The notes beneath the pieces were generated by a model. That model was given only the letters and a program-made list of their open reading frames with translations. It was not told the origin of the DNA and searched no databases. Shown in pieces: positions 1 through 64,000 of a DNA stretch of 64,000 nt. Numbering within the stretch: the stretch's first letter is position 1; each line of letters opens with the position of its first letter. A program made the translations under genes and the position numbers. This DNA comes from an uncultured Myxococcales bacterium (GTDB lineage Bacteria > Myxococcota_A > Bradymonadia > UBA4248): contig CAMCLY010000001.1 of assembly GCA_945875805.1 (NCBI GenBank), positions 197 through 64,196 of the forward strand, read 5' to 3'.

Positions 1-1154
1 CTGCATACCGGGGACGGCGTAGAGGTAAGGCATCATGGCGTTTTCGAGGATGCTTCTCAGACCGCGGGCACCGGATTCCTTTTTGATGCCCATCTGGGCG
101 GCGCAATGCAGGGCTTCGTCGGTGAACTCGAGATCGACGCCGTCGATCTTGAACATCTTTCGGTACTGTTTGACGAGGGCGTTTCGGGGCTCGGTGAGGA
201 TCCGGATGAGGGCGTTTTCGTCGAGGGGGTGGAGGGTGGCGACGACGGGAAGTCGTCCGACGAGTTCGGGGATCATGCCGAATTTGAGCAGATCTTCGGG
301 TTCGAGCATCTGGTAGAGGGAGGCGATATCGCGTTCAGATTTTTTCTGGACGCTGGCGTTGAACCCGATGGAGACGTTGCTCGTGCGGGCCTCAATGATG
401 TCTTCGAGTCCGACGAATGCGCCGCCGCAAATGAAAAGAATGTTGGTCGTGTCGACGCGCAAGAATTCCTGTTGCGGGTGTTTTCGGCCGCCCTTGGGCG
501 GCACGGCCGCCACGGTTCCTTCGATCAGTTTAAGCAGGGCCTGCTGTACGCCCTCGCCGGAGACGTCTCGCGTGATGGAGGGATTGGCGCTTTTGCGCGA
601 AATTTTGTCGATTTCGTCGATGTAGATGATGCCGCGGCAGGCGCGTTCGATGTCGTTGTCGGCGGCATGCAGGAGATTGAGGACGACGTTTTCGACGTCA
701 TCGCCGACGTATCCGGCTTCGGTAAGACTGGTGGCGTCGGCCATGGCAAACGGCACGTCGAGGATCTTGGCGAGTGTTTGTGCCAGAAGGGTTTTACCGG
801 TGCCGGTGGGACCGATGAGGAGAATGTTGGATTTGCCGAGTTCGACGCCGTCTTTGACGGGGCTGAGAATCCGTTTGTAGTGGTTGTGGACGGCCACGGA
901 GAGGACTTTTTTGGCGTAGTCCTGTTCGATGATGTACTCGTCGAGCTTTGCCTTGATTTCCTTGGGTTTGGGCACGACGAGGTCGGGCATGGGACGCCCC
1001 CCCAAGCCGATCGAAGACACGTCGAGTGCTTCGGACACCTGGTGGTAAGCATCTTCAATGCACTGTTCGCAGATATAGACGTTTGCTCCGGCGATGAGCC
1101 GACGGGTGTCGGCCCGATCCCGGTCACAAAATGAACAACGCAGCACGACGCTCA
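1..1154 (-). CDS. clpX: ATP-dependent Clp protease ATP-binding subunit ClpX. It is partial: the start codon is at 1152-1154 and the 3' end runs off the left window edge.
   Basis: My own reverse-strand translation from 1154 gives [36 protein letters not shown]... (the N-terminal C4 zinc ribbon), then Walker [19 protein letters not shown], then [10 protein letters not shown]. Gene order clpP-clpX is downstream of tig. This frame is not in the supplied ORF track because it is truncated by the edge. Confidence 0.9.
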
Positions 1155-1167
1155 TGGATCGCGTTTC

Positions 1168-1797
1168 CTATGGTGTAGCCTGGGGCATATTTTCGGGATG
1201 GCCTTCTTTGGTACGACGGATGACCTCGTCGATGAGGCCGTATTTGACGGCTTCGTCGGCACTCATGATGTTGTCACGGTCGGTATCCTTTTCGATCTGC
1301 TCGACCGACTGGCCGGAGTGTCGGGAGAGGATCTCGTTGAGGATTCGGCGCATGCGCATGATTTCTTTGGCCTGGAGATCGATGTCGATGGCCTGGCCGG
1401 AAATGCCGCCGCCGGAGATGAGGGGCTGGTGAATGAGAATGCGGCTGTTGGGCAGGGAATACCGTTTTCCCTTGGTGCCGGAGCACAGAAGAACGGCGCC
1501 CATGCTGGCGGCCTGACCGATGCAAATCGTGGACACGGGGCAGCGCACGTGCTGGATCGTGTCATAGATGGCCATGCCGGCCGTCACGCTTCCACCGGGA
1601 GAATTGATGTAGATCTGGATGTCCTTTTCGGGATTTTCACTTTCGAGGAACAGCAGCTGGGCAATGATGCTGTTGGCCACCATGTCGGTCACCGCACTTC
1701 CCAAAATGACGATTCGGTCTTTGAGCAAACGGCTGAAAATATCCCAGGCTCGTTCGCCGCGATGCGTCTGCTCGATTACATTGGGGAAAAAGGTCAT
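1168..1797 (-). CDS. clpP: ATP-dependent Clp protease proteolytic subunit ClpP. The start was trimmed from the ORF-track start at 1917 to the Met of [11 protein letters not shown].
   Basis: The translation [33 protein letters not shown]...[11 protein letters not shown]...ILIHQPL is the canonical ClpP core. A GGAGG sits 11 nt upstream of the ATG at 1797. The upstream 40 codons lack any RBS. Confidence 0.9.
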
Positions 1798-1977
1798 TTC
1801 GTCATCATCCTCCGAGTCGCACAGCGTCTCCTCGCATTTGCCGGAAATGCTCAAAATATCGAGCACGCTCCGGGACTGCAGTTCGCAGGGGGCGCTGATA
1901 TCCATCCAATTGATCATAATACTATCTTAACCCTGGCCTCCGCCGCGTTCCGAGGCGGAGGCCGGCAAGGTCAGGGG

Positions 1978-3285
1978 TTAGCCCTGAGGTTTTTCGGCCT
2001 CTTCGGCCGTTTTCTTTTCTGCTTCGATTTCCTCCGCCGTCATGGGAGTGACGACGGCCGCATCCCGCACGATCTCCAACGCGCGATCGCGTTTGACCTG
2101 ATCGCCGACGAACTGGGCGGCATTGTTTGTCTTCAGCCAGCGCTTGATCTGATCTTCAGACACATTGCCGAACCACTTGATCGCCTCTTTGAGCGTGTCT
2201 TCTTCAGAGACCTCGATTTTCTCGGCTTCCGCGATGGCGTTGAGAATGATCTCGTTGTGGTAGTCGGTGCGATATTCGACGAGTTCGGATTCGCGGATGT
2301 TGTTCACGATGCGTTCGATGTACTCGTCACCGATCTGCTGGCGCGTGATTTGTTCGAGCTGGAGGCGGATGGCCTGAGCGGCGCGCGCACGGACATACAT
2401 CTCGGGCATGTCGATGGGCGAGGATTCGCGAAGTTTTTCGCAAATCTTTTCGTCGATTTTATTTTTACGGGCATCCTCGCGTTCTTTGGTGAGGCGCTCG
2501 CGGACGACGGTCTTGAGACCGTCGAGGGTTTCGGCGTCACCGGTGTCGAGGGCAAACGCGTCGTCGAGTTCGGGCAGCACGCGCACCTTGATCTCGTTGA
2601 CGACGCACGTGACGACGGGTTCGGCGTCGCCAATTTTGGCCGTCAGCTGGACGGGTTCGCCGACTTTGGCGCCGACGAGGCATTTTTCGAGTTCGACGTT
2701 GAGATCGCCACGGCCCACGGTGAGCGTGCGCTCGCCGGCATGGCAGAGCTTGGAGGCGGCGTCATTGGGCGCGCTCAGGGTGCATGTGACGACGTCGCCG
2801 TCCTGTACCTCGGTGCGGTCTTCGACGGGTTTGACGACCGCATGTCGCTGACGCATATTTTCCAACGCGCTGTCGATGTCTTCATCGGTCACGACGACGT
2901 CGGCCACTTTGACCTCGATGCCCTTGTATTCGCCGACTTTGACCTCGGGACGCACCTCGGCGTTCACGCGCGCGACCAGGCCGCCGTCGTCCGTTCTCGG
3001 CGTCACCACTTCGATTTCGCCCACGTGAAGGAGATTCTCGATCGACGAAATGGCCTCGCGTGCCACTTCCTGAATGACTTCACGGCGCGCATCCTCGGCG
3101 ATGGAGGCTCCGGCACGGGCACGCACGACGCTCGCGGGCACCTTCCCCTTGCGGAAACCGTTGACCACCATCGTTTTACGTACCTGTTCCACCAGACGCG
3201 TTTCCGCGCGGCGAAGCGCCTCACCTTCTATCGTAAGGGTGATTTCTCGATTGACCTGACTTTTCTCGACGATCTCAAAACTCAT
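1978..3285 (-). CDS. tig: Trigger factor. The start was set at the Met of MSFEIVEKSQ.
   Basis: The 446-aa ORF has trigger-factor architecture and lies in the conserved tig-clpP-clpX order. AAGGA lies 7 nt upstream of the ATG at 3285. Confidence 0.85.
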   Translation of the reverse strand: MSFEIVEKSQVNREITLTIEGEALRRAETRLVEQVRKTMVVNGFRKGKVPASVVRARAGASIAEDARREVIQEVAREAISSIENLLHVGEIEVVTPRTDDGGLVARVNAEVRPEVKVGEYKGIEVKVADVVVTDEDIDSALENMRQRHAVVKPVEDRTEVQDGDVVTCTLSAPNDAASKLCHAGERTLTVGRGDLNVELEKCLVGAKVGEPVQLTAKIGDAEPVVTCVVNEIKVRVLPELDDAFALDTGDAETLDGLKTVVRERLTKEREDARKNKIDEKICEKLRESSPIDMPEMYVRARAAQAIRLQLEQITRQQIGDEYIERIVNNIRESELVEYRTDYHNEIILNAIAEAEKIEVSEEDTLKEAIKWFGNVSEDQIKRWLKTNNAAQFVGDQVKRDRALEIVRDAAVVTPMTAEEIEAEKKTAEEAEKPQG

Positions 3286-3455
3286 GGATGAATCCTTAAT
3301 AGTTGAAAACAAACCCAACTTCGGGCACGAACCGCCCGGCAGTTAAAGACGCAGGCTTTTAGTCACATCCCCTCATAGCGTCAAGATTTTTGCCTGATTC
3401 ATGACCCCCCTCGCCCTTTTGTGACCCTATTTGCCCCAAGAATGCCCGCGAATGG

Positions 3456-3485
3456 TTGACATGGATTGAAATGAAGGCGTAAAAA
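3456..3485 (+). promoter_or_regulatory. Candidate sigma70-type promoter for rex (TTGACA-N18-TAAAAA).
   Basis: TTGACA at 3456-3461 and TAAAAA at 3480-3485 lie about 70 nt upstream of the rex start. This was read by eye only. Confidence 0.3.
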
Positions 3486-3552
3486 CACTCGCCCATTTTT
3501 GGGCGATTTCAAGGTTGGGCGCAACATTGCGTCAAAGCCAGGATGGGCCAGG

Positions 3553-4197
3553 ATGAAGGGAAATGTTCCAGAACCGGTGCTGTTGCGCATGCCGATGTAC
3601 ATTCAGGCGCTCAAGCGCCTTATCCATGCGCAGCCCGAACGCAAAATGGTGAGTGCGACGTGGTTTGAAAACGACCTGCAGCTCAACGCCTCTCAGGTGC
3701 GAAAAGACCTCGCTTATTGCGGCCTGATGGGCCGTCCGAGGACGGGATTTGTCGCCCTGGAGCTCCTCGATGCCCTGGAACGCCTCGTGGGCTGGGACGA
3801 AACGCGCAAAGCCTTCCTCGTCGGGGCCGGACACCTGGGCGCGGCGCTTCTGGCGCACGAGCGCATCGTCTCCCACGGCGTGAAGGTCGTCGCCGCGTTT
3901 GACGCCGATCCCCAGAAAATCGGACGCGACTTTGTCGGCGTGCCGACGTATGACGTCGAGGAACTCCCAAGCCGCGTGCACGAATGCGGGGTGGATATCG
4001 GGATTATCGCGGTCCCCCAGGAGTTCGCGCAGCACGTGGCGGATCTGATGATCCGGGGCGGCGTGCGCGGAATCTGGAATTTTGCGCCGATCCGCCTCAG
4101 CGTGCCGGAGGGCATTCTGGTTCAGAACGAGGACATTTTTTCGTCGGTGGTGATGCTGAGCCGTCGCCTGGAGCCGAGACGTCGCGATCCCGCATAA
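3553..4197 (+). CDS. rex: Redox-sensing transcriptional repressor Rex.
   Basis: The N-terminus MKGNVPEPVLLRMPMYIQALKRL matches the Rex winged-helix start (MK..IPEAT..RLPLYYRYL). Rossmann motifs LVGAGHLGAALL and the IIAVP...AQHVADLMI..GVRGIWNFAP core follow. Confidence 0.8.
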   Translation: MKGNVPEPVLLRMPMYIQALKRLIHAQPERKMVSATWFENDLQLNASQVRKDLAYCGLMGRPRTGFVALELLDALERLVGWDETRKAFLVGAGHLGAALLAHERIVSHGVKVVAAFDADPQKIGRDFVGVPTYDVEELPSRVHECGVDIGIIAVPQEFAQHVADLMIRGGVRGIWNFAPIRLSVPEGILVQNEDIFSSVVMLSRRLEPRRRDPA

Positions 4198-4263
4198 AAC
4201 CTGAGTGGCGGTGCGGGGGTCCGGGGCGCTCCCCGGCGAGGGGGGCTCGGCGTATGGGGGGCT

Positions 4264-4326
4264 CCGCTATTGCCTTCGGCAATACGCGCCGCCGTCGCGC
4301 TATCGGCCCGGGGCCGATACGCGCGA
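4264..4326. repeat. Tandem pair of REP-like GC hairpins (CCGCTATTGCC-ttc-GGCAATACGCG and CGCGCTATCGGCC-cgg-GGCCGATACGCGCG) between rex and hydC.
   Basis: These are inverted repeats read directly. They are members of the window-wide GCGC-TAT-CGGCC hairpin family. Confidence 0.8.
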
Positions 4327-4513
4327 CTTCTATCATGCCATGGGGTTCGGAGGCACCCAAAGCCGAGTGGGGGGACCCTTCCCCCACCCCAGAAACACCA
4401 GAACGTTTGATGAGAATATTGTGAGAAGGAGTTTTGTCTTTTTATAAGATAAAACAGAAATAGGTACGCAAAGGGTTGTCTTTTGCGAATGTAGGACTGC
4501 CAGGGAGAAGAAA

Positions 4514-4999
4514 ATGCAGGACAACAGTGTAAACAACGAGACCGCATCGCGGGTTGACGCGATTATCGAGCGGATTGGGCGTCATCCCGACATGCTCGTG
4601 CCCGTGCTTCAAGCGGCGCAAGAAGAGTTCAAGTATCTGCCTCAGGATGTGATGATGAGCATCGCGCAGGGGCTGAACATTCCGCCCGCCAAGGTGTACG
4701 GGGTGGCGACGTTTTATGCGCACTTTACGCTCGAACCCAAGGGGCGTCACATCATCCGCTGTTGTGACGGGACGGCGTGTCACGTGAAGGGATCGATGGC
4801 GATTATGGATGCCATCCGCTCGCATCTGAACCTGAAGGAAGGCCAGAAAACGACGGCGGACGGGAATTTTTCGCTCGAAATCGTGTCGTGCCTTGGGGCG
4901 TGTGGTCTTGCGCCGGTCATGGTGCTCGACGAAAAAGTGCATGGGCAGTCGAACTCGAAGGACGCCCTCGAAATCATCAAGAGCTGTGAGGAGAAGTAG
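4514..4999 (+). CDS. hydC: [FeFe]-hydrogenase NuoE-like [2Fe-2S] subunit (HydC/HndA type).
   Basis: The 161-aa ORF carries the thioredoxin-like [2Fe-2S] cysteines (CCDGTACHV ... CLGACGLAP) typical of NuoE/HydC. An RBS GGGAGAAG is upstream. It is the first gene of the hydCBA operon. Confidence 0.8.
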   Translation: MQDNSVNNETASRVDAIIERIGRHPDMLVPVLQAAQEEFKYLPQDVMMSIAQGLNIPPAKVYGVATFYAHFTLEPKGRHIIRCCDGTACHVKGSMAIMDAIRSHLNLKEGQKTTADGNFSLEIVSCLGACGLAPVMVLDEKVHGQSNSKDALEIIKSCEEK

Positions 5000-5002
5000 G
5001 CC

Positions 5003-6913
5003 ATGACGACGAAACAGGAAACCTTGGAGAAGATTGCCGCGTCGTACCGCGCGTTTGAATCGAAGATTCAGCGTCGCGTGGTGGTTTGTGCGGGGACGGG
5101 GTGCATTGCGAACGGAAGCCTCGCGATTCGCGATGCGATCATCGAACACGCGAAGAAGGCGGGCCTTGATGTGGTCGTCGAGATGAGCGAGTCGCTGCCC
5201 GAAACGGCGCCGGCCGGGCGCGTGTACATGTCGCGGTCGGGGTGTCAGGGATTCTGCCAGCAGGGGCCGCTCGTGACGGTCGAGCCGGACGGCATTTTGT
5301 ACTGCAAGGTCAATGTGTCTGATGCCGAGGAAATCGTGACGGAAACGCTCGTGGGGCATCGCACCATTCAGCGCCTTTTGTACCTCGATCCGGAATCCCA
5401 GGAACGCTTCGTGGGACAGAAGACGATTCCGTTCTATACGCGTCAGAAACGCACGGTGCTGGCGGAATGCGGCGTGATCGATCCGCACTGCATCTCGGAA
5501 TACATCGCCCGCGGCGGTTATCTCCAGGCGCGTCGTGCCTACCTCGAAATGACGCCCAAAGAAATCTGTGACATGGTGCTCGAAAGCGGTCTGCGCGGTC
5601 GCGGCGGCGGCGGTTTCCCCACCGGTCGCAAGTGGCTGGCGGCACTCGCCGAAAACGGCCCCCGCAAATTCATCGTCTGCAACGCCGACGAAGGCGATCC
5701 GGGCGCATTCATGGATCGTTCGCTGATGGAAGGCGACCCGCACCGCGTCATCGAAGGGATGATGATTGCGGCGCGCGCGATTGGCGCCGAAGAAGGCGTC
5801 ATGTATGTCCGCGCCGAATATCCTCTGGCCGTCGAACGCGTGCGCAAGGCCGTGGACGATGCCGTGGAAGCCGGCGTGCTGGGTGAACACATTTTTGGCA
5901 CCGATCACAAGTTCACGATCCGCATCATGGAAGGCGCGGGCGCCTTTGTCTGCGGCGAAGAAACCGCACTTCTTGCCTCGGTCGAAGGCAACCGCGGCAT
6001 GCCCAAACCCAAGCCGCCTTTCCCCGCACAGAAGGGCCTCTTCCAGTGCCCCACGATCATCAACAACGTCGAGACGCTGGGCACGGTGCCCCTCGTCATT
6101 CGCGACGGCGCCCAGGGATTCCGTGCCAACGGGACCGAGTCAAGCCCGGGCACAAAGACGTTTGCGTTGACGGGACACGTGCAGAACACGGGCCTTATCG
6201 AGGTGCCGTTCGGCACGACGCTGCGCGAAATCGTGTTCGGCGTGGGCGAAGGCGTGACCGATGACGACGGCAAACTCTGCAAGGACGGCTTCAAGTCCGT
6301 ACAAATCGGCGGTCCCTCCGGCGGTTGCCTGACCGAGGAATACCTCGACCTGCCGATGGATTTTGACAACCTGCGCAAGGTGGGGGCCATGGTCGGTTCC
6401 GGCGGTCTCGTCGTGATGAACAAACAGACCTGCATGGTCCAGGTCGCCCGGTTCTTCATGCAGTTCACGCAGAACGAATCGTGCGGCAAATGCGTGCTTT
6501 GCCGCGAAGGCACCAAGCAGATGCTCGACTTGCTCGACCTCATCATCGAAGGCAAGGCCACGATGGAAACGCTCGACACCCTCGAAGCCCTCGCCGGCGC
6601 CATCCAGAAAGGTTCGCTCTGCGCCCTGGGCAAGACGGCTCCAAGCCCCGTCCTCTCGGTACTCAAGCATTTCCGCGCCGAAATGGTCGAACATATCGTC
6701 GACAAAAAATGCAAGACCCACAAGTGCCGCAAACTCTCGCCGTACGCGATCAATGCCGAGGCGTGCAAACGCTGTGGCATGTGCGCAAAGAAATGCCCCG
6801 TGGGCGCCATTACCGGCGACCGTAACGTCGGATTCACCATCAATGAAGATATCTGCATCAAATGCGGTGCGTGTAAGGCCAACTGCAAGTTTGGCGCTGT
6901 CGAAGGAGCCTAA
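5003..6913 (+). CDS. hydB: [FeFe]-hydrogenase NuoF-like NAD(P)H/FMN-binding subunit with extra ferredoxin domains (HydB/HndC type).
   Basis: The 636-aa ORF has an NuoF core with GGGGFPTGRKW, an N-terminal Cys cluster and a C-terminal 2x[4Fe-4S] CxxCxxCxxxCP segment (CKRCGMCAKKCP...CIKCGACKANC). RBS GAGGAG. Confidence 0.85.
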   Translation: MTTKQETLEKIAASYRAFESKIQRRVVVCAGTGCIANGSLAIRDAIIEHAKKAGLDVVVEMSESLPETAPAGRVYMSRSGCQGFCQQGPLVTVEPDGILYCKVNVSDAEEIVTETLVGHRTIQRLLYLDPESQERFVGQKTIPFYTRQKRTVLAECGVIDPHCISEYIARGGYLQARRAYLEMTPKEICDMVLESGLRGRGGGGFPTGRKWLAALAENGPRKFIVCNADEGDPGAFMDRSLMEGDPHRVIEGMMIAARAIGAEEGVMYVRAEYPLAVERVRKAVDDAVEAGVLGEHIFGTDHKFTIRIMEGAGAFVCGEETALLASVEGNRGMPKPKPPFPAQKGLFQCPTIINNVETLGTVPLVIRDGAQGFRANGTESSPGTKTFALTGHVQNTGLIEVPFGTTLREIVFGVGEGVTDDDGKLCKDGFKSVQIGGPSGGCLTEEYLDLPMDFDNLRKVGAMVGSGGLVVMNKQTCMVQVARFFMQFTQNESCGKCVLCREGTKQMLDLLDLIIEGKATMETLDTLEALAGAIQKGSLCALGKTAPSPVLSVLKHFRAEMVEHIVDKKCKTHKCRKLSPYAINAEACKRCGMCAKKCPVGAITGDRNVGFTINEDICIKCGACKANCKFGAVEGA

Positions 6914-6916
6914 GTC

Positions 6917-8662
6917 ATGGAAAATACGAAACCGACAATGATCATCGATGGCCGTAGCTATCCCATCAACGGCGAAAAGACGGTGATTCAACTCGCGCGC
7001 AACAACGGGATCGACATTCCGTCGTTGTGCTATCACCCGAGTCTTTCGACGTTCGGCGCCTGCCGTATGTGTCTCGTCGAATGCGAGGGCATCGGCATCA
7101 TTTCGAGTTGCACGCTCGCGCCGCGCGAGGGCATGGTCGTGAAGACTTCGACGGAAACGCTCCGTCACATGAAGAAAACGACGTTGCAGCTCCTTCTGGC
7201 CGACCACGACAACGAGTGCACCACGTGCCCCAAGAGCGGTCATTGCCGTCTGCAGGAACTCGCGCGCCGTTTTGCGGTCAACCGCAATCCGTTCCATCAG
7301 CTCAAGGAACGCCGTCCCCTCGACACGTCCTCCCCGTCGATCATTCGAGACAGCGGCAAATGCATTTTGTGCGGCAACTGCGTGCGCGCGTGCTCGGAAT
7401 TCCAGGGCATCGGCGTGCTTGGCTTTACGGGCCGTGGGCAGTCCTCGGAAGTCAAACCGGCCTTCGGGCTTCCGCTGGGCCAGACGGACTGCGTCAACTG
7501 CGGTCAGTGTGCCTCCGTCTGCCCCGTGGGCGCGATCGTCTCGCACTCCTATAACGACGAAATCTGGGCGGCCATCAACGATCCCGACACGACAGTCGTC
7601 GCGCAAATTGCCCCCGCCGTCCGCGTCGCCATCGGCGAGGAATTTGGCCTCAAACCCGGAACCAACGCCATGGGCAAGATGGTGGCGGCCATGAAGAAAA
7701 TCGGCTTTGACGCCGTCTATGACACGGCGTTTGCCGCCGATATCACGACGATCGAAGAAGCCACCGAAATCATCGGTCGCATCAAAAATGGCGGCAAACT
7801 CCCCGTCTTCACGTCGTGCTGCCCGGCATGGGTCAAATACGCCGAAGAATACGAACAGGACATGCTCGACAACCTTTCGAGCTGCAAGTCGCCTCAGGAA
7901 ATGGGCGCCGCCGTCCTGCGCAAAATTCTGCCCGAAACCACCTTCCCCGGTATCGAACAGAAGAATCTGGTCGTCATTTCGGTCATGCCGTGCACGGCCA
8001 AGAAGTTTGAGGTCAACCGCGAGGAGTTCAGCCACGACGGCGTCAAGGACATCAATTACTCCATGACGACGATCGAACTCGCCGCCCTCATCCGCGAAGC
8101 GGGAATCGAGGATTTCGACACGCTTGAGGATGCTCCGTGCGACAACCCCTTCGGGCTCGAAACGGGCTCCGGCGTCATCTTCGGCGCCACCGGTGGGGTC
8201 ACCGAAGCCGTCCTTCGTTATGCCGCCGAAAAACTCACCGGCAAAAAATCCGGCGACGTCAAATTCTATGACGTCCGCGGGGTCGAAGGGATTCGCGAGG
8301 CGTCGCTCACCGTCGCCGGGATTACCCTCAACCTTTGCCAGGTCCACAGTCTGGCCAATGCACGCAAGGTCTGCGAGGATATCCGGACGGGCAAAAAACA
8401 GTACCACGTCGTCGAAGTCATGGCCTGCCCCAACGGCTGCGTCAACGGTGGCGGGCAGCCCGCCACCCTCTACACCGACAAGGTCGTTCCCCTGCGCACC
8501 AAAGGCACGTATGCCCACGACGCCGAACTCGCCGTTCAGGCGCCTCAGGACAATAAGCCCTTGGCCGACATCTATGCCAAGTATCTGGGTGAGCCCAATA
8601 GCGAGGTGTGCCACCACTTGCTGCACACGCACTACACCAAACGTCCCAAATACACGAAGTAG
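6917..8662 (+). CDS. hydA: [FeFe]-hydrogenase catalytic subunit (H-cluster).
   Basis: The three H-cluster signatures are present: TSCCPAWVKYAE (L1), MPCTAKKFE (L2) and EVMACPNGCVNGGGQP (L3). An N-terminal 2Fe-2S plus 4Fe-4S ferredoxin-like domain precedes them. RBS GAAGGAG. Confidence 0.9.
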   Translation: MENTKPTMIIDGRSYPINGEKTVIQLARNNGIDIPSLCYHPSLSTFGACRMCLVECEGIGIISSCTLAPREGMVVKTSTETLRHMKKTTLQLLLADHDNECTTCPKSGHCRLQELARRFAVNRNPFHQLKERRPLDTSSPSIIRDSGKCILCGNCVRACSEFQGIGVLGFTGRGQSSEVKPAFGLPLGQTDCVNCGQCASVCPVGAIVSHSYNDEIWAAINDPDTTVVAQIAPAVRVAIGEEFGLKPGTNAMGKMVAAMKKIGFDAVYDTAFAADITTIEEATEIIGRIKNGGKLPVFTSCCPAWVKYAEEYEQDMLDNLSSCKSPQEMGAAVLRKILPETTFPGIEQKNLVVISVMPCTAKKFEVNREEFSHDGVKDINYSMTTIELAALIREAGIEDFDTLEDAPCDNPFGLETGSGVIFGATGGVTEAVLRYAAEKLTGKKSGDVKFYDVRGVEGIREASLTVAGITLNLCQVHSLANARKVCEDIRTGKKQYHVVEVMACPNGCVNGGGQPATLYTDKVVPLRTKGTYAHDAELAVQAPQDNKPLADIYAKYLGEPNSEVCHHLLHTHYTKRPKYTK

Positions 8663-8704
8663 GCGATGCACCGAACGGGGGAATTTCCCCCGCCAGTCGG
8701 CATG

Positions 8705-8746
8705 AAAAAAGCGGGGAAGCGGCCTTGGCCGCTTCCCCGCTTTTGG
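8705..8746. terminator. Bidirectional rho-independent terminator shared by hydA (+) and the convergent adhesin gene (-).
   Basis: AAAAAA is followed by a perfect 14-bp stem gcggggaagcggcc/ggccgcttccccgc and then TTTT. Confidence 0.65.
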
Positions 8747-8780
8747 ATTTGGGGTTTGCGCATGATGCGCAAACCGGGCG

Positions 8781-11420
8781 TTAGTTGACCTGGTTGCCCT
8801 GCGATGCCGGGACGATGATCGACACCTGGCGGCGGCCAAAACTCAGCCCCGTCGTCGGGTTGACGACGTCGATATAGGCTGTAAAGACCTGGGCCTTGTC
8901 GGTCGCTTCGACGCAGGAATCGTTCTGCGCAATGACGGTAAACGTCAGCTGGGCACCGGTCTTGCCGACCGAGGACGTGCCGGGGGCAAAATTGCTGAAC
9001 CCGTTTTGATAGGTGGCTCCGCCCACCGACGTCGGCACGGCCACGGGGTTGCACGATTTTTCGGGTTCCTCCGGAGGCGCGATGTATTCGGTCGCCACCA
9101 CCTGCTTGATGAAGCATTCGGTGCCGTACGGTTTGCCCGGAATGGACTCGCCGGCAATTCGGGTCGATACTTCATACGTGCCGTATTTGACGAGGGCATC
9201 GACGCCCTGGGAAATATACGTCGACACGCTGTCGCCCGTGCCCTTGTAACGCAAAATGCACTGGTCGGGCTTGCCATTGAGGGTTTGACCGCTTTCGCTC
9301 AGCGCGCCGAGACAACATTTGTTTGCGCCGCACGCCCCGTTAAACGCACACGCCGGGACGATCGCATTCGACTCTTTGGCCCACGTCGTCATCTGACCCA
9401 TAGCGTCTGCGCTCCCCACATCGAGCGTGATCACGCGGATACCTTTGTTTTTGAGCTCAGGAAGCAACACGTTGGTGTAGTGGGGATTCGTGACATTGCT
9501 ATTGTATGCGTCATTGTTATAGTCGTGCGACGTGATATCGGTGGCATGCACGACGACGGGAAGGGTGCCCGTGCGGAAATCGACGCCGCCCCACGTGTTC
9601 GGCGTATTCGTGCGAGCCGGCACGCTGCCGCCGTTCCAAGAAACGCCTGCCCCCGTGGCGATTTGGTACAGCGATTCCGCTCCGCTTTCCGGACCGTCTC
9701 CACCGTTACGTGTGGTAAACCACGGGCTCTTTGTATACCCTTGGACAATGGCCGCATCCGTCGACACCGCTCCCAACAGACGGAATGGAAGATCTCCGGC
9801 ACTTGCGCTGCCATAGTTTGAGCTCCAATTTTTATTGACCGGGAAATCATCGAAATTCGTCAGCGCAAAGCCGCTATCGCTCACCATGCCGCGGACATTG
9901 TTGATGATGCCGGTGACATTATTTTTGACGTTATTAATGGTTCCTCCCATCGACCCCGTCGTGTCGACGTTGAACACAAGATCGAGTTTTGAAACCTGCG
10001 GTGTAAAGAGCAATAAGTCGTCTTTTTTGTCACCTCCAAACGGAAGTTCAAAATAAAATTCAAAAACATCCTGCACGCCCAGCGCCGGATCACACACAAG
10101 CGCCTGGGCATCGCTCACCGGCGATCCGTTGAGCAGACCGTGGTTCTTGGCGTATTCACCGGCGGCCAGTTCCGACGCATCGGGATAACCGTCGCCGTCG
10201 GTGTCGGGATTGGTGACGCCGGACACCCCGTTGCACGTGGGTTCGTGGGGATCGAGTACGCCGTCGGCGTCACAATCCGCATGCTGGAAACAATACCGTT
10301 TTGTCCCGCCGGGCATGGTGTACGTGAGGTCTTTCTCTTCCGCATCGGGGATCGTGTCGCCATCCGAATCGAGCGAGTATCGGTCATAATGCCCGTCTCC
10401 ATCCGAATCCGAATACCCTTCGAGGACATCGGGAATCGTGTCGCCGTCCGAATCCGTGGACATATAATCGGGAATGGTGTCGCCGTCCGTATCCCAAGGA
10501 TTTTCGGGGGTACCCGCCTCACACGGCACCCCATCGCACAAGCGCCCGGGCTGACCGTTTGACCCCATCAGACCGGCAATTTCCTCGACATCCGACATCA
10601 TGTCGCCGTCGTTGTCCTCCGAACGATAGTCGGGAATCGTGTCGCCATCCGTATCGACGGGATTTTCGGGATCCGGGCCCACTTCCACGCTGTCCGGAAT
10701 GCCGTTTCCGTCCGAGTCGAGACTCAGAAAATCGTACACGCCGTCGTCGTTTGAATCGATCGGCGCATTGTGCAAATCGCCGCCCGTCTGGCCTTCAATC
10801 GCATCCGGTATCGTGTCGCCGTCCGAGTCCAGATCCTCGCAATCCGGCGTTCCGTCCCCATCCGTGTCGACATCGCAACGATCATAATAGTCCGAAATCG
10901 TGTCGCCGTCCGTGTCACGGTCCGCCATGGCATTGGCAAAACACTTGCCTTCTTCGCAGACCCCCGATGCACAGCTCGCAAATTCGCCCGTACAATCGCC
11001 GCCCAACTCGACCTGCGTGATGCACTGCCCGGACTGGCACAACATCATGTTTCCACATTCCGACGTGCTCTTGCACGCATCCCCCGGAGCGCCTTCGCCC
11101 GTCCCCGTGGCCTGGCATTTTCCGTCCACACAAACGCCCGAACTGCACGGTTTTTCGGCGCTGCATGTCTCGACTTGCGCCGGAACGCACACCCCGGCCT
11201 CGCATTTTCCGGATGGGCATTCCGCATCTCGTTCGCAAGCCACCTCCGAGCCCCCATGCGCCTCGCATACGCCGTTCTTGCACACTTCGCCGTCCTTGCA
11301 GCCAGGCACACAAATCTTGTCATCCAATCCTTCCGGGCGAGGTATCGTGTCGCTCTCACATCCCAGAAATCCTACACTCGCCACTGCGGCTATCAACCAG
11401 GCATAATGTTTTCGTGTCAT
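8781..11420 (-). CDS. Large secreted lipoprotein with N-terminal Cys-rich CxxGxC repeats, about 10 thrombospondin-type-3-like Ca-binding repeats (DxDxDGxxDxxE) and a C-terminal VWA-like domain. It is a putative adhesin.
   Basis: The signal MTRKHYAWLIAAVASVGFLGC is a lipobox. The repeats DTDGDTIPD / DSDGDTIPD recur about 10 times. The VWA MIDAS-like motif LDLVFNVDTTGSMGG is present. The start was trimmed to 11420, where GGAGG lies upstream. Confidence 0.75.
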   Translation of the reverse strand: MTRKHYAWLIAAVASVGFLGCESDTIPRPEGLDDKICVPGCKDGEVCKNGVCEAHGGSEVACERDAECPSGKCEAGVCVPAQVETCSAEKPCSSGVCVDGKCQATGTGEGAPGDACKSTSECGNMMLCQSGQCITQVELGGDCTGEFASCASGVCEEGKCFANAMADRDTDGDTISDYYDRCDVDTDGDGTPDCEDLDSDGDTIPDAIEGQTGGDLHNAPIDSNDDGVYDFLSLDSDGNGIPDSVEVGPDPENPVDTDGDTIPDYRSEDNDGDMMSDVEEIAGLMGSNGQPGRLCDGVPCEAGTPENPWDTDGDTIPDYMSTDSDGDTIPDVLEGYSDSDGDGHYDRYSLDSDGDTIPDAEEKDLTYTMPGGTKRYCFQHADCDADGVLDPHEPTCNGVSGVTNPDTDGDGYPDASELAAGEYAKNHGLLNGSPVSDAQALVCDPALGVQDVFEFYFELPFGGDKKDDLLLFTPQVSKLDLVFNVDTTGSMGGTINNVKNNVTGIINNVRGMVSDSGFALTNFDDFPVNKNWSSNYGSASAGDLPFRLLGAVSTDAAIVQGYTKSPWFTTRNGGDGPESGAESLYQIATGAGVSWNGGSVPARTNTPNTWGGVDFRTGTLPVVVHATDITSHDYNNDAYNSNVTNPHYTNVLLPELKNKGIRVITLDVGSADAMGQMTTWAKESNAIVPACAFNGACGANKCCLGALSESGQTLNGKPDQCILRYKGTGDSVSTYISQGVDALVKYGTYEVSTRIAGESIPGKPYGTECFIKQVVATEYIAPPEEPEKSCNPVAVPTSVGGATYQNGFSNFAPGTSSVGKTGAQLTFTVIAQNDSCVEATDKAQVFTAYIDVVNPTTGLSFGRRQVSIIVPASQGNQVN

Positions 11421-11675
11421 GGTAAACCTCCAATAAAATTTACGCGTTTCGCGCGTGGCAAAGCGCGCTTCGTTCAATTCAACGCCAAAAGATCATGGTG
11501 TCTTTTTTGCCGTGCGTCAATGAATACACGTCTTTTTAAGTGGGCGCGGCCCATTTGAATCTGACGCGATGTGGGTATGAGTGGGAGGGCGCGCCTTTGG
11601 GGGCAGGCCTCCGGCCATGCCCCCATGCGGCTTGCGTTCCCCGGGCTTGCGCCATGCGGCGCTACGCCCGGGGCC

Positions 11676-11708
11676 GGCGGCTATCGGCGTGGCCGATACG
11701 CCGCCGGT
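11676..11708. repeat. REP-like GC hairpin (CGGCTATCGGCG-t-GGCCGATACGCCG) 3' of the korB-G fusion gene.
   Basis: The inverted repeat was read directly. Confidence 0.75.
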
Positions 11709-13081
11709 CCGCCTGGTAGGTGCGTCAAATACGAAAATCCCGCCTCACACGCACGTCGCTGTTCCGCATTCAGGGCGAGCAAATGTGCGGTTTCCACGTC
11801 AAACGCAAGAGCCAAAAATGCCCCCAAAAGAACCATGTTCGCACTGCGCGGGGCATTTTGTGACATCGCCAGGCTCGTGGCTGGAATCCCCAAACGACGT
11901 ACCGAATCCGACACCGGATGTAGCGGTTCGACGCTGTCGCTGTCATACAGCGCCACGCCGTGTTCTGCGACCGACGGCACAAATTTGTCCCAGGCCGGCT
12001 GGTTCATCGCCACCAACACCGACGGGCGGTCGACGACCGGGGACGCAATGCGGCGCGCATCCATGCGCACAAAGCAGTTGGCCGCGCCGCCGCGCATTTC
12101 CGGGCCATACGACGGGATCCACGTCGCCTCATACCCGAGCGAAAGGGCGAGTTCGGCGACGCGATGACCAAACGTCATGACGCCCTGTCCGCCAAATCCC
12201 GCGCAACACAGGGACATCGGCAGTGGCAACTCACAATGTGCTCCGTGGCAAACTTCAACCGGTTTACACAGCGCCTCAAACGGCGCGCGCACGCGTTCGG
12301 GATCATAAGCGCTTGGGCGCTGACGCGCGCGTACCCAGTCTTCGCGCGAAATATCGCGCACGATGCCGGTCGGGAACGTGCGGATCATTTCCTGGGCCAC
12401 CCGATCGCGCGCTTCGACCGGACTGCAGTGCCAGTTCGATGGACATGGACTCAGAATCTCGACAAAACTGTATCCGCGTCCCTGGCGCTGGTTGTCTATC
12501 GCGCGTTTCACCACGCGGCGTGCTTCGAGGATCTGGCGCTCCGTGCCAATGGCCACACGCGCGATAAAGGCAGGCCCGTCCAGACGGTCGAGAAGTTCGC
12601 ACACGCGAATCGGCGCGCCGTGTTCCGCCTCACACCGTCCATGCGGGCATGTGACCGTCGTCTGGCCGCACAGCGTCGTCGGCGCCATTTGACCGCCGGT
12701 CATCCCAAAATTCGCGTTATTGATAAAAAGTACGGTGATATTCTCGCCGCGATTCGCCGCATGAAGCGCTTCCAGCAACCCAATCGAGGCCAGATCGCCG
12801 TCTCCCTGTGACGCAATGACCAACGCGTCCGGATTGGCACGCTTGATGGCCGTCGCCACCGCGCTCGCGCGGCCATGGGCCGCCAGCACATGGGAGATCG
12901 AAAGATACGAATCCGTCAGACCGCCACATCCCACCGGCGAAACCCAGATCGTTTCGGACGCCACGTCGGCGATCGCTTCGTCCACCCACTTTAAAATGTT
13001 GCCGTGACCGCATCCCGGGCAGAAATGCGTCTGCTCGGGGTGACTTGCTTTGCGGTATTCAGGCAGAAATGTCGTCGCCAT
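11681..13081 (-). CDS. 2-oxoacid:ferredoxin oxidoreductase beta subunit (TPP-binding) fused to a gamma subunit. No alpha subunit is adjacent.
   Basis: The N-terminal half has the beta-subunit CPGCGHG and TPP motif GDGD...NNANFGMTGGQ. The C-terminal half has the gamma-subunit GFGGQGV ... GPEMRGG signature. The neighbours on both sides are unrelated genes. Confidence 0.7.
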   Translation of the reverse strand: MATTFLPEYRKASHPEQTHFCPGCGHGNILKWVDEAIADVASETIWVSPVGCGGLTDSYLSISHVLAAHGRASAVATAIKRANPDALVIASQGDGDLASIGLLEALHAANRGENITVLFINNANFGMTGGQMAPTTLCGQTTVTCPHGRCEAEHGAPIRVCELLDRLDGPAFIARVAIGTERQILEARRVVKRAIDNQRQGRGYSFVEILSPCPSNWHCSPVEARDRVAQEMIRTFPTGIVRDISREDWVRARQRPSAYDPERVRAPFEALCKPVEVCHGAHCELPLPMSLCCAGFGGQGVMTFGHRVAELALSLGYEATWIPSYGPEMRGGAANCFVRMDARRIASPVVDRPSVLVAMNQPAWDKFVPSVAEHGVALYDSDSVEPLHPVSDSVRRLGIPATSLAMSQNAPRSANMVLLGAFLALAFDVETAHLLALNAEQRRACEAGFSYLTHLPGGPAAYRPRR

Positions 13082-13099
13082 CGCTCCTCGCGCGTGATG

Positions 13100-13645
13100 T
13101 TATGGGATGGCCTCGGCCAGTTTTGCAGACAAACTCGCGCATCCCGCTTTTTGCGGTGTGCCTTCCAAATCCGATTCACACACTCCGACCAGTTTCATCA
13201 CCGCCGACTGATATTCGACGATGGTCGAGGTCAGGGTGTCGACGTCTTCCTGATGTTTGAGGTGTATGGCCGCAGCGCGCGCGCGATGAAAAAAACGATA
13301 CGCCTGTTGCGCGGGTTCCAGATACCAGTCGTACATGGCGAGCAGTTCGTCCAGTTTGCCTTCTTTTTTGAGGGCTTCCTTGCACGCCACTTCATGGCTG
13401 TCCGACGCTTTGAAAAACATTTCCCCTGTCGCCGAGAGGCTTTTGACCCCTTCGTACAAATCGTTGAGATATTTTTCTTCGTCGCCTTCGGTTTGCATCA
13501 GGGTGTTGAGCGCGCCCGACGCTTCGGTGGCCGCCGTGATTTCGTTGCGAAGATTCTGGCACGCATCGACGGTGCCCACCGTTTGGCCAAACGCGGCCGC
13601 TGGACTCAAAAATAGGACGAGGCATCCTAAGTGGAAAAATTTCAT
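13100..13645 (-). CDS. Secreted alpha-helical hypothetical protein.
   Basis: The signal peptide is MKFFHLGCLVLFLSPAAAFGQ. AGGAGAA lies 7 nt upstream of the ATG at 13645. No recognisable catalytic motif was seen. Confidence 0.5.
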   Translation of the reverse strand: MKFFHLGCLVLFLSPAAAFGQTVGTVDACQNLRNEITAATEASGALNTLMQTEGDEEKYLNDLYEGVKSLSATGEMFFKASDSHEVACKEALKKEGKLDELLAMYDWYLEPAQQAYRFFHRARAAAIHLKHQEDVDTLTSTIVEYQSAVMKLVGVCESDLEGTPQKAGCASLSAKLAEAIP

Positions 13646-13684
13646 CACTTCGTTCTCCTGTGGAGTGAATCGCATTTCTCTTTT

Positions 13685-14917
13685 TTAAAGATATAAAGAA
13701 GATTCCACCAATCCCATGTCGTGAAAGAGTTTGAGGAAGGAATGTTTTGACGCGAAACGCGCCGCATGCACCCAGAGTTTTTTTAACGAGGGATCGAGTT
13801 CTTCGTCGGCATGGGGAGCGCTCTGGGCGCTGATGGCGCGCATCATGTCGGCAATGGCGCGCAGGCGCGCGCAAAATGGGTCCCACTGCAACGAGACGCT
13901 GTGAATGCCCAGGCGAAGGGCGTTTCGGTCGACGTAGTTGTCGTTCGCGCGCCGCAGCCAGTCAAAGCCCACGCCGTCTTCCAGCAGGATCTGTTGTAAC
14001 GTGCGCGTGAGGATTTCCTTAGGGGGCTGGCGGTTTGCGCACGATTCCGGCGAAATTTCGAGGTCTTCGATATCGGTGACGGCGTCAAAAATCTGCGCCA
14101 TGAGGCGCGCGTGATCGGCCCACGAAAACTTTGGGAATTCGTTGCACGCGCTGGCGTAGTCCAGGACGGTTTCGACCGAGGTGCGACGCTCGACATGCCA
14201 CAGTCGCAGGGCGGCCGCGTACCAGGCAAACGCCTCCGCCAGCTGGGCCAGATCGTCTTCGGTGGGCCTGGCATGACCGGGGATCCGAGGGGGGACGGCT
14301 TCCTGCAAGGCGTCCGTCACCCCTGCATGGCTTGGCGCGCCCATGGCCTGCGCGGCCGCCACATCCGCCTTGAGCGCATACACCTCGACTTCGAGCGAGA
14401 CGATGGCTTCGCGCACATCGCCATGAAGTGCTTCGCAAATCGCGTCGAGATCAAAAAAGACGGCGTCGGCACAGCCTTTTGCGTCCGGATCGTCGCCGCA
14501 GGCGTCGAACGTGTCGCGCGGGGCAAACGCGTTGAGAAGTCCGCAACACGACAGCCCAAGGGCCCCGGCGCGTTCGCGCGCCGCGGCAAACAGCGTGCCG
14601 TCGCCAAGCGATACGATTCCCTTTAGCCCCTGGATCACGCCGTCACCGAGCGTTTCCTCGATTTGGGCCCGCATCGACACCCCGGGGGTCGGCAGACACA
14701 GGCAGTACGCCGTTTCGACCCCGTGCGCGCCAAGCGCGGGCAAGAACTCGCGCTCCACATATTCGCGGTACGTGGCGTCCGAGATGACCAGGACGCCGCC
14801 TTCCGGCCACAATTGTCGCAACAGGGCGTCAAAATGGGCGCGAATTCCCGACTGATAGGCCAACACTACGCCTTCACATGAGGCAAGGTGTTTTTGGAGA
14901 AATTCGGTGATTTGCAT
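13685..14917 (-). CDS. Hypothetical protein with a dehydroquinate-synthase/iron-ADH-like Rossmann N-terminal region. The function is unknown.
   Basis: The 410-aa ORF is read from MQITEFLQ. The segment VLVISDATYREY...SLGDGTLFAAARERAG resembles the GGGS-loop region of the DHQS-like fold. The call is weak. Confidence 0.4.
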   Translation of the reverse strand: MQITEFLQKHLASCEGVVLAYQSGIRAHFDALLRQLWPEGGVLVISDATYREYVEREFLPALGAHGVETAYCLCLPTPGVSMRAQIEETLGDGVIQGLKGIVSLGDGTLFAAARERAGALGLSCCGLLNAFAPRDTFDACGDDPDAKGCADAVFFDLDAICEALHGDVREAIVSLEVEVYALKADVAAAQAMGAPSHAGVTDALQEAVPPRIPGHARPTEDDLAQLAEAFAWYAAALRLWHVERRTSVETVLDYASACNEFPKFSWADHARLMAQIFDAVTDIEDLEISPESCANRQPPKEILTRTLQQILLEDGVGFDWLRRANDNYVDRNALRLGIHSVSLQWDPFCARLRAIADMMRAISAQSAPHADEELDPSLKKLWVHAARFASKHSFLKLFHDMGLVESSLYL

Positions 14918-15053
14918 GTTCCCCTCAAAACGCTGGGCTTCGGTGGTCACGGCCACATTTTGTGTACGCGTGACCACACAAAGAGGTTTGCCAAGACGTC
15001 TGCTTCTACCCTCGAAACGCAACGGTTGTCGAACTTTTCGCATTTAAAAAAAA

Positions 15054-15128
15054 GCCGCGCGTATTGGCCCGTGGGGCCAATAGCGCGGCAGCGAGTCGTA
15101 TCGCGGGCGCACGGCGCCGCGATAGACG
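15054..15128. repeat. Tandem pair of REP-like hairpins (GCGCGTATTGGCC-cgtg-GGCCAATAGCGCGG and GTCGTATCGCGG-gcgcacggcg-CCGCGATAGAC).
   Basis: The inverted repeats were read directly. They lie between the convergently oriented 3' ends of two minus-strand genes. Confidence 0.75.
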
Positions 15129-15214
15129 AGCGCCATGCCCATGACGAGGGTCAAAAAAAAGGCCGCGCGGATTGACCGCACGACCTTTTGAACACGGGTT
15201 ATTGGGGCTTTGCG

Positions 15215-16456
15215 TTATGCGCGACGCTGAACACCGCAGAGCTTGGAGAGGCCCCAGGCGATGAACATGCTGCCCAGGGAGAGAAGGGCGCCGAGTTTGG
15301 CCGCGTCTTTGGTAGTGCCGTCGGGGAAGGCCACGCCGGCCACAAAGAGGGCGACGGTGAAGCCGATGCCGGCTGCGGATCCGAGGACGAGGAGGTCTTT
15401 GTAGCTCATGCCTTCGGGCAGACCCAGGACTTTGCCGGAAATGCCGCCGAAGGTGAAGATGCCGAGCATTTTGCCGATGATGAGGGCAAGGGCAACGCAG
15501 GCCGTGGGGAAGCCGATCGTCGTGAAGGCGACGCCGGCGCTGGCCCAGCCAAAGAGGCCAAGGATGATTTCGGTCGGCACATAGAAGGCGGTCTGGAGTT
15601 TGTTGAGCGCGTCGTCTTTGCCGCGTTCGTCGTCGGAATGGACGCCGTCGTCCTCGGCAGCGTGGGGCATGCACACGACGATGGGGATGAAGCCCAGGGA
15701 GCTGTGGATGCCGGCATAGCCAAAGAGGAGCCAGGACAGAAGCATGAGGATGAAGTAGGGAACCCAGCTGTTCCAGTTGAGCTTCTTGTTGAAGAGGAAG
15801 TAGCCGATCGCCATGAGAACGGCCACGCCGCCGAGTCCGAGGACCGTGTTCCAGCCAAACCCGGATCCAAAGGCGACCGCGATGATGACGAGGCCCACGG
15901 CGTCGTCGGCAATGGCGAGGAGGAGGAGGAACGGCACCGCCGGATGTCTGCCGCCGAAAATGATGCGCGCGATCATCGCGCTGAACGCAATGTCTGTTGC
16001 CGTGGGGACGGCCCAGCCATGCATTAGATCGTTGGGCGTGCCGGTGTGCATCTCATAGCCGAACGTCCCGTGGAACAGGAACGCAATGAGCAGATAGACG
16101 CCGATGGGGCCGAGCACGCCGCCTGCGGTGGCAATGAGCGGGGTCGCGGCTTGTTTGGGGTTGTGAAGGGCTCCGCCGGGGAACGTCGATTCAAAGACTT
16201 CTTTGCCGGCCGCCATAAAGAAGAAGGCCATCAAAAAGTCATTGATGAAAAAGTGAAGGTCAAAATGCTTCAACCCACTCCCGTCGCCAATATCGGTGCC
16301 ATAGATCGGGTTGTCCATGAAGCCAAAATGGGCATGCAGGATGGTGTGATAGATGTGATTTGCCGACTCACCGCAGTTTGCCCAGACAAGGGCGATGACC
16401 GCACCAATGACGAGCAGCAGGGAGTTGTCGAGCAAAAATTTCCAGGCTCTTTTCAT
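15215..16456 (-). CDS. nhaA: Na+/H+ antiporter NhaA.
   Basis: The 413-aa polytopic membrane protein has the NhaA-family start MKRAWKFLLDNSLLLVIGAVIALVWAN and conserved FFLMAAGKE- and IADDAVGL-type helices. Confidence 0.85.
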   Translation of the reverse strand: MKRAWKFLLDNSLLLVIGAVIALVWANCGESANHIYHTILHAHFGFMDNPIYGTDIGDGSGLKHFDLHFFINDFLMAFFFMAAGKEVFESTFPGGALHNPKQAATPLIATAGGVLGPIGVYLLIAFLFHGTFGYEMHTGTPNDLMHGWAVPTATDIAFSAMIARIIFGGRHPAVPFLLLLAIADDAVGLVIIAVAFGSGFGWNTVLGLGGVAVLMAIGYFLFNKKLNWNSWVPYFILMLLSWLLFGYAGIHSSLGFIPIVVCMPHAAEDDGVHSDDERGKDDALNKLQTAFYVPTEIILGLFGWASAGVAFTTIGFPTACVALALIIGKMLGIFTFGGISGKVLGLPEGMSYKDLLVLGSAAGIGFTVALFVAGVAFPDGTTKDAAKLGALLSLGSMFIAWGLSKLCGVQRRA

Positions 16457-16606
16457 GCTCCTACCTAACGTAAAAAGGGTTAAAAACAGCGGAATACCGC
16501 TCTACAGAAAACGCTTTATTGTCTTTTTTCTTCCATTGCCCTGTAAATGGACCCCACTCTGAATGGCGCGGGGATGGTGGCGTGTGGATGCGAGAAAACA
16601 AAAGGT

Positions 16607-16641
16607 AAAAAAAAAGGCGAACGATGAAATCATCATTCGCC
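16607..16641 (-). terminator. Rho-independent terminator downstream of the tRNA-Thr pair.
   Basis: On the minus strand the hairpin ggcgaatgatga-att-tcatcgttcgcc is followed by a U9 run. Confidence 0.5.
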
Positions 16642-16661
16642 GATAGATCATACGCTTAAAA

Positions 16662-16734
16662 AGCCAGTGCTCGGACTCGAACCGAGGACCTGCGCATTAC
16701 GAATGCGCCGCTCTACCAACTGAGCTACACTGGC
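16662..16734 (-). tRNA. tRNA-Thr (anticodon CGU), copy 1.
   Basis: The reverse complement GCCAGTGTAGCTCAGTTGGTAGAGCGGCGCATTCGTAATGCGCAGGTCCTCGGTTCGAGTCCGAGCACTGGCT folds as a cloverleaf with anticodon loop TTCGTAA. Confidence 0.85.
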
Positions 16735-16753
16735 AAAAATCAGCCATTAAAAA

Positions 16754-16826
16754 AGCCAGTGCTCGGACTCGAACCGAGGACCTGCGCATTACGAATGCGC
16801 CGCTCTACCAACTGAGCTACACTGGC
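16754..16826 (-). tRNA. tRNA-Thr (anticodon CGU), copy 2. It is identical in sequence to copy 1.
   Basis: An identical 73-nt sequence lies 92 bp from copy 1. Confidence 0.85.
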
Positions 16827-16887
16827 GAGTCTTCATGCAAATTCATCGCATGAATCGCGCGCCTTATAACAACGGCCAAACGGTGCG

Positions 16888-18090
16888 TCAAGTGGATTTT
16901 GTACGAGATTCAAAAAGCGGTGCAATGGTTCCGACGTTCTCGTGAAACCACGTCAGGGGTGGATCCTGCATGGCGCCGAACCGGCAAAAATAGTTGTATC
17001 CCGCGCGGGCGAGTTTTTCTACCGCGTCCGGAGGAAGCGGCCTGGCCGTGGCGAGGGCCTGCGCGCGGGGAGACAGAGCGCGTGCGGCCTGGATGGCGTC
17101 GGTCACGGGGTAAATGTTGAGCGTTCGCGGGGCAAAAATGGGCGCGAAGGGCGCCTCTTCCGGGTGAATGACGATGGCGTCGCCGTTTTGGTGGGCGCGC
17201 AGGACAAGACATCCGTCGAGTTCTGCCATGCTCAGGGCACTGTTTTTTTGCGCCCGGCTGCCGAGGTCTGGCGCGCATGCCGGAAGGTTTATGGCGATCT
17301 CGTCGAGGGCATCGGCGAGACGGTGTGCTCCTTCCATAATTTCATCCCGGCTGCACTCTGCAAAGAGAAATCGTGGCGACAGACACCCCGACTGATCCCA
17401 GAGCGAGAGATCCAGAGCCATCTGGCGCGCCCGGTCCTGGGTGAGGGTTTCTCCGCGCATGAGGATCATGGCCGAAACGCGATGCCCGTGGGCCACCAAT
17501 GCCGGGCGCCGTTCGGGAACGATGCGGTCGATCATGGCGCGGTAGCGCGCGATGGTCTCGTCCGAACCGGAGACGATGACGAGGTCGTGCGCCCGGCACA
17601 GCGATTCGAGTTCGGTCTCCTCGTGGGTCGGCGGGGCGATGGCTATTCTGGAATCGAGTGCCGGAAACGTCCGTGTCAGACATTCGCGCCAGGCGTCAAA
17701 CATCAAAGCCTGCTGTCGTGCCGGGCGAATCGTGACGGACACGGGCATGGTCAGCAGAAGCATGGCGTCCTGGAACGATGCGCACGGCACGGTCGAGGCC
17801 GTCACAAGGAGAACGCGTCGCGCGCAAGGATTCGCGCCGGCGCGCCGACGCGCTTCGTCCGAGGCGCCAAAATCACACCAGACTTCAAGGGCTACGCGCG
17901 CGGCTTCTCGCGTCATGCCCGGAATTTCCCGGGTAAAAAAACATTCAAATTCGTCTGCGCGCCAGTGCGCAAACATTCGAGAAAAGCCCCACCGGACCGA
18001 CTCCGCGCCATACATGGGGGTATGGCGCACCGCCAGTTCGGTGATCTCGTCAAAAAAAGCGTTACGTGCCGCTAAAGGAAACATCATCAA
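16888..18090 (-). CDS. LuxC-like acyl-CoA reductase / aldehyde-dehydrogenase-superfamily protein. The identification is tentative. Its start overlaps the 3' end of pmbA.
   Basis: The 400-aa ORF has a candidate catalytic-Cys motif WDQSGCLSPRF and a GSDETI nucleotide-binding-like loop. Its start ATGATG overlaps the pmbA stop region by about 26 nt, which indicates translational coupling. Confidence 0.4.
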   Translation of the reverse strand: MMMFPLAARNAFFDEITELAVRHTPMYGAESVRWGFSRMFAHWRADEFECFFTREIPGMTREAARVALEVWCDFGASDEARRRAGANPCARRVLLVTASTVPCASFQDAMLLLTMPVSVTIRPARQQALMFDAWRECLTRTFPALDSRIAIAPPTHEETELESLCRAHDLVIVSGSDETIARYRAMIDRIVPERRPALVAHGHRVSAMILMRGETLTQDRARQMALDLSLWDQSGCLSPRFLFAECSRDEIMEGAHRLADALDEIAINLPACAPDLGSRAQKNSALSMAELDGCLVLRAHQNGDAIVIHPEEAPFAPIFAPRTLNIYPVTDAIQAARALSPRAQALATARPLPPDAVEKLARAGYNYFCRFGAMQDPPLTWFHENVGTIAPLFESRTKST

Positions 18091-19378
18091 TGCGCAAACT
18101 CGGGATGCGAGAGGACGCGTCCGTGCGAGGATCGTTGCCGACTTCGTTCAGACGGTGCATCACATCCATAAAATTCCCTGTGACGTTCATTTCCGAAACA
18201 TGCGTCGTCAACTCGCCGTGTTCGATGGCGACCCCGACAATGCCATACGAAAAGTCGCCGCGCACGGTGTCCTGATTGCCGCCCAAAAATGAAATGACAT
18301 AGACGCCGTCCTGGACGTCGCGAATCATCTCGTCGAGACCGCGCGCGCCGGGGGTGAGCACGAGGTTGGTTTGTTCTCCGGTCGTCGCGTCGAGACCGAG
18401 TTTGCGCGCCGAATAGTTGTCCAGATAATACTGGGTCAGCACGCCGTGGTCGAATATGGCTCGCGGTTGGGTCGCCATGCCCTCGCCGTCATACAGACGC
18501 GAGCGCATTCCGCGCACCAGATGCGGCGAGTCGTGAAGATCAAAAAGTTTGGACGCCACGGTCTGGCCGATTTTGCCTTCAAAGTAAGACTGTCGGTTGA
18601 CGAGGGCGTTGCCAAACGCCGGAATGATGAATCGACCGACAAATTGTCCCGCACACCGTCTGTCGAGGATAAGCGTGCGTCGGCCCGAGGCGATTTTCTT
18701 TTGATCCGTTTTTAGGGCGATATAACGCGCAGCATCGGCGGCCTGCACTTCAAACGGTTCCATGTCGGAGGCATGCTTCGCCTGGGAATAGCCGTATTCC
18801 GAGATTTTTTTCTCGCCATTGCCGACGACGTATTCACACATGCTCATGGCGAGCGTGGTCTTTCGTGAACCGTAGAATCCGTTGGACGTCGCGCTGAAGG
18901 ATTCATTGACCGTTGCCCCAAAAGAAATCGTCGTGTCGATGGGCGAAATGTCCTTGCGCGCAAGCGCAACGTCCTCAAACTGACGACATTTTTGGACGAG
19001 ATCGTCGGGGCGAAGCGCCGCCACGGCTTCGTCGTATTGTTCGAGGTCGAGTTCGGCGCGTCCCGTATACCGCGAAGGATCGGCCAGACCGCGCGCAGGA
19101 TCGCGTTCGAGAAGACGCGTCATGGCGATGCCTTTGCCAATAAACGCGTCGACGCTTTCGTCGCGAAGATCGGACGTCGTGTAGACGCCGTATTTGCCAT
19201 CGACAAAAAGACGAAGAACCAGGGAGGACTGACCCGCACTCGAAAGCGTGTCCACCTTGGATTTGCGCCACTGCGCCTCGACATCCTGACTGCGAGCCAC
19301 GGAGGCATAGACCGCGTCCGCCCCCTGCTTCTGGGCAACTTCAATGGCGCGTGAGGCGATATCCTTAAATTCTGCCAT
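18062..19378 (-). CDS. pmbA: Metalloprotease PmbA/TldE.
   Basis: The 439-aa ORF is read from MAEFKDIASRAIEVAQKQGAD in the PmbA_TldD family. GGAGG lies 9 nt upstream. The tldD stop TGA abuts the start. Confidence 0.8.
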   Translation of the reverse strand: MAEFKDIASRAIEVAQKQGADAVYASVARSQDVEAQWRKSKVDTLSSAGQSSLVLRLFVDGKYGVYTTSDLRDESVDAFIGKGIAMTRLLERDPARGLADPSRYTGRAELDLEQYDEAVAALRPDDLVQKCRQFEDVALARKDISPIDTTISFGATVNESFSATSNGFYGSRKTTLAMSMCEYVVGNGEKKISEYGYSQAKHASDMEPFEVQAADAARYIALKTDQKKIASGRRTLILDRRCAGQFVGRFIIPAFGNALVNRQSYFEGKIGQTVASKLFDLHDSPHLVRGMRSRLYDGEGMATQPRAIFDHGVLTQYYLDNYSARKLGLDATTGEQTNLVLTPGARGLDEMIRDVQDGVYVISFLGGNQDTVRGDFSYGIVGVAIEHGELTTHVSEMNVTGNFMDVMHRLNEVGNDPRTDASSRIPSLRIDDVSFSGT

Positions 19379-19380
19379 GA

Positions 19381-20922
19381 TCAGTGACCTCCCACGGTGA
19401 TGGATGAAACGAGAACCGACGGCATCCCCAACGAAACGGGCACACTCTGGCCGTCCTTGCCGCACGTCCAGCCGCCTTTGTGACGCTGGAAATCGTTGGC
19501 CACCATCGTGATCTTCGACAGCGTGTCTGGACCGTTGCCAATGATGTTGACGTCCTTGATCGGCGCGGTAATCTTGCCGTCCTCAATGAGAAATCCGTTT
19601 TTGACATAGAACGTGTAGTCGCCCGGACCGATGTAAACCTGGCCGTTCGTAAACGTGCGACAATAGACGCCGTACTTGATCCCGCGGATGAGTTCCTCAA
19701 ACTCGTGCGTGCCGTTATCCATACACGTGACGCGCATGCGCGGTTTCGGATAAAACTTGTAGGACTCGCGGCGTCCGTTGCCGGTCGGCGCCACCCCATA
19801 AAATCGCGCGCTGATCTTGTCGTGCAGGTAACTCCTGAGCACGCCGTTCTCGACCAGAACCGTCTTTTGACCCGGGGTGCCCTCGTCATCGACGTTGAGC
19901 GCGCCCCGCGATTTTTCAAAAAGACCAGAGTCGTAAATCGTCACTTCGTCCGACGCCACTCTCTGGTTCATCTTCGTCGCAAAAATGCTCGCTTCCTTGC
20001 GGTTAAAATCGGCTTCAAGTCCATGACCGATCGCTTCGTGGAGTAAAATCCCGCTCGCTCCGGCCCCGAGAACGACAGGCCATTCCCCACCTTTGGGTTT
20101 GACCGCTTCAAACAAAATGCGCGTGTCGGCAATCGCCTCGTCGATCATCTCCTCCACGCGTTCCGGCGTGATGGCTTCAAAACTGTCCAGATCCGCAAAA
20201 TTGCTGCCGTTGGACTGAATTTCCTCACCATGCTTGATGACCGTGTTCATCCTGAGGCTGTAGTACGGTTTGTTGTCAAATGCGTCGATCCCGTCGGACG
20301 TGTTGACCATCGTCGTGCGCTGTTGCCACGAGATCGTCACCTGAACCTGGATGATCTCGGGATCTTTGGCGCGCGCTTTGGCATCGATCGTCTGGAGTAA
20401 CGATACCGCCCGCGTCACGTCGAGCGCATCCCAGTCAATGGCGAGATCGTAATACCGCTTGAACTCCAGAGACTCGCGCCGACGGATGTCCGAGGCGCGG
20501 ACGCCAGGCGCGATGGCCGCCGCCGCATCCGCCGCCGCCAGCAGATCTTCGGGCAAAAACGATTCGGAATAGCCATATCCCGCCTGTTCGCCGCATACAC
20601 AGCGCACCCCCATCCCCAGCTCGACGCCGGAATACGCCTGCGTCACCTTGCCATCCAGCAACGCCACCGTCCCCCTGCGCGTGTGCTCAAAAAATAACTC
20701 GCCCCAATCTCCGCCGCGCGACAGCGCACGGCCAAGAACGCGATCGATCACGTCTCGCGTTATCCCGAACTTTGAGGCAAAATAATCGCTGACGGGCGCC
20801 GACGCGGCGCCCTGAGATGGGTTCATCAATACCTCCTTGGGTGAGGCCGCACAGCCAACCAGCGAGGCCCCGGCGGCCGCAAGGGCGCCCGTCGCAAGAA
20901 ATTGACGGCGAGTCCAGTTCAT
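19381..20922 (-). CDS. tldD: Metalloprotease TldD carrying a Tat signal and lipobox. It is a predicted Tat-exported lipoprotein.
   Basis: The N-terminus MNWTRRQFLATGALAAAGASLVGCAAS has a twin-arginine motif TRRQFLA and lipobox LVGC. The TldD HExxxGH region is present (LLHEAIGHGLEADF). RBS GAAGGAGAA. Confidence 0.8.
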   Translation of the reverse strand: MNWTRRQFLATGALAAAGASLVGCAASPKEVLMNPSQGAASAPVSDYFASKFGITRDVIDRVLGRALSRGGDWGELFFEHTRRGTVALLDGKVTQAYSGVELGMGVRCVCGEQAGYGYSESFLPEDLLAAADAAAAIAPGVRASDIRRRESLEFKRYYDLAIDWDALDVTRAVSLLQTIDAKARAKDPEIIQVQVTISWQQRTTMVNTSDGIDAFDNKPYYSLRMNTVIKHGEEIQSNGSNFADLDSFEAITPERVEEMIDEAIADTRILFEAVKPKGGEWPVVLGAGASGILLHEAIGHGLEADFNRKEASIFATKMNQRVASDEVTIYDSGLFEKSRGALNVDDEGTPGQKTVLVENGVLRSYLHDKISARFYGVAPTGNGRRESYKFYPKPRMRVTCMDNGTHEFEELIRGIKYGVYCRTFTNGQVYIGPGDYTFYVKNGFLIEDGKITAPIKDVNIIGNGPDTLSKITMVANDFQRHKGGWTCGKDGQSVPVSLGMPSVLVSSITVGGH

Positions 20923-21071
20923 CGGGTTTCTCCTTCGATAGGGGACGGCCAATGCCGCCGAGTTCTCATGTTGAGTAGCCTGAAAAAAAAAGGCGCGGCG
21001 TATCGAGGCCCATGGCCGAGATAGCCGCGCCCGCAAGCCCGTATCCGACAGGATAGGGCGCGTCCAAACCC

Positions 21072-21599
21072 TCAAAGACCGCCGCGTATCTTCCACGCAC
21101 CGTCTTCCTTGACGAGCGTCATACGGTTCGTGTCATTTTTGGATTGCCAGTACGATTGCCCCGCCACTTCATAGCGGAAATTCCAGATGTACTGATAGTC
21201 GACGTAGTATTCCATGCCCTCGTGCGTCAGTTGCTTGATTTGAATGATAAAACGAATATCCTTTACGGATTGCACGAGATAGTCGTTAAATATTTCATCA
21301 AGACGTTCGTTGCCATAATCATCGGTCAGATCGTCGGTCGTCGATGCGTTCTCGTAGTATTCCTTGGAAATCATCGAACGCAACGTGGCCACGTCCTTTT
21401 GGGCCATCGCATCGCGGTATTTTTGCACCGTCCGGAGTATCTCGACGTGGGGATCCTCGTCGGGGATTTGCGACGCCTCATCAATGGAAAAATAATACGG
21501 TTGTCCGAAATCGCTCGTCTCGAGCATGCTCGCTCCGCATCCCGAAAGACTTATGGCGAGTGCGGCGGCGATGAAAAGTGTTTTGAGTTTGACGACCAT
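21072..21599 (-). CDS. Small lipoprotein, NTF2/SnoaL-like. The function is hypothetical.
   Basis: The signal MVVKLKTLFIAAALAISLSGC is a lipobox. The protein is 175 aa with no catalytic motif. Confidence 0.5.
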   Translation of the reverse strand: MVVKLKTLFIAAALAISLSGCGASMLETSDFGQPYYFSIDEASQIPDEDPHVEILRTVQKYRDAMAQKDVATLRSMISKEYYENASTTDDLTDDYGNERLDEIFNDYLVQSVKDIRFIIQIKQLTHEGMEYYVDYQYIWNFRYEVAGQSYWQSKNDTNRMTLVKEDGAWKIRGGL

Positions 21600-21835
21600 G
21601 TTTTTTCCACGGGTTCAGGATATGTCAAAAAACGGGGCGTATTAAGTGCGATCGACGCGCAAATGCAAGTTTTTTACGTTCGCCGCCGACATGGCACGCA
21701 CACGTAAGGAAATAGAATTTGGGCGGGCATTATTCCGACCGGTCGCCGCCTCATGAAACGTGAAAAGGCCACGCAGCATGACACCGCGCGGCCCTTCTCC
21801 CGCATCTCAGGGAAAAATCCCAAAACCATGAACGC

Positions 21836-22630
21836 TTAGGCAATCGCGCTGACGGGCTCCAGGGTGGCCACCATCGTTTCGGCCTGGTGAAGCATCGCGT
21901 CGTCGTCGACGTCCTGCCAACGCAAATCGCCAATATCCTGGACGGCCATCCGACCGGTCTGCATCAGCGTGGCTATCCCTTCAGACAGCGAGCAGTCGTC
22001 CGATGACGAAAGATTACGCGCCTGCTCAAGCGCCTGGAAAAGCGCCGGCGTGCAGATGAAAAGCCCCGTGTCCACCGCGTTAAATTCGCCGATGTTTTTG
22101 CCAATCGATGCCACTCGCCCATCCCTGACCAGCACCTTCGTCGCATCGTCCATGTCAAACACCTCGTCGAGCTTGTAATCCACACACAGCAACGCCCCGT
22201 CTTTGGGCGGAATCGTGCGCGCCGCACGTTCGAGCATCTCAGGGTCAAAAATGTGATCCGCCATCGTCAGGATAAAATTGCCGCGGACCGCAGAACGCGC
22301 ACACAACACGCTCAGACCGTTCGACTTGCGATATTCAGGGTTGAACACAAACGTTACACGCACGGGGATGTGACGGCAGTCCTCGCGGAGCGTCGACTCC
22401 AGAATCGGCGCGTGATAACCGGTCACCACGATGACCTCCTCAATCCCGCAATCCGCAAGATGCTGGATGTTGCGCTGGATAAGACTCATACCACCCACGA
22501 GCTTGAGGGGCTTGATGTCCTCGGATGTCTTTGCCAGCCTGCTGCCAAGACCCGCCGCAAGAATGACCGCCTGTTTCGGCGTGTCGTCGGCAAATGAAAG
22601 AAGACGGTTGGCTTTCGTGAGTTCTAACAT
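21836..22630 (-). CDS. Sugar-phosphate nucleotidyltransferase (NTP_transferase family), possibly CTP:inositol-1-phosphate or phosphocholine cytidylyltransferase.
   Basis: The N-terminal motif AVILAAGLGSRL is present in a 264-aa protein with GAGG RBS. It sits 480 bp from the MIPS gene on the same strand. Confidence 0.6.
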   Translation of the reverse strand: MLELTKANRLLSFADDTPKQAVILAAGLGSRLAKTSEDIKPLKLVGGMSLIQRNIQHLADCGIEEVIVVTGYHAPILESTLREDCRHIPVRVTFVFNPEYRKSNGLSVLCARSAVRGNFILTMADHIFDPEMLERAARTIPPKDGALLCVDYKLDEVFDMDDATKVLVRDGRVASIGKNIGEFNAVDTGLFICTPALFQALEQARNLSSSDDCSLSEGIATLMQTGRMAVQDIGDLRWQDVDDDAMLHQAETMVATLEPVSAIA

Positions 22631-22869
22631 GGAAATGCCTCATCCATTGCGAGCGCATTCGCGCCCTATCTATATCAAATTCTTAAATCCAGAAATTCTG
22701 CGACCAGAACCGCGGAGAACAACCCCCGCACGGAATGCGTCCGGCCCGGTCGGCCAGGCCCCTATGTCAATAATCGCGCCAGATCGCCTGTTGGGCAAAA
22801 TTTTTTTTAAACCTTCCACCACATCCTCACGAACCTTATGCTCAGTGGAAAGCCGCATTTCTTTGGGCT

Positions 22870-22990
22870 GGTGGGGGAAGTGTCCCCCCAACGCCGCTAT
22901 TTGCCTGCGGCAAATACGCGTCGCCCCCCTCGCCTCTCCCCCCGGCCCCCTCTCCAGCGGAGAGGGGGAGAAACGCGTCACCCGGGGGCT
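22870..22990. repeat. Composite intergenic repeat, copy A. It comprises the G5/C6 hairpin GGGGGAAGTGTCCCCCC, a REP hairpin GCTATTTGCC-tgc-GGCAAATACGC, a C-rich tract, and the hairpin CTCTCCagcGGAGAG.
   Basis: It is near-identical in layout to 55636-55745 (copy B). The distal hairpin has compensatory changes. Confidence 0.7.
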
Positions 22991-23037
22991 CGTCTCAAAA
23001 AGCCATCGAGCCATAAACCAAATCCCAGAGGGCGGAT

Positions 23038-23068
23038 ACAAAAAGGGCGACCCTTTGGGCCGCCCTTA
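23038..23068 (-). terminator. Rho-independent terminator of ino1.
   Basis: On the minus strand GGGCGGCCC-aaa-GGGTCGCCC is followed by UUUU, immediately after the stop at 23111. Confidence 0.45.
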
Positions 23069-23110
23069 AAAGTGTCACCTGCTTGCGCCGGTTTGAAAAA
23101 AAGTGGAGTA

Positions 23111-24430
23111 CTATTTATCCTCTTCGGCGTAGTAGTCCAGACCGAGGTGCGTGATCAGCTCTTCGCCCATGATGTAACGAAGCGTGTTCTTGTACTTCGT
23201 CTTCTGGATGAAGAGATCGTGCTCCGGATAAAGACCTTCGCGGCACTGCGGGCTCTTGAAGAAGAAGGACAGCCATTCCTGGATGCCATAAAAACCACAG
23301 CGTTGCGCCAGATCCATCGAAAGCGCAATGTCAAGCGCGACGGGAGCCGCAAGAATGGAGTCACGGCAGAGGAAGTTGATCTTGATCTGCATCGGATAGC
23401 CAAGCCAGCCAAAAATATCGATGTTGTCCCAGCCTTCTTTGGCATCACCGCGAGGCGGATAATACTCAATGCGGACTTTGTGATAGTACTTGCTGTAAAG
23501 ATCCGGGAAGGTCTTGCCGTCGAGAATGTGCTCGATAACCGAAAGTTTGGACACTTCCTTGGTCTTGAACGAACCCGGATCGTCGAGAACTTCGCCGTCG
23601 CGGTTGCCGAGAATGTTCGTCGAAAACCAGCCGTTGAGACCAAGACAACGGGCGCGAAGTCCAGGCGCGACGATCGTCTTCATCAGCGTCTGGCCCGTCT
23701 TGAAGTCTTTGCCCATGATGGCGACTTTTTCGCGTTTGGACAGCTCGACGATCGCGGGAATGTCCACCGTCAGGTTCGGGGCTCCGTTGGCATAAGGCAC
23801 ACCGCTCGAAATCGCCGCATACGCATAAATCATCGACGGAGAAATACGAGGATCGTTGTCCTTCATCGCTTTTTCAAGCGCCGCCACGCTCTGGTGGCAT
23901 TCCTCGCACGGCGTGTAGCATTCCGTCGAACCACACCAAAGCATCAACAGACGATCACAGCCATTGTCGGCTTTGAACTTCGCAATGTCGTCCTTCACCA
24001 TCTGGACGAGATCCCACTTCGTCGGCGCCGATTTCGCGTGCTTGACTTCGAGATTGTGGCAGTAGTTGTGATCAAATACCGCGTCCATCGGCTTGATCGC
24101 TTCCAACTGCGCACGGATCGGATCGAGATGCTTGTCTTCGAGAACGCCAGAGCGTTTGCATACTTCGTACGCATTCTCACCATGGATGTCCCACGCCCCA
24201 AAAACGATGTCCTTGAGCTCCGTAAGCGGGACAAAATCCTTGATAAGGGGATTGCGGTTTTCCGTCCGTTTGCCAAGGCGGATGCGTCCCATCTGTGTCA
24301 CGGAGCCAATCGGAAGCCCGTTGCCCGCCAACACGTCAAACACGCCGGCGATCATCGTCGTCGACACCGCACCAAGACCCGGAATGAGAATACCCAATTT
24401 GCCATTTGCTGGTTTGACTGTTACTGCCAT
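23111..24430 (-). CDS. ino1: myo-inositol-1-phosphate synthase.
   Basis: The 439-aa ORF has MIPS core motifs (GLGAVSTTMIAG NAD-binding, conserved ...SYNHLGNNDG-like and C-terminal regions) and the typical length. Confidence 0.85.
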   Translation of the reverse strand: MAVTVKPANGKLGILIPGLGAVSTTMIAGVFDVLAGNGLPIGSVTQMGRIRLGKRTENRNPLIKDFVPLTELKDIVFGAWDIHGENAYEVCKRSGVLEDKHLDPIRAQLEAIKPMDAVFDHNYCHNLEVKHAKSAPTKWDLVQMVKDDIAKFKADNGCDRLLMLWCGSTECYTPCEECHQSVAALEKAMKDNDPRISPSMIYAYAAISSGVPYANGAPNLTVDIPAIVELSKREKVAIMGKDFKTGQTLMKTIVAPGLRARCLGLNGWFSTNILGNRDGEVLDDPGSFKTKEVSKLSVIEHILDGKTFPDLYSKYYHKVRIEYYPPRGDAKEGWDNIDIFGWLGYPMQIKINFLCRDSILAAPVALDIALSMDLAQRCGFYGIQEWLSFFFKSPQCREGLYPEHDLFIQKTKYKNTLRYIMGEELITHLGLDYYAEEDK

Positions 24431-24737
24431 TGTCTTCTATGCCTTATAAAATAATGGTGCCCCGAAAAGTTCGGGGCGAGGAACCTGACACATCGTAACG
24501 TGCGATGCGCGGTAAACAAACTGGCGGTTGCGTCTAGCAAATTTTAGTCCAAGTTTCGATAAAACGTTTTTTTGCCGCGAGGCGCGCCCCCGTGACTATT
24601 TTTAACGCTTTAAAGGCCATTTTCGAGTATCACCGCCTCCGCGCGTCCTCTTCTGGATGCTATCATTATAATAATGTCTGCGATCCGGGATCGGCGTACA
24701 CACCGTTTCGCAGAAATTAGCACGTGTCTCGTCGCCG

Positions 24738-25466
24738 GTGTCCATGGAAGTGTTGGTGTCGATGTCTGCCCCCGCTGTATCCCCTGTTCTCCAGAGTGCG
24801 TCAGGTGAACGCTCATTGCCAAAGTCTGACGACCGCCTGACGGTCGTCCCCGTCGGAACCCCGACGTCGCCATTTTATGTCTATATCTATGCGGACGTCC
24901 TCGACGAACTGCGTTTTAACGCGACTTCCCGCGCCGCGCGCGGGATGCTTCTGGGGGCCTTTCATCCCTTTTTTGTCTTCGGGCCAATCGCGTTCGATGA
25001 CAAAACATCCGACGGGCAGGGAAAAATCACTCCCCAAACGGATAATCCTCCCCCCACTGTGGATAAAACACAGGACACCCCCGCGAACGACATTCCTGCC
25101 GAAAAAAAACTTCCCACCTGCAACGGCTATGTCGAAATCACCGCGTTCAGGGATGTCTTTTCGACTTCCGACGCCTTGGATTACGCCGGTTATCTGCGGC
25201 GTATCCGCAATTTCAGAACCTCCGACACCGACGAGGTCGTCCTGGGCGCTGTGGCCATGGGGCAGGGCGTCTCGGAGCTCTCGCTCGAAGACCTCATGCT
25301 CCAGAGAAGCTATTTTGCCAGACCCTACCAGGTCGCTCTCTTTGTCGATTCCGACCAGGAGGCGCCATGTCTTTACTGGCTCGATGAGGACGGCAATTTC
25401 GTTCGGACGGGATATTTTGTCGTCACCGCACGCGACAATCCCGATTCCCGCGAGACCAACCCATAA
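24738..25466 (+). CDS. Hypothetical protein. The start is uncertain (GTG at 24738 or ATG at 24744).
   Basis: The 242-aa ORF has strong GC3 bias in this frame. No motif was recognised. There is no clear RBS. Confidence 0.4.
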   Translation: MSMEVLVSMSAPAVSPVLQSASGERSLPKSDDRLTVVPVGTPTSPFYVYIYADVLDELRFNATSRAARGMLLGAFHPFFVFGPIAFDDKTSDGQGKITPQTDNPPPTVDKTQDTPANDIPAEKKLPTCNGYVEITAFRDVFSTSDALDYAGYLRRIRNFRTSDTDEVVLGAVAMGQGVSELSLEDLMLQRSYFARPYQVALFVDSDQEAPCLYWLDEDGNFVRTGYFVVTARDNPDSRETNP

Positions 25467-25727
25467 AATCTCTTCTCCGTGCCTTCAATGGGCTCCCACC
25501 TCTTTTAACCCTCACGGATAAGCGAGATGTGATACCCAATGTTCTGGCCAAAATCTGAGCCCGCCATCAAAGCGCACACCAGAACGCAAGCTGCCGTCAG
25601 AAATGAGAACACCGCGTTCAAGCCGTTGTCACGTCTCGTTTACAGGTATATACAGCAGGTCTTCAATTCTCAGAGGTGCTTTTGCCGGCACCGACGTTTC
25701 AAATAAACAAAAACTCATAGAGTAACC

Positions 25728-27023
25728 ATGACAGAAATCATCGATGTATACGCGCGCGAAATTCTCGATTCCCGTGGCAACCCGACCATAGAAGTCGATG
25801 TCACTTTGGCCGACGGCTCCAAAGGACGCGCCAGCGTGCCGTCCGGTGTTTCGACCGGGATTCATGAAGCCGTCGAACTGCGCGACAAGGACATCAAGCG
25901 TTACGGCGGAAAAGGCGTACACAAAGCCGTCGAAAGCATACGAAACATCATTGCTCCGGAGATCAACGGCATCGACGCGACCGAACAGGATCTCATCGAC
26001 CGCATGATGTGCCACCTGGATGACACCGAAAACAAAGCCATGCTCGGGGCCAATGCCATCCTCGCCGTTTCCCTGTCGGTCGCCAAGGCGGCCGCCGAGA
26101 GCCTCGAAATGCCCCTTTACCGTTACCTGGGCGGCGTGCAGGCAAACAGTCTGCCCGTCCCACTGTGCAGCCTTATCACGGGCGGACCGCATGTCGACAA
26201 CGACCTCGACATTCAGGAGTTCGCCATCGCGCCCGTCGGGTTGCCGACGTTTTCGGAGGCCATCCGCGCTTCAAGCGAAGTCGCTCACGCCATGCGGACC
26301 ATCCTCCACGAAAAGGGACTCTCCACCGCCGTCGTCGACGAGGGCGGGTTCGCCCCTCAGATCGCCCATGCCGCCGAAGCCCTCGACCTCATCATGGCCG
26401 CCATCACCAAGGTCGGTTACGTGCCGGGCAAAGAATTTTTCATTTCCATGGATTGCGCCGCCAGCGAATTCTATTGCCCCAACGACAAGGTTTATGAATT
26501 GCGCGGCGAAGGGCTCTCGCTCAAAAGCGACCAGCTCGCGGACTTCTATGACGGAATCTTTAAAAATTATCCCATTTTTGCCGTCGAAGACCCGTTCGAG
26601 CAAAATGACTGGAACGCATGGCGCGCTTATGCCGCCAGACACGAGGACATCCACGTGCTGGGCGATGACCTCTTCGTCACCAGCGCGCGCCTTCTGCAAC
26701 GGGGCATAGACCTCAACGCCGCCAACGGAATCGTCATCAAACCCAATCAGATCGGAACCCTCACCGAGGCCCTTGAGGCCGTCCGCATCGCTCAGAGAAA
26801 CGGCCTCATCACCGTGATCAGTCACCGTGCCGGCGAGACCGAGGACACCTTCATCGCCGACTTGTGCGTCGCCACCAACAGCCGGATCCTCAAAACCGGC
26901 GGTATCGCGCGCTCCGAACGCGTCGCCAAATACAACCAGCTCCTGCGTATCGAAGAAGCACTGGGCGACGATGCCCACTATGTCTCGCATTTCGCCAGAC
27001 GCCCAAAAATCATCGGGCGGTAA
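25728..27023 (+). CDS. eno: Enolase (phosphopyruvate hydratase).
   Basis: The N-terminus is MTEIIDVYAREILDSRGNPTIEVDV. The full 431-aa enolase is present. Confidence 0.95.
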   Translation: MTEIIDVYAREILDSRGNPTIEVDVTLADGSKGRASVPSGVSTGIHEAVELRDKDIKRYGGKGVHKAVESIRNIIAPEINGIDATEQDLIDRMMCHLDDTENKAMLGANAILAVSLSVAKAAAESLEMPLYRYLGGVQANSLPVPLCSLITGGPHVDNDLDIQEFAIAPVGLPTFSEAIRASSEVAHAMRTILHEKGLSTAVVDEGGFAPQIAHAAEALDLIMAAITKVGYVPGKEFFISMDCAASEFYCPNDKVYELRGEGLSLKSDQLADFYDGIFKNYPIFAVEDPFEQNDWNAWRAYAARHEDIHVLGDDLFVTSARLLQRGIDLNAANGIVIKPNQIGTLTEALEAVRIAQRNGLITVISHRAGETEDTFIADLCVATNSRILKTGGIARSERVAKYNQLLRIEEALGDDAHYVSHFARRPKIIGR

Positions 27024-27029
27024 AATATC

Positions 27030-28229
27030 ATGTCCTCGGAGTCCGCGTTGAACAGTTCCCCAGTCCATGCGGAGGGCGATGCCCAAAATGCATCGGCCCC
27101 CACAAATTCAGGGCAATGCCCCATGGACGAAAACATCCCTGTGGATGATTCGATCAGTCCGTGGCCGTGCATCCAGATGGCACAATACCCCGTGGCAGAC
27201 GACTGGGACGACGCGTTCCCGCTCGAACGCCTCTCCGGGTTTCAGTACGACCATATCAAAAATGCCGTGCACGCCCTGTTTCTCTCGCCCGCACTCGCAA
27301 AAACGTACGCGCAGTTGCGCGACTTTGCGTTTCAGCAGGGCGCATTCTCTAACGCCAACCGAATCGATCTCGAGTTTTTTCACAACATCCTCACCCACGA
27401 CTACCCATTCATTACCGGCAACAAACAGATCGAAATTCGCGCCGCATTTCAGATCGATTCCAAAAAGGCCCGTGGCATGGGACACCTGCGCGCATCCCAT
27501 TTCGGTCTTTATCGCGTCGGCGTCAGCGGTATGGGGTTTGCCGAACTGCACAGCCTGCTCGACGACGGCATCTGGCGCGCTTTCTTCGGGTTGGGCGAAT
27601 GTCCAACCACCGGCAGCGTCGTGTTTTGCCGACTCATGCCCGTCGGATTCGTCCCCAGATCCCTGGCCTATTCTGTCGTCGAACCCTGGGAAACCGTCGT
27701 CCCCGATCACGTCGATCACGTCGTCGCCATGTTTCGCAGGCAGTTTGACCTCTTCCGGACGCGCTTCCCAAAGGCCACCGTCAAGGCGTTTCTCAAGGCT
27801 TCCGCCTATCCCCTCTACGAATACATCGAGTCCTGTGAATTGCGCGCCGTCCTACAGAAACAGCTCGACACGGTAGACGACGAGTTGCACGCCACCACCA
27901 CCACGCTCATTTTTCCCGACGTCTCGCAAATGCCCAAAATCGACGCCCTCCCTCTCGCCTCTCCTGTCAAAGACCTCCAAGGCGTCGTGCAGAACCTCGC
28001 CACCGCCCCCATTTTCCAAGACGATGCACTTCCGGAAACCCTGCGCGAAGCCATCCTCTCCCGCGAAAAACGCGCCCTCGAAATCACGACGTTTGCTCGA
28101 CAAGCCGGAGCCAAATATGTCGAAGAATGCATTCAATCATTGCCAAAACGCACAAAGATTATTCAAAAAATTCGCATCCTCGACGAAAATGAGATGTATC
28201 GTGCCCTTCGACACTTGTTCTTGAGATGA
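27030..28229 (+). CDS. Hypothetical 399-aa protein that starts 6 nt after the enolase stop.
   Basis: It shows GC3-biased codon usage. No recognisable motif was found. It ends at its own terminator. Confidence 0.5.
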   Translation: MSSESALNSSPVHAEGDAQNASAPTNSGQCPMDENIPVDDSISPWPCIQMAQYPVADDWDDAFPLERLSGFQYDHIKNAVHALFLSPALAKTYAQLRDFAFQQGAFSNANRIDLEFFHNILTHDYPFITGNKQIEIRAAFQIDSKKARGMGHLRASHFGLYRVGVSGMGFAELHSLLDDGIWRAFFGLGECPTTGSVVFCRLMPVGFVPRSLAYSVVEPWETVVPDHVDHVVAMFRRQFDLFRTRFPKATVKAFLKASAYPLYEYIESCELRAVLQKQLDTVDDELHATTTTLIFPDVSQMPKIDALPLASPVKDLQGVVQNLATAPIFQDDALPETLREAILSREKRALEITTFARQAGAKYVEECIQSLPKRTKIIQKIRILDENEMYRALRHLFLR

Positions 28230-28281
28230 GGCCGCGCCACGCGATTTTCTTGTCACTGCGCGGCAAGGGTGGTAGGAGAAA

Positions 28282-28305
28282 GCGCCCGTTGTCGGGCGTT
28301 TTTTT
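28282..28305 (+). terminator. Rho-independent terminator (gcgcccg-ttgt-cgggcgc followed by T7).
   Basis: The hairpin plus T-run lie 50 nt after the stop at 28229. Confidence 0.55.
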
Positions 28306-28335
28306 GAACTCTAAGCTGTTTGTAGGAGAAGCAAA

Positions 28336-28518
28336 ATGGCAAAACCCGTAGTAGATACAAGCGTTTGTGTGGGATGTGGTTCGTGTGAAGCGGGATGTCC
28401 CGCCGAAGCCATCAAAGTCAGCGATGACGGCGTGGCCGTGATCGATGCCGACGCCTGCGTCGAATGCCTCGCATGCATCGACAACTGTCCCGCCGGCGCC
28501 ATCTCTGAAGGCGAATAG
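28336..28518 (+). CDS. Small 2x[4Fe-4S] ferredoxin.
   Basis: The 60-aa ORF has two CxxCxxCxxxCP motifs (CVGCGSCEAGCP, CVECLACIDNCP). RBS AGGAGAAG. Confidence 0.8.
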   Translation: MAKPVVDTSVCVGCGSCEAGCPAEAIKVSDDGVAVIDADACVECLACIDNCPAGAISEGE

Positions 28519-28532
28519 TTTTTTTTGTGGGG

Positions 28533-28609
28533 GGACGATGTCCCCCCACCCCCCCCCGAAATGCGAAAGCGCCCACGCGGCTTTGCCGCGCGGGCGCTTT
28601 CGCATTTCA
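28533..28609. repeat. Two strong hairpins 3' of the ferredoxin gene. The first is the G6/C6 hairpin GGGGGGACGATGTCCCCCC. The second is a 22-bp-stem palindrome GAAATGCGAAAGCGCCC(A/G)CGCGGC-aaag-GCCGCGCGGGCGCTTTCGCATTTC.
   Basis: Read directly. They probably act as terminators or RNA-stability elements. Confidence 0.5.
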
Positions 28610-28964
28610 TGAGGGGAGCAAGGTCTGAGGAATATTGGGGCTCTTGGTGATCGAACTCGCTTTTTGGGGCCGTATGACGAAGGAAATCAAGGGATCCTTG
28701 AATTTTCACACGTTCCACGGAAATGGAAAGCCTGAAAAAAACGGTTTTTGAAAATCTTTGTATTTATGAGAAGTGTAGAATAGAATGAGAAAATAACATT
28801 CTATCGATCGGATGATGTTTGTATAGGATTTTTAGAATCCTAAGTGATTGAAATTTGGAGGTTTTTTCTCCAATTTATCTTGCCATCTGCTATACTTGAT
28901 TGGGTGTTGCGCACATCTGGTGCGCATGGGATGACTTGCGTCGTCGATAAACGGAGACATCGAT

Positions 28965-31088
28965 ATGAAACAAAACAAACTTTTTATATGGGCATGGTTG
29001 CTCACGTGCGTCCTCTGGACGGGATGCGACGATTCGGTAACGGTCCGTGTGTCGTGTGAGGAGCAAAACGCAACGCTGTGTGTGAATAATAAAGTATATA
29101 TATGTATAGATCATACATGGCAGAATCCTCAAGATTGTGTGGCAGGGTGTGATGATGCAAAAAAGACATGTTTAGAAAAGTGCAAAGAAAGTCAAGAACG
29201 ATGCAGTGATGATAAAAATAATATAGAAGTTTGTCAATCCGATGGAACGTGGCAGTCACATCCGTGTGGTGAAGGGCAGAAATGCGATATTGAAAATGTG
29301 AGATGTGAGCCTGAATCGGATGATGTTGAATGTACAGAAGAAAATTATCAATGTACAGGAACAATACTACAGGTTTGCAAGTCTGGAAATTGGGAGACCA
29401 GTAAAGAGTGCAACGAAGGAGAAATATGTGATGAGGATTCGCAGTCTTGCATGAAAAAACCTGTAGAAAATAAATGCAGTGAAGAAGGAAAGATTCAATG
29501 TAGAAACGAAGGCGATTCGCATTATATGATGTGTAAGGGTGGAATATGGACTTTAGAAGAATGTCCAGAAGATGAGGCTTGTTTTGGTGATGATTGTCGT
29601 AAGAAGTGTGAACATGATGAAATAAATTCAGTGTGTCAAGGCGTAGATAAAATTGAAGTGTGTCATCAAGAGGGCTATTGGGACGAATTGCAGAAATGTG
29701 AAGCGGAAAAACAATGTATTGAAAATGATGTGGATGGAAAAAAAGTTGCGCGTTGTGTAGAAAAATGTGATCCTAACAAGGTTTTTCTTCAGTGTGCAAA
29801 AAATATATCAATAGGGGGTGAAAATATTGAGATGTTAGAGGTATGTTATAATGATAGGTTGCATTTGTTCGGTGAGAAATGTATGTATGGCTGTGATGAT
29901 GAGAAAATGAAATGTCGAGAATGTAAGCAAGGTGGCGGTTGCTTTATTTACGACACATTATCCATGTCTAAAGAAAAGGGCTACTATGCTTTTTGTAAGG
30001 ACGGTTATTGGTCGTATAGCGTGTGTGATCAAGATGGAGTGAGTTGTGATGAATACAAAAATGAATGTACTTGTGTGAGTGGGCAAAAAATATGTGCAGT
30101 GGATAAAAATGGTACAGATGTTATGTTGATGTGTGAAAATGAAAGATGGCGTTCGGTCTATTGTCCACAAAGTGAAAAGGGCGATGGATGTGATGGGGGT
30201 AGGAATAAGTGTGTGTCAATAGGAGATACGGCTGTATGGGGAGAATGTTCGCTTGATGATGTATATGGATATTATGGTAAAGATAATAAAAATTATTATA
30301 AAAAATGTAATACTCAAGGGATGTGGAAAGAAATAGAAACTTGCGAGGGTGATAATTGTGATAAAGTGACTTATAATGAATGTGTTTCAGGAAATTCATA
30401 TTGCGCAAAAGATGGTACTATTTTATCTTGTAATGGCGGTAAATTGCAAGTGGATGAAAAATGTGAAGCTTGTAGTGAGTATAATGATAATGACAAGGTA
30501 AAGGCTAAATGTGAAGGATGTAAAAACGGTGTATTTGGATGTGAAGATAATAAACTGTCTAGATGTGAGCATGGTGATTGGGTTGAGATGGATGAGTGTG
30601 AGGATGACTTGGTTTGTAATAGTGAAATAGGTGTTTGTCACAAGATGATTGAACGCAACTCTTGTGCGGCTAATGGGGGAATTGCGTATGCGCTCCTTTT
30701 GGATAAAAATTCTGATCAAAAACAAATAATCCAGTGTGAAAATAAATGTTATGTGTATGATGATAATCAATCGGCGGTGGCATGTGATAAGGATTCTCTT
30801 GGGAATTATGCTTCTCTGGATGGAGACGGTGTGTGGCGGGTTAAACATCCATATGCAATAGAAATAACATGTCCTAACGAAGTTATCACCACGGATTGGT
30901 ATAGATGTTCTCTTTTTAATGAAAACTTTAAATGTATAGAAGGTCGTTATCAATGTGGTCAGAATAATAGTGTAGAATTGTGTGTTGGGGAATCTTGGAG
31001 ATCCGAATATCAAAATGTCGGAACCTGTCCTAAAGGAACAAGGTGCGATGATTCTGGCAACTTCGTCCGATGTGTGCCAAATGACTAA
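28965..31088 (+). CDS. Cys-rich repeat lipoprotein (Myxococcus-type cysteine-rich repeats). The gene body is strongly A+T-rich.
   Basis: The lipobox is MKQNKLFIWAWLLTCVLWTGC. The 707-aa protein has about 90 Cys in recurring C..G.C...C motifs. The nucleotide composition switches from GC-normal (the first roughly 120 nt) to A+T-rich for about 1.9 kb. Confidence 0.7.
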   Translation: MKQNKLFIWAWLLTCVLWTGCDDSVTVRVSCEEQNATLCVNNKVYICIDHTWQNPQDCVAGCDDAKKTCLEKCKESQERCSDDKNNIEVCQSDGTWQSHPCGEGQKCDIENVRCEPESDDVECTEENYQCTGTILQVCKSGNWETSKECNEGEICDEDSQSCMKKPVENKCSEEGKIQCRNEGDSHYMMCKGGIWTLEECPEDEACFGDDCRKKCEHDEINSVCQGVDKIEVCHQEGYWDELQKCEAEKQCIENDVDGKKVARCVEKCDPNKVFLQCAKNISIGGENIEMLEVCYNDRLHLFGEKCMYGCDDEKMKCRECKQGGGCFIYDTLSMSKEKGYYAFCKDGYWSYSVCDQDGVSCDEYKNECTCVSGQKICAVDKNGTDVMLMCENERWRSVYCPQSEKGDGCDGGRNKCVSIGDTAVWGECSLDDVYGYYGKDNKNYYKKCNTQGMWKEIETCEGDNCDKVTYNECVSGNSYCAKDGTILSCNGGKLQVDEKCEACSEYNDNDKVKAKCEGCKNGVFGCEDNKLSRCEHGDWVEMDECEDDLVCNSEIGVCHKMIERNSCAANGGIAYALLLDKNSDQKQIIQCENKCYVYDDNQSAVACDKDSLGNYASLDGDGVWRVKHPYAIEITCPNEVITTDWYRCSLFNENFKCIEGRYQCGQNNSVELCVGESWRSEYQNVGTCPKGTRCDDSGNFVRCVPND

Positions 31089-31298
31089 TGCGTTGTGTCA
31101 AAAGGTTTGGCGACACATTGCGTCATGTGACTGGGAGAAAGCATCAGCGAGTGTGTTTGCGTTCAGATGGGTGGGGGCGTGGAGATACATTTTATGATAT
31201 TTGCAACATTTGGGAGGGGTCGCTATAGTGAAAGGAGTTTTTTACGGGCGCCTGTATGGGGCTCGTGATCGTCATGTATTTTGATATATGGAGGAATT

Positions 31299-33629
31299 AT
31301 GCGTTCTTATAAGATGGCTTTTGTATTGGCGTGCATGGGTCTTGCGGGACTGGCGGGGTGCAGTGAGGACTCGGTGGGTCTTGTCCTCAAGTGTACGCCG
31401 GGTGTGACGAAGTGTGAGAATAACACGCTTTCGATTTGTCTGGCGACGGCGTGGCAGGACATGGCCTGTCCTGCGGGGTGTAATGCGGCCGGTACGGATT
31501 GCGCCATTCCCGAGGGGGTCGAATGCGTGGTGACGCAGTGCAAGGATGATTCGACGCTTGCGGTCTGTACGGATGGCAAACTTTCGTTGCAGAAGTGTCC
31601 CAATGGGTGTCAGGGGTTTGCCTGTACCGAAGCGCCAGTGACCGAGTGTGAGGCGGGGGCCAAGAAATGCAGTGAGGACGGCAAGGGCGTGGCCGTGTGC
31701 GGCGTGGACGGCAAGTGGGGGAGTGTCACGGCATGTGAGGGCGATCTCGTGTGCGATCCTGTCACGGCGGAGTGCAAAGGTGGCGAGGTGACGCCGGAGT
31801 GTGAGGCGGGGGCCAAGAAATGCAGTGAGGACGGCAAGGGCGTGGCAGTGTGCGGCGAGGATGGTGCGTGGGGTGACGCTGTGGCGTGTGAGGGCGATCT
31901 CGTGTGCGATCCGCTGAGCAAGGAATGCAAAGACGCCGGTTCGGTGGCCGAATGTGCGCCTGGGGCCAAACAATGTGCCGTCGAGAGCAATGGCGTCGTC
32001 GTCTGTGGCGAGGACGGCAAGTGGGGGAGTGTCACGGCGTGTGAGGGGGATCTCGTGTGCGATCCTGCCACGGCGGAGTGCAAGAATGGCGAGGTGACGC
32101 CGGAGTGTGAGGCGGGAGCCAAGAAGTGCAGCGATGACGGCAAAGCCTCCATTGTCTGTGGTGAAGACGGCGTGTGGGGTGAACCCTCCACCTGCGATAT
32201 TGGCATGGCATGCGATGCCGCATCGGGGGAATGCAAGGCGGTGGTCGAACCACTCTGTGCCAAAGGCGAACTCAAGTGCAGCGATGATCACCAGAACCTC
32301 CTCGTCTGCAATGAAGCGGGCGACGGATGGGCGGAAGAGAAGAAGTGCGATAGAGATCAAAAGTGTCTTGTTGTGGAAGGCGTTGCGCAGTGTGTCAAGG
32401 CCGACTGTGTGCCTGGCCAGACGCAGTGTGCGGACGACATCTATCTCCAGACATGTGATGCAAACGGCAAATGGGCCAAGTCCCTGTGTCCGGACACGGC
32501 GGGCAAATGTGCCGTTATCGATGACGTGGCACAATGCGTCCAGTGCGCGCCGGGCTCGCAGCAGTGTGTCGATGATTCCAACATCAAATATTGTGGCGAC
32601 GACGGCAAATGGAGTGAGATCGAAGCATGCCCGTCGAATGGCCGGTGCGACACCAAGAAGAATGTGTGTACCTGCAATAACGGTGGCTACAACTGCACGG
32701 CATCGGGCGACTTCCAGGTTTGTGAGAACAGGGTGTACAAGACGGTAGAGCAGTGCGGCAGCAAGGAGGCATGCAGTACTTCCATAGACGCGGGTAAGAA
32801 TGTCTATCCCGGTTGTGTCTGTACGCCGAAGATTGGGGACAAGGCGGCCGAAACGCGATGTAACGAAGACAAATCCGGCATTCAGATATGCGAGCTCAGA
32901 ACGCTGAGTTATTATAACCAGTATACGCGCTGGGTTGACGGCGAATCCTGTGACGGTGGCGCCTGCATGATGGGCGAGGACAAGGTTGCGTATTGTTCGT
33001 GCAGTGACAATGATGTGCGTTGTCAGGCGCAGGATAAGGGCACGTCTCTTGAGTATTGTTATCTTGGAAAATGGCTTGAGGTCACGACGTGCAAAAGGGA
33101 GGCGGACTTTACCAATTCCTGCAATGCCGAGATCGGTGCATGTGTGAGCCAGTGCAAGATTATATCGTCCTCTTTGATACCTGGAGCTAGCACACCCGAG
33201 AGGACGTGCTCAGGCAATACGCTCATGACGTGTGAAAACGGCATCTTTGTGGCGCAGGAATGTGAGAACGGGTGTACTTTGTTGGGTTTAGGTTTGAGTG
33301 CGCAATGTAGAGACGAAGAAGTGACGTGTTCGGCTATCAATATCGGCAAAGGGCTGTGTCATGAAGACGGCAAAGGGTACAGTTTGTGCCAGAGCGCTCA
33401 TAGCGGTGAGATGACCGATATCGAATGCAAGGACAACGAAGTCTGTGTGAACGCTTCTCCACGGCCGGAAGTCGCCTGCGAGGCAAAAATGTGCGAAGAG
33501 GGCGCCTATTCGTGCACCGATGATGGAAAATCCGTGCGTCAGTGTGTCAATAATGCCTACAGTTTTGTGGGCACCTGCCCTGACAAGACGACGTGCGAAA
33601 AAGGCAAGTGCGTCCTTGCGATCAAATAA
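31299..33629 (+). CDS. Cys-rich repeat lipoprotein. It is a GC-normal paralog of the preceding gene.
   Basis: The lipobox is MRSYKMAFVLACMGLAGLAGC and GGAGG lies upstream. It has the same N-terminal architecture as the 28965 gene. It contains 4 x 51-aa internal repeats. Confidence 0.7.
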   Translation: MRSYKMAFVLACMGLAGLAGCSEDSVGLVLKCTPGVTKCENNTLSICLATAWQDMACPAGCNAAGTDCAIPEGVECVVTQCKDDSTLAVCTDGKLSLQKCPNGCQGFACTEAPVTECEAGAKKCSEDGKGVAVCGVDGKWGSVTACEGDLVCDPVTAECKGGEVTPECEAGAKKCSEDGKGVAVCGEDGAWGDAVACEGDLVCDPLSKECKDAGSVAECAPGAKQCAVESNGVVVCGEDGKWGSVTACEGDLVCDPATAECKNGEVTPECEAGAKKCSDDGKASIVCGEDGVWGEPSTCDIGMACDAASGECKAVVEPLCAKGELKCSDDHQNLLVCNEAGDGWAEEKKCDRDQKCLVVEGVAQCVKADCVPGQTQCADDIYLQTCDANGKWAKSLCPDTAGKCAVIDDVAQCVQCAPGSQQCVDDSNIKYCGDDGKWSEIEACPSNGRCDTKKNVCTCNNGGYNCTASGDFQVCENRVYKTVEQCGSKEACSTSIDAGKNVYPGCVCTPKIGDKAAETRCNEDKSGIQICELRTLSYYNQYTRWVDGESCDGGACMMGEDKVAYCSCSDNDVRCQAQDKGTSLEYCYLGKWLEVTTCKREADFTNSCNAEIGACVSQCKIISSSLIPGASTPERTCSGNTLMTCENGIFVAQECENGCTLLGLGLSAQCRDEEVTCSAINIGKGLCHEDGKGYSLCQSAHSGEMTDIECKDNEVCVNASPRPEVACEAKMCEEGAYSCTDDGKSVRQCVNNAYSFVGTCPDKTTCEKGKCVLAIK
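31644..32255 (+). repeat. A 4 x 153-bp in-frame tandem repeat (ECEAGAKKCSEDGKGVAVCGxDGKWGSVTACEGDLVCDP.TAECK.GEVTP) inside the Cys-rich lipoprotein gene.
   Basis: Unit starts at 31644, 31797, 31950 and 32103 were read directly. Copies 1/2 and 3/4 are nearly identical at the nucleotide level. Confidence 0.85.
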
Positions 33630-33750
33630 CGCGAGCGTGTGACGCGTTTTCAAGAGGCCTTCTTTTCGGAGAGGGCCTTTTTTTTGAGTGCTTCCGGGGT
33701 GGGGTTTGTGTGGGGCCGCCCTTTGCGCGAGGCGCATACGGGCCGGCCGC

Positions 33751-33846
33751 GCGGTCTATGCTTTGGCATACGCCCGCGCATTTTTCTGTGTGTCGGCATC
33801 ACCAGAGGGATTGGGCGAGCGTATCGGCCGCGCCGATAGCTCGCCC
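33751..33846. repeat. Two REP-like hairpins (GTCTATGC-tttg-GCATACGC and GCGAGCGTATCGGCC-gcg-CCGATAGCTCGC) upstream of dnaK.
   Basis: The inverted repeats were read directly. Confidence 0.7.
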
Positions 33847-34032
33847 GGGGCGCGCGTATTGGGCACCGGAGGTGTCCCAAAAGCGCCCCCCACAAAAAAC
33901 GCAAAAAAAATTTGCCCTTACCGAACGGTGTTTACTCTCCCGGGCCAGTTGCGAGGCACGAAAAAAACGTGCGCAGTGATCATTACGGTCCGACGGGCCG
34001 TTTGCATATTTTATAAAAAAGGAGAGATTGAT

Positions 34033-35931
34033 ATGGGAAAAATCATTGGTATTGACCTTGGAACGACGAATTCTTGTGTAGCGGTTCTCGAAGGCAGCGA
34101 GCCGAAGGTGATCACGAACGAGGAAGGGGATCGGACGACGCCGTCGGTGGTGGCGTTTGACGACAAGGGCGAGACGATCGTGGGACAGTTTGCGCGTCGT
34201 CAGGCGACGATGAACTATGAGAACACGATTTTCAGCGCGAAACGCTTTATCGGGATGAAGTATTCGGAGCGTGCGGACGAGGCGCAGCACATGCCGTTCA
34301 AGGTGGTGTCGTTGGCGAATGGCGCGGCGGGGTTTGAGGCGCGTGGCAAACAGTACACGCCGCCCGAAATCAGCGCGAAGGTGTTGCAGAAACTCAAACG
34401 CGACGCGGAGAAGTATCTTGGGCAGCAGGTGACGGAAGCGGTCATCACGGTGCCGGCGTATTTCAATGACTCTCAGCGTCAGGCGACGAAGGATGCGGGG
34501 AAGATTGCGGGTCTGAACGTGCGTCGAATCATCAACGAACCGACGGCGGCGGCGCTGGCGTATGGTTTGGACAAGAAGAAAGACGAGACGATTGCCGTGT
34601 ATGACTTTGGTGGCGGCACGTTTGATATTTCGATTCTCGAAGTGGGTGACAATGTCGTGGAAGTCATTTCGACGAACGGCGACACGCACCTTGGCGGCGA
34701 CAACATCGACGAGCTGATCATCGACTGGCTGGTGAGCGAGTTCAAGAAGGACAGCGGGATCGATGTGAGCAAGGACAAGATGGTGTTGCAGCGTCTGCGC
34801 GATGAGGCCGAGAAGGCGAAGAAAGCGCTCTCGACGATGACGACGACGAACATCAACCTTCCGTTTTTGACGGCGGATGCGACGGGTCCGAAGCATTTGA
34901 ATGTGAACCTTTCGCGTGCGCAGTTTGAGGACATGATTTCGGACATTGTGGCGAAGACGCTGGAACCCTGCAAGAAGGCGTTGCGCGATGCGAACAAGAC
35001 GGTGTCGGATATCGACGAGGTGGTTCTGGTCGGCGGTTCGACGCGTATTCCTCTTGTTCAGCAGGAGGTGGAGAAATTCTTTGGCAAACGTTCCAACCAC
35101 AGCGTGAACCCGGACGAAGTGGTGGCGCTGGGCGCGGCGATTCAGGGTGGTGTTTTGGCCGGCGATGTGAAGGACATTCTTCTTCTCGACGTGACGCCGC
35201 TTTCGCTGGGGATTGAGACGCTTGGTGGAGTGACGACCAAGCTCATTCCCCGCAACACGACGATTCCTACGCGCAAGAGCGAGGTTTTCACGACGGCGGA
35301 TGACAACCAGACGAAAGTCACGGTGCATGTGCTTCAGGGTGAGCGCGAAATGGCGTCGCAGAACCGTACGCTTGCCAAGTTCAATCTCGAAGGGATTCCG
35401 GCCGCTCCGCGTGGAGTGCCTCAGATCGAAGTGACGTTTGACATCAATGCCGACGGCATTGTGAACGTATCGGCGAAAGACAAGGCGACGGGCAAGGAGC
35501 AGCGTGTGACCATCGAGGCTTCCTCCGGGCTCAACCAGAGCGACATCGACCGCATGGTGAACGAGGCGAAGGAACACGAAGCGGAAGACAAGAAGCGTCG
35601 TGAAATCGTCGATGCCAAAAATGAACTCGATTCGTTCATTTTCTCGGCCGAAAAGAGCGTCAAGGACTATGGCGACAAGCTTCAGGCTTCGGACGTCGAG
35701 GCTTTGAACAAGGCGATCGAAGAGGCGAAATCCAAGAAGGATTCGGACGATCTCGACACACTCAAGGCGGCGAAGGAACAGTTGATGAATGCGTCGCACA
35801 AAATCGCGGAAGTGATGTATGCACAGGCCAATCAGCAGGGTGCTGGTGCGGCGCCTGGCGCTGCGTCCAACGCCGGTTCGGCCAAAAAAGACGACGATGT
35901 GATCGACGCCGAATTTGAAGACCAGAACTGA
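34033..35931 (+). CDS. dnaK: Molecular chaperone DnaK (Hsp70).
   Basis: The ORF begins [21 protein letters not shown]...DLGGGTFD...[18 protein letters not shown] lies 7 nt upstream of the ATG at 34033. The ORF-track N-terminal extension was rejected. Confidence 0.95.
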
Positions 35932-35962
35932 TCGGACAGGTGTTGAAAACCGTCTGTTCCAA

Positions 35963-35993
35963 TCCCCCGGGAGGCTCCCGGGGGATTTTTTTT
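35963..35993 (+). terminator. Rho-independent terminator of dnaK (CCCCCGGGAGgctCCCGGGGG followed by T9).
   Basis: The hairpin plus T-run lie 30 nt after the stop. Confidence 0.65.
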
Positions 35994-36034
35994 GTCAATA
36001 AAAAGTCACAAAGTGTCATAGGTTGTCAAAAATA

Positions 36035-36063
36035 TTGTCACTTTTGAAAAGTGGATGTATAAA
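36035..36063 (+). promoter_or_regulatory. Candidate sigma70 promoter TTGTCA-N17-TATAAA, preceded by five phased TGTCA direct repeats (35993-36040).
   Basis: The hexamers and spacing were read by eye. The site is about 85 nt upstream of the 36147 lipoprotein start. Confidence 0.35.
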
Positions 36064-36146
36064 TCATGATCGGTTGGTTTGGGCAAAGCAAAGTGTGATC
36101 AAACCTGCACAGCTGTGTGCCGTGCGCTGTATTTTATGAGGATTTG

Positions 36147-36539
36147 ATGTTGAAAAGAACAAGAACGTGGTTGTCTGTCTGTCTGGTGATGGGTTGTTTG
36201 TCGTGTTTCGGGCTGGTGTCGTGCAGTGACGACGACGAGGGATTTTCTGCCGAAGCGGTGTGCGAACACAAAGTGTCGTGTTTTGAGCTCGAAGAGGGCC
36301 GGGTTGAAGAAGAGTATAATTCCTGCGTAGCAGATGCGAAAGCGGGTGCTGAAGGCTCCAAGCTGATTGGGTGTTTGTCGGAATACAGTGCTGCGCAGAG
36401 ATGTATCGGTTCGGCGCCATGTTCTTCATTTGAACACACGGATGAAGAGGATTACGAAAATCATATTTGTTTTAAAGAATTCGATGCGTACATGCATTGT
36501 GTAAAGTCAAACATGCCTGACGACGCGTGGGCTGAGTAG
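36147..36539 (+). CDS. Small Cys-containing lipoprotein with 8 Cys, paralog 1.
   Basis: The lipobox is MLKRTRTWLSVCLVMGCLSC. It is followed by its own terminator. Confidence 0.55.
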   Translation: MLKRTRTWLSVCLVMGCLSCFGLVSCSDDDEGFSAEAVCEHKVSCFELEEGRVEEEYNSCVADAKAGAEGSKLIGCLSEYSAAQRCIGSAPCSSFEHTDEEDYENHICFKEFDAYMHCVKSNMPDDAWAE

Positions 36540-36561
36540 TGGTGATTTTTTGTGTCGACAA

Positions 36562-36589
36562 ACGCCCGGATTGATCCGGGCGTTTTTTT
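36562..36589 (+). terminator. Rho-independent terminator (cgcccggat-tga-tccgggcg followed by T7).
   Basis: Read directly. Confidence 0.6.
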
Positions 36590-36687
36590 GCGTTCGGGTG
36601 GCGATAGTTTTTGGTAAAAAAGCGTTGGCGCTGTGACAGGGATGAGGCATGGCGTGCAGGTGGATTGCGATTTTTGGAGGAGGCTTT

Positions 36688-37062
36688 ATGTCCAAGAAAA
36701 GAGGGCTTTTGTGGATGTCCGTGGCCGTGTTATCGTTATCCGGTATGCTGTCGTGTGGTGATAAGGGCGTTTCGTATGAAGCGTTTTGCGATTATGTCAC
36801 GTCATGTCGGATAGACGAGTTTGAAACCGATGCCGAATATGATGCGGCATTTCAGCAATGTATAGCGAAACAAACGCAATTGGATTCGGAAGCCCGCAGG
36901 GCTGGGTGCAAAGACGTTATCAAGGCGTTTAGGAAATGTATGTATGAATTGCCATGTGATGTGTATAAAGATGGTAAGAAGCTCGAATCGGAACTCTATG
37001 AATATTGCTATAATGAAAGTGTGGACTTCTCGATTTGTGCGTTGGAATATTCAAAGAAATGA
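36688..37062 (+). CDS. Small Cys-containing lipoprotein, paralog 2.
   Basis: The lipobox is MSKKRGLLWMSVAVLSLSGMLSC and GGAGGAGG lies upstream. The Cys spacing is conserved with the 36147 gene. Confidence 0.55.
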   Translation: MSKKRGLLWMSVAVLSLSGMLSCGDKGVSYEAFCDYVTSCRIDEFETDAEYDAAFQQCIAKQTQLDSEARRAGCKDVIKAFRKCMYELPCDVYKDGKKLESELYEYCYNESVDFSICALEYSKK

Positions 37063-37092
37063 TAGAATTTGTGAATGTTTATATTCATCTTA

Positions 37093-37116
37093 GCCCGGAA
37101 AGTTCCGGGCTTTTTT
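37093..37116 (+). terminator. Rho-independent terminator (gcccggaa-agt-tccgggc followed by T6).
   Basis: Read directly. Confidence 0.6.
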
Positions 37117-37227
37117 GTGCACGGGCGGCGGTGCCGAAATTTCGGTGAAACTGCGCTGGCTCTGTGGTAACATCCTCGCTGCTTTTGGATCGTTTGACAT
37201 TGTGGTTTGCATAAGGAGACTAGAGAA

Positions 37228-37962
37228 ATGGCAAAAGCGGCACAGGCAGGAGAGGAGAAAAATAAGCGCGCGCGTCGAGCCCCCAAAAAACAGGACGTAG
37301 AAACTCAGGACGTGGTGGAGAAAACGGTGACGACGGAATCGTCGAACGTGACAGAAGCGTCGAACGTGACAGAAGCGTCGAACGTGACGGAATCGTCGAA
37401 CGTGACAGAAGCGTCGAACGTGACGGAGGGGGCCTCGTTGGTTTCGGATGGGATTGCGCGCTATGATGTCATGATCACGAGCGAGCGCGCGGGATACAGG
37501 CCGCCCAAGGCGGCCGTGATGGCGATGGTCCAGCAGCTGGCGTTTCGCGGGCTCGCGTCTCCTGTTGAGGAAGCCATTGCCGAGACATGGGCCGAGATTT
37601 ATTTTTCGCCCGGGGTTTCGTCGCACGAAATTTTTATAGAGAAGGCGTATACGAGTGAAGCGCCCGTGTATCATGAAGCGGTGATGAAGTTTGCCGAGAA
37701 GCCGTTTTTTTGTGAGTATTCAGAAACGCCTCATCGTCCGCTGTACTGGTGTATCGAATTTCGCGGTTCCCGATTTGCGCAACCGCTGGGTTCGTTTAGG
37801 AAGCTTTTTATGGATGCGCTCAATCTCCGCGTGTCGGTGAGCGTGCGCGATGCGGCGCCGATACCGCCGCACAGGGTTGTGCCCGAAGACGAGCTTCCCG
37901 TCGAGAAGAAAAAGCATGAACGCGGCGCCGGTCTTGCCGGTTGTGAAGTTCAGGAAGTATAA
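37228..37962 (+). CDS. Hypothetical protein with a basic N-terminus and a 5 x (E[AS]SNVT) tandem repeat.
   Basis: The start was chosen at MAKAAQAG, after AGGAGACTAGAGAA. The C-terminal 150 aa show no recognised motif. Confidence 0.5.
   Translation: MAKAAQAGEEKNKRARRAPKKQDVETQDVVEKTVTTESSNVTEASNVTEASNVTESSNVTEASNVTEGASLVSDGIARYDVMITSERAGYRPPKAAVMAMVQQLAFRGLASPVEEAIAETWAEIYFSPGVSSHEIFIEKAYTSEAPVYHEAVMKFAEKPFFCEYSETPHRPLYWCIEFRGSRFAQPLGSFRKLFMDALNLRVSVSVRDAAPIPPHRVVPEDELPVEKKKHERGAGLAGCEVQEV
37336..37425 (+). repeat. A 5 x 18-bp in-frame tandem repeat (gaa[gt]cgtcgaacgtgac[ag]).
   Basis: Read directly. Confidence 0.85.
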
Positions 37963-38004
37963 TCCCCTTTCCCTCGCCAGTGGTGAGGATAAACGAGGTC
38001 AGTC

Positions 38005-38802
38005 ATGGCGATATTTTTTGGTGTTATTTTTATCATCGCAGCTGTGGTGTGTTTTTGTGTGCGTACATTCAGTACGCAACGTCGTCTGGGCAAACTCACC
38101 GGTTCGGAGCGCAAAAAAATTGGCGAAACGATAGAGGCATATCGTGAAACGAAAAAAGCCCTTGGAGATATGGGCGAAGAGAATTGCGTGTCTGAGGACA
38201 TGACGATCATGGGCATGCCTGACTGTGATTCGCCACTTATCAGTCCGCTTGGGCAAAAAGAGTGCATTTATTATTCGATGAAAGTGTCGTGCAAACGGAA
38301 GGAACGCGAAGAATATAAGGACAGCGAAGGGGTAACGCGCACGCGGACGGTTGAACGGGTGGAGGTTCTTGATCAAAGTACGAACTCGACGCGTTTTTCG
38401 ATTGACGACGGGACGGGCCGCGTGGTCGTCGATCCGCGCGATGCCGAGTATGACGGGCTCGTTCAGACGGTCAACTATTCCGAGGTGTATTCGAGCAACG
38501 GTCCGACGATTGGTTACGGCAAGTTCCAGCTGACGCTGGCGTCCTATGACAGGCGTCCTGAAACGATCAAGTACGAAGAGGAAATTATCGGTTTGGATCG
38601 TCCCCTTACGGTGGTGGGGAATCTCTGTGACAAGATGGGGAATTTGTTGATCGAGAAGAATGGCAAGAGTCGTGTGCTCATTTCGACCAAATCTCATGAG
38701 GAACTCATTCACGAAGCCCAGGCGAGTATGAAAAAACTTCTCATTGCCACGGTTGTGTGTGGAATACTGGGGGTTGTGATTACCATTTTTGGCCTGATAT
38801 AA
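38005..38802 (+). CDS. Membrane protein with one N-terminal and one C-terminal TM helix, possibly a GIDE-like domain family member.
   Basis: The hydrophobic N-terminus is MAIFFGVIFIIAAVVCFCV and the C-terminus is LLIATVVCGILGVVITIFGLI. It lies 42 bp after the previous gene. Confidence 0.45.
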   Translation: MAIFFGVIFIIAAVVCFCVRTFSTQRRLGKLTGSERKKIGETIEAYRETKKALGDMGEENCVSEDMTIMGMPDCDSPLISPLGQKECIYYSMKVSCKRKEREEYKDSEGVTRTRTVERVEVLDQSTNSTRFSIDDGTGRVVVDPRDAEYDGLVQTVNYSEVYSSNGPTIGYGKFQLTLASYDRRPETIKYEEEIIGLDRPLTVVGNLCDKMGNLLIEKNGKSRVLISTKSHEELIHEAQASMKKLLIATVVCGILGVVITIFGLI

Positions 38803-38835
38803 ATTTTCTAATAATAGATATTTGTGTGTCGATAT

Positions 38836-38866
38836 AAAAAAAGCTCCGTTTGACGGAGCTTTTTTT
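38836..38866. terminator. Bidirectional terminator within the 21-bp perfect palindrome gtcgatataaaaaaagctccg / cggagctttttttatatcgac.
   Basis: The hairpin AGCTCCGtttgaCGGAGCT has an A-run 5' and a T-run 3'. It sits between convergent genes. Confidence 0.65.
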
Positions 38867-38893
38867 ATATCGACATGAATCTTAAATTAGAAT

Positions 38894-39412
38894 CTATTGA
38901 ATGACGGTTTTGGCGCAAATGGCGCGCAAACTTTTCAATCCTTCTTTGGAGGAGCCTTCGATACCGGTGACGACGTATCCGGCCGGGCATTCGAGTTTGA
39001 AGTTATCGTTTTCGGCCTCGCCGACGCTTGGCGTTCGGACGGTCTGAGGTGCTTGGGCGACGATTTGTTTTTGAGTCTGAACTTTTTGACGAGTGAGTTC
39101 TTTTCCGTCGAGGAGGACGGCGACATAGAGTTCGGAACGAGACGTTTTGATGGTCGTCTGTTCGCCGAGGGCGATGGCGTAATTCCCGTCGACAACGGCG
39201 ACGAAATGTTTTTCGACGGCGAGGGTTTTTTTGTCGTTTGGCGAGGCGTAGATGCGAAATTCCAGGGGCAGGACGCCGGAGACGGGGGCGGCATTTTGAT
39301 CGACGAGTTCGCCGGAAAAGTCGACGATGGTCTGCAGGGATTCGGCGGCAAGGGCATGTGTGGCGGGCATGGCCAGAGCGACAGCGATGGCGAGTGCAAA
39401 GAAAATTTTCAT
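38894..39412 (-). CDS. Secreted hypothetical protein.
   Basis: The signal is MKIFFALAIAVALAMPATHALAA. The protein is 172 aa. Confidence 0.5.
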   Translation of the reverse strand: MKIFFALAIAVALAMPATHALAAESLQTIVDFSGELVDQNAAPVSGVLPLEFRIYASPNDKKTLAVEKHFVAVVDGNYAIALGEQTTIKTSRSELYVAVLLDGKELTRQKVQTQKQIVAQAPQTVRTPSVGEAENDNFKLECPAGYVVTGIEGSSKEGLKSLRAICAKTVIQ

Positions 39413-39630
39413 GGGATTGTCGAGGTGAAAAGAAGGTGAGTGAATCCGCATGGGGTAGGCGGTATGAGCGATGTGAGGGGGTAGGCGCGTATCGCGCGGT
39501 GGTCTAAAAAACGGCGATGCGGTCTATTATGTGGCGTCCGATTATGGCGCCTTGTTTCATGCACCGCGCGATAGCGACGTAGGGGGAGGCTTCCCCCCCC
39601 CCAAAAAAAACACCACAGGATTGGAAGGGG

Positions 39631-41487
39631 TTATTTGTTGGTCATTTCGGCGGCAGAGAGCAATTGAACCAGAGATTTGACGTCGGATTCTGTGTTGGGG
39701 ATGGCGGCGAGTTCGGCGATCAGGTCGCGGGCGTCCGAGAAGTTTTTGTCACGGATGGCGCTTTTAGCGTGTTTTTGGATGTTTGCGATACTATTTTTTT
39801 CGATATTGTCGCGGAACTGCATAGCGGCTTTGTAGCTGACACTCCCTTGGTTGACGGTGTTGAGGTATTGGATGGCCTCGCGCTGTTTATCGAGGGGTGC
39901 GGTGAGATTTCGGGCAGTTCTTCGGTTGTCGATTTCGAGATCGATGTCTCTTTCACGGATGATGAGGGTGTTATAGCGCTCAAGGAAGTTTTTGTCTTTG
40001 AACAAGGCGTTGTCTGGGTCTTTTGCCTTTGCGCTTTCGAGGTATTTTTGCGCGTCGTCATAGCGGTTGTCGGAGAGGGCTTTTGCGCTGAGTGAGATTT
40101 CTTCTTCGATGGCGGCGATGGTGGCTTTGCGCGTTTCGTTGTCGTTGCTGTTCATGAAGACGAAGATGAGGTAGGCCAGGGAGCCTAGGGCGAAGACGCC
40201 GAGTGCGCAGAGCAGGAGGATGGACCATAGTGGAGTGGTGTTGACGTCGCGCAGGTTTGGAGCGTAGGACATCATGTAGGGGCTGGTCATGGGGGAAGCG
40301 CCGGGCCATTGTGGGGCGGCGAGTCCACCGCCCTGTCGTTCGAGCATGGGCTCCATTTGTTGGGGCTGTGGTCCGGCGGGGATGGATGGGCGTGGATCTT
40401 CGGCAGGCGCGGAGACGGAGGGGGGGGCGCCATGGTTCATGGAGGTATTTTTCTGGTTGGGGTGGTATTCGACTTTGGGCGCGCCTTTCCACAATTCGTC
40501 GGGGTCGCCGCCGGACTGTTCAAATCTGAAACGAATGGAACCGATTTCGATGATATCTCCGTTTCTGAGCTGTCCGACGCGGATTCGGTATCCGTTGAGG
40601 AGTGTGCCGTTGGCGCTTTCGTTGTCGCGGATGCGGAATCCCTCGCGGAACTTGTCGATATCGGCGTGGTGTCGGCTGATGGCGATATCTGATGAGATGG
40701 CGATATCGTTTTTGTTGACGCGTCCGATGGTGGTTTTGTCGCGCACGAGGATGTATTCGCGCTGGCTTGTCTTGCCGGATTCGACGATGAGTTTACCCGA
40801 GAGGGGATCGTAGTCCATGGCACTCATGTTGATTTGAGTTTTCTGGCTTTCTTCGTCGAGTTCGAGATCGTCAGGCATCTCGCTAATCATCTGAGTTTTC
40901 TCGCCGGCGTCGTCGGGGGATTCCTCTTCGTACTGGAGTTCGTCGCCGTTATTTTCGGCGGCAGCGCCGCCGAAAATGGGGGCATTGTCTTCGGGTTGTG
41001 ATGCGGGGGCGGGCTGGGCGTCGACGTTGGCGAAGGGGTCGGGCTGGGCGTCGACGTTGGCGAAGGGGTCGGGCTGGGCATTGATACCGGCGAAGGGGTT
41101 GGGCTGGGCATTGATACCGGCGAAGGGATCGGCTTCTTTAGATTTCTGGGCGTTTTCGTCCGAAGGAATGCTGGAGACTGCCGAAGGAATGCTTGAAATA
41201 TTTGAGACTGGAGAGGAACCGGCTGTCTGTTGTACGCGCATTTCGGCGAGGGCTTTTTCGATGGCCTCCGGGCTTGGCTGGGCGACAGCCTCTGTGGCGC
41301 CGGATTCTGCGTCGAGATCGGGCAGAGAGGGTTCGGGGAGTTGTGTCGCCTTGGGCGACAGGGCGGGAATGTTTGAGGCGGCCTCTTTCTTTCCAAGTGC
41401 AGGGAGTTTTGGCAACGGGCTGTGTACCTGGGGGAGACGAGGAAGTTTGTTGTTACCCTTGGAATCGTTAAAAGGACTTCCGGCCAT
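39631..41487 (-). CDS. FHA-domain membrane protein with an N-terminal Pro/Ala-rich repeat region and a C-terminal helical domain.
   Basis: The FHA core is TTIGRVNKNDIAISSDIAISRHHADI...ANGTLLNGYRI...GDIIEIGSIRFRF. A TM helix follows (LWSILLLCALGVFALGSLAYLIFVF). The start was chosen at MAGSPFND. Confidence 0.7.
   Translation of the reverse strand: MAGSPFNDSKGNNKLPRLPQVHSPLPKLPALGKKEAASNIPALSPKATQLPEPSLPDLDAESGATEAVAQPSPEAIEKALAEMRVQQTAGSSPVSNISSIPSAVSSIPSDENAQKSKEADPFAGINAQPNPFAGINAQPDPFANVDAQPDPFANVDAQPAPASQPEDNAPIFGGAAAENNGDELQYEEESPDDAGEKTQMISEMPDDLELDEESQKTQINMSAMDYDPLSGKLIVESGKTSQREYILVRDKTTIGRVNKNDIAISSDIAISRHHADIDKFREGFRIRDNESANGTLLNGYRIRVGQLRNGDIIEIGSIRFRFEQSGGDPDELWKGAPKVEYHPNQKNTSMNHGAPPSVSAPAEDPRPSIPAGPQPQQMEPMLERQGGGLAAPQWPGASPMTSPYMMSYAPNLRDVNTTPLWSILLLCALGVFALGSLAYLIFVFMNSNDNETRKATIAAIEEEISLSAKALSDNRYDDAQKYLESAKAKDPDNALFKDKNFLERYNTLIIRERDIDLEIDNRRTARNLTAPLDKQREAIQYLNTVNQGSVSYKAAMQFRDNIEKNSIANIQKHAKSAIRDKNFSDARDLIAELAAIPNTESDVKSLVQLLSAAEMTNK
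41011..41130 (-). repeat. A 4 x 30-bp in-frame tandem repeat encoding DPFANVDAQP/NPFAGINAQP in the FHA protein.
   Basis: Unit starts on the plus strand are at 41011, 41041, 41071 and 41101. Confidence 0.85.
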
Positions 41488-41842
41488 AACCAACCTATAT
41501 TGAGGAAGGGCGCAAAGTGTTGCGCGGTGTGTGTGAGTTCGGCGCCCATAAAAATCGACGGGCCTATAGAAACTCGCTCTTTTAATCCATTTGCCGACAT
41601 CATGCAAGAAACGCCGGAAACGGGTTTTTGGCGGACGGGGCGTGGCCGTGGAGAGGGCGAGGGCGGGTGAAATAGTGATAAACTCGCGGGGGATTTTGGG
41701 CTATAAGGACGCCTGTTTTGGGCGTCGCGTGCGATGATGAGGTGGGCGACGCATGTTGACGGGCCTCGGCCTGGTTGCCGGGCCGGCAGATTCGGGCGGA
41801 ATTTGCCCGACAGATGGAGTTCATCGACAAGGATTTTCTGGT

Positions 41843-42643
41843 ATGTCTGAAATCGTACTCAAAAGCCGAGAGGAGATCGAGGCCATGCGTCATGCCTGCC
41901 GACTGGCAGCCCAGACGCTCGAAGAAGCCGCCAAAATGGTCAAGCCCGGCGAGAATACGCTCGCGATTAACGATTTTGTCCATGAATACACGATAAAGCA
42001 TCACGCCATTCCGGCCCCTTTGCATTATTGCGGGTATCCCAAATCGTGTTGTATTTCGATCAATGACGTCATTTGTCATGGCATTCCGAGCAAAAATGCA
42101 GTGCTTCGGGATGGCGATATCGTCAACATCGACATTACGTCCATTTTGGATGGTTGGCACGGCGATGTGTCGGCGACATTTTATGTCGGGACGCCTTCTC
42201 CGGAAGCCGTCAATCTGGTCGAAACGACGCGACGATGCCTTGAGATTGGAATTGCCGAAGTGCGGCCCGAGGCGCGGCTGGGCGATATTGGCGCGGCCAT
42301 TCAGACGTTTGCCGAGGGGCGCGGATTTTCGGTGGTGCGCGATTACGTCGGTCATGGCGTGGGACGCAAATTTCACGAAGAACCTCAGGTCGCCCATTAT
42401 GGCAAGCGTCACAAGGGGTTGCGCCTTCTGGAGGGGATGACCTTCACCATTGAGCCTATGATCAATGCTGGCGACTGGAGAATGCGCATTCTCGATGACA
42501 ACTGGACGTCTGTCACGCTCGATCACAAGTGGTCGGCCCAGTTTGAACACACCCTGGCGGTGACCGAAAATGGATGCGAGATCCTCACGGCGTTCAGCGG
42601 TCCGCTGGCGAATTCCGTGACGCCGGAGCATTTCAAGTTCTGA
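41843..42643 (+). CDS. map: Methionine aminopeptidase, type I.
   Basis: The ORF begins MSEIVLKSREEIEAMRHACRLAAQ... The metal ligands are in context (DIVNIDITS, HGDVSATF, GHGVGRKFHE, TIEPMIN). Confidence 0.9.
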   Translation: MSEIVLKSREEIEAMRHACRLAAQTLEEAAKMVKPGENTLAINDFVHEYTIKHHAIPAPLHYCGYPKSCCISINDVICHGIPSKNAVLRDGDIVNIDITSILDGWHGDVSATFYVGTPSPEAVNLVETTRRCLEIGIAEVRPEARLGDIGAAIQTFAEGRGFSVVRDYVGHGVGRKFHEEPQVAHYGKRHKGLRLLEGMTFTIEPMINAGDWRMRILDDNWTSVTLDHKWSAQFEHTLAVTENGCEILTAFSGPLANSVTPEHFKF

Positions 42644-42740
42644 GACGCTTTGGGGTATGGAATGTCCGAGAGGGGGGGGGCGGCGATATCCGAACGGGGG
42701 CGTCATGTGGCGTGAGTGGGGGACGGCGAGAAACGAATGA

Positions 42741-45164
42741 TTGCGCTCTCCTTTTTGGGGGAGGGGGCGGGCAGAGAGGTCAGAGGGGACAATTTTGGAC
42801 GGAAGTAAGTTCGCCCTGCCGCCCAAGGCGGCCACATCAGAGAGTCGGCTGCGACAGCGTCTGGGTCGTACATGGCACGCTTTTTTTGCGCGTTTTCCGC
42901 ATCTTCGCGATATTCAGAAAGCTGCCATTGAGCCGATTTTGCGGGGTGAGTCGCTTATCGTCAATGCACCGACGGCGGCGGGCAAAACCGAGGCGTTGCT
43001 GGCACCAGTCATTGAGCGGTACTTGGACAACCGCACGGCGTGTCGGGGAGAGGGAATGCAGGTGTCGGGGACGTCTGCATCGCCCGTGGGGGGGGCGGTT
43101 GTCCAAAGTCAGGCCGAACAGCCTTCGGCGACGTGGCTGGACGCGATGAGCCGAACCAAATCCGCGCGTTTTTACAGCGGACGGACGGCGCCGGAGATCA
43201 CCCGGGCGAGGCGATCCCAATCGGCCATGGGGCACACCGACACGGGGAAGGGGCCGGCCATTCTCATCGTCGCCCCGACGAAGGCGTTGTGCAACGATTT
43301 GTATCGGCGTATGGCGACGCCCATCCAGAACACCGGATTGACGGTGGCGTTGCGCACCGGTGACAATCCAGCGTTTAACCTCGAACAGCCGCCGCAGGTA
43401 CTTGTCACGACCCCGGAATCGCTCGATTCCCTTCTGGCCCGTCGCCCGGCGGCGTTCAGGTACATCGAATCCATCATCATCGACGAAATCCATCTGGTGT
43501 GTGCCAGCGGACGCGGGGATCAACTGCAATGCCTCATCGCGCGTTTGCGCGTCCTTTGTGGACGTGATTTTCAGATTTGTGCATCGAGTGCGACCGTTCC
43601 GGAACTCGACCGCATCGCGCGCGATTTTATCGGTCCCACGGGCCGCACGCTGTCGAGCGAGGCCGGCGCGAGGGAAATCCATGCGTCGATGCACACCATT
43701 CGGACCGATCCACAAATGGCCGTCGAGGATACCGCCAGGTATCTCGAACAGTTGCTCGACGAATCCCCTCAACGCAAGATTTTGGCGTTCTGCAACTCTC
43801 GGGCGAATGTCGAAAACATCGTTTTTGCGTTGCGCCACCATGCGTCCAGTCCGACGGTTTCCGCGCGAGTCTTTGCGCATCACGGGTCGTTGTCCAAAGA
43901 GGAGCGCCTCCGCACCGAACAGCAGTTTTTGCGCGCCCGGAATGCCGTATGCGTGGCGACGAGTACGCTGGAACTCGGCATCGACATCGGCGACGTCGAC
44001 CGCATCGTTCTTTTGGGACCGCCTCCCGACGTGCCTTCTCTCATCCAGCGGATCGGGCGTGGCTGTCGAACCCGGGAGTCCGTGACCGCCTGTTGTTTGG
44101 CCGATTCTCCGTTCAGTGCCAACCGTTTTTACCATCTCGTCGAGTGTGCGCGCCACGAGTGTCTTTTTCCCGACCCCGTCGCCATTCGTCCGACGACGCT
44201 TGTCCAGCAGGCCCTCTCGATATGTCTGCAAAACCCAAGCGCCTGGATCGCAAAACAGGCGCTTTATGAGCGCATCGCGCCGTCGGCGCAGGCGCTCTAT
44301 TCTCCCGACGACTGCGGCCGCATTCTCGACGCCATGACCCAGCACGGATTGTTGCGCAAGGTCGAGCGCGGACGCTACGTGCCCGAAGCCAAGACTCAGT
44401 TCCTCTTCGATCGAGGGCTGATGCACTCCATGATTGCCGATCGCGGCGAGACCGACGTCGTCGATTCCGTCACGGGGCGCACCCTGGGATCCGTTTGTCT
44501 CAAAAAGTCCAACAAAGACGCCGTGGCCATGGGCAATGATGTCACCCTCACCCTGGCCGGTGCCGCCCACACCATTTCGTGCATTCGCGACAAGAAAATA
44601 TTTGTCAAGCGCGGCGACGAATCCGAAACCATGGCCTTTATGGCTCTCGAACCGCCGCGTTACTCTCTGGGACTCGCCCGGAGTTTTGCCCGGTTCATGC
44701 ACATTCCCGATGACGCGCTCTATCTGAGGGCTGTCCCGCAGATGGTGGATTCCTACCAGAATTTCACCCCCCAGTCCGGCGACGCGCTGAAACTCGACGT
44801 GCCGTCTACCGCCGTTTTTAACGCCGATTATCACGTCAATCATTTTATGGGGACTTTGGGCAGTTCCCTGCTGGAACTTTTCTTTGACGGCAAGGGCGCC
44901 CCCGTCCGAAAGGGCTCGCGCAGTCCCTTTTTTATGCGTCTGACGGTGCGTCCGTCGTTTGCGTCTTTTCCCGACGAAGCACGCCTGACCACGGCCTTTG
45001 AACTTTATATCCGTGGAAATCCTGCGCGCTTTGCGAGACTGCTTCAGCCCGGTCCATGGCTCGCCATCATTCCCGAAGACATTACCCTCAAATGGTTGCT
45101 CAACTCCATTGATGTTCGTGCCTATGCCAGGGTCCTCGCCGACAAACCCCTGGTCATTTTATAA
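42741..45164 (+). CDS. DExH-box helicase of the Lhr-core type (about 800 aa) with a roughly 75-aa insertion between motifs I and Ia.
   Basis: The motifs are APTAAGKT (I), APTKALCNDL (Ia), DEIH (II), SAT (III) and QRIGRGCR (VI). A roughly 330-aa non-helicase C-terminal region is consistent with the Lhr WH plus domain 4. Confidence 0.7.
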   Translation: MRSPFWGRGRAERSEGTILDGSKFALPPKAATSESRLRQRLGRTWHAFFARFPHLRDIQKAAIEPILRGESLIVNAPTAAGKTEALLAPVIERYLDNRTACRGEGMQVSGTSASPVGGAVVQSQAEQPSATWLDAMSRTKSARFYSGRTAPEITRARRSQSAMGHTDTGKGPAILIVAPTKALCNDLYRRMATPIQNTGLTVALRTGDNPAFNLEQPPQVLVTTPESLDSLLARRPAAFRYIESIIIDEIHLVCASGRGDQLQCLIARLRVLCGRDFQICASSATVPELDRIARDFIGPTGRTLSSEAGAREIHASMHTIRTDPQMAVEDTARYLEQLLDESPQRKILAFCNSRANVENIVFALRHHASSPTVSARVFAHHGSLSKEERLRTEQQFLRARNAVCVATSTLELGIDIGDVDRIVLLGPPPDVPSLIQRIGRGCRTRESVTACCLADSPFSANRFYHLVECARHECLFPDPVAIRPTTLVQQALSICLQNPSAWIAKQALYERIAPSAQALYSPDDCGRILDAMTQHGLLRKVERGRYVPEAKTQFLFDRGLMHSMIADRGETDVVDSVTGRTLGSVCLKKSNKDAVAMGNDVTLTLAGAAHTISCIRDKKIFVKRGDESETMAFMALEPPRYSLGLARSFARFMHIPDDALYLRAVPQMVDSYQNFTPQSGDALKLDVPSTAVFNADYHVNHFMGTLGSSLLELFFDGKGAPVRKGSRSPFFMRLTVRPSFASFPDEARLTTAFELYIRGNPARFARLLQPGPWLAIIPEDITLKWLLNSIDVRAYARVLADKPLVIL

Positions 45165-45296
45165 TGATGTTTGTAGATATATGATTTTGTACATAATTTG
45201 ATAGTCTTGGATTGGTACATTATATATAAATGTATGTCATTTGTATGTTTCAAAATTCGATTGCCCCTTCAACAAATATAGGAATGATGGATCATC

Positions 45297-46805
45297 GTGA
45301 ACGACACAACGCCCCCCGATCTTAAACAGCTCGCCACGCATTTGGCCACGATTCAGGACGTGGCTCTTCGGACGCACGAAACCCTTGAGCGCACGGCCAT
45401 GCCGCCGATTCTCGAGTTGGAGGCGTCCCTGGTTGGGGCGGGACGCACCCTCGACCTTGAGACGCGCGCGCGCGTGGAGTGGGCCCTTCTTCTTTTTTCG
45501 ACGCCGCGTTATGAAGTGCAGTCCGATTTTCAGACCGAGCTCGGAAAACACATCCACGATGCCGAGACCGCGCTCATCATGCGACAGTTGAGAAGCCGGG
45601 CGCCGCGTCTGTGGAGTTATCGCCGTTCCTATGATCGCGGCTTTGCCCATACCATGGCCGGCCCCCAAAAACACCACGAAATTGCCCTGGACGGGTTTGT
45701 CTATGTCGACGGCACATTTGAGTCCGCCGATCACCTTTATGCGCTTGGCTGGACGCTCTCGTATCACGACAGGATTTTCCTGATATGTGCGGACGTGGTT
45801 TCTCAGGCGCAGGCATTCTCTGTCGAAACCGTGCGTCCGTTCCCCCTCCAGCTCGATGACGACGATTTCTGGGACGAATGCTTTCACGGCATTTTTGATG
45901 TGCTCTATCCGTCGCGTGCGGCGGCAGGACTTGTGCCGCGCCGCGCCAGTCTTCCGTTGCCCGATTCGCCGGAACTCCGCTATGGCCGTTTGCAGCGCAT
46001 CCTGACCCGTGCGCTTTCCCCGGCCGTCGTTCGCAGGAGCCCGTCTCTGCATGAAATCGTTGCCACCGGCAGTCCGCAGGAGATTCTGGCCGCGGTTGAC
46101 AGTCTGATTCAGGTCGACACGGCATCGTCCCCTCTCGACGAACAGGGGCGTGACGTTCTCAGGCGCCGCCTGCTCCAGGCCGTTGGATGTGACGAAACAG
46201 CCCAGATGCCTTGTGCCCATGATGCCATTTTGGCCGCCGATCCCGTTGCCCTGCTCTGTCTCCCCGGCGACCTTCCTCTTTTCAGGGAAATTGCCCCGCG
46301 TGACAGCATCCGCCATGCCCTTTTGTATGACGAGCGCCACGGCTCGCACGAAGCTCTCGACGCCTTTGCCGTTTACCAGCGAGAGCGCCGCTTTCTTGCC
46401 TCCTTCCCGTGTCTCGACGTCGCCTGCGAAGAGCACGCCGCGCGCCTGGGCCTTCCCGCCGACGTCCTGCACCGAATCTTCGATCCCGCCCTCTTTGAGA
46501 CCGTCCTTCCCATCGTTCCGCAGGGCGACGTGTTGCGCCAGCTCCAGTCCAAATTTGGCTTCTATTCTCCCGATCCCCCTGTGTTTAAGGATGCCCTCGA
46601 TGCCGTTGCAAGTCGATCCCTGTCCCGAACCGGCAACATGTCCGCCATCCTTCAGTGGATTTTTACGTGTTGCGAACGCTGGCGCTACTGCCGCTCACAA
46701 ATCGATCCCGATACCGCCTCCACCCAGCGCTCCGTCAATCAGTCCAACCAGAAACTCCTTCATAGAGGTCTTTCCAGACTTGCCGATATGTTCAAAAAGA
46801 ACTGA
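45297..46805 (+). CDS. Hypothetical 502-aa protein immediately downstream of the helicase.
   Basis: The frame is GC3-biased. No recognisable motif was found. It is separated from the helicase by an A+T-rich 130-bp spacer. Confidence 0.5.
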   Translation: MNDTTPPDLKQLATHLATIQDVALRTHETLERTAMPPILELEASLVGAGRTLDLETRARVEWALLLFSTPRYEVQSDFQTELGKHIHDAETALIMRQLRSRAPRLWSYRRSYDRGFAHTMAGPQKHHEIALDGFVYVDGTFESADHLYALGWTLSYHDRIFLICADVVSQAQAFSVETVRPFPLQLDDDDFWDECFHGIFDVLYPSRAAAGLVPRRASLPLPDSPELRYGRLQRILTRALSPAVVRRSPSLHEIVATGSPQEILAAVDSLIQVDTASSPLDEQGRDVLRRRLLQAVGCDETAQMPCAHDAILAADPVALLCLPGDLPLFREIAPRDSIRHALLYDERHGSHEALDAFAVYQRERRFLASFPCLDVACEEHAARLGLPADVLHRIFDPALFETVLPIVPQGDVLRQLQSKFGFYSPDPPVFKDALDAVASRSLSRTGNMSAILQWIFTCCERWRYCRSQIDPDTASTQRSVNQSNQKLLHRGLSRLADMFKKN

Positions 46806-46850
46806 TCTGTTTGTGTGGATCGGACATCCATAGATAATTTTGGGGGGCTC

Positions 46851-46941
46851 GCCTGTTGCCTTTGGCAACACGGCTTTGCGCCGTGCCTATTGCATACGGC
46901 ACGGCCCGGCGCGCTATCGGCCTATGGCCGATACGCGCGCC
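46851..46941. repeat. Three consecutive REP-like hairpins (CCTGTTGCC-ttt-GGCAACACGG; GCCGTGCCTAT-tgc-ATACGGCACGGC; GCGCGCTATCGGCC-tat-GGCCGATACGCGCGC).
   Basis: Read directly. Confidence 0.75.
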
Positions 46942-46973
46942 GGAAAGATTCTGGAGAACGGAGGAGTTGGGGA

Positions 46974-47270
46974 TTAGAGAATGTGTTGGCGTTTGGCCTC
47001 AAAATAGATAAATGGAGCTTCGTTATAAAGTTTGTCAGGGTGATTTTTGTGATTGTCCCAACAGGCGCATCGATGTTCGCAAAAAATGTCATTATTGAGT
47101 TTCAAAAGTTCAATAGTGTTTTCAACTTGCACCTTTATTGTCTCAGGCATTGAAGGGTTCGCAAATACAGAGCCATCTAAAAAGTTGTAATAAAACCAAC
47201 CTGTTTCTATTTTAAAAGGATCGAGTGATGATGCAAATTTTCTCAAAAAGAAATCCAACAGGTTGGACAT
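46974..47270 (-). CDS. Small A+T-rich orphan ORF. The start is uncertain; the ORF track extends it to 47405 via TTG.
   Basis: The 98-aa version starts MSNLLDFFLRKF. It contains CEHRCACWDNHKNH. It lies within an A+T-rich segment of about 450 bp. There is no RBS and no homolog recognised. Confidence 0.3.
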   Translation of the reverse strand: MSNLLDFFLRKFASSLDPFKIETGWFYYNFLDGSVFANPSMPETIKVQVENTIELLKLNNDIFCEHRCACWDNHKNHPDKLYNEAPFIYFEAKRQHIL

Positions 47271-47422
47271 GAAAATAAGACTTAAGTCTCGACGGGGGGA
47301 TTGATGAGCGTAGCGGGGATATGCAAGTTTTGATGACGTGAACTTTAGAACACAGGCTTGAATCATCACGTCTGACGGTAGTGGAAAACGGACTCCAAAA
47401 GACAATGATAAAGACAGAATAC

Positions 47423-48133
47423 TTACAAAAACTTTAATATATCTTCAAAAGTTTGGCATCGCCTCATGCGAGGATGGGGCGGTAACGGGAGATCTTCGTG
47501 GGCCCATGTCATGGTGTGTGGGATGTGAATGGCCCAGCATCCGAGTTGCAATGGCGCGAGGATATCGGAACGGGGCGAGTTTCCAACCATGACAAAATGG
47601 GTGGGATCGATGTGTTCGCGTTCAAAGAAGCGTGCGTAGGTGTCGGCTTCTTTGTCCTGGAGTACGTGGTAGGGAATGGATTGGTCGAGTGGTGAGAGGA
47701 TGAACTTTCGCGTCTGTTCGCCGAGATCGCCTTTGGTGAGGATGCGAATGCGGTACTTTTTTTGGAGTTGGGCCACGGTTTGGGTGACGCCGGGCAACAT
47801 CTGGACGGGACTTTCCATCAGTTGGCGTCCGATGGCGAGTATGGTTTGAATGGCCCGGGCGGGGAGATCAGGGCAGAGCGTGGTGGCGGTCTCGATCATC
47901 GACAGTGTCATCGCTTTGCTGCCGTATCCGAGAAGAGGCATGTTGCGCTCTTCGGTGCGGGCCAAATGGGCGGTGATGTCTTCTTCCGGGCAAAAGCCTG
48001 ACATGAGATCGACAAACGCATGCTCCATGTCCATATAAAAGCGCTCATTTTCCCACAACGTATCGTCGGCATCCAGGCCGATGCACGAGACGTGGGGGAT
48101 TGGGGTGACGACGTCGGTTTGCGATTCGCTCAT
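47423..48133 (-). CDS. HAD-superfamily hydrolase.
   Basis: Motif I is IGLDADDTLW (DxDxT). The protein is 236 aa. Confidence 0.7.
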   Translation of the reverse strand: MSESQTDVVTPIPHVSCIGLDADDTLWENERFYMDMEHAFVDLMSGFCPEEDITAHLARTEERNMPLLGYGSKAMTLSMIETATTLCPDLPARAIQTILAIGRQLMESPVQMLPGVTQTVAQLQKKYRIRILTKGDLGEQTRKFILSPLDQSIPYHVLQDKEADTYARFFEREHIDPTHFVMVGNSPRSDILAPLQLGCWAIHIPHTMTWAHEDLPLPPHPRMRRCQTFEDILKFL

Positions 48134-48214
48134 GGCCGTGCTCCGGGCTCAAAGGTCAAGAATACCCTCGCCATGACCATGGCTTTGGGGCAGAGCGAAC
48201 CCTTTACCATGTAT

Positions 48215-48274
48215 CGATTTGAAATACACCGGCTTGAAATACCCTGGCTTGAAATACACCGGCTTGAAATACAT
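48215..48274. repeat. A 4 x 15-bp direct repeat (YGGCTTGAAATACAC) with a fifth partial unit, in the intergenic region upstream of the HAD hydrolase.
   Basis: The units at 48215, 48230, 48245 and 48260 were read directly. Confidence 0.85.
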
Positions 48275-48486
48275 CGGTGTTTGTGGATATGCGAAGTTGG
48301 GCGCGAGTGGCGCAAGGGACGCGTTTCTCTGAGGGGCGGGGGGGCTTTGTGTGGGGTTCAGGCGGGAGGTTGCGTGTTATCCGATGGCGTCTGGTGCCCT
48401 GCGTGTGGATGGGGGATGTCAAAAAAAAGAACAGGTCACGCGGGAGAAGTTTTTTTTATGGATTTGCATGGGTTGCGGAAAAAAAA

Positions 48487-48559
48487 GCGGCGCGTATCGG
48501 CGGTTGGCCGATAGCGCCGCGCGCATGGCGTATCCGCCCGGAGGGCGGATAGCCTGCGC
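48487..48559. repeat. Tandem pair of REP-like hairpins (GCGCGTATCGGCG-gtt-GGCCGATAGCGCC; GGCGTATCCGCCC-ggag-GGCGGATAGCC).
   Basis: Read directly. Confidence 0.75.
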
Positions 48560-48584
48560 CCAGCTCAACAAATCGGGTGAATGT

Positions 48585-50843
48585 TTACCATGAGACGTCG
48601 ATGGTTTGTGGTTTTGTGATGAAGAGGGCGTGGTTGTCGCCGTCGGGCCACTGGAACTGGCCGTCCTCTGTGATGCGGACGGGTTTGAAGGTGGCGACGG
48701 TGTGGGCGGGGAGGGTGAGCTGGAGTGGGTTGGCGGCGGAGAATCGCGGGGCTTTTTGCGGGTTCCAGAGGCCGAGTTGCGGGAGGGAGCCGGCGAGTGC
48801 GTAGGTGGCGCCGTCGTTGGGGGCGCGGAAGGTGAGGGTGACGGAGGCGTCGCGGAGGATGGGGATGGTGTTTTTGCGCGTGAGGATGCGGATGGCGCGA
48901 GGGGGGAGTGTGAGGGACTGGGAGAGGGTTTGTGCGGTGTCGAGGTCGGTCCATGTGCCGTCTGGGAGGGTGAGGTTGAGGGGGGCGTCGGCCTGTGAGA
49001 TGGCGATGATGGCCTGCTGATCGAGGTATTGCCGGGCGAAGAGGACGTGGGTGGAGGAGAAATCGAGGACGGCGGTGGTGCCGAAGGCCAGGACGGGCCA
49101 TTGGTTTCGGTGTGCGAGGCCGGTTTTGAGGGTTTGCGCGAGTTTTGGGTTGGAGAAATCCATGTCGGCGCGGTTGAAGGGTTCTTTGTCGCCGGGGAGG
49201 GGGACTTCGGTGCCGTAGTAGATGCCGGGGATGCCGCGCCATGCCAGGAGGGTTTTGAGGCCGCGTCGGACGGCGTCGGTGTCGCCCTGGCAGAGGCTCA
49301 GGATGCGAGGCATGTCGTGGTTGTCGAGGAAGGTGACCATGTGGGTGGGATCTTTGTAGAAGCGGTCATTGGCGACGACGGAGGCCAGATTGGCGAGGGG
49401 TTTGTTTTCGCAAAAGACGTCGCGGAGGGCGAAGGCCAGGGGGAAGTCGAACATGTGGGTGAAGTTGCCGTTTTTTTGGATGTCGTCCACTTTTGCGGGG
49501 TCTCCGTCGAAGTACTCGCCCAGGAGGATGGCGTTGGGGTGGCGCTGTCGGAGCTGGGTGTTGAAGGATTTCCAGAAGTCGAGTCGGACGTGTTTGACGG
49601 CGTCGAGTCGGAGGCCCGAGATGTTGGGGAGTGCGAGGTATTTTTGGGCGGCCTGGATGAGGTATTGGGCGACTTCTGGGTTGGACTGGTCGAGGTCGGG
49701 GAGTCCGTGAACCTGTCGGTCGGTGAGCTGGACGGGGTCGTTCCAGTCCTCGATGGTGAGGGCTGGGTGGAACCAGTTGGGTTTTTGTTCGACGAGGGGG
49801 GAGCCGTATCCGACGTGGTTGACGACGAAATCGAGGATGATGCCGATGTGCTGTGACTGGGCGCTTCGGGCCAGGTTGAGGAGATCGTTTTGGGTTCCGA
49901 AATGGGGGTCGATCTGGTTGAGATCGTAGGTCCAGTAAGCGTGGAAGGCGGCGTTTGAGAAGAAGTTTTCGTGGGCGGCGGCGAAGACGGGGGAGAGCCA
50001 GAGCTGGGTGAAGCCGAGGTCGTGGAGGTATGGGAGTTTGGCCTGGATGCCGGCGAGATCGCCGCCGTGCCAGGCGTTGGGATCGGCGGGATTGGTGTCG
50101 AGGTCGTTGTCGGTTTGGGCATTAAAAAAGCGATCTATCAGAATGAAATAGATCGCTTGGGGGGAGGGGGAAGCCCCCCCCGTGAGGGAGGCTTCGGATT
50201 GGACGGGCGGCGTTTGCATGGCGCCGGTTCCCGTGGGCGGCGCCTGTTTTTTGTCGGGCCGGAGGATGCGCCCGGAGAGGAATCGGTCGACGAGGCTTGC
50301 GACCTGACGTTGCAGGTCGGTCAGTACGGATGCGATGGCGTCGTCGCCGGTTTCGTGGGCGTACATGAGCACGGCGGGAATGGTGATGGAATCCGAGATC
50401 GTGGTGTGGGTGACGAGGTCGTAGATCGTGACCTTGGCGTGGACGTTCCATCGGTAGCGCCCGGAGAGTGGGGAATAGAACTCGGTGTTGAGTTCGACGA
50501 GGAGGATGAACTGGGCGTTCTGGGCGACGGGGTTTAATGCCTGGATGCGGCGTTCGGTGTCTCGGATGGATGTGATTTCATTTTGTATGGACGAAAAGGC
50601 GACGGGTGAGACGCCGAGGTTTCGCTGGGTGAGGACGTCGGTAAGGCTGGAGGCGACGTCGTCCTGGATGGGGGCGGTGGTGAGCGCATGCGTGTCGTCG
50701 TGGAGGTAGACGGCGGCGAAGTTGAGGTTATCGGCGTATTTGGGGGTTGGCGTTTGTGAGACGCACGACATGCACAGGAGTGCAACGAGACCCAGGAGTA
50801 GACTGATGAGGGCCGTGTGTAGGGATTTGAGAGAGTGTGACAT
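48585..50843 (-). CDS. Alpha-amylase-family (GH13) lipoprotein with a C-terminal CBM20-like starch-binding domain.
   Basis: The GH13 regions are GLRLDAVKHV, LLGEYFDGD and FLDNHDMPR. The C-terminal LAGSLPQLGLWNPQKA is CBM20-like. The signal is MSHSLKSLHTALISLLLGLVALLCMSC. The ORF-track N-terminal 220-codon extension was rejected. An alternative start lies at 50852. Confidence 0.8.
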   Translation of the reverse strand: MSHSLKSLHTALISLLLGLVALLCMSCVSQTPTPKYADNLNFAAVYLHDDTHALTTAPIQDDVASSLTDVLTQRNLGVSPVAFSSIQNEITSIRDTERRIQALNPVAQNAQFILLVELNTEFYSPLSGRYRWNVHAKVTIYDLVTHTTISDSITIPAVLMYAHETGDDAIASVLTDLQRQVASLVDRFLSGRILRPDKKQAPPTGTGAMQTPPVQSEASLTGGASPSPQAIYFILIDRFFNAQTDNDLDTNPADPNAWHGGDLAGIQAKLPYLHDLGFTQLWLSPVFAAAHENFFSNAAFHAYWTYDLNQIDPHFGTQNDLLNLARSAQSQHIGIILDFVVNHVGYGSPLVEQKPNWFHPALTIEDWNDPVQLTDRQVHGLPDLDQSNPEVAQYLIQAAQKYLALPNISGLRLDAVKHVRLDFWKSFNTQLRQRHPNAILLGEYFDGDPAKVDDIQKNGNFTHMFDFPLAFALRDVFCENKPLANLASVVANDRFYKDPTHMVTFLDNHDMPRILSLCQGDTDAVRRGLKTLLAWRGIPGIYYGTEVPLPGDKEPFNRADMDFSNPKLAQTLKTGLAHRNQWPVLAFGTTAVLDFSSTHVLFARQYLDQQAIIAISQADAPLNLTLPDGTWTDLDTAQTLSQSLTLPPRAIRILTRKNTIPILRDASVTLTFRAPNDGATYALAGSLPQLGLWNPQKAPRFSAANPLQLTLPAHTVATFKPVRITEDGQFQWPDGDNHALFITKPQTIDVSW

Positions 50844-50845
50844 TA

Positions 50846-52396
50846 GAACCATGCCTCCGCTTCGATAGAGATGACGTGATGCCAGTGGCGTTCTTTGAGC
50901 TGACTGAGGGTATCCTGTCCGAAGAACTCGTTGGTGAGGTCGACGGACTCGGTGTTGGAGTTGGGGAAAGCGTCGTGGGCGTTGGAGTATTGGACGCCGT
51001 AGAGGAGTCTGAGAGACGGTCTGGCAAAGATGCCGGTGCCGCCTGGGTTGAGGACGAACCCGATCTTGCCCTGCCAGGTCTGGCGGGTATCGATGTCGCC
51101 GTATTCGAGGCCGAGTGGGTCGGAAGCGCCCTCGGAGGACTGACGGATGGAGCGCGGGCTTTTGCGCCAGAGATTTCCGTTGAGGGAGTGTTCGTGGGCG
51201 TATGACGTTTCGGCGAGGATGTGGACTGTGGGAGTGATGTAGACCTGCCCTCTTGCGAGGACGGAGGCGATGAGGCGGTTTCGCTCGCTGGCGGAGACAT
51301 CGTCGTCGAGGTCGAAGTGGTACCCGAAGAGGGCACCGAGGGTGAGGTCGAAACGGTTTTTGACGATTTCCCAGTTCATCTCGTCGCCGATGTTGAACTG
51401 GTAACGTTCGTCGGTCCATTCCTTGATGTAGATGCGGTAATCGGTGCCGTTGTAAGTTTCGTAGGTGTAACTCTCGGGGTGCTGGCGGAGGAAATTGAGG
51501 AAGAGGTTGTTCCATTTGAGTGGGCCGAGTTTTCCGAATCCGAGGTATCCGACGATTTTGAAGCTGAAGGCGTCGGCTTCGGACGGATGAGGAAATTCGT
51601 CGGCGACGAGGCTGGTCTGAGAGCCGAACTGTCGGGCGAAGGTCTCGACGACGTCTTGGAGGATGAAGTTTTTGTAGGAGACGTTGGCGTTATTATCGAA
51701 CTTCGTCTGGTGGGGGCCGTTTTCGCTTCCCTTGACGGAGGGTTCATAGAAGAACTCGGCGCCGAGCCCGAACTCGACGTGGTCGGAGGGACGGATGCGC
51801 GTGGCGGCACCAAACGTCAGGATGGTGTTGTACCCGTGTTGTTTTTTGAGGTACCCGGAGTCGCCGATACCGATGAGCACGTCGGCGTATTTGTTGGACC
51901 ATGTGGCGGAGACGCCGATGGTGTCGTAGAATATCTCGGCGAGTTTCATGTCGTAGAGACCGAGATCGCCGAAGTAGTAATCGAGGGTGCCGACCTGCCA
52001 GGTGACATCCTGAATGAGGACGTTTCCGGCTTTGACGTAGAGCTGGGTGAGGGCGAAGTTTCCGAGGGAACCGTTGAGGAGATCCGCGGCGTGTGCGGAT
52101 CCGCCCTCGACTTTGGCGTGCAGGCTGGTCCAGACTTCGTTGGTTCCGGGAGAAGCCTTGATGAGCTGGAGCCGCATTTCGAGGGCGGCCCACTGAGTCT
52201 CATTGAGGAGCCGGCCGGAGATGTTCCACAGACCGAGCTGGGATTTTCCGCCCTGAAAATCGGGTCTTGCGGCGATGCGGAAGTACCCGCCGGCGGAGAA
52301 GCGATCGTCGTCGGCCATCGCGGGTTGGGCAAAGCAGGCGGCAAAAATCGCAAAGGTGGCCAGAAAGGCCAGTAAACGGCGCAAATGTGGCTGCAT
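50846..52396 (-). CDS. Outer-membrane beta-barrel protein and putative maltodextrin porin.
   Basis: The signal is MQPHLRRLLAFLATFAIFAACFAQPAMA. Alternating amphipathic strands are present. The C-terminus ...ISIEAEAWF ends in Phe, which is an OMP signature. It is flanked by amylase and pullulanase genes. Confidence 0.5.
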
Positions 52397-52413
52397 GAAC
52401 GTGCCTCGCAAAG

Positions 52414-54930
52414 TTATTTGGAAAGAATGACGACGGTCCGGGGCTGGGCTTCATAAGCGTCGGTCACCGTGGCCGGATCGGAATAATAGACGTTGTAGGA
52501 GCGTGACGTGTCGGCCTGCTGGCTGAGGAAGTCGCTGGTGTCGTAGAAGCGCTGGGTGTCGACGCGGACTTTCCATTCGCCCTCGGGGAGGACGAAGGTT
52601 TTCTTATCGTATGTGCTCATGTTGATGATGACAAAGAGGGCCGGGGTGTCATCGGTCTGGGAATAGGACATGGCGACGGCTTTGCCGTTCCAGTTGTTCT
52701 CCTCCCCGGTGGGCCACCACCAGTCAAAGGAGGCGCCGTATTCGGTTGGAGCCAGAAATGCCCGGAAATCTTTGCGCAACTTGATGAGGGAGCGCACAAA
52801 ATCATGCATGCGGACGTTGGCGGATGAGGAAGTCCAGTCGCCCCATCGGAACCAGTTGTATTCGTTGTCGGCGGAGTCGGAGTACGCGTTGTTGTTGCCG
52901 AGCTGGGTGCGCATGTATTCGTCGCCGCCGAGGATGAGCGGAGAGCCGTGGCTGACCATGAGCAGGGCAAAGAAGTTGCGGATCATCTGGCGTTTGAGCC
53001 CTTCCAGAGAAGGATCGTAACATTTGCCGTCGCTTCCCGTGTTGTATCCCTGGTTATAGGAGTCGCCGCTCCCCGTGGCGCACCAGTTGCGGGAGTCGTT
53101 GTGGTCTTCGCCGCTCGAACGATCGCAGAACGCATTGTAGGCCTGGTCGCAACAAATGGGATTGAGTTTGCCGCAGTCGTTCTGTTTGTTCCAATAGGTG
53201 ACGAGGTCGTAAAGGGTAAATCCGTCATGGACGGTAATGAGGTTGACCGAGTTGTACGGACGCCGTCCGTCGTCGCCAAAGAGTTCCGACGAACCGGTGA
53301 GCATGTTGCCAAGCGAGAGCTTTTGTTCCCAGTTGGGTGGAACGGAGTCCTGGGAGGACAAGGTGTAATCGTCGTTGTTGACGAATCGTCTCATCATGTC
53401 ACGGAAACGCCCGTTCCACTCGCTCCACGCGTAACCTTCCTTATTGTTGGACTGTGGAAAACCGCCGATGGCGTAGTGTCCGACGTCCCAGGGTTCGGCG
53501 ATGAAGCGCGTGTTGTATTTCTGCAAAACCTCGTCGTCGATGATGTCCTGGAGTACGGTATTTTTGACGGTATTGAACCATGCGTTCAGGTCGGCATAAG
53601 GGTTGGCGTCGGAGACGCCAAGGATGGACGCCAGGTCAAAGCGGAACCCGTCGACGTGCATCTCTTCGACCCAGAACCGGAGGTTGTCGATGATGAACGA
53701 ACGGAAGGGTTCGGCGTTGGTGCGCAACTGGTTGCCGACGCCCGTCTGGTCGAGATACCCCGCCTTGGGATTGTCGTCGAGCGTGGTGAGGTGGTAATAG
53801 GCGGCGTTGTCGAGGCCTCGCCATGAGTAGATCGTCGCGGCGGTTTTGTCGTCAAAGTTGGCATAGTCGCCGTATGAAAAATCGCTGGACTGAACCCGGC
53901 TCCGCCAGAATCCGCCTTCGCCGGTGTGGTTGTAGACGATGTCCAGCACGACTTCGATGCCGTGCTGGTGGAGCTGATCGACCATCCATTTGAACTCGTC
54001 GTGCGGGCCGTTGATTTTTTTGGTCTCGTAACTGAACCGCTGTTCGGGGGCAAAATACGCGATGGTGTTGTAGCCCCAGTAGGTGCCGTCGTCGGGTTTT
54101 TCAAACACCGGCATGAGTTCGACGGCGGTGATGCCCAGATCGGCCAGGTAGGCGGCTTTTTCGCCGATCCCGCGGAAGGTGCCCGGGGCCGTGACGTCGA
54201 GCGCCTTGGCCGTAAAGCCTTTGGGATGGACCTCGTAATAGATGGCGTCGTTGATGCCATGGCCCTTGTGATTGCCGCTCATGCGCTGCTGGCGCCACTC
54301 TGTTTCGTGGTCACTCCACGTGTATTCGCTTTTGATGACGACGGATTTGGAGGCGGCGCCCCAGGTCGAGATGTCGCGCGCGGTGCCGGAGGCGGGGTTT
54401 CCTTTTGTCCAATCGAAATCCCTGTGGGTGCGCCGGGCGTAAGGATCGATGAGGAGTTTGTTGGGATTGAAGCGGTTGCCCTGTTCGTCACAGTCGGTGA
54501 TGAACCCCTTGGCCGTTCCCGGTTTGAACGCCGGGTCATAGGGCCAGTTGGGCCCCCAGGCGATATATCCGTAATGCTGCCCGACGCCGATGCCGGCGAT
54601 ATAAATCGACCAGAGATTCGTGCCCTCCTGACGGGTCATGGGGAAACGCATGGTGGGAAGGTTGGATTCGGGATCGTCAAAGAGCAGGATTTCAATGCGC
54701 GTCGCGTGTTCGGAGTACACGACAAAGTTGACGCCCTTGTCGACAATCGTCGGCCCCATATATTTTTTGAGGGCTTTTGCGTCGAGCTGTGCGTATGAAG
54801 GGGCAATCGCGTGGGTTGCGTACATCTGCGTCGTCGAATTGGAGGAGTCATCGCATCCCATGCTGAGAAGCGATGCCAACCCCAGGGCAAGCCACGCCGA
54901 TCGAATGCCGCGAAAACGGTTCCTTTTCAT
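52414..54930 (-). CDS. Pullulanase/isoamylase-type debranching enzyme (GH13 with an N-terminal CBM48-like domain), a lipoprotein.
   Basis: The lipobox is LLSMGC. The GH13 regions are YNHTGEGG, GFRFDLASIL, EPWD and VHDGFTLYDLV. Confidence 0.8.
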   Translation of the reverse strand: MKRNRFRGIRSAWLALGLASLLSMGCDDSSNSTTQMYATHAIAPSYAQLDAKALKKYMGPTIVDKGVNFVVYSEHATRIEILLFDDPESNLPTMRFPMTRQEGTNLWSIYIAGIGVGQHYGYIAWGPNWPYDPAFKPGTAKGFITDCDEQGNRFNPNKLLIDPYARRTHRDFDWTKGNPASGTARDISTWGAASKSVVIKSEYTWSDHETEWRQQRMSGNHKGHGINDAIYYEVHPKGFTAKALDVTAPGTFRGIGEKAAYLADLGITAVELMPVFEKPDDGTYWGYNTIAYFAPEQRFSYETKKINGPHDEFKWMVDQLHQHGIEVVLDIVYNHTGEGGFWRSRVQSSDFSYGDYANFDDKTAATIYSWRGLDNAAYYHLTTLDDNPKAGYLDQTGVGNQLRTNAEPFRSFIIDNLRFWVEEMHVDGFRFDLASILGVSDANPYADLNAWFNTVKNTVLQDIIDDEVLQKYNTRFIAEPWDVGHYAIGGFPQSNNKEGYAWSEWNGRFRDMMRRFVNNDDYTLSSQDSVPPNWEQKLSLGNMLTGSSELFGDDGRRPYNSVNLITVHDGFTLYDLVTYWNKQNDCGKLNPICCDQAYNAFCDRSSGEDHNDSRNWCATGSGDSYNQGYNTGSDGKCYDPSLEGLKRQMIRNFFALLMVSHGSPLILGGDEYMRTQLGNNNAYSDSADNEYNWFRWGDWTSSSANVRMHDFVRSLIKLRKDFRAFLAPTEYGASFDWWWPTGEENNWNGKAVAMSYSQTDDTPALFVIINMSTYDKKTFVLPEGEWKVRVDTQRFYDTSDFLSQQADTSRSYNVYYSDPATVTDAYEAQPRTVVILSK

Positions 54931-55079
54931 GATCCTTTCCTCCTCGTCATGGCGTCCGGATACAAAAAGAAAATCGGACGCGCGCGCTATCTACACGAAA
55001 GTTTGCGTTTTCACAAACCCCCATGGGAGGCCATTTCCTCGGATTGTTTCAAAATTTGCCCCAACGCCGTGCGGGCTTT

Positions 55080-55592
55080 ATGGAAAACGGCGATGAAACC
55101 GGTCTCTCCAAGCCACGGAGAAATGCGCCGGTTTTCCTGTGTGGGGGATTTGTCGTGAAGCCGTTCTGTCTATCTTCATGGAAAGTGGGTCTGGGTCTTC
55201 TGGCCTTCGTGGCCTGGTGTGGTGCCGGTTGCAGTCCAAAATCGGAGCCTTCGTGCACCAATCTCAGCGACTCGACGGAATTCATGGAACGCCATCTCGA
55301 AGCGTTTGCCGTCGAACTCGAACGCCATCCCGATCCCGAGGCCGCGTTGTCGCGCCTGGAAGCCGTTCATCGTCTCCATGCGTCGCAGCTCGAAACCTGC
55401 GGCGGCATCGTGGCCGAGGCGTTTCGCCAGATGTCCCCCGAAGCCGTGATGCGACACCATGAGGTGTTTATCGGTGATGCGCGCGTCCGCCGTTTTCTCG
55501 ATGCCCAGGACCGGTTTAACGAATCCGCCCCGGCGCCCCTCGTCGAGCGCCTCGATGACCTTCTCGATCCCCTGTTCCTTCTGTCCGAGTGA
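55080..55592 (+). CDS. Hypothetical lipoprotein. The start is uncertain (ATG 55080 or GTG 55155).
   Basis: The candidate signal is ...LGLLAFVAWCGAGCS. The frame is strongly GC3-biased, which rules out the antisense 55176-55682 ORF. Confidence 0.4.
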   Translation: MENGDETGLSKPRRNAPVFLCGGFVVKPFCLSSWKVGLGLLAFVAWCGAGCSPKSEPSCTNLSDSTEFMERHLEAFAVELERHPDPEAALSRLEAVHRLHASQLETCGGIVAEAFRQMSPEAVMRHHEVFIGDARVRRFLDAQDRFNESAPAPLVERLDDLLDPLFLLSE

Positions 55593-55635
55593 CGACGCGG
55601 TTGGGACGGATACTCGCCATTTTTTTGGAGGGGTG

Positions 55636-55745
55636 TGTGGGGGAAGTGTCCCCCCAACGCGGCTATTTCGGCTTCGCCTCAATACGCCGCGCCCCCCTCT
55701 CCCCCTCCCCCGGCCCCTCCCCTGCAGGGAGGGGGGGCCGGGTCT
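55636..55745. repeat. Composite intergenic repeat, copy B (GGGGGAAGTGTCCCCCC; degenerate REP hairpin; C-rich tract; CCCTCCCctgcagGGAGGG hairpin).
   Basis: Its layout is parallel to 22870-22990. The distal hairpin has compensatory substitutions. Confidence 0.7.
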
Positions 55746-55782
55746 CTTCCTGCCGGTACTTTTTTCTTCACTTTGATGTGTT

Positions 55783-56439
55783 ATGACACCCCTGGAACTT
55801 GCTCAGCACCTTGAAAATACCGGAAATTTTGTGGAATCTTTAAAGATTTACCGCGAGATCTATGTCCAAAATCCGGGGGATGAGGACGCTCTGCTGGGCA
55901 TCGCCAACTGTGCCCTGGCCATGGATGTCCTCCCGACGGCCCTTGAGTTTTATGTGAAACTCCTGATTTGCAATCACGACAATCCGTGGGGGTATCTTGG
56001 GCGCGCGATGGTGTTGTTCCGTTATGACCAGGACGAACGCGCGCTGAGCGATGTGGCGTCTGCCATTGCGCTTGACAACCCGGCGAGCGCGTTGCGGATC
56101 GATGTGGCGGCGGCGCTGAATGAGAGCGGGTATGTGCGCCAGGCGTTTGAGGCATTGCGGCCGTTGCGCGGAACGCACATGGAAGACGGGGATTTTCGTG
56201 CGGAATGGGGATTTTCGGCGGTGGCGCTGGGGCGGGAGTCGGAATTTTCGTCGCTGAAGGACGCGTTTACACGGGACGCGCAGGACGATCCTTTTTACGG
56301 GATGTGCCTCGATGCGGCGGCGGCACGAGGCGGAGATCTCTCCGCCTTTGAGCGTCTTGAGGGGCTTTCCGCGAGTGACGACGAGCTTGCCTGCCGCGCG
56401 TCCGTGTTGCTGGACGCACTGGTGGACGGGAAAAAATAG
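55783..56439 (+). CDS. TPR-repeat protein.
   Basis: The 218-aa ORF has repeated about 34-aa helical hairpins (A..Y..L....P.D..AL.G.A) characteristic of TPR. Confidence 0.5.
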   Translation: MTPLELAQHLENTGNFVESLKIYREIYVQNPGDEDALLGIANCALAMDVLPTALEFYVKLLICNHDNPWGYLGRAMVLFRYDQDERALSDVASAIALDNPASALRIDVAAALNESGYVRQAFEALRPLRGTHMEDGDFRAEWGFSAVALGRESEFSSLKDAFTRDAQDDPFYGMCLDAAAARGGDLSAFERLEGLSASDDELACRASVLLDALVDGKK

Positions 56440-56441
56440 GG

Positions 56442-56514
56442 GCGAGCGCGTATCTGGCCGGAGGGCAGATAGCGCGAGCGGCGGGGCGTATCCGCCCCCG
56501 GCGGATAGCCCGCC
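56442..56514. repeat. Tandem pair of REP-like hairpins (CGCGTATCTGGCC-ggag-GGCAGATAGCGCG; GGCGTATCCGCCC-ccg-GCGGATAGCCCGCC).
   Basis: Read directly. Confidence 0.75.
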
Positions 56515-56701
56515 TCATGCAGAATCCGCGATAAAAAGCGAAGCGTTTCGGACGTATGTCGAATTTTTGAAGAGGCGGGGCCGTTTTTTAAAAAAAGTCC
56601 CATACAGAGTCGGACGGACGAAACAGTTTCCGCGTTGCGCGGGTTGGGAATCTTTGCCATACTTATAAGGATTATTCCTTTTTTGTGGCACGGAGGAAAA
56701 G

Positions 56702-59047
56702 ATGCAAAGAGAACGAATTATCGCATGTTTGATGGCGTCGGCGTGTGCCCTGGGCATTTCTGGGCAGGCGGAAGCGGTGTCGATATGTCTGGATCCCGGG
56801 CACGGCGGGAGCGATCCCGGTGCGGTGGGATGCAATCTTCAGGAGGCGGAACGGACGCTTTACACGTGCAATCTGCTCAAGCCGTTGCTCGAAAAGGCGG
56901 GATACACCGTGTACATGACGCGGACGTCGAATGTGTCGGTGGGGTTGTCGGCGCGTGCTTCGTATGCGAACAGCAAGGGGGTGACGACGTTTGCAAGCAT
57001 TCACAACAATGCGTACAACGGGTCGGCGACGGGGATTGAGACGTATTGCTACACGAACAATCTGTCGAAAAATAGCGGCACGCAGGCGAAGAATATCCAG
57101 AACGAGATGGTGAAGGTCTGGCCGCTGACGAATCGCGGGGCGAAGGAGGCGAATTTTGCGGTGGTTCGCGAGACGAACATGCCAGCGACGCTTTCGGAGC
57201 TTGCGTTTATCGACAACTGCTCGAAGGATGCGCCGTATCTGGCGTCGGCGTCGCACCAGCTCAACGCGGCGCGAGCGCATTGCCGTGGCATCGTGGCCAA
57301 ATGGGGCGGCACGGCGAGTGCCTGCGAGGGGAGTGCAAGCGGAGGCGGGGACACGCCGTCGACGAGCACGGGCAAGGTGATGGCGGGCACGTTTGAGAAC
57401 ACGCTGGATCCGGCGACGCGCACGTGGCTTGGCGGGGTGAAATACACGATAGGTTCTCAGTCGCAGACGACGGGAACGGCCGAGAATTCGTTTGTGACGT
57501 TTACGCTTAACACGTGTTCGTCGTTTACGGCGACGGCGTCCAAGAGCGGGTATACGACGGCGTCGCGTTCGGACTGCGGTGCGGTGACGGCGGGCAACAC
57601 GACGTGGTGTTCGATAGCGCTCGTCAAGTCGACGCCGGAACCGCCTGCCAACGGCAAGGCGGAAGGTGCGGTCAAAAATGCCGCGACGTCCGCCAACGTG
57701 GCGGGCGCCAAGGTGACGGTCAAAAACGGCGCGTCGGTGACGTACAACGGAACGTCCAACTGGTCATTCTCGCTTCAGCCCGGCGACTACCAGATTATCG
57801 CCACGGCCGACGGCTATGATGACGGCGAGATTACGTGCCATGTCGAGTCGAACAAGACGTCGGACTGCACGATTACGATCATTCCGCAAAAGGGCAAACT
57901 GACGGGGACGGTGACGGATGGCACGTCGTCGATTGCGGCGACGGTGACGGTGGGAACTCAGACCGTGGCCTATAATGGCACCGACAAGTGGGTCGTGATG
58001 GTCGATGCGGGCACGCATGTGGTGTCGGCCAAGGCCGACGGGTATGTGGCGAGCACGCAGTCGTGTACGGTTGCCGAAGGCAAAACGTCGGAATGCAACA
58101 TTGTGCTCCAAAAAGAGGCTCCCAAACTCGGTCAGTTGAGTTGCGTGATTCGCGACAAGGCGTCGAACGACCCGATTTCCGGCTCGTTGGCTGTGGGTGA
58201 GCAGACGGGGGTGTATACGGGCGACACGCCGTTTATTTTCAACCTGACGGGCGGGACGCACACGGTCACGGCGTCGGCGGAAGGCTACATCAGTGGGTCG
58301 GTTGAGTATGAAGTCGTGCCCGAGCAGTCGACGGATTGCGTCGTCAAACTGTCTCCGAAAGCTGGGACGCTGGTGGGCAGTCTCGTCGATGCGTTGACGG
58401 GCGAGGCCATTGGTGAGGAACACGAGGCCCAGGTGAAGGTGGTTGGCCAGGATATGGAAATCGAGGTTGGGGCGGACGGCAGCTGGACGGTGGACAACCT
58501 TCCGGCGGGCACCTATTCGATCGAAGTCGTCGCCGACGGCTACCAGCCGATCACGTCGTCCTGCACGGTGTTGCCGGGCAACGTCGAATCGCCGTGCGAA
58601 ATCCGTCTGGTCGGGGTGGATACGCCGGTGGGGCACATGAGGGGGATTGTGTACGACTCCCGCAGCCGTTCCCTGCTCATTCCCGCGACGGTTCAGATTC
58701 AGGGGTTTGCGCCTGCCGAATATCCCGGTACGGGCAAGTGGCTTTTGGAAAACCTCCCCGCCGGGGTGTACAGCGTGTCTGCGACGTCGAAGGGGTATTA
58801 CAGCGCGACCAAATCGTGCAAGGTGTACGAGGGCGAGACGTCCAACTGCGATCTGGCGTTGGCCAATATCGAAACGCAGTGGGAGGTGGAGTCTTCGGAG
58901 CCCGAGGTTTCGGTACAGGAGCTGTCGGATTCGTGTTCGGCCATTCCGCAGCGCGACAGCCGCGTTCCGTTCGGTTTCCTTGCGATGTTCGCCGGCGCGC
59001 TTGCCGCGCTTGGATGGCGTCGGCGTCGCGGTCAGCTTGATCACTAA
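56702..59047 (+). CDS. N-acetylmuramoyl-L-alanine amidase (Amidase_3) fused to 7 Ig-like/carboxypeptidase-regulatory-like repeats and a MYXO-CTERM-like C-terminal anchor.
   Basis: The N-terminal signal and ICLDPGHGGSDPGAVG amidase motif are present. Seven roughly 85-aa repeats end ...GY.....C.V.EG.TS.C.I.L. The C-terminus is DSCSAIPQRDSRVPFGFLAMFAGALAALGWRRRRGQLDH. Confidence 0.75.
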   Translation: MQRERIIACLMASACALGISGQAEAVSICLDPGHGGSDPGAVGCNLQEAERTLYTCNLLKPLLEKAGYTVYMTRTSNVSVGLSARASYANSKGVTTFASIHNNAYNGSATGIETYCYTNNLSKNSGTQAKNIQNEMVKVWPLTNRGAKEANFAVVRETNMPATLSELAFIDNCSKDAPYLASASHQLNAARAHCRGIVAKWGGTASACEGSASGGGDTPSTSTGKVMAGTFENTLDPATRTWLGGVKYTIGSQSQTTGTAENSFVTFTLNTCSSFTATASKSGYTTASRSDCGAVTAGNTTWCSIALVKSTPEPPANGKAEGAVKNAATSANVAGAKVTVKNGASVTYNGTSNWSFSLQPGDYQIIATADGYDDGEITCHVESNKTSDCTITIIPQKGKLTGTVTDGTSSIAATVTVGTQTVAYNGTDKWVVMVDAGTHVVSAKADGYVASTQSCTVAEGKTSECNIVLQKEAPKLGQLSCVIRDKASNDPISGSLAVGEQTGVYTGDTPFIFNLTGGTHTVTASAEGYISGSVEYEVVPEQSTDCVVKLSPKAGTLVGSLVDALTGEAIGEEHEAQVKVVGQDMEIEVGADGSWTVDNLPAGTYSIEVVADGYQPITSSCTVLPGNVESPCEIRLVGVDTPVGHMRGIVYDSRSRSLLIPATVQIQGFAPAEYPGTGKWLLENLPAGVYSVSATSKGYYSATKSCKVYEGETSNCDLALANIETQWEVESSEPEVSVQELSDSCSAIPQRDSRVPFGFLAMFAGALAALGWRRRRGQLDH

Positions 59048-59072
59048 CCCTTATCGATAAAGGAAATGTCCG

Positions 59073-59990
59073 ATGAAGATGAAATGGTTTCAATTCGTAC
59101 TGGCTCTATCGTGCATCGCCAGCAGTGCGGCTTTCCTCCCCTCCGCGTTTGCGCAGGACGCTCAGCCGCGCGACGGCGAGATGGTCAAGATTCGCTTTGA
59201 TGCGCTGTGGAAACTTCAGTATTTGCCCAATGCACCTGTCAGGGATGCGGCGGTCATCGCGCGGGATCTCAAGTCTCCGTCGATCTCTCCCGACGGATCC
59301 CAGGTTGTCATGTTCAAGCGCGGTCTGGACGGCGAGCCCAACGCGCTGTCGCGTTGGTCGCGCGGCGACGTGCAGACCATCGTGCGCGACGAACAGGTTT
59401 CGATGTTCATCACGTGGAATGATGAAAAAAACATCTCTGTGCGTCAGTTTGACAGGCCATTTTTTGAGAATGGCGAAAAGTTGAACTTTACGCTGGATGG
59501 CAAGGGCGCGCGCTTGCGAGATCGGAAGCCGTTGCGTTCGGAAGCCGTCCGTGCGTTTGATGCCGACGACGTCATTCTTCTCGTGCGTCAGGACACGCGT
59601 ACGCTTCAGGCGATTTCGGACACCTCTTCGGATCGGTATTTTGGTCCCGTGGTGTCTCCGGATTCGCGATTTGTGGTGTATAACGGCCTGACGACGGGGG
59701 TTCATTTGTTTGATGTCGAGGCCAACGCCGTCGTGTTTATCGGTCTGCATGGCACCCATCCGACGTTTTCGCCGGACGGGCGTTATCTCATGTATACCGA
59801 CACGCGCGATGACGGTCACACGTTTACTCAGGGGAATCTCGTCGTGATCGACCTGCGAGAAAAAACCTTCCGTTTTGTGTCGAACCCTGACGGCGAAATC
59901 CGCATTCACGGCACGCTGAGCCGTGACGGACGGTTCGTGGCGTACGAAACAGACGATGGACGCATTATGCGGGCCGGCTTGTTCGAGTGA
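59073..59990 (+). CDS. Secreted TolB-like beta-propeller protein.
   Basis: A signal peptide is present. Recurring SPDG / SPDS strands appear (SISPDGSQVVMF, VVSPDSRFVVY, TFSPDGRYLMY, TLSRDGRFVAY). Confidence 0.6.
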   Translation: MKMKWFQFVLALSCIASSAAFLPSAFAQDAQPRDGEMVKIRFDALWKLQYLPNAPVRDAAVIARDLKSPSISPDGSQVVMFKRGLDGEPNALSRWSRGDVQTIVRDEQVSMFITWNDEKNISVRQFDRPFFENGEKLNFTLDGKGARLRDRKPLRSEAVRAFDADDVILLVRQDTRTLQAISDTSSDRYFGPVVSPDSRFVVYNGLTTGVHLFDVEANAVVFIGLHGTHPTFSPDGRYLMYTDTRDDGHTFTQGNLVVIDLREKTFRFVSNPDGEIRIHGTLSRDGRFVAYETDDGRIMRAGLFE

Positions 59991-60019
59991 ACGCTGGGTG
60001 AGAGGGTGATCGTGGTGTG

Positions 60020-60099
60020 CGCGGGCTATCTGCCGGTGGCAGATACGCCTTGCGCGCGGCGCTATCCGCCGGTGGCGGATACGCGCCGCTTTTTTTTTG
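60020..60099 (+). terminator. Tandem REP-like hairpins (GGGCTATCTGCC-ggt-GGCAGATACGCC; GCGGCGCTATCCGCC-ggt-GGCGGATACGCGCCGC) followed by T10. They act as the terminator of the TolB-like gene.
   Basis: The second hairpin is immediately followed by tttttttttt. Confidence 0.5.
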
Positions 60100-60107
60100 T
60101 CTTGGGG

Positions 60108-61034
60108 TTAAAGCGTATACAGATCCGGTTTTTCTTCGGTGATGCGCCGATATTTTTGGGGGTGCAGGGCTCTGTCGAGAATGCCCGGATGGACGATGAA
60201 CGATTTGGTTCGCGTTTCGGTGGGACCGACAGAGAGGCCCATCAGACGTCCGTCGAGGGTGAACATGGGGTATCCGTTTCTCGCCGTATGGTTTGACATG
60301 CCGTAGAGATGGGCGGTGTCGACGTGGAGGACGTGCTGTGTGAGGCTTTCGTAGGGGGTGTTTGGGCTGAGCATGAGATAGGCGTGCGCGGGGATGGGGG
60401 CTTCGGGGTCAAAGGGAAGGACCGCGACGCCGTCGACCTTGGGGTGGGGGGCGGTCGAAAGGACGGCGACGTTTTGCGCATCGTCGCGGTAGTCGAGTTG
60501 TGCGACGACATCGGTGTTGGCGATGCGCACGGTAAACGATGTGCTGCCGGTGAGCCAGTCGGCGGTGGTGAGGTAGTATTGTCGCGAGGCGGAGACATTT
60601 TCTTTGGCCGTCGGCCGACTGGCAAAGGGACTTGAGACGGATTCAAGCCCGCGTCCAAAAAAACTCGTCGGTGGGACGTCTGTGTCGGGGTGAGAATCTC
60701 CGGGTTGTGGGATTTTTTGGAATGCTTCCGGGGGGAGGATGTCCTGGAGGGCGTCGGGCTGGACCGCCGCAGCGGCCCCGTCAAAGGCGAGGCCGTTGCC
60801 GTCATAGGGATGGCTTGGTGTCTGTGAAGCGTGAACGATGAAGACGGCTTTTTCCAGGCGCTTCTGGAGTTTGCCGTGTGCGCTCATGGAGAGCGTGAGA
60901 TCGTCAGCGTGAAGGACGGTTTGGGTGCCGCCACCGGGTGTTTGGGCTTGTGCAGTAGGGATCGCCATAAACAGTATCCCTACTGCGAGCGTGAAGCCGT
61001 TTGTTTGCACAGCCATTCTCCTCACAGCAGACAT
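60108..61034 (-). CDS. Secreted hypothetical protein. An alternative start lies at 61016.
   Basis: The signal is MAVQTNGFTLAVGILFMAIPTAQAQ. No catalytic motif was recognised. Confidence 0.45.
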   Translation of the reverse strand: MSAVRRMAVQTNGFTLAVGILFMAIPTAQAQTPGGGTQTVLHADDLTLSMSAHGKLQKRLEKAVFIVHASQTPSHPYDGNGLAFDGAAAAVQPDALQDILPPEAFQKIPQPGDSHPDTDVPPTSFFGRGLESVSSPFASRPTAKENVSASRQYYLTTADWLTGSTSFTVRIANTDVVAQLDYRDDAQNVAVLSTAPHPKVDGVAVLPFDPEAPIPAHAYLMLSPNTPYESLTQHVLHVDTAHLYGMSNHTARNGYPMFTLDGRLMGLSVGPTETRTKSFIVHPGILDRALHPQKYRRITEEKPDLYTL

Positions 61035-61154
61035 GGCGTATCGCCATGCGCGGTTTTGCGTTTTATGAAGGAGAAACGGGGGGATGGCAACTTTTGGGTC
61101 TTGGGCCGAAACGCGAGGTCTCGTGCGGGCGCTTTAGCGCCCCCAAAAAAGAAA

Positions 61155-61221
61155 GCCGCCGCGTATCGTCCCGCAGGGCGATAGCGGCGGCCGGGCGCGG
61201 CGTATGAAATAGCCGCGCGCC
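61155..61221. repeat. Tandem REP-like hairpins (GCCGCCGCGTATCG-tcccgcag-GGCGATAGCGGCGGC; GGCGCGGCGTAT-gaa-ATAGCCGCGCGCC) 3' of lgt.
   Basis: Read directly. Confidence 0.75.
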
Positions 61222-61236
61222 TCCAAAATGCTTGCG

Positions 61237-62310
61237 CTATTCGGTCGTCTTGGCCTCGGCATTCGTGGGGTTGGCGTCAGCGTCTGTGGGGTTGGCGTCA
61301 GCGTCTGTGGGGTTGGCGTCAGCGTCTGTGGGGTTGGGTTCGGGAGATTGTGTATTAGAATTCTTTTCGGAGTTTAATTCAGAATTTTTGTCCGAATTAT
61401 CCTTTGAGTTTTGATTTTTATTGTTTTTATCAAGTTTGGTGAGTTGTTCGTCGGTGAGTTGGAATTTGGTGTTGAACTGGAGGACATTTTGTTTGCGCCA
61501 TGGTCCCCAGATGCAGAGTGCGATGCCGATGAGTCCGATGATGAGGAACGGGATGCTGAGGCATTGTCCCATGCGCAGGCCGCCGATGCGGTCGTCGACC
61601 TGATATTCTTTGAAGAATTCGACGAAGAAGCGCATGCCGAAATAGAGCGTGATGATGAGGGAAGCGGAGAGGCCGAGGGGGCGCGGTTTGTGGGATTTTT
61701 TGTAGTAGAAGTACATGGAGAACATGACGATGGCGGCGATGATGCCCATACCGATTTCGAAGAGCTGTGAGGGGTATCTTGGGGTTTGGTCGTATCGCGT
61801 GAAGATGACGGCGAGAGGGGAGTTTGGGTCGCAGGGCGCGCCGACGATTTCGGAGTTGAAGAAGTTTCCGAGTCGGACGCAGACCATGGCGAATGGGATG
61901 GCGAAGGCGACGCGGTCGACGGTGACGCGCATGGGAGTGTGTCGCCATATTTTGTCGTATGCGAGGCAAACGAGGACGAGTCCTAATGCGGCGCCGTGAC
62001 TTGCGAGTCCGCCTTTCCAGAAGAACAGGATTTCGACGGGGTCTGTCATGTATCGGTCGAAATCGTAGAAGAGGCAGTGGACGAGTCGAGCGCCGACAAC
62101 GACGCCGATCATGAGGGCGTAGGTGAGGTTGGTGGCGCTTTCAGGGTCTTCACGTTCGTCGCGATACCGCCACCTCAGGGTCATGTATCCGACGGCGAGA
62201 GCGAGGGCAAAGAGGACGCCGTAATATCGAATTTCAAAACTTCCGATGCGAATGAGTGCGGGGTCCCAGTCCCAGACGAGGAGGCTAAGGGCCCCGAGAA
62301 AATCAGTCAT
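61237..62310 (-). CDS. lgt: Prolipoprotein diacylglyceryl transferase with a roughly 90-aa low-complexity C-terminal extension.
   Basis: The Lgt core is IRIGSFEIRYYGVLFALALAVGY...GGLASHGAALG...RLGNFFNSE. GGAGG lies 8 nt upstream. The C-terminal tail is KNNKNQNSKDNSD...NPTDADANPTDADANPTDADANPTNAEAKTTE. Confidence 0.8.
   Translation of the reverse strand: MTDFLGALSLLVWDWDPALIRIGSFEIRYYGVLFALALAVGYMTLRWRYRDEREDPESATNLTYALMIGVVVGARLVHCLFYDFDRYMTDPVEILFFWKGGLASHGAALGLVLVCLAYDKIWRHTPMRVTVDRVAFAIPFAMVCVRLGNFFNSEIVGAPCDPNSPLAVIFTRYDQTPRYPSQLFEIGMGIIAAIVMFSMYFYYKKSHKPRPLGLSASLIITLYFGMRFFVEFFKEYQVDDRIGGLRMGQCLSIPFLIIGLIGIALCIWGPWRKQNVLQFNTKFQLTDEQLTKLDKNNKNQNSKDNSDKNSELNSEKNSNTQSPEPNPTDADANPTDADANPTDADANPTNAEAKTTE
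61267..61329 (-). repeat. A 3 x 21-bp in-frame tandem repeat (ggggttggcgtcagcgtctgt) encoding NPTDADA in the lgt tail.
   Basis: Read directly. Confidence 0.8.
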
Positions 62311-62630
62311 AACAAACCTCCGAACCGCCAGTGTGGCGGGTTAAGCGAAGCCGATGGAAAAGAGGTGTTTTGCAGGGAGGTTCCGACAGTGGATTCCGCG
62401 CAAAACTTGGGTGCCAAGGGCACATGGGGAAACAACTTGCAGCATTTTGCTTCATTTGCCTATCAATTTTGACAGTGTGGGTGGGGGGAAAGTGTAAAAC
62501 GTCAAATCCGTTGGTTGATGGGTTTTTATCGTGGTAGATGGCGTTTTTGGGAGCTATTGGGGGAATGTTCAGGGGTGAAGGAGCGTGGGGGGCGAGTGCA
62601 TGTCGGGCGTGCGTGGGATAAGAAAAGAAG

Positions 62631-63986
62631 GTGACGATGACGTGTCGAGGGCATGAGAAGCTGTTTCGGGATCCGGTTCACAATGTCATTCAGTTTGACA
62701 TGAACGATGCGACGGATCGGATGTTATTTTTACTGATCGATACCCCTGAGGTTCAGCGGTTGCGTCGCGTGTGTCAGCTTGGGTTGGCGGCGTATGTGTA
62801 TCATGGTGCCGAGCATTCTCGTTTTGGTCATTCGGTGGGGACGCAACATGTGGCGAAGCGTCTTTTTGACAGTGCGAGCCCGCGTGGGGATGCGTTTGAA
62901 CGCGCGGTGACGCGCGCGGCGGCGTTGTTGCACGACGTGGGTCATGCGGCGTTCAGCCATGCGTTTGAATCGGGGATTTCGGAGATCTGCCCGTTTGATC
63001 ATGAGTCGATGACATGTGCGTATATTCTGAACGAAGACGGGGCCATTTATAAGATATTGCACGATTTTGATCCGCGGATGCCGCAGCGCGTGGTGTCGTG
63101 TATTACGCAGGATTCTCGTGCCTGGTATCACCCGATTGTGTCGAGTCAGCTGGATGCCGATCGCATGGATTACATTTTGCGCGACGGTTACATGACGGGG
63201 ATTCGCAATTATCTCTATGATATTGATCGCATTCTTGAAATGCTCGGGTGTGACTCTGAAGGCTTGGTCGTCGAGTATCGTGCGATTCATGCGGTAGAGA
63301 CGTATCTGATCAGTCGTTATCACATGTATCAGCAGGTGTATCACCATAAGGCGGTACGCGGGGCGGAGAAGGTTTTGGAGTCGATATTTCGCCGGGTGTC
63401 GGATTTGGGGGTGCGGGGAGACACGTCGGTCTATGAGGTGGGACGTCTTGGGACATTGTTGCGCGATTGCGTGGCCCACCGTGCGGTGGATCCAAAGCTT
63501 TGCGTGCGGGTTCACGATGCGCATGCATGGGCGGCGATCGATGCGTGGCAGGATTCGGATGATCCCGTGTTGTCGGATTTGTCTGGGAGTTTGTTGCGAC
63601 GCCAATTTTTCAAGACGGTGGAGATACCGGACGAAAGTCGCGGTCTTTTGCGCGAGAACTGGAGCCGTTTTGAAGAGGTCGTGCGGCGCAGCGGTTATGA
63701 TCCGGCGTACTATCTGAGCCTGGATACGACGGTAAATCGTGCGTTTGCGCCGTATACGGCGCCGAGTGGTCCCATGCTTCCGTTTATGCCGGCGAAGTCT
63801 GGGCATGGACATCCCAACGCGGATATCCGCATTCTTCAACCCAACGGCGAGGTGGTTTCGATACAGGAAGCGAGCGAGATCGTGCGGATGCTGACGCAAA
63901 TTCATTCGCAGGTGGCAAGACTCTGTTTTCCCGCGAAAGCACGTGAGGATATTCTCTCTGCACTCCGTGAAACCCATGTGATCTGA
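62631..63986 (+). CDS. HD-domain phosphohydrolase of the dGTPase/SAMHD1-like (dNTP triphosphohydrolase) type.
   Basis: The HD motif is HSRFGHSVGT...LLHDVGHAAFSH...DADRMDYILRDGYMTG. The protein is 451 aa and the frame runs to the window end. Confidence 0.7.
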   Translation: MTMTCRGHEKLFRDPVHNVIQFDMNDATDRMLFLLIDTPEVQRLRRVCQLGLAAYVYHGAEHSRFGHSVGTQHVAKRLFDSASPRGDAFERAVTRAAALLHDVGHAAFSHAFESGISEICPFDHESMTCAYILNEDGAIYKILHDFDPRMPQRVVSCITQDSRAWYHPIVSSQLDADRMDYILRDGYMTGIRNYLYDIDRILEMLGCDSEGLVVEYRAIHAVETYLISRYHMYQQVYHHKAVRGAEKVLESIFRRVSDLGVRGDTSVYEVGRLGTLLRDCVAHRAVDPKLCVRVHDAHAWAAIDAWQDSDDPVLSDLSGSLLRRQFFKTVEIPDESRGLLRENWSRFEEVVRRSGYDPAYYLSLDTTVNRAFAPYTAPSGPMLPFMPAKSGHGHPNADIRILQPNGEVVSIQEASEIVRMLTQIHSQVARLCFPAKAREDILSALRETHVI

Positions 63987-64000
63987 GGTTTTGTTTTTTG

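What the first reader, a model, noticed from the sequence alone, without database searches (positions are those of the whole stretch)
42741..46805. Lhr-core-like DExH helicase with a roughly 75-aa RecA1 insertion, paired with an unknown 502-aa protein instead of the usual MPE nuclease
The helicase has motifs I (APTAAGKT), Ia, II (DEIH), III (SAT) and VI (QRIGRGCR). It has a roughly 330-aa C-terminal extension and a total length of 807 aa, which fits Lhr-core proteins. In characterised bacteria lhr is followed by a metallophosphoesterase (mpe). Here the downstream gene, separated by a 130-bp A+T-rich spacer at 45165-45296, encodes a 502-aa protein with no phosphoesterase motifs (no GDxHG/GNHE). 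The helicase also has an unusual insertion between motifs I and Ia (...YLDNRTACRGEGMQVSG...TDTGKGPA). The region is bounded downstream by three REP hairpins and an A+T-rich islet. This could be a variant DNA-repair pair or a helicase-based defence module.
Basis: partly seen in the sequence, partly recalled or inferred. Interest (0 to 1): 0.5.

Follow-up and report, generated by a model that had tools for sequence, protein, structure and literature searches.

The report
Lhr-fold helicase with novel partner protein
A DNA/RNA helicase shaped like the repair helicase Lhr is always encoded next to a previously undescribed 500-residue protein in a group of uncultured gut Myxococcota, and the pair appears to be one half of a five-gene helicase/ATPase system that this lineage has split between two ordinary chromosomal sites.

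Summary
There is a DExH helicase, most likely 789 aa from the TTG at 42795 rather than 807 aa. A 132-bp, 28% G+C spacer follows it, then a 502-aa ORF with no Pfam, NCBIfam, PADLOC, PHROG or PDB match.

The partner belongs to a rare family: 44 clusters among 1.84 billion proteins. It has a confident predicted structure with no significant structural neighbour, and only two polar residues are invariant across the family.

Helicase and partner are adjacent in all 14 distinct related loci where a close partner homologue was found. Twelve of these also have map upstream, and the gene pair usually overlaps or nearly abuts.

In free-living relatives the same helicase ends an operon of an unknown 290-aa protein and two BrxD-like AAA+ ATPases, sometimes followed by a partner homologue. 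In one gut-lineage MAG this three-gene set sits at a separate housekeeping locus.

My reading is a vertically inherited, split, BrxD/BrxHI-related helicase machine with a non-catalytic partner subunit. Whether it serves genome maintenance or immunity is unresolved.

The parts
42795..45164 (+). SF2 DExH helicase, 789 aa (the ORF opens at the TTG at 42741, giving 807 aa). Architecture: RecA1, RecA2, winged helix, small beta-barrel, alpha/beta C-domain, i.e. the Lhr-Core fold. Sequence clade: BrxHI/SngC-like.
43068..43241 (+). Coding region for the disordered, low-complexity loop between helicase motifs I and Ia (residues 92-149 of the 789-aa protein). This is the 'RecA1 insertion'.
   Evidence: pLDDT below 50. 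Motif I to Ia spacing is 94 aa here, 22-42 aa in outgroups and 36-99 aa in the lineage. Alignments A2 and A3.
45165..45296 (.). 132-bp A+T-rich (28% G+C) spacer between helicase and partner. It contains one sigma-70-like consensus match. It is specific to this genome and not conserved.
   Evidence: Promoter-like site at 45158-45185, not above the shuffle expectation. No Rfam match.
45297..46805 (+). Partner protein, 502 aa, acidic (pI 5.8), from a rare uncharacterised family. Layout: N-terminal helices, a six-strand beta module (about residues 104-168), and a large helical C-terminal domain (about 288-502) that is the part best conserved across the family.
   Evidence: No family hits. 23 close homologues. 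44 clusters among 1.84 billion representatives. AlphaFold2 pLDDT 89.9, pTM 0.83. No significant structural neighbour. Family-wide invariant residues.
41753..42643 (+). Methionine aminopeptidase gene (map). It is the conserved upstream neighbour of the pair in the gut lineage. It is context, not a proven component.
   Evidence: Pfam Peptidase_M24 2.4e-53. The order map, helicase, partner is colinear in 12 distinct related loci.
46848..46945 (.). Three consecutive G+C-rich hairpins directly after the partner's stop codon. They are REP-like and a probable transcript end or stabiliser.
   Evidence: Inverted repeats. RNAfold -68.3 kcal/mol for 46835-46950, and related copies elsewhere in the window.

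Best explanation
The two genes encode a dedicated two-subunit unit. One subunit is an SF2 DExH helicase with the four-domain Lhr-Core fold, belonging by sequence to the BrxHI/SngC-like clade. The other is a 500-residue acidic protein of an undescribed family and fold that acts as the helicase's own, probably non-catalytic, subunit (adaptor, regulator or substrate-selecting module).

The unit is the distal half of a five-component system found in Myxococcota and Bradymonadales-type bacteria: an unknown 290-aa protein (here called g290), two BrxD-like ORC/Cdc6-type AAA+ ATPases, the helicase and the partner. In the uncultured gut, rumen and termite Myxococcota lineage that the window comes from, the system has been split. 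The helicase-partner dyad sits right after map. The g290 plus two-ATPase set sits at a second housekeeping locus after a PfkB kinase gene.

By analogy with Lhr-Core and with the proposed BrxD-BrxHI relationship, the ATPases would load or activate the helicase. The helicase would translocate 3'-to-5' on single-stranded nucleic acid. The partner would dock on the basic helicase and direct or restrain it.

Because both halves are vertically inherited at fixed core-genome sites with native composition, I favour a chromosomal nucleic-acid maintenance or surveillance role over a mobile anti-phage island.

Shown here: gene structure, fold, family assignment, synteny, operon ancestry, and the split in one MAG. 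Inferred: physical complex, non-catalytic partner, polarity, loading by the ATPases, and the biological role.
For: (1) Strict linkage. A helicase orthologue lies immediately upstream of the partner homologue in 14 distinct related loci (L001-L003, L008, L009, L011-L018, L020). These include L008, which lacks map, and distant pairs at only 25-31% partner identity (L008, L022-L025). The gap between the two genes is -4 to +42 nt by the database gene calls and homologous starts in most loci, with three long-spacer exceptions.

(3) Operon ancestry. Helicases at 33-45% identity close an operon of g290, BrxD-like, BrxD-like and helicase in L005-L007 and in about 9 further metagenome loci. A partner homologue follows the helicase in L007 (C-terminal 210 aa, hhalign 96.8%), in L029 (full length, 99.5%, E 5e-23), and in L030 and L033.

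(4) The split. A clade of loci has the three-gene set without a helicase (L034, L035, L037-L042, L055). The BrxD-like protein of L055 is 100% identical to P0285, which is NCBI MCL2325256.1. That is 166 accession numbers from the helicase and partner MCL2325089.1/090.1 of termite-gut MAG Cu122P3bin5.

(5) Core-genome character. map, an FHA protein, DnaK, Lgt and amylases surround the pair. PfkB, a tRNA synthetase and MetH surround the three-gene set. GC3 is 0.67-0.69, against 0.62-0.71 for neighbouring genes. There are no PADLOC hits in flanking genes apart from a small foreign fragment. There is no relative in 2.9 million viral contigs.

(6) Partner probably non-enzymatic. Across 22 diverse members only A256, L320, A356, E363, W462, R463, L495 and F499 are invariant. 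No known catalytic motif is present. The partner is acidic (pI 5.8) and the helicase is basic (pI 9.1).
Against: - No experiment and no complex model supports a physical interaction.
- The link between the three-gene locus and the dyad in one genome rests on one MAG and on the closeness of NCBI accession numbers. The window's own genome was not checked beyond 64 kb, where no BrxD-like or g290 gene exists.
- The closest named relatives of the helicase (BrxHI, SngC) and of the ATPases (BrxD, SngB) are defence-system components. The literature treats that helicase clade as immune (PMC12278908).
- Within the gut lineage the partner has many extra invariant His, Glu, Asp and Cys residues. These could form a lineage-specific active site.
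- Two very distant partner relatives (P0156 in L021, P0158 in L026) have no adjacent helicase.
- A remnant of a Septu-type HNH gene lies just downstream. It is absent from the related loci fetched. It shows that foreign defence DNA can land here.
Confidence: 0.5

Rival explanations
1. It is an anti-phage or anti-plasmid defence module. A BrxHI/SngC-type sensor helicase would be coupled to a new effector (the 502-aa protein), working like Hachiman HamAB or as a BREX/Shango-derived system, with or without the distal BrxD-like ATPases.
For: The best profile matches of the helicase are defence models: BrxHI 254 bits, SngC 244 bits, DpdJ, DrmA and HamB. The outgroup ATPases match BrxD and SngB. SngC, BrxHI, DruE and DpdJ are described as a clade defined by immune functions (PMC12278908). 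BrxD and BrxHI form a tight dyad in type 2 BREX (PMC12839542). The partner evolves faster (44-51% identity) than the helicase (55-66%) or map (73-85%). A PtuB-like HNH fragment lies next door.
Against: The pair holds the same core-genome position in 12 distinct related loci, from rumen, termite-gut and other metagenome samples. Composition is native. There is no BREX core (PglX/PglZ/PglW), no TerB protein and no other defence gene nearby. The partner has no effector-like domain or fold match and almost no conserved polar residues family-wide. The BrxD-like ATPase is 60-81% identical across two bacterial lineages, which is unusually conservative for an immune gene. There are no viral homologues.
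Confidence: 0.27
2. It is an ordinary Lhr-Core DNA-repair pair in which the MPE endonuclease has been replaced by an unrelated nuclease or end-processing enzyme, namely the 502-aa protein. It would act on damaged DNA or RNA:DNA hybrids independently of any AAA+ ATPases.
Against: Helicase scores fall far below every curated Lhr cut-off. The region after the helicase core aligns to BrxHI and SngC, not to Lhr profiles. There is no nuclease or phosphoesterase motif or fold in the partner. Polar invariant residues are lost in distant family members. Ancestry lies in the BrxD-type operon.
Confidence: 0.13
3. The adjacency has no functional meaning. Two unrelated genes simply travel together because of lineage-specific synteny after map.
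For: Most of the evidence comes from one lineage, where the whole neighbourhood (FHA protein, map, helicase, partner) is syntenic.
Against: The adjacency persists outside that neighbourhood: in L008, in L022-L025, and in the five-gene operons L007, L029 and L030, at partner identities of 20-31%. In several loci the genes overlap by 4 nt.
Confidence: 0.03

Closest known systems
Lhr-Core helicase and the Lhr-Core/MPE (and Exo-Lig-Lhr-Core-MPE) repair clusters (M. smegmatis, P. putida; PMC8053096, PMC7826289)
   Different: Sequence scores are 5- to 14-fold below the curated Lhr thresholds. The protein is 789 aa with a shorter C-domain. A long disordered loop lies between motifs I and Ia. The downstream gene is not a metallophosphoesterase and matches no known fold. 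No ligase or exonuclease is nearby.
BrxD-BrxHI dyad of type 2 BREX (Pgl) systems (PMC12839542)
   Same: The helicase's best profile is BrxHI, which aligns through the winged-helix and beta-barrel region. The domain order matches the published BrxHI description: SF2 core, wHTH, small beta-barrel, Lhr-like alpha/beta C-terminal domain. Outgroup orthologues directly follow BrxD-like ORC/Cdc6-type ATPases.
   Different: No PglW, PglX, PglY or PglZ. There are two BrxD paralogues instead of one, plus an unknown 290-aa first gene. A fifth component, the partner, is not described for BREX. In the gut lineage the ATPases are at a different locus. The context is housekeeping.
Shango (SngA TerB-domain protein, SngB ATPase, SngC helicase)
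   Same: The helicase hits SngC nearly as well as BrxHI (7.5e-73). The outgroup ATPases hit SngB. The overall logic is the same: a small protein, ATPase(s) and a helicase.
   Different: The first gene of the outgroup operon has no TerB or PADLOC SngA match. The ATPases score higher to BrxD than to SngB. The partner has no counterpart in Shango.
Hachiman HamA-HamB (PMC12278908)
   Same: A two-gene unit of an SF2 helicase plus a protein that was long of unknown function. A helicase-restrains-partner logic is conceivable here.

Membership tests
Lhr-Core helicase | SF2 DExH motifs I, Ia, II, III and VI | tested here: met
   APTAAGKT, PTKAL, DEIH, SAT and QRIGRG are read directly from the translation. 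Pfam DEAD 9.6e-30 and Helicase_C 2.8e-20.
Lhr-Core helicase | Four-domain tertiary structure (RecA1, RecA2, winged helix, Lhr-specific C-domain; PMC8053096) | tested here: met
Lhr-Core helicase | Score above the curated cut-off of an Lhr-family model (TIGR04121, PRK13767, PRK09751) | tested here: not met
   181, 158 and 108 bits against cut-offs of 850, 849 and 1496. The alignments cover only the RecA core.
Lhr-Core helicase | Clustered with the MPE metallophosphoesterase (with or without Exo and a ligase) | tested here: not met
   The downstream protein has no MPE motif or Pfam hit. No such gene exists in the neighbourhood.
Lhr-Core helicase | 3'-to-5' ssDNA translocase that prefers RNA:DNA hybrids | not testable with these tools
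   This is a biochemical property, inferred only from the fold.
BrxHI (type 2 BREX helicase) | Sequence match to a BrxHI profile that includes the post-core domains | tested here: met
   PDLC02503 BrxHI at 5.7e-76, 254 bits, protein residues 167-651 to profile positions 67-546 of 698. It is the top PADLOC hit, but the library has no curated cut-off.
BrxHI (type 2 BREX helicase) | Adjacent BrxD ATPase | tested here: not met
   No BrxD-like gene in the 64-kb window or in the gut-lineage loci. It is present next to outgroup orthologues and at a separate locus in one lineage MAG.
BrxHI (type 2 BREX helicase) | BREX core genes (PglX methyltransferase, PglZ, BrxC/PglY, PglW) in the locus | tested here: not met
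   Flanking genes are an FHA protein, map, a HAD hydrolase, amylases, DnaK and Lgt. They have no PADLOC hits. The outgroup operons also lack these genes.
Shango (SngABC) | SngC-like helicase together with an SngB ATPase and a TerB-domain SngA | tested here: not met
   SngC hit at 7.5e-73, but there is no SngB or SngA in the window. The outgroup first gene has no TerB, SngA or Pfam match.
Hachiman (HamAB) | HamB helicase plus HamA (DUF1837) nuclease | tested here: not met
   HamB reaches only 2.1e-15, 54 bits. The partner has no PADLOC or Pfam hit.
MrfA/MrfB-type repair pair | DUF1998 zinc-binding C-terminal domain on the helicase and an exonuclease partner | tested here: not met
Split Lhr (helicase core plus separately encoded Lhr-CTD) | Partner homologous to the Lhr C-terminal domain (five winged helices plus a beta-barrel, AlkZ-like; 7lhl) | tested here: not met

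The most novel reading that the evidence does not exclude
Myxococcota and Bradymonadales-type bacteria carry a previously undescribed, vertically inherited five-component nucleic-acid machine: an unknown 290-aa protein, two ORC/Cdc6-like BrxD-type AAA+ ATPases, an Lhr-fold helicase and a new-fold partner. It would be a core cellular system, for example helicase loading for R-loop or replication-conflict or repair processing, rather than an immune system. The BREX BrxD-BrxHI dyad and Shango would then be defence offshoots of this kind of module, or the reverse. The gut lineage shows that the machine still works when its genes are split between two loci.
Probability: 0.3. Interest if true: 0.7.

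Novelty: new variant of a known kind. Interest (0 to 1): 0.55.

Why it matters
BrxHI- and SngC-type helicases and BrxD-type ATPases are known only as poorly understood accessory parts of BREX and Shango. How they work is an open question.

Here the same kind of helicase, with the Lhr-Core fold, comes with a dedicated and completely uncharacterised partner family. It also has a highly conserved pair of BrxD-like ATPases, in a setting that looks chromosomal and vertically inherited.

That gives a simpler, methyltransferase-free context for asking what the BrxD-BrxHI module does. It adds a new protein family, with a confident predicted structure and no significant structural neighbour, to the list of helicase partners. 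It also offers a natural test of whether such modules are strictly immune or have housekeeping origins.

The impact is limited because the partner family is rare (44 clusters) and the partner-bearing organisms are uncultured.

Tried and rejected
Hypotheses about the partner that were tested and rejected:
- MPE or another phosphoesterase: no motif and no Pfam hit.
- HamA or another known defence effector: no PADLOC hit.
- A phage protein: no PHROG hit and no relative in viral contigs.
- A diverged copy of the operon's 290-aa protein or of BrxD: hhalign probability below 1% in both comparisons.
- A P-loop protein: no Walker A motif.

Other checks that led nowhere:
- The 132-bp spacer as a conserved regulatory RNA or element: no Rfam hit, not alignable with the long spacers of L011 and L017, and its promoter-like match is within the shuffle expectation.
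- Recent horizontal transfer of the pair: GC3 matches the neighbouring genes, and megablast finds no plasmid match beyond about 48 bp.

Searches that failed or could not be run:
- The afdb50 structure library was not available.
- A metagenome scan seeded with distant partner relatives failed because the alignment was too divergent.
- A second MAG linking the three-gene locus to the dyad could not be found, because the other NCBI members carry no accession numbers in the collection.


Full report
WHAT IS IN THE SEQUENCE

The two ORFs exist as described: 42741-45164 (+) and 45297-46805 (+). The helicase has motifs I (APTAAGKT), Ia (PTKAL), II (DEIH), III (SAT) and VI (QRIGRG).

The annotated start should probably move to the TTG at 42795. 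A purine-rich Shine-Dalgarno-like sequence precedes it, and it gives the 789-aa length of the 99%-identical database cluster P0024.

The two genes are separated by 132 bp at 28% G+C. Three G+C-rich hairpins follow them at 46848-46945, with REP-like copies elsewhere in the window.

Composition is native. GC3 is 0.69 and 0.67 for the pair, against 0.62-0.71 for map, dnaK, lgt, the amylase gene and the FHA gene. The surrounding genes are housekeeping: an FHA protein, methionine aminopeptidase, a HAD hydrolase, alpha-amylases, a LamB-like porin, DnaK, an amidase and Lgt.

THE HELICASE

Pfam sees only DEAD and Helicase_C. The NCBIfam Lhr-type models are the best curated hits but fall far below their cut-offs: TIGR04121 at 181 of 850 bits, PRK13767 at 158 of 849, and PRK09751 at 108 of 1496. 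They align only the RecA core.

PADLOC gives much stronger and longer alignments to BrxHI (5.7e-76, out to residue 651) and SngC (7.5e-73). By sequence, the closest solved structure is Lhr (5v9x, 93 bits, core only).

The domain order is RecA1, RecA2, winged helix (about 467-540), a small beta-barrel (about 553-606) and an alpha/beta C-domain (about 625-789). This matches the published description of BrxHI (PMC12839542) and of Lhr-Core (PMC8053096).

So "Lhr-core-like" is correct for the fold. By sequence, the protein belongs with the BrxHI/SngC group, which Tuck et al. describe as a possibly distinct SF2 clade (PMC12278908).

THE INSERTION

The distance from motif I to motif Ia is 94 residues here. 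It is 22-42 in the outgroup helicases and ranges from 36 to 99 within the same lineage. The extra residues (92-149) are predicted to be disordered. This is a variable, low-complexity surface loop. It is not a domain, and it is not peculiar to this genome.

THE PARTNER

The 502-aa protein has no match in:
- Pfam, NCBIfam, PADLOC or PHROGs;
- PDB sequences, even with a family profile at E up to 10;
- IMG/VR viral contigs.

It has 23 close homologues, 44-51% identical and all about 500 aa. An exhaustive profile search of 1.84 billion cluster representatives finds only 44 proteins at E up to 1e-3. The family is real, under purifying selection, and rare.

Its AlphaFold2 model is very confident (pLDDT 89.9, pTM 0.83). 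It shows N-terminal helices, a six-strand beta module (about 104-168), and a large helical C-terminal domain.

Across 22 diverse family members the invariant positions are A256, L320, A356, E363, W462, R463, L495 and F499. These are mostly structural residues with two polar ones, which argues against a conserved active site.

The protein is acidic (pI 5.8) and the helicase is basic (pI 9.1). Eight of the 31 distant members scanned carry a SEC-C zinc motif, N-terminal where its position was checked. No other known domain is present.

LINKAGE

A helicase orthologue lies directly upstream of the partner homologue in all 14 distinct related loci that carry a close partner homologue. These came from three sources:
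- exact-protein look-ups (L001-L003 and L009);
- a scan of GTDB species genomes, which returned 11 loci, two of them duplicating look-up loci (L010 = L001, L019 = L004);
- L008, where map is absent and the partner is only 31% identical.

In 12 of these the order is map, helicase, partner, often with the FHA gene divergent upstream.

Still more distant partner relatives, P0150 and P0151 (25-30% identity), again sit 4 nt into the end of a helicase orthologue that is about 40% identical to ours.

By the database gene calls and homologous starts the helicase-partner gap is -4 to +42 nt in most loci. The window (132 nt), L011 (220 nt) and L017 (173 nt) have unrelated longer spacers.

The record titles place the lineage in uncultured Myxococcota/Myxococcales. 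The MAGs come from goat, buffalo and roe-deer digestive tracts and from a sample (JGI 3300002127, MAG Cu122P3bin5) that I take from memory to be termite gut.

WHERE THE PAIR COMES FROM

Helicases 33-45% identical over their full length occur in Lujinxingia, other Bradymonadales and Myxococcota. There they form the last gene of a conserved operon: a 283-300-aa protein with no family match (g290), a 440-aa BrxD-like ATPase, a roughly 500-aa BrxD-like ATPase, and the helicase.

A metagenome scan seeded with the first ATPase returned 33 loci. All of them show g290 next to the first ATPase. Where the sequence extends far enough, nine show the helicase next (L029-L031, L033, L036, L044, L045, L049, L056).

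A partner homologue follows the helicase in:
- L007 (C-terminal 210 residues, hhalign 96.8%);
- L029 (full length, 477 aligned columns, 99.5%, E 5e-23);
- L030 and L033.

It is absent in L005, L006, L045, L049 and L056. The partner is therefore an optional fifth component of this operon.

A distinct clade of nine loci has g290 and the two ATPases but no helicase downstream (L034, L035, L037-L042, L055; G+C 0.48-0.57). The first ATPase of L055 is 100% identical to P0285. Its NCBI accession, MCL2325256.1, lies 166 numbers from the helicase and partner (MCL2325089.1 and MCL2325090.1) of the termite-gut MAG Cu122P3bin5.

I infer from the accession block that these proteins come from one MAG. This is an inference, not a proof.

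The other helicase-less loci are 71-75% identical to P0285. That is the same range as map within the partner-bearing lineage (73-85%).

In L055 and L039 the three-gene set follows a PfkB kinase gene and is surrounded by housekeeping genes such as a tRNA synthetase and MetH.

The simplest reading is that the gut lineage has split the five-gene system into two fixed chromosomal loci. The 64-kb window itself has no BrxD-like or g290 gene.

MECHANISM (INFERENCE)

By analogy with Lhr-Core (PMC8053096), the helicase should be a 3'-to-5' translocase on single strands that can displace RNA or DNA. By analogy with the proposal for BrxD-BrxHI (PMC12839542), the ORC/Cdc6-type ATPases may load or activate it.

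Three features fit a stoichiometric, non-catalytic partner subunit that docks on the helicase and tunes its substrate choice or activity:
- tight, often overlapping gene arrangement;
- opposite net charge to the helicase;
- lack of conserved catalytic residues.

Repair versus defence. In favour of a chromosomal maintenance or surveillance role:
- fixed positions in core-genome neighbourhoods;
- native composition;
- 60-81% identity of the first ATPase across Bradymonadales and Myxococcota;
- absence of BREX core, TerB or other defence genes;
- absence from viral contigs.

In favour of immunity:
- all named relatives (BrxHI, SngC, BrxD, SngB) are defence components;
- the partner evolves faster than its neighbours.

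I put about 0.5 on the split, vertically inherited helicase machine with a non-catalytic partner, leaning towards maintenance. I put about 0.27 on a defence module and about 0.13 on a plain Lhr-type repair pair with a substitute nuclease.

NOVELTY

I found no description of the partner family, of the five-gene operon, or of its split form in the papers searched. The helicase is a new member of a known kind. The partner is an undescribed family and fold. The system as a whole is best called a new variant of the BrxD-BrxHI/Lhr-type helicase modules.

Noticed in passing
window 46950-47425 (ORF 46974-47405, - strand): An A+T-rich islet (G+C 0.39 against about 0.57 around it) holds a 143-codon ORF. 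Its C-terminal part (residues 56-141, motif CEHRCACWDNHKNH) matches the Septu HNH nuclease PtuB (PADLOC PDLC00348, E 3.1e-14, profile positions 102-191 of 198). There is no PtuA nearby, no Pfam hit, and no counterpart in the related loci fetched. It is probably a truncated remnant of a foreign defence gene.
   Followed up: partly
window 47423-48133 (- strand) compared with L011, L012 and L017: The HAD-hydrolase gene downstream of the pair is on the opposite strand in the window. In three related genomes it follows the partner on the same strand. This suggests a local inversion or insertion event together with the A+T-rich islet.
   Followed up: no
window 46848-46945; also 4296-4325, 48490-48517 and 60059-60086: A family of G+C-rich, REP-like palindromic hairpins recurs in intergenic regions of the window (86-90% identical copies of the third hairpin).
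   Followed up: partly
L005 3103-9067, L006 3244-9052, L007 3269-10848, L029 8574-16580, and about 30 further loci (L027-L059): A very conserved operon in Bradymonadales and Myxococcota: an unknown 283-300-aa protein (invariant C-terminal motif GTATGGSTKDKRNVLFVP), two paralogous BrxD-like AAA+ ATPases (the first 60-81% identical across taxa), and an Lhr-fold helicase. The first gene has no Pfam or PADLOC match. As far as I could find, the operon is undescribed.
   Followed up: partly
L021 8001-9674 and L026 1282-2979: Very distant partner-family members (P0156, P0158; about 560 aa) are not next to any helicase. One follows polysaccharide-synthesis genes. The other stands alone before a dodecin gene. 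The broader family is therefore not always helicase-linked.
   Followed up: partly
distant partner-family proteins P0154, P0157, P0160, P0162, P0177, P0183 and P0185: Several distant relatives carry an N-terminal SEC-C-type zinc motif (CPCGSGKKYKKCC). The window's protein lacks it.
   Followed up: no
window 39631-41607 (- strand) and 38897-39439: A 658-aa FHA-domain protein and a 180-aa ORF of unknown function are conserved next to map in most genomes of the lineage. It is not known whether the FHA protein has any functional tie to the helicase pair.
   Followed up: no
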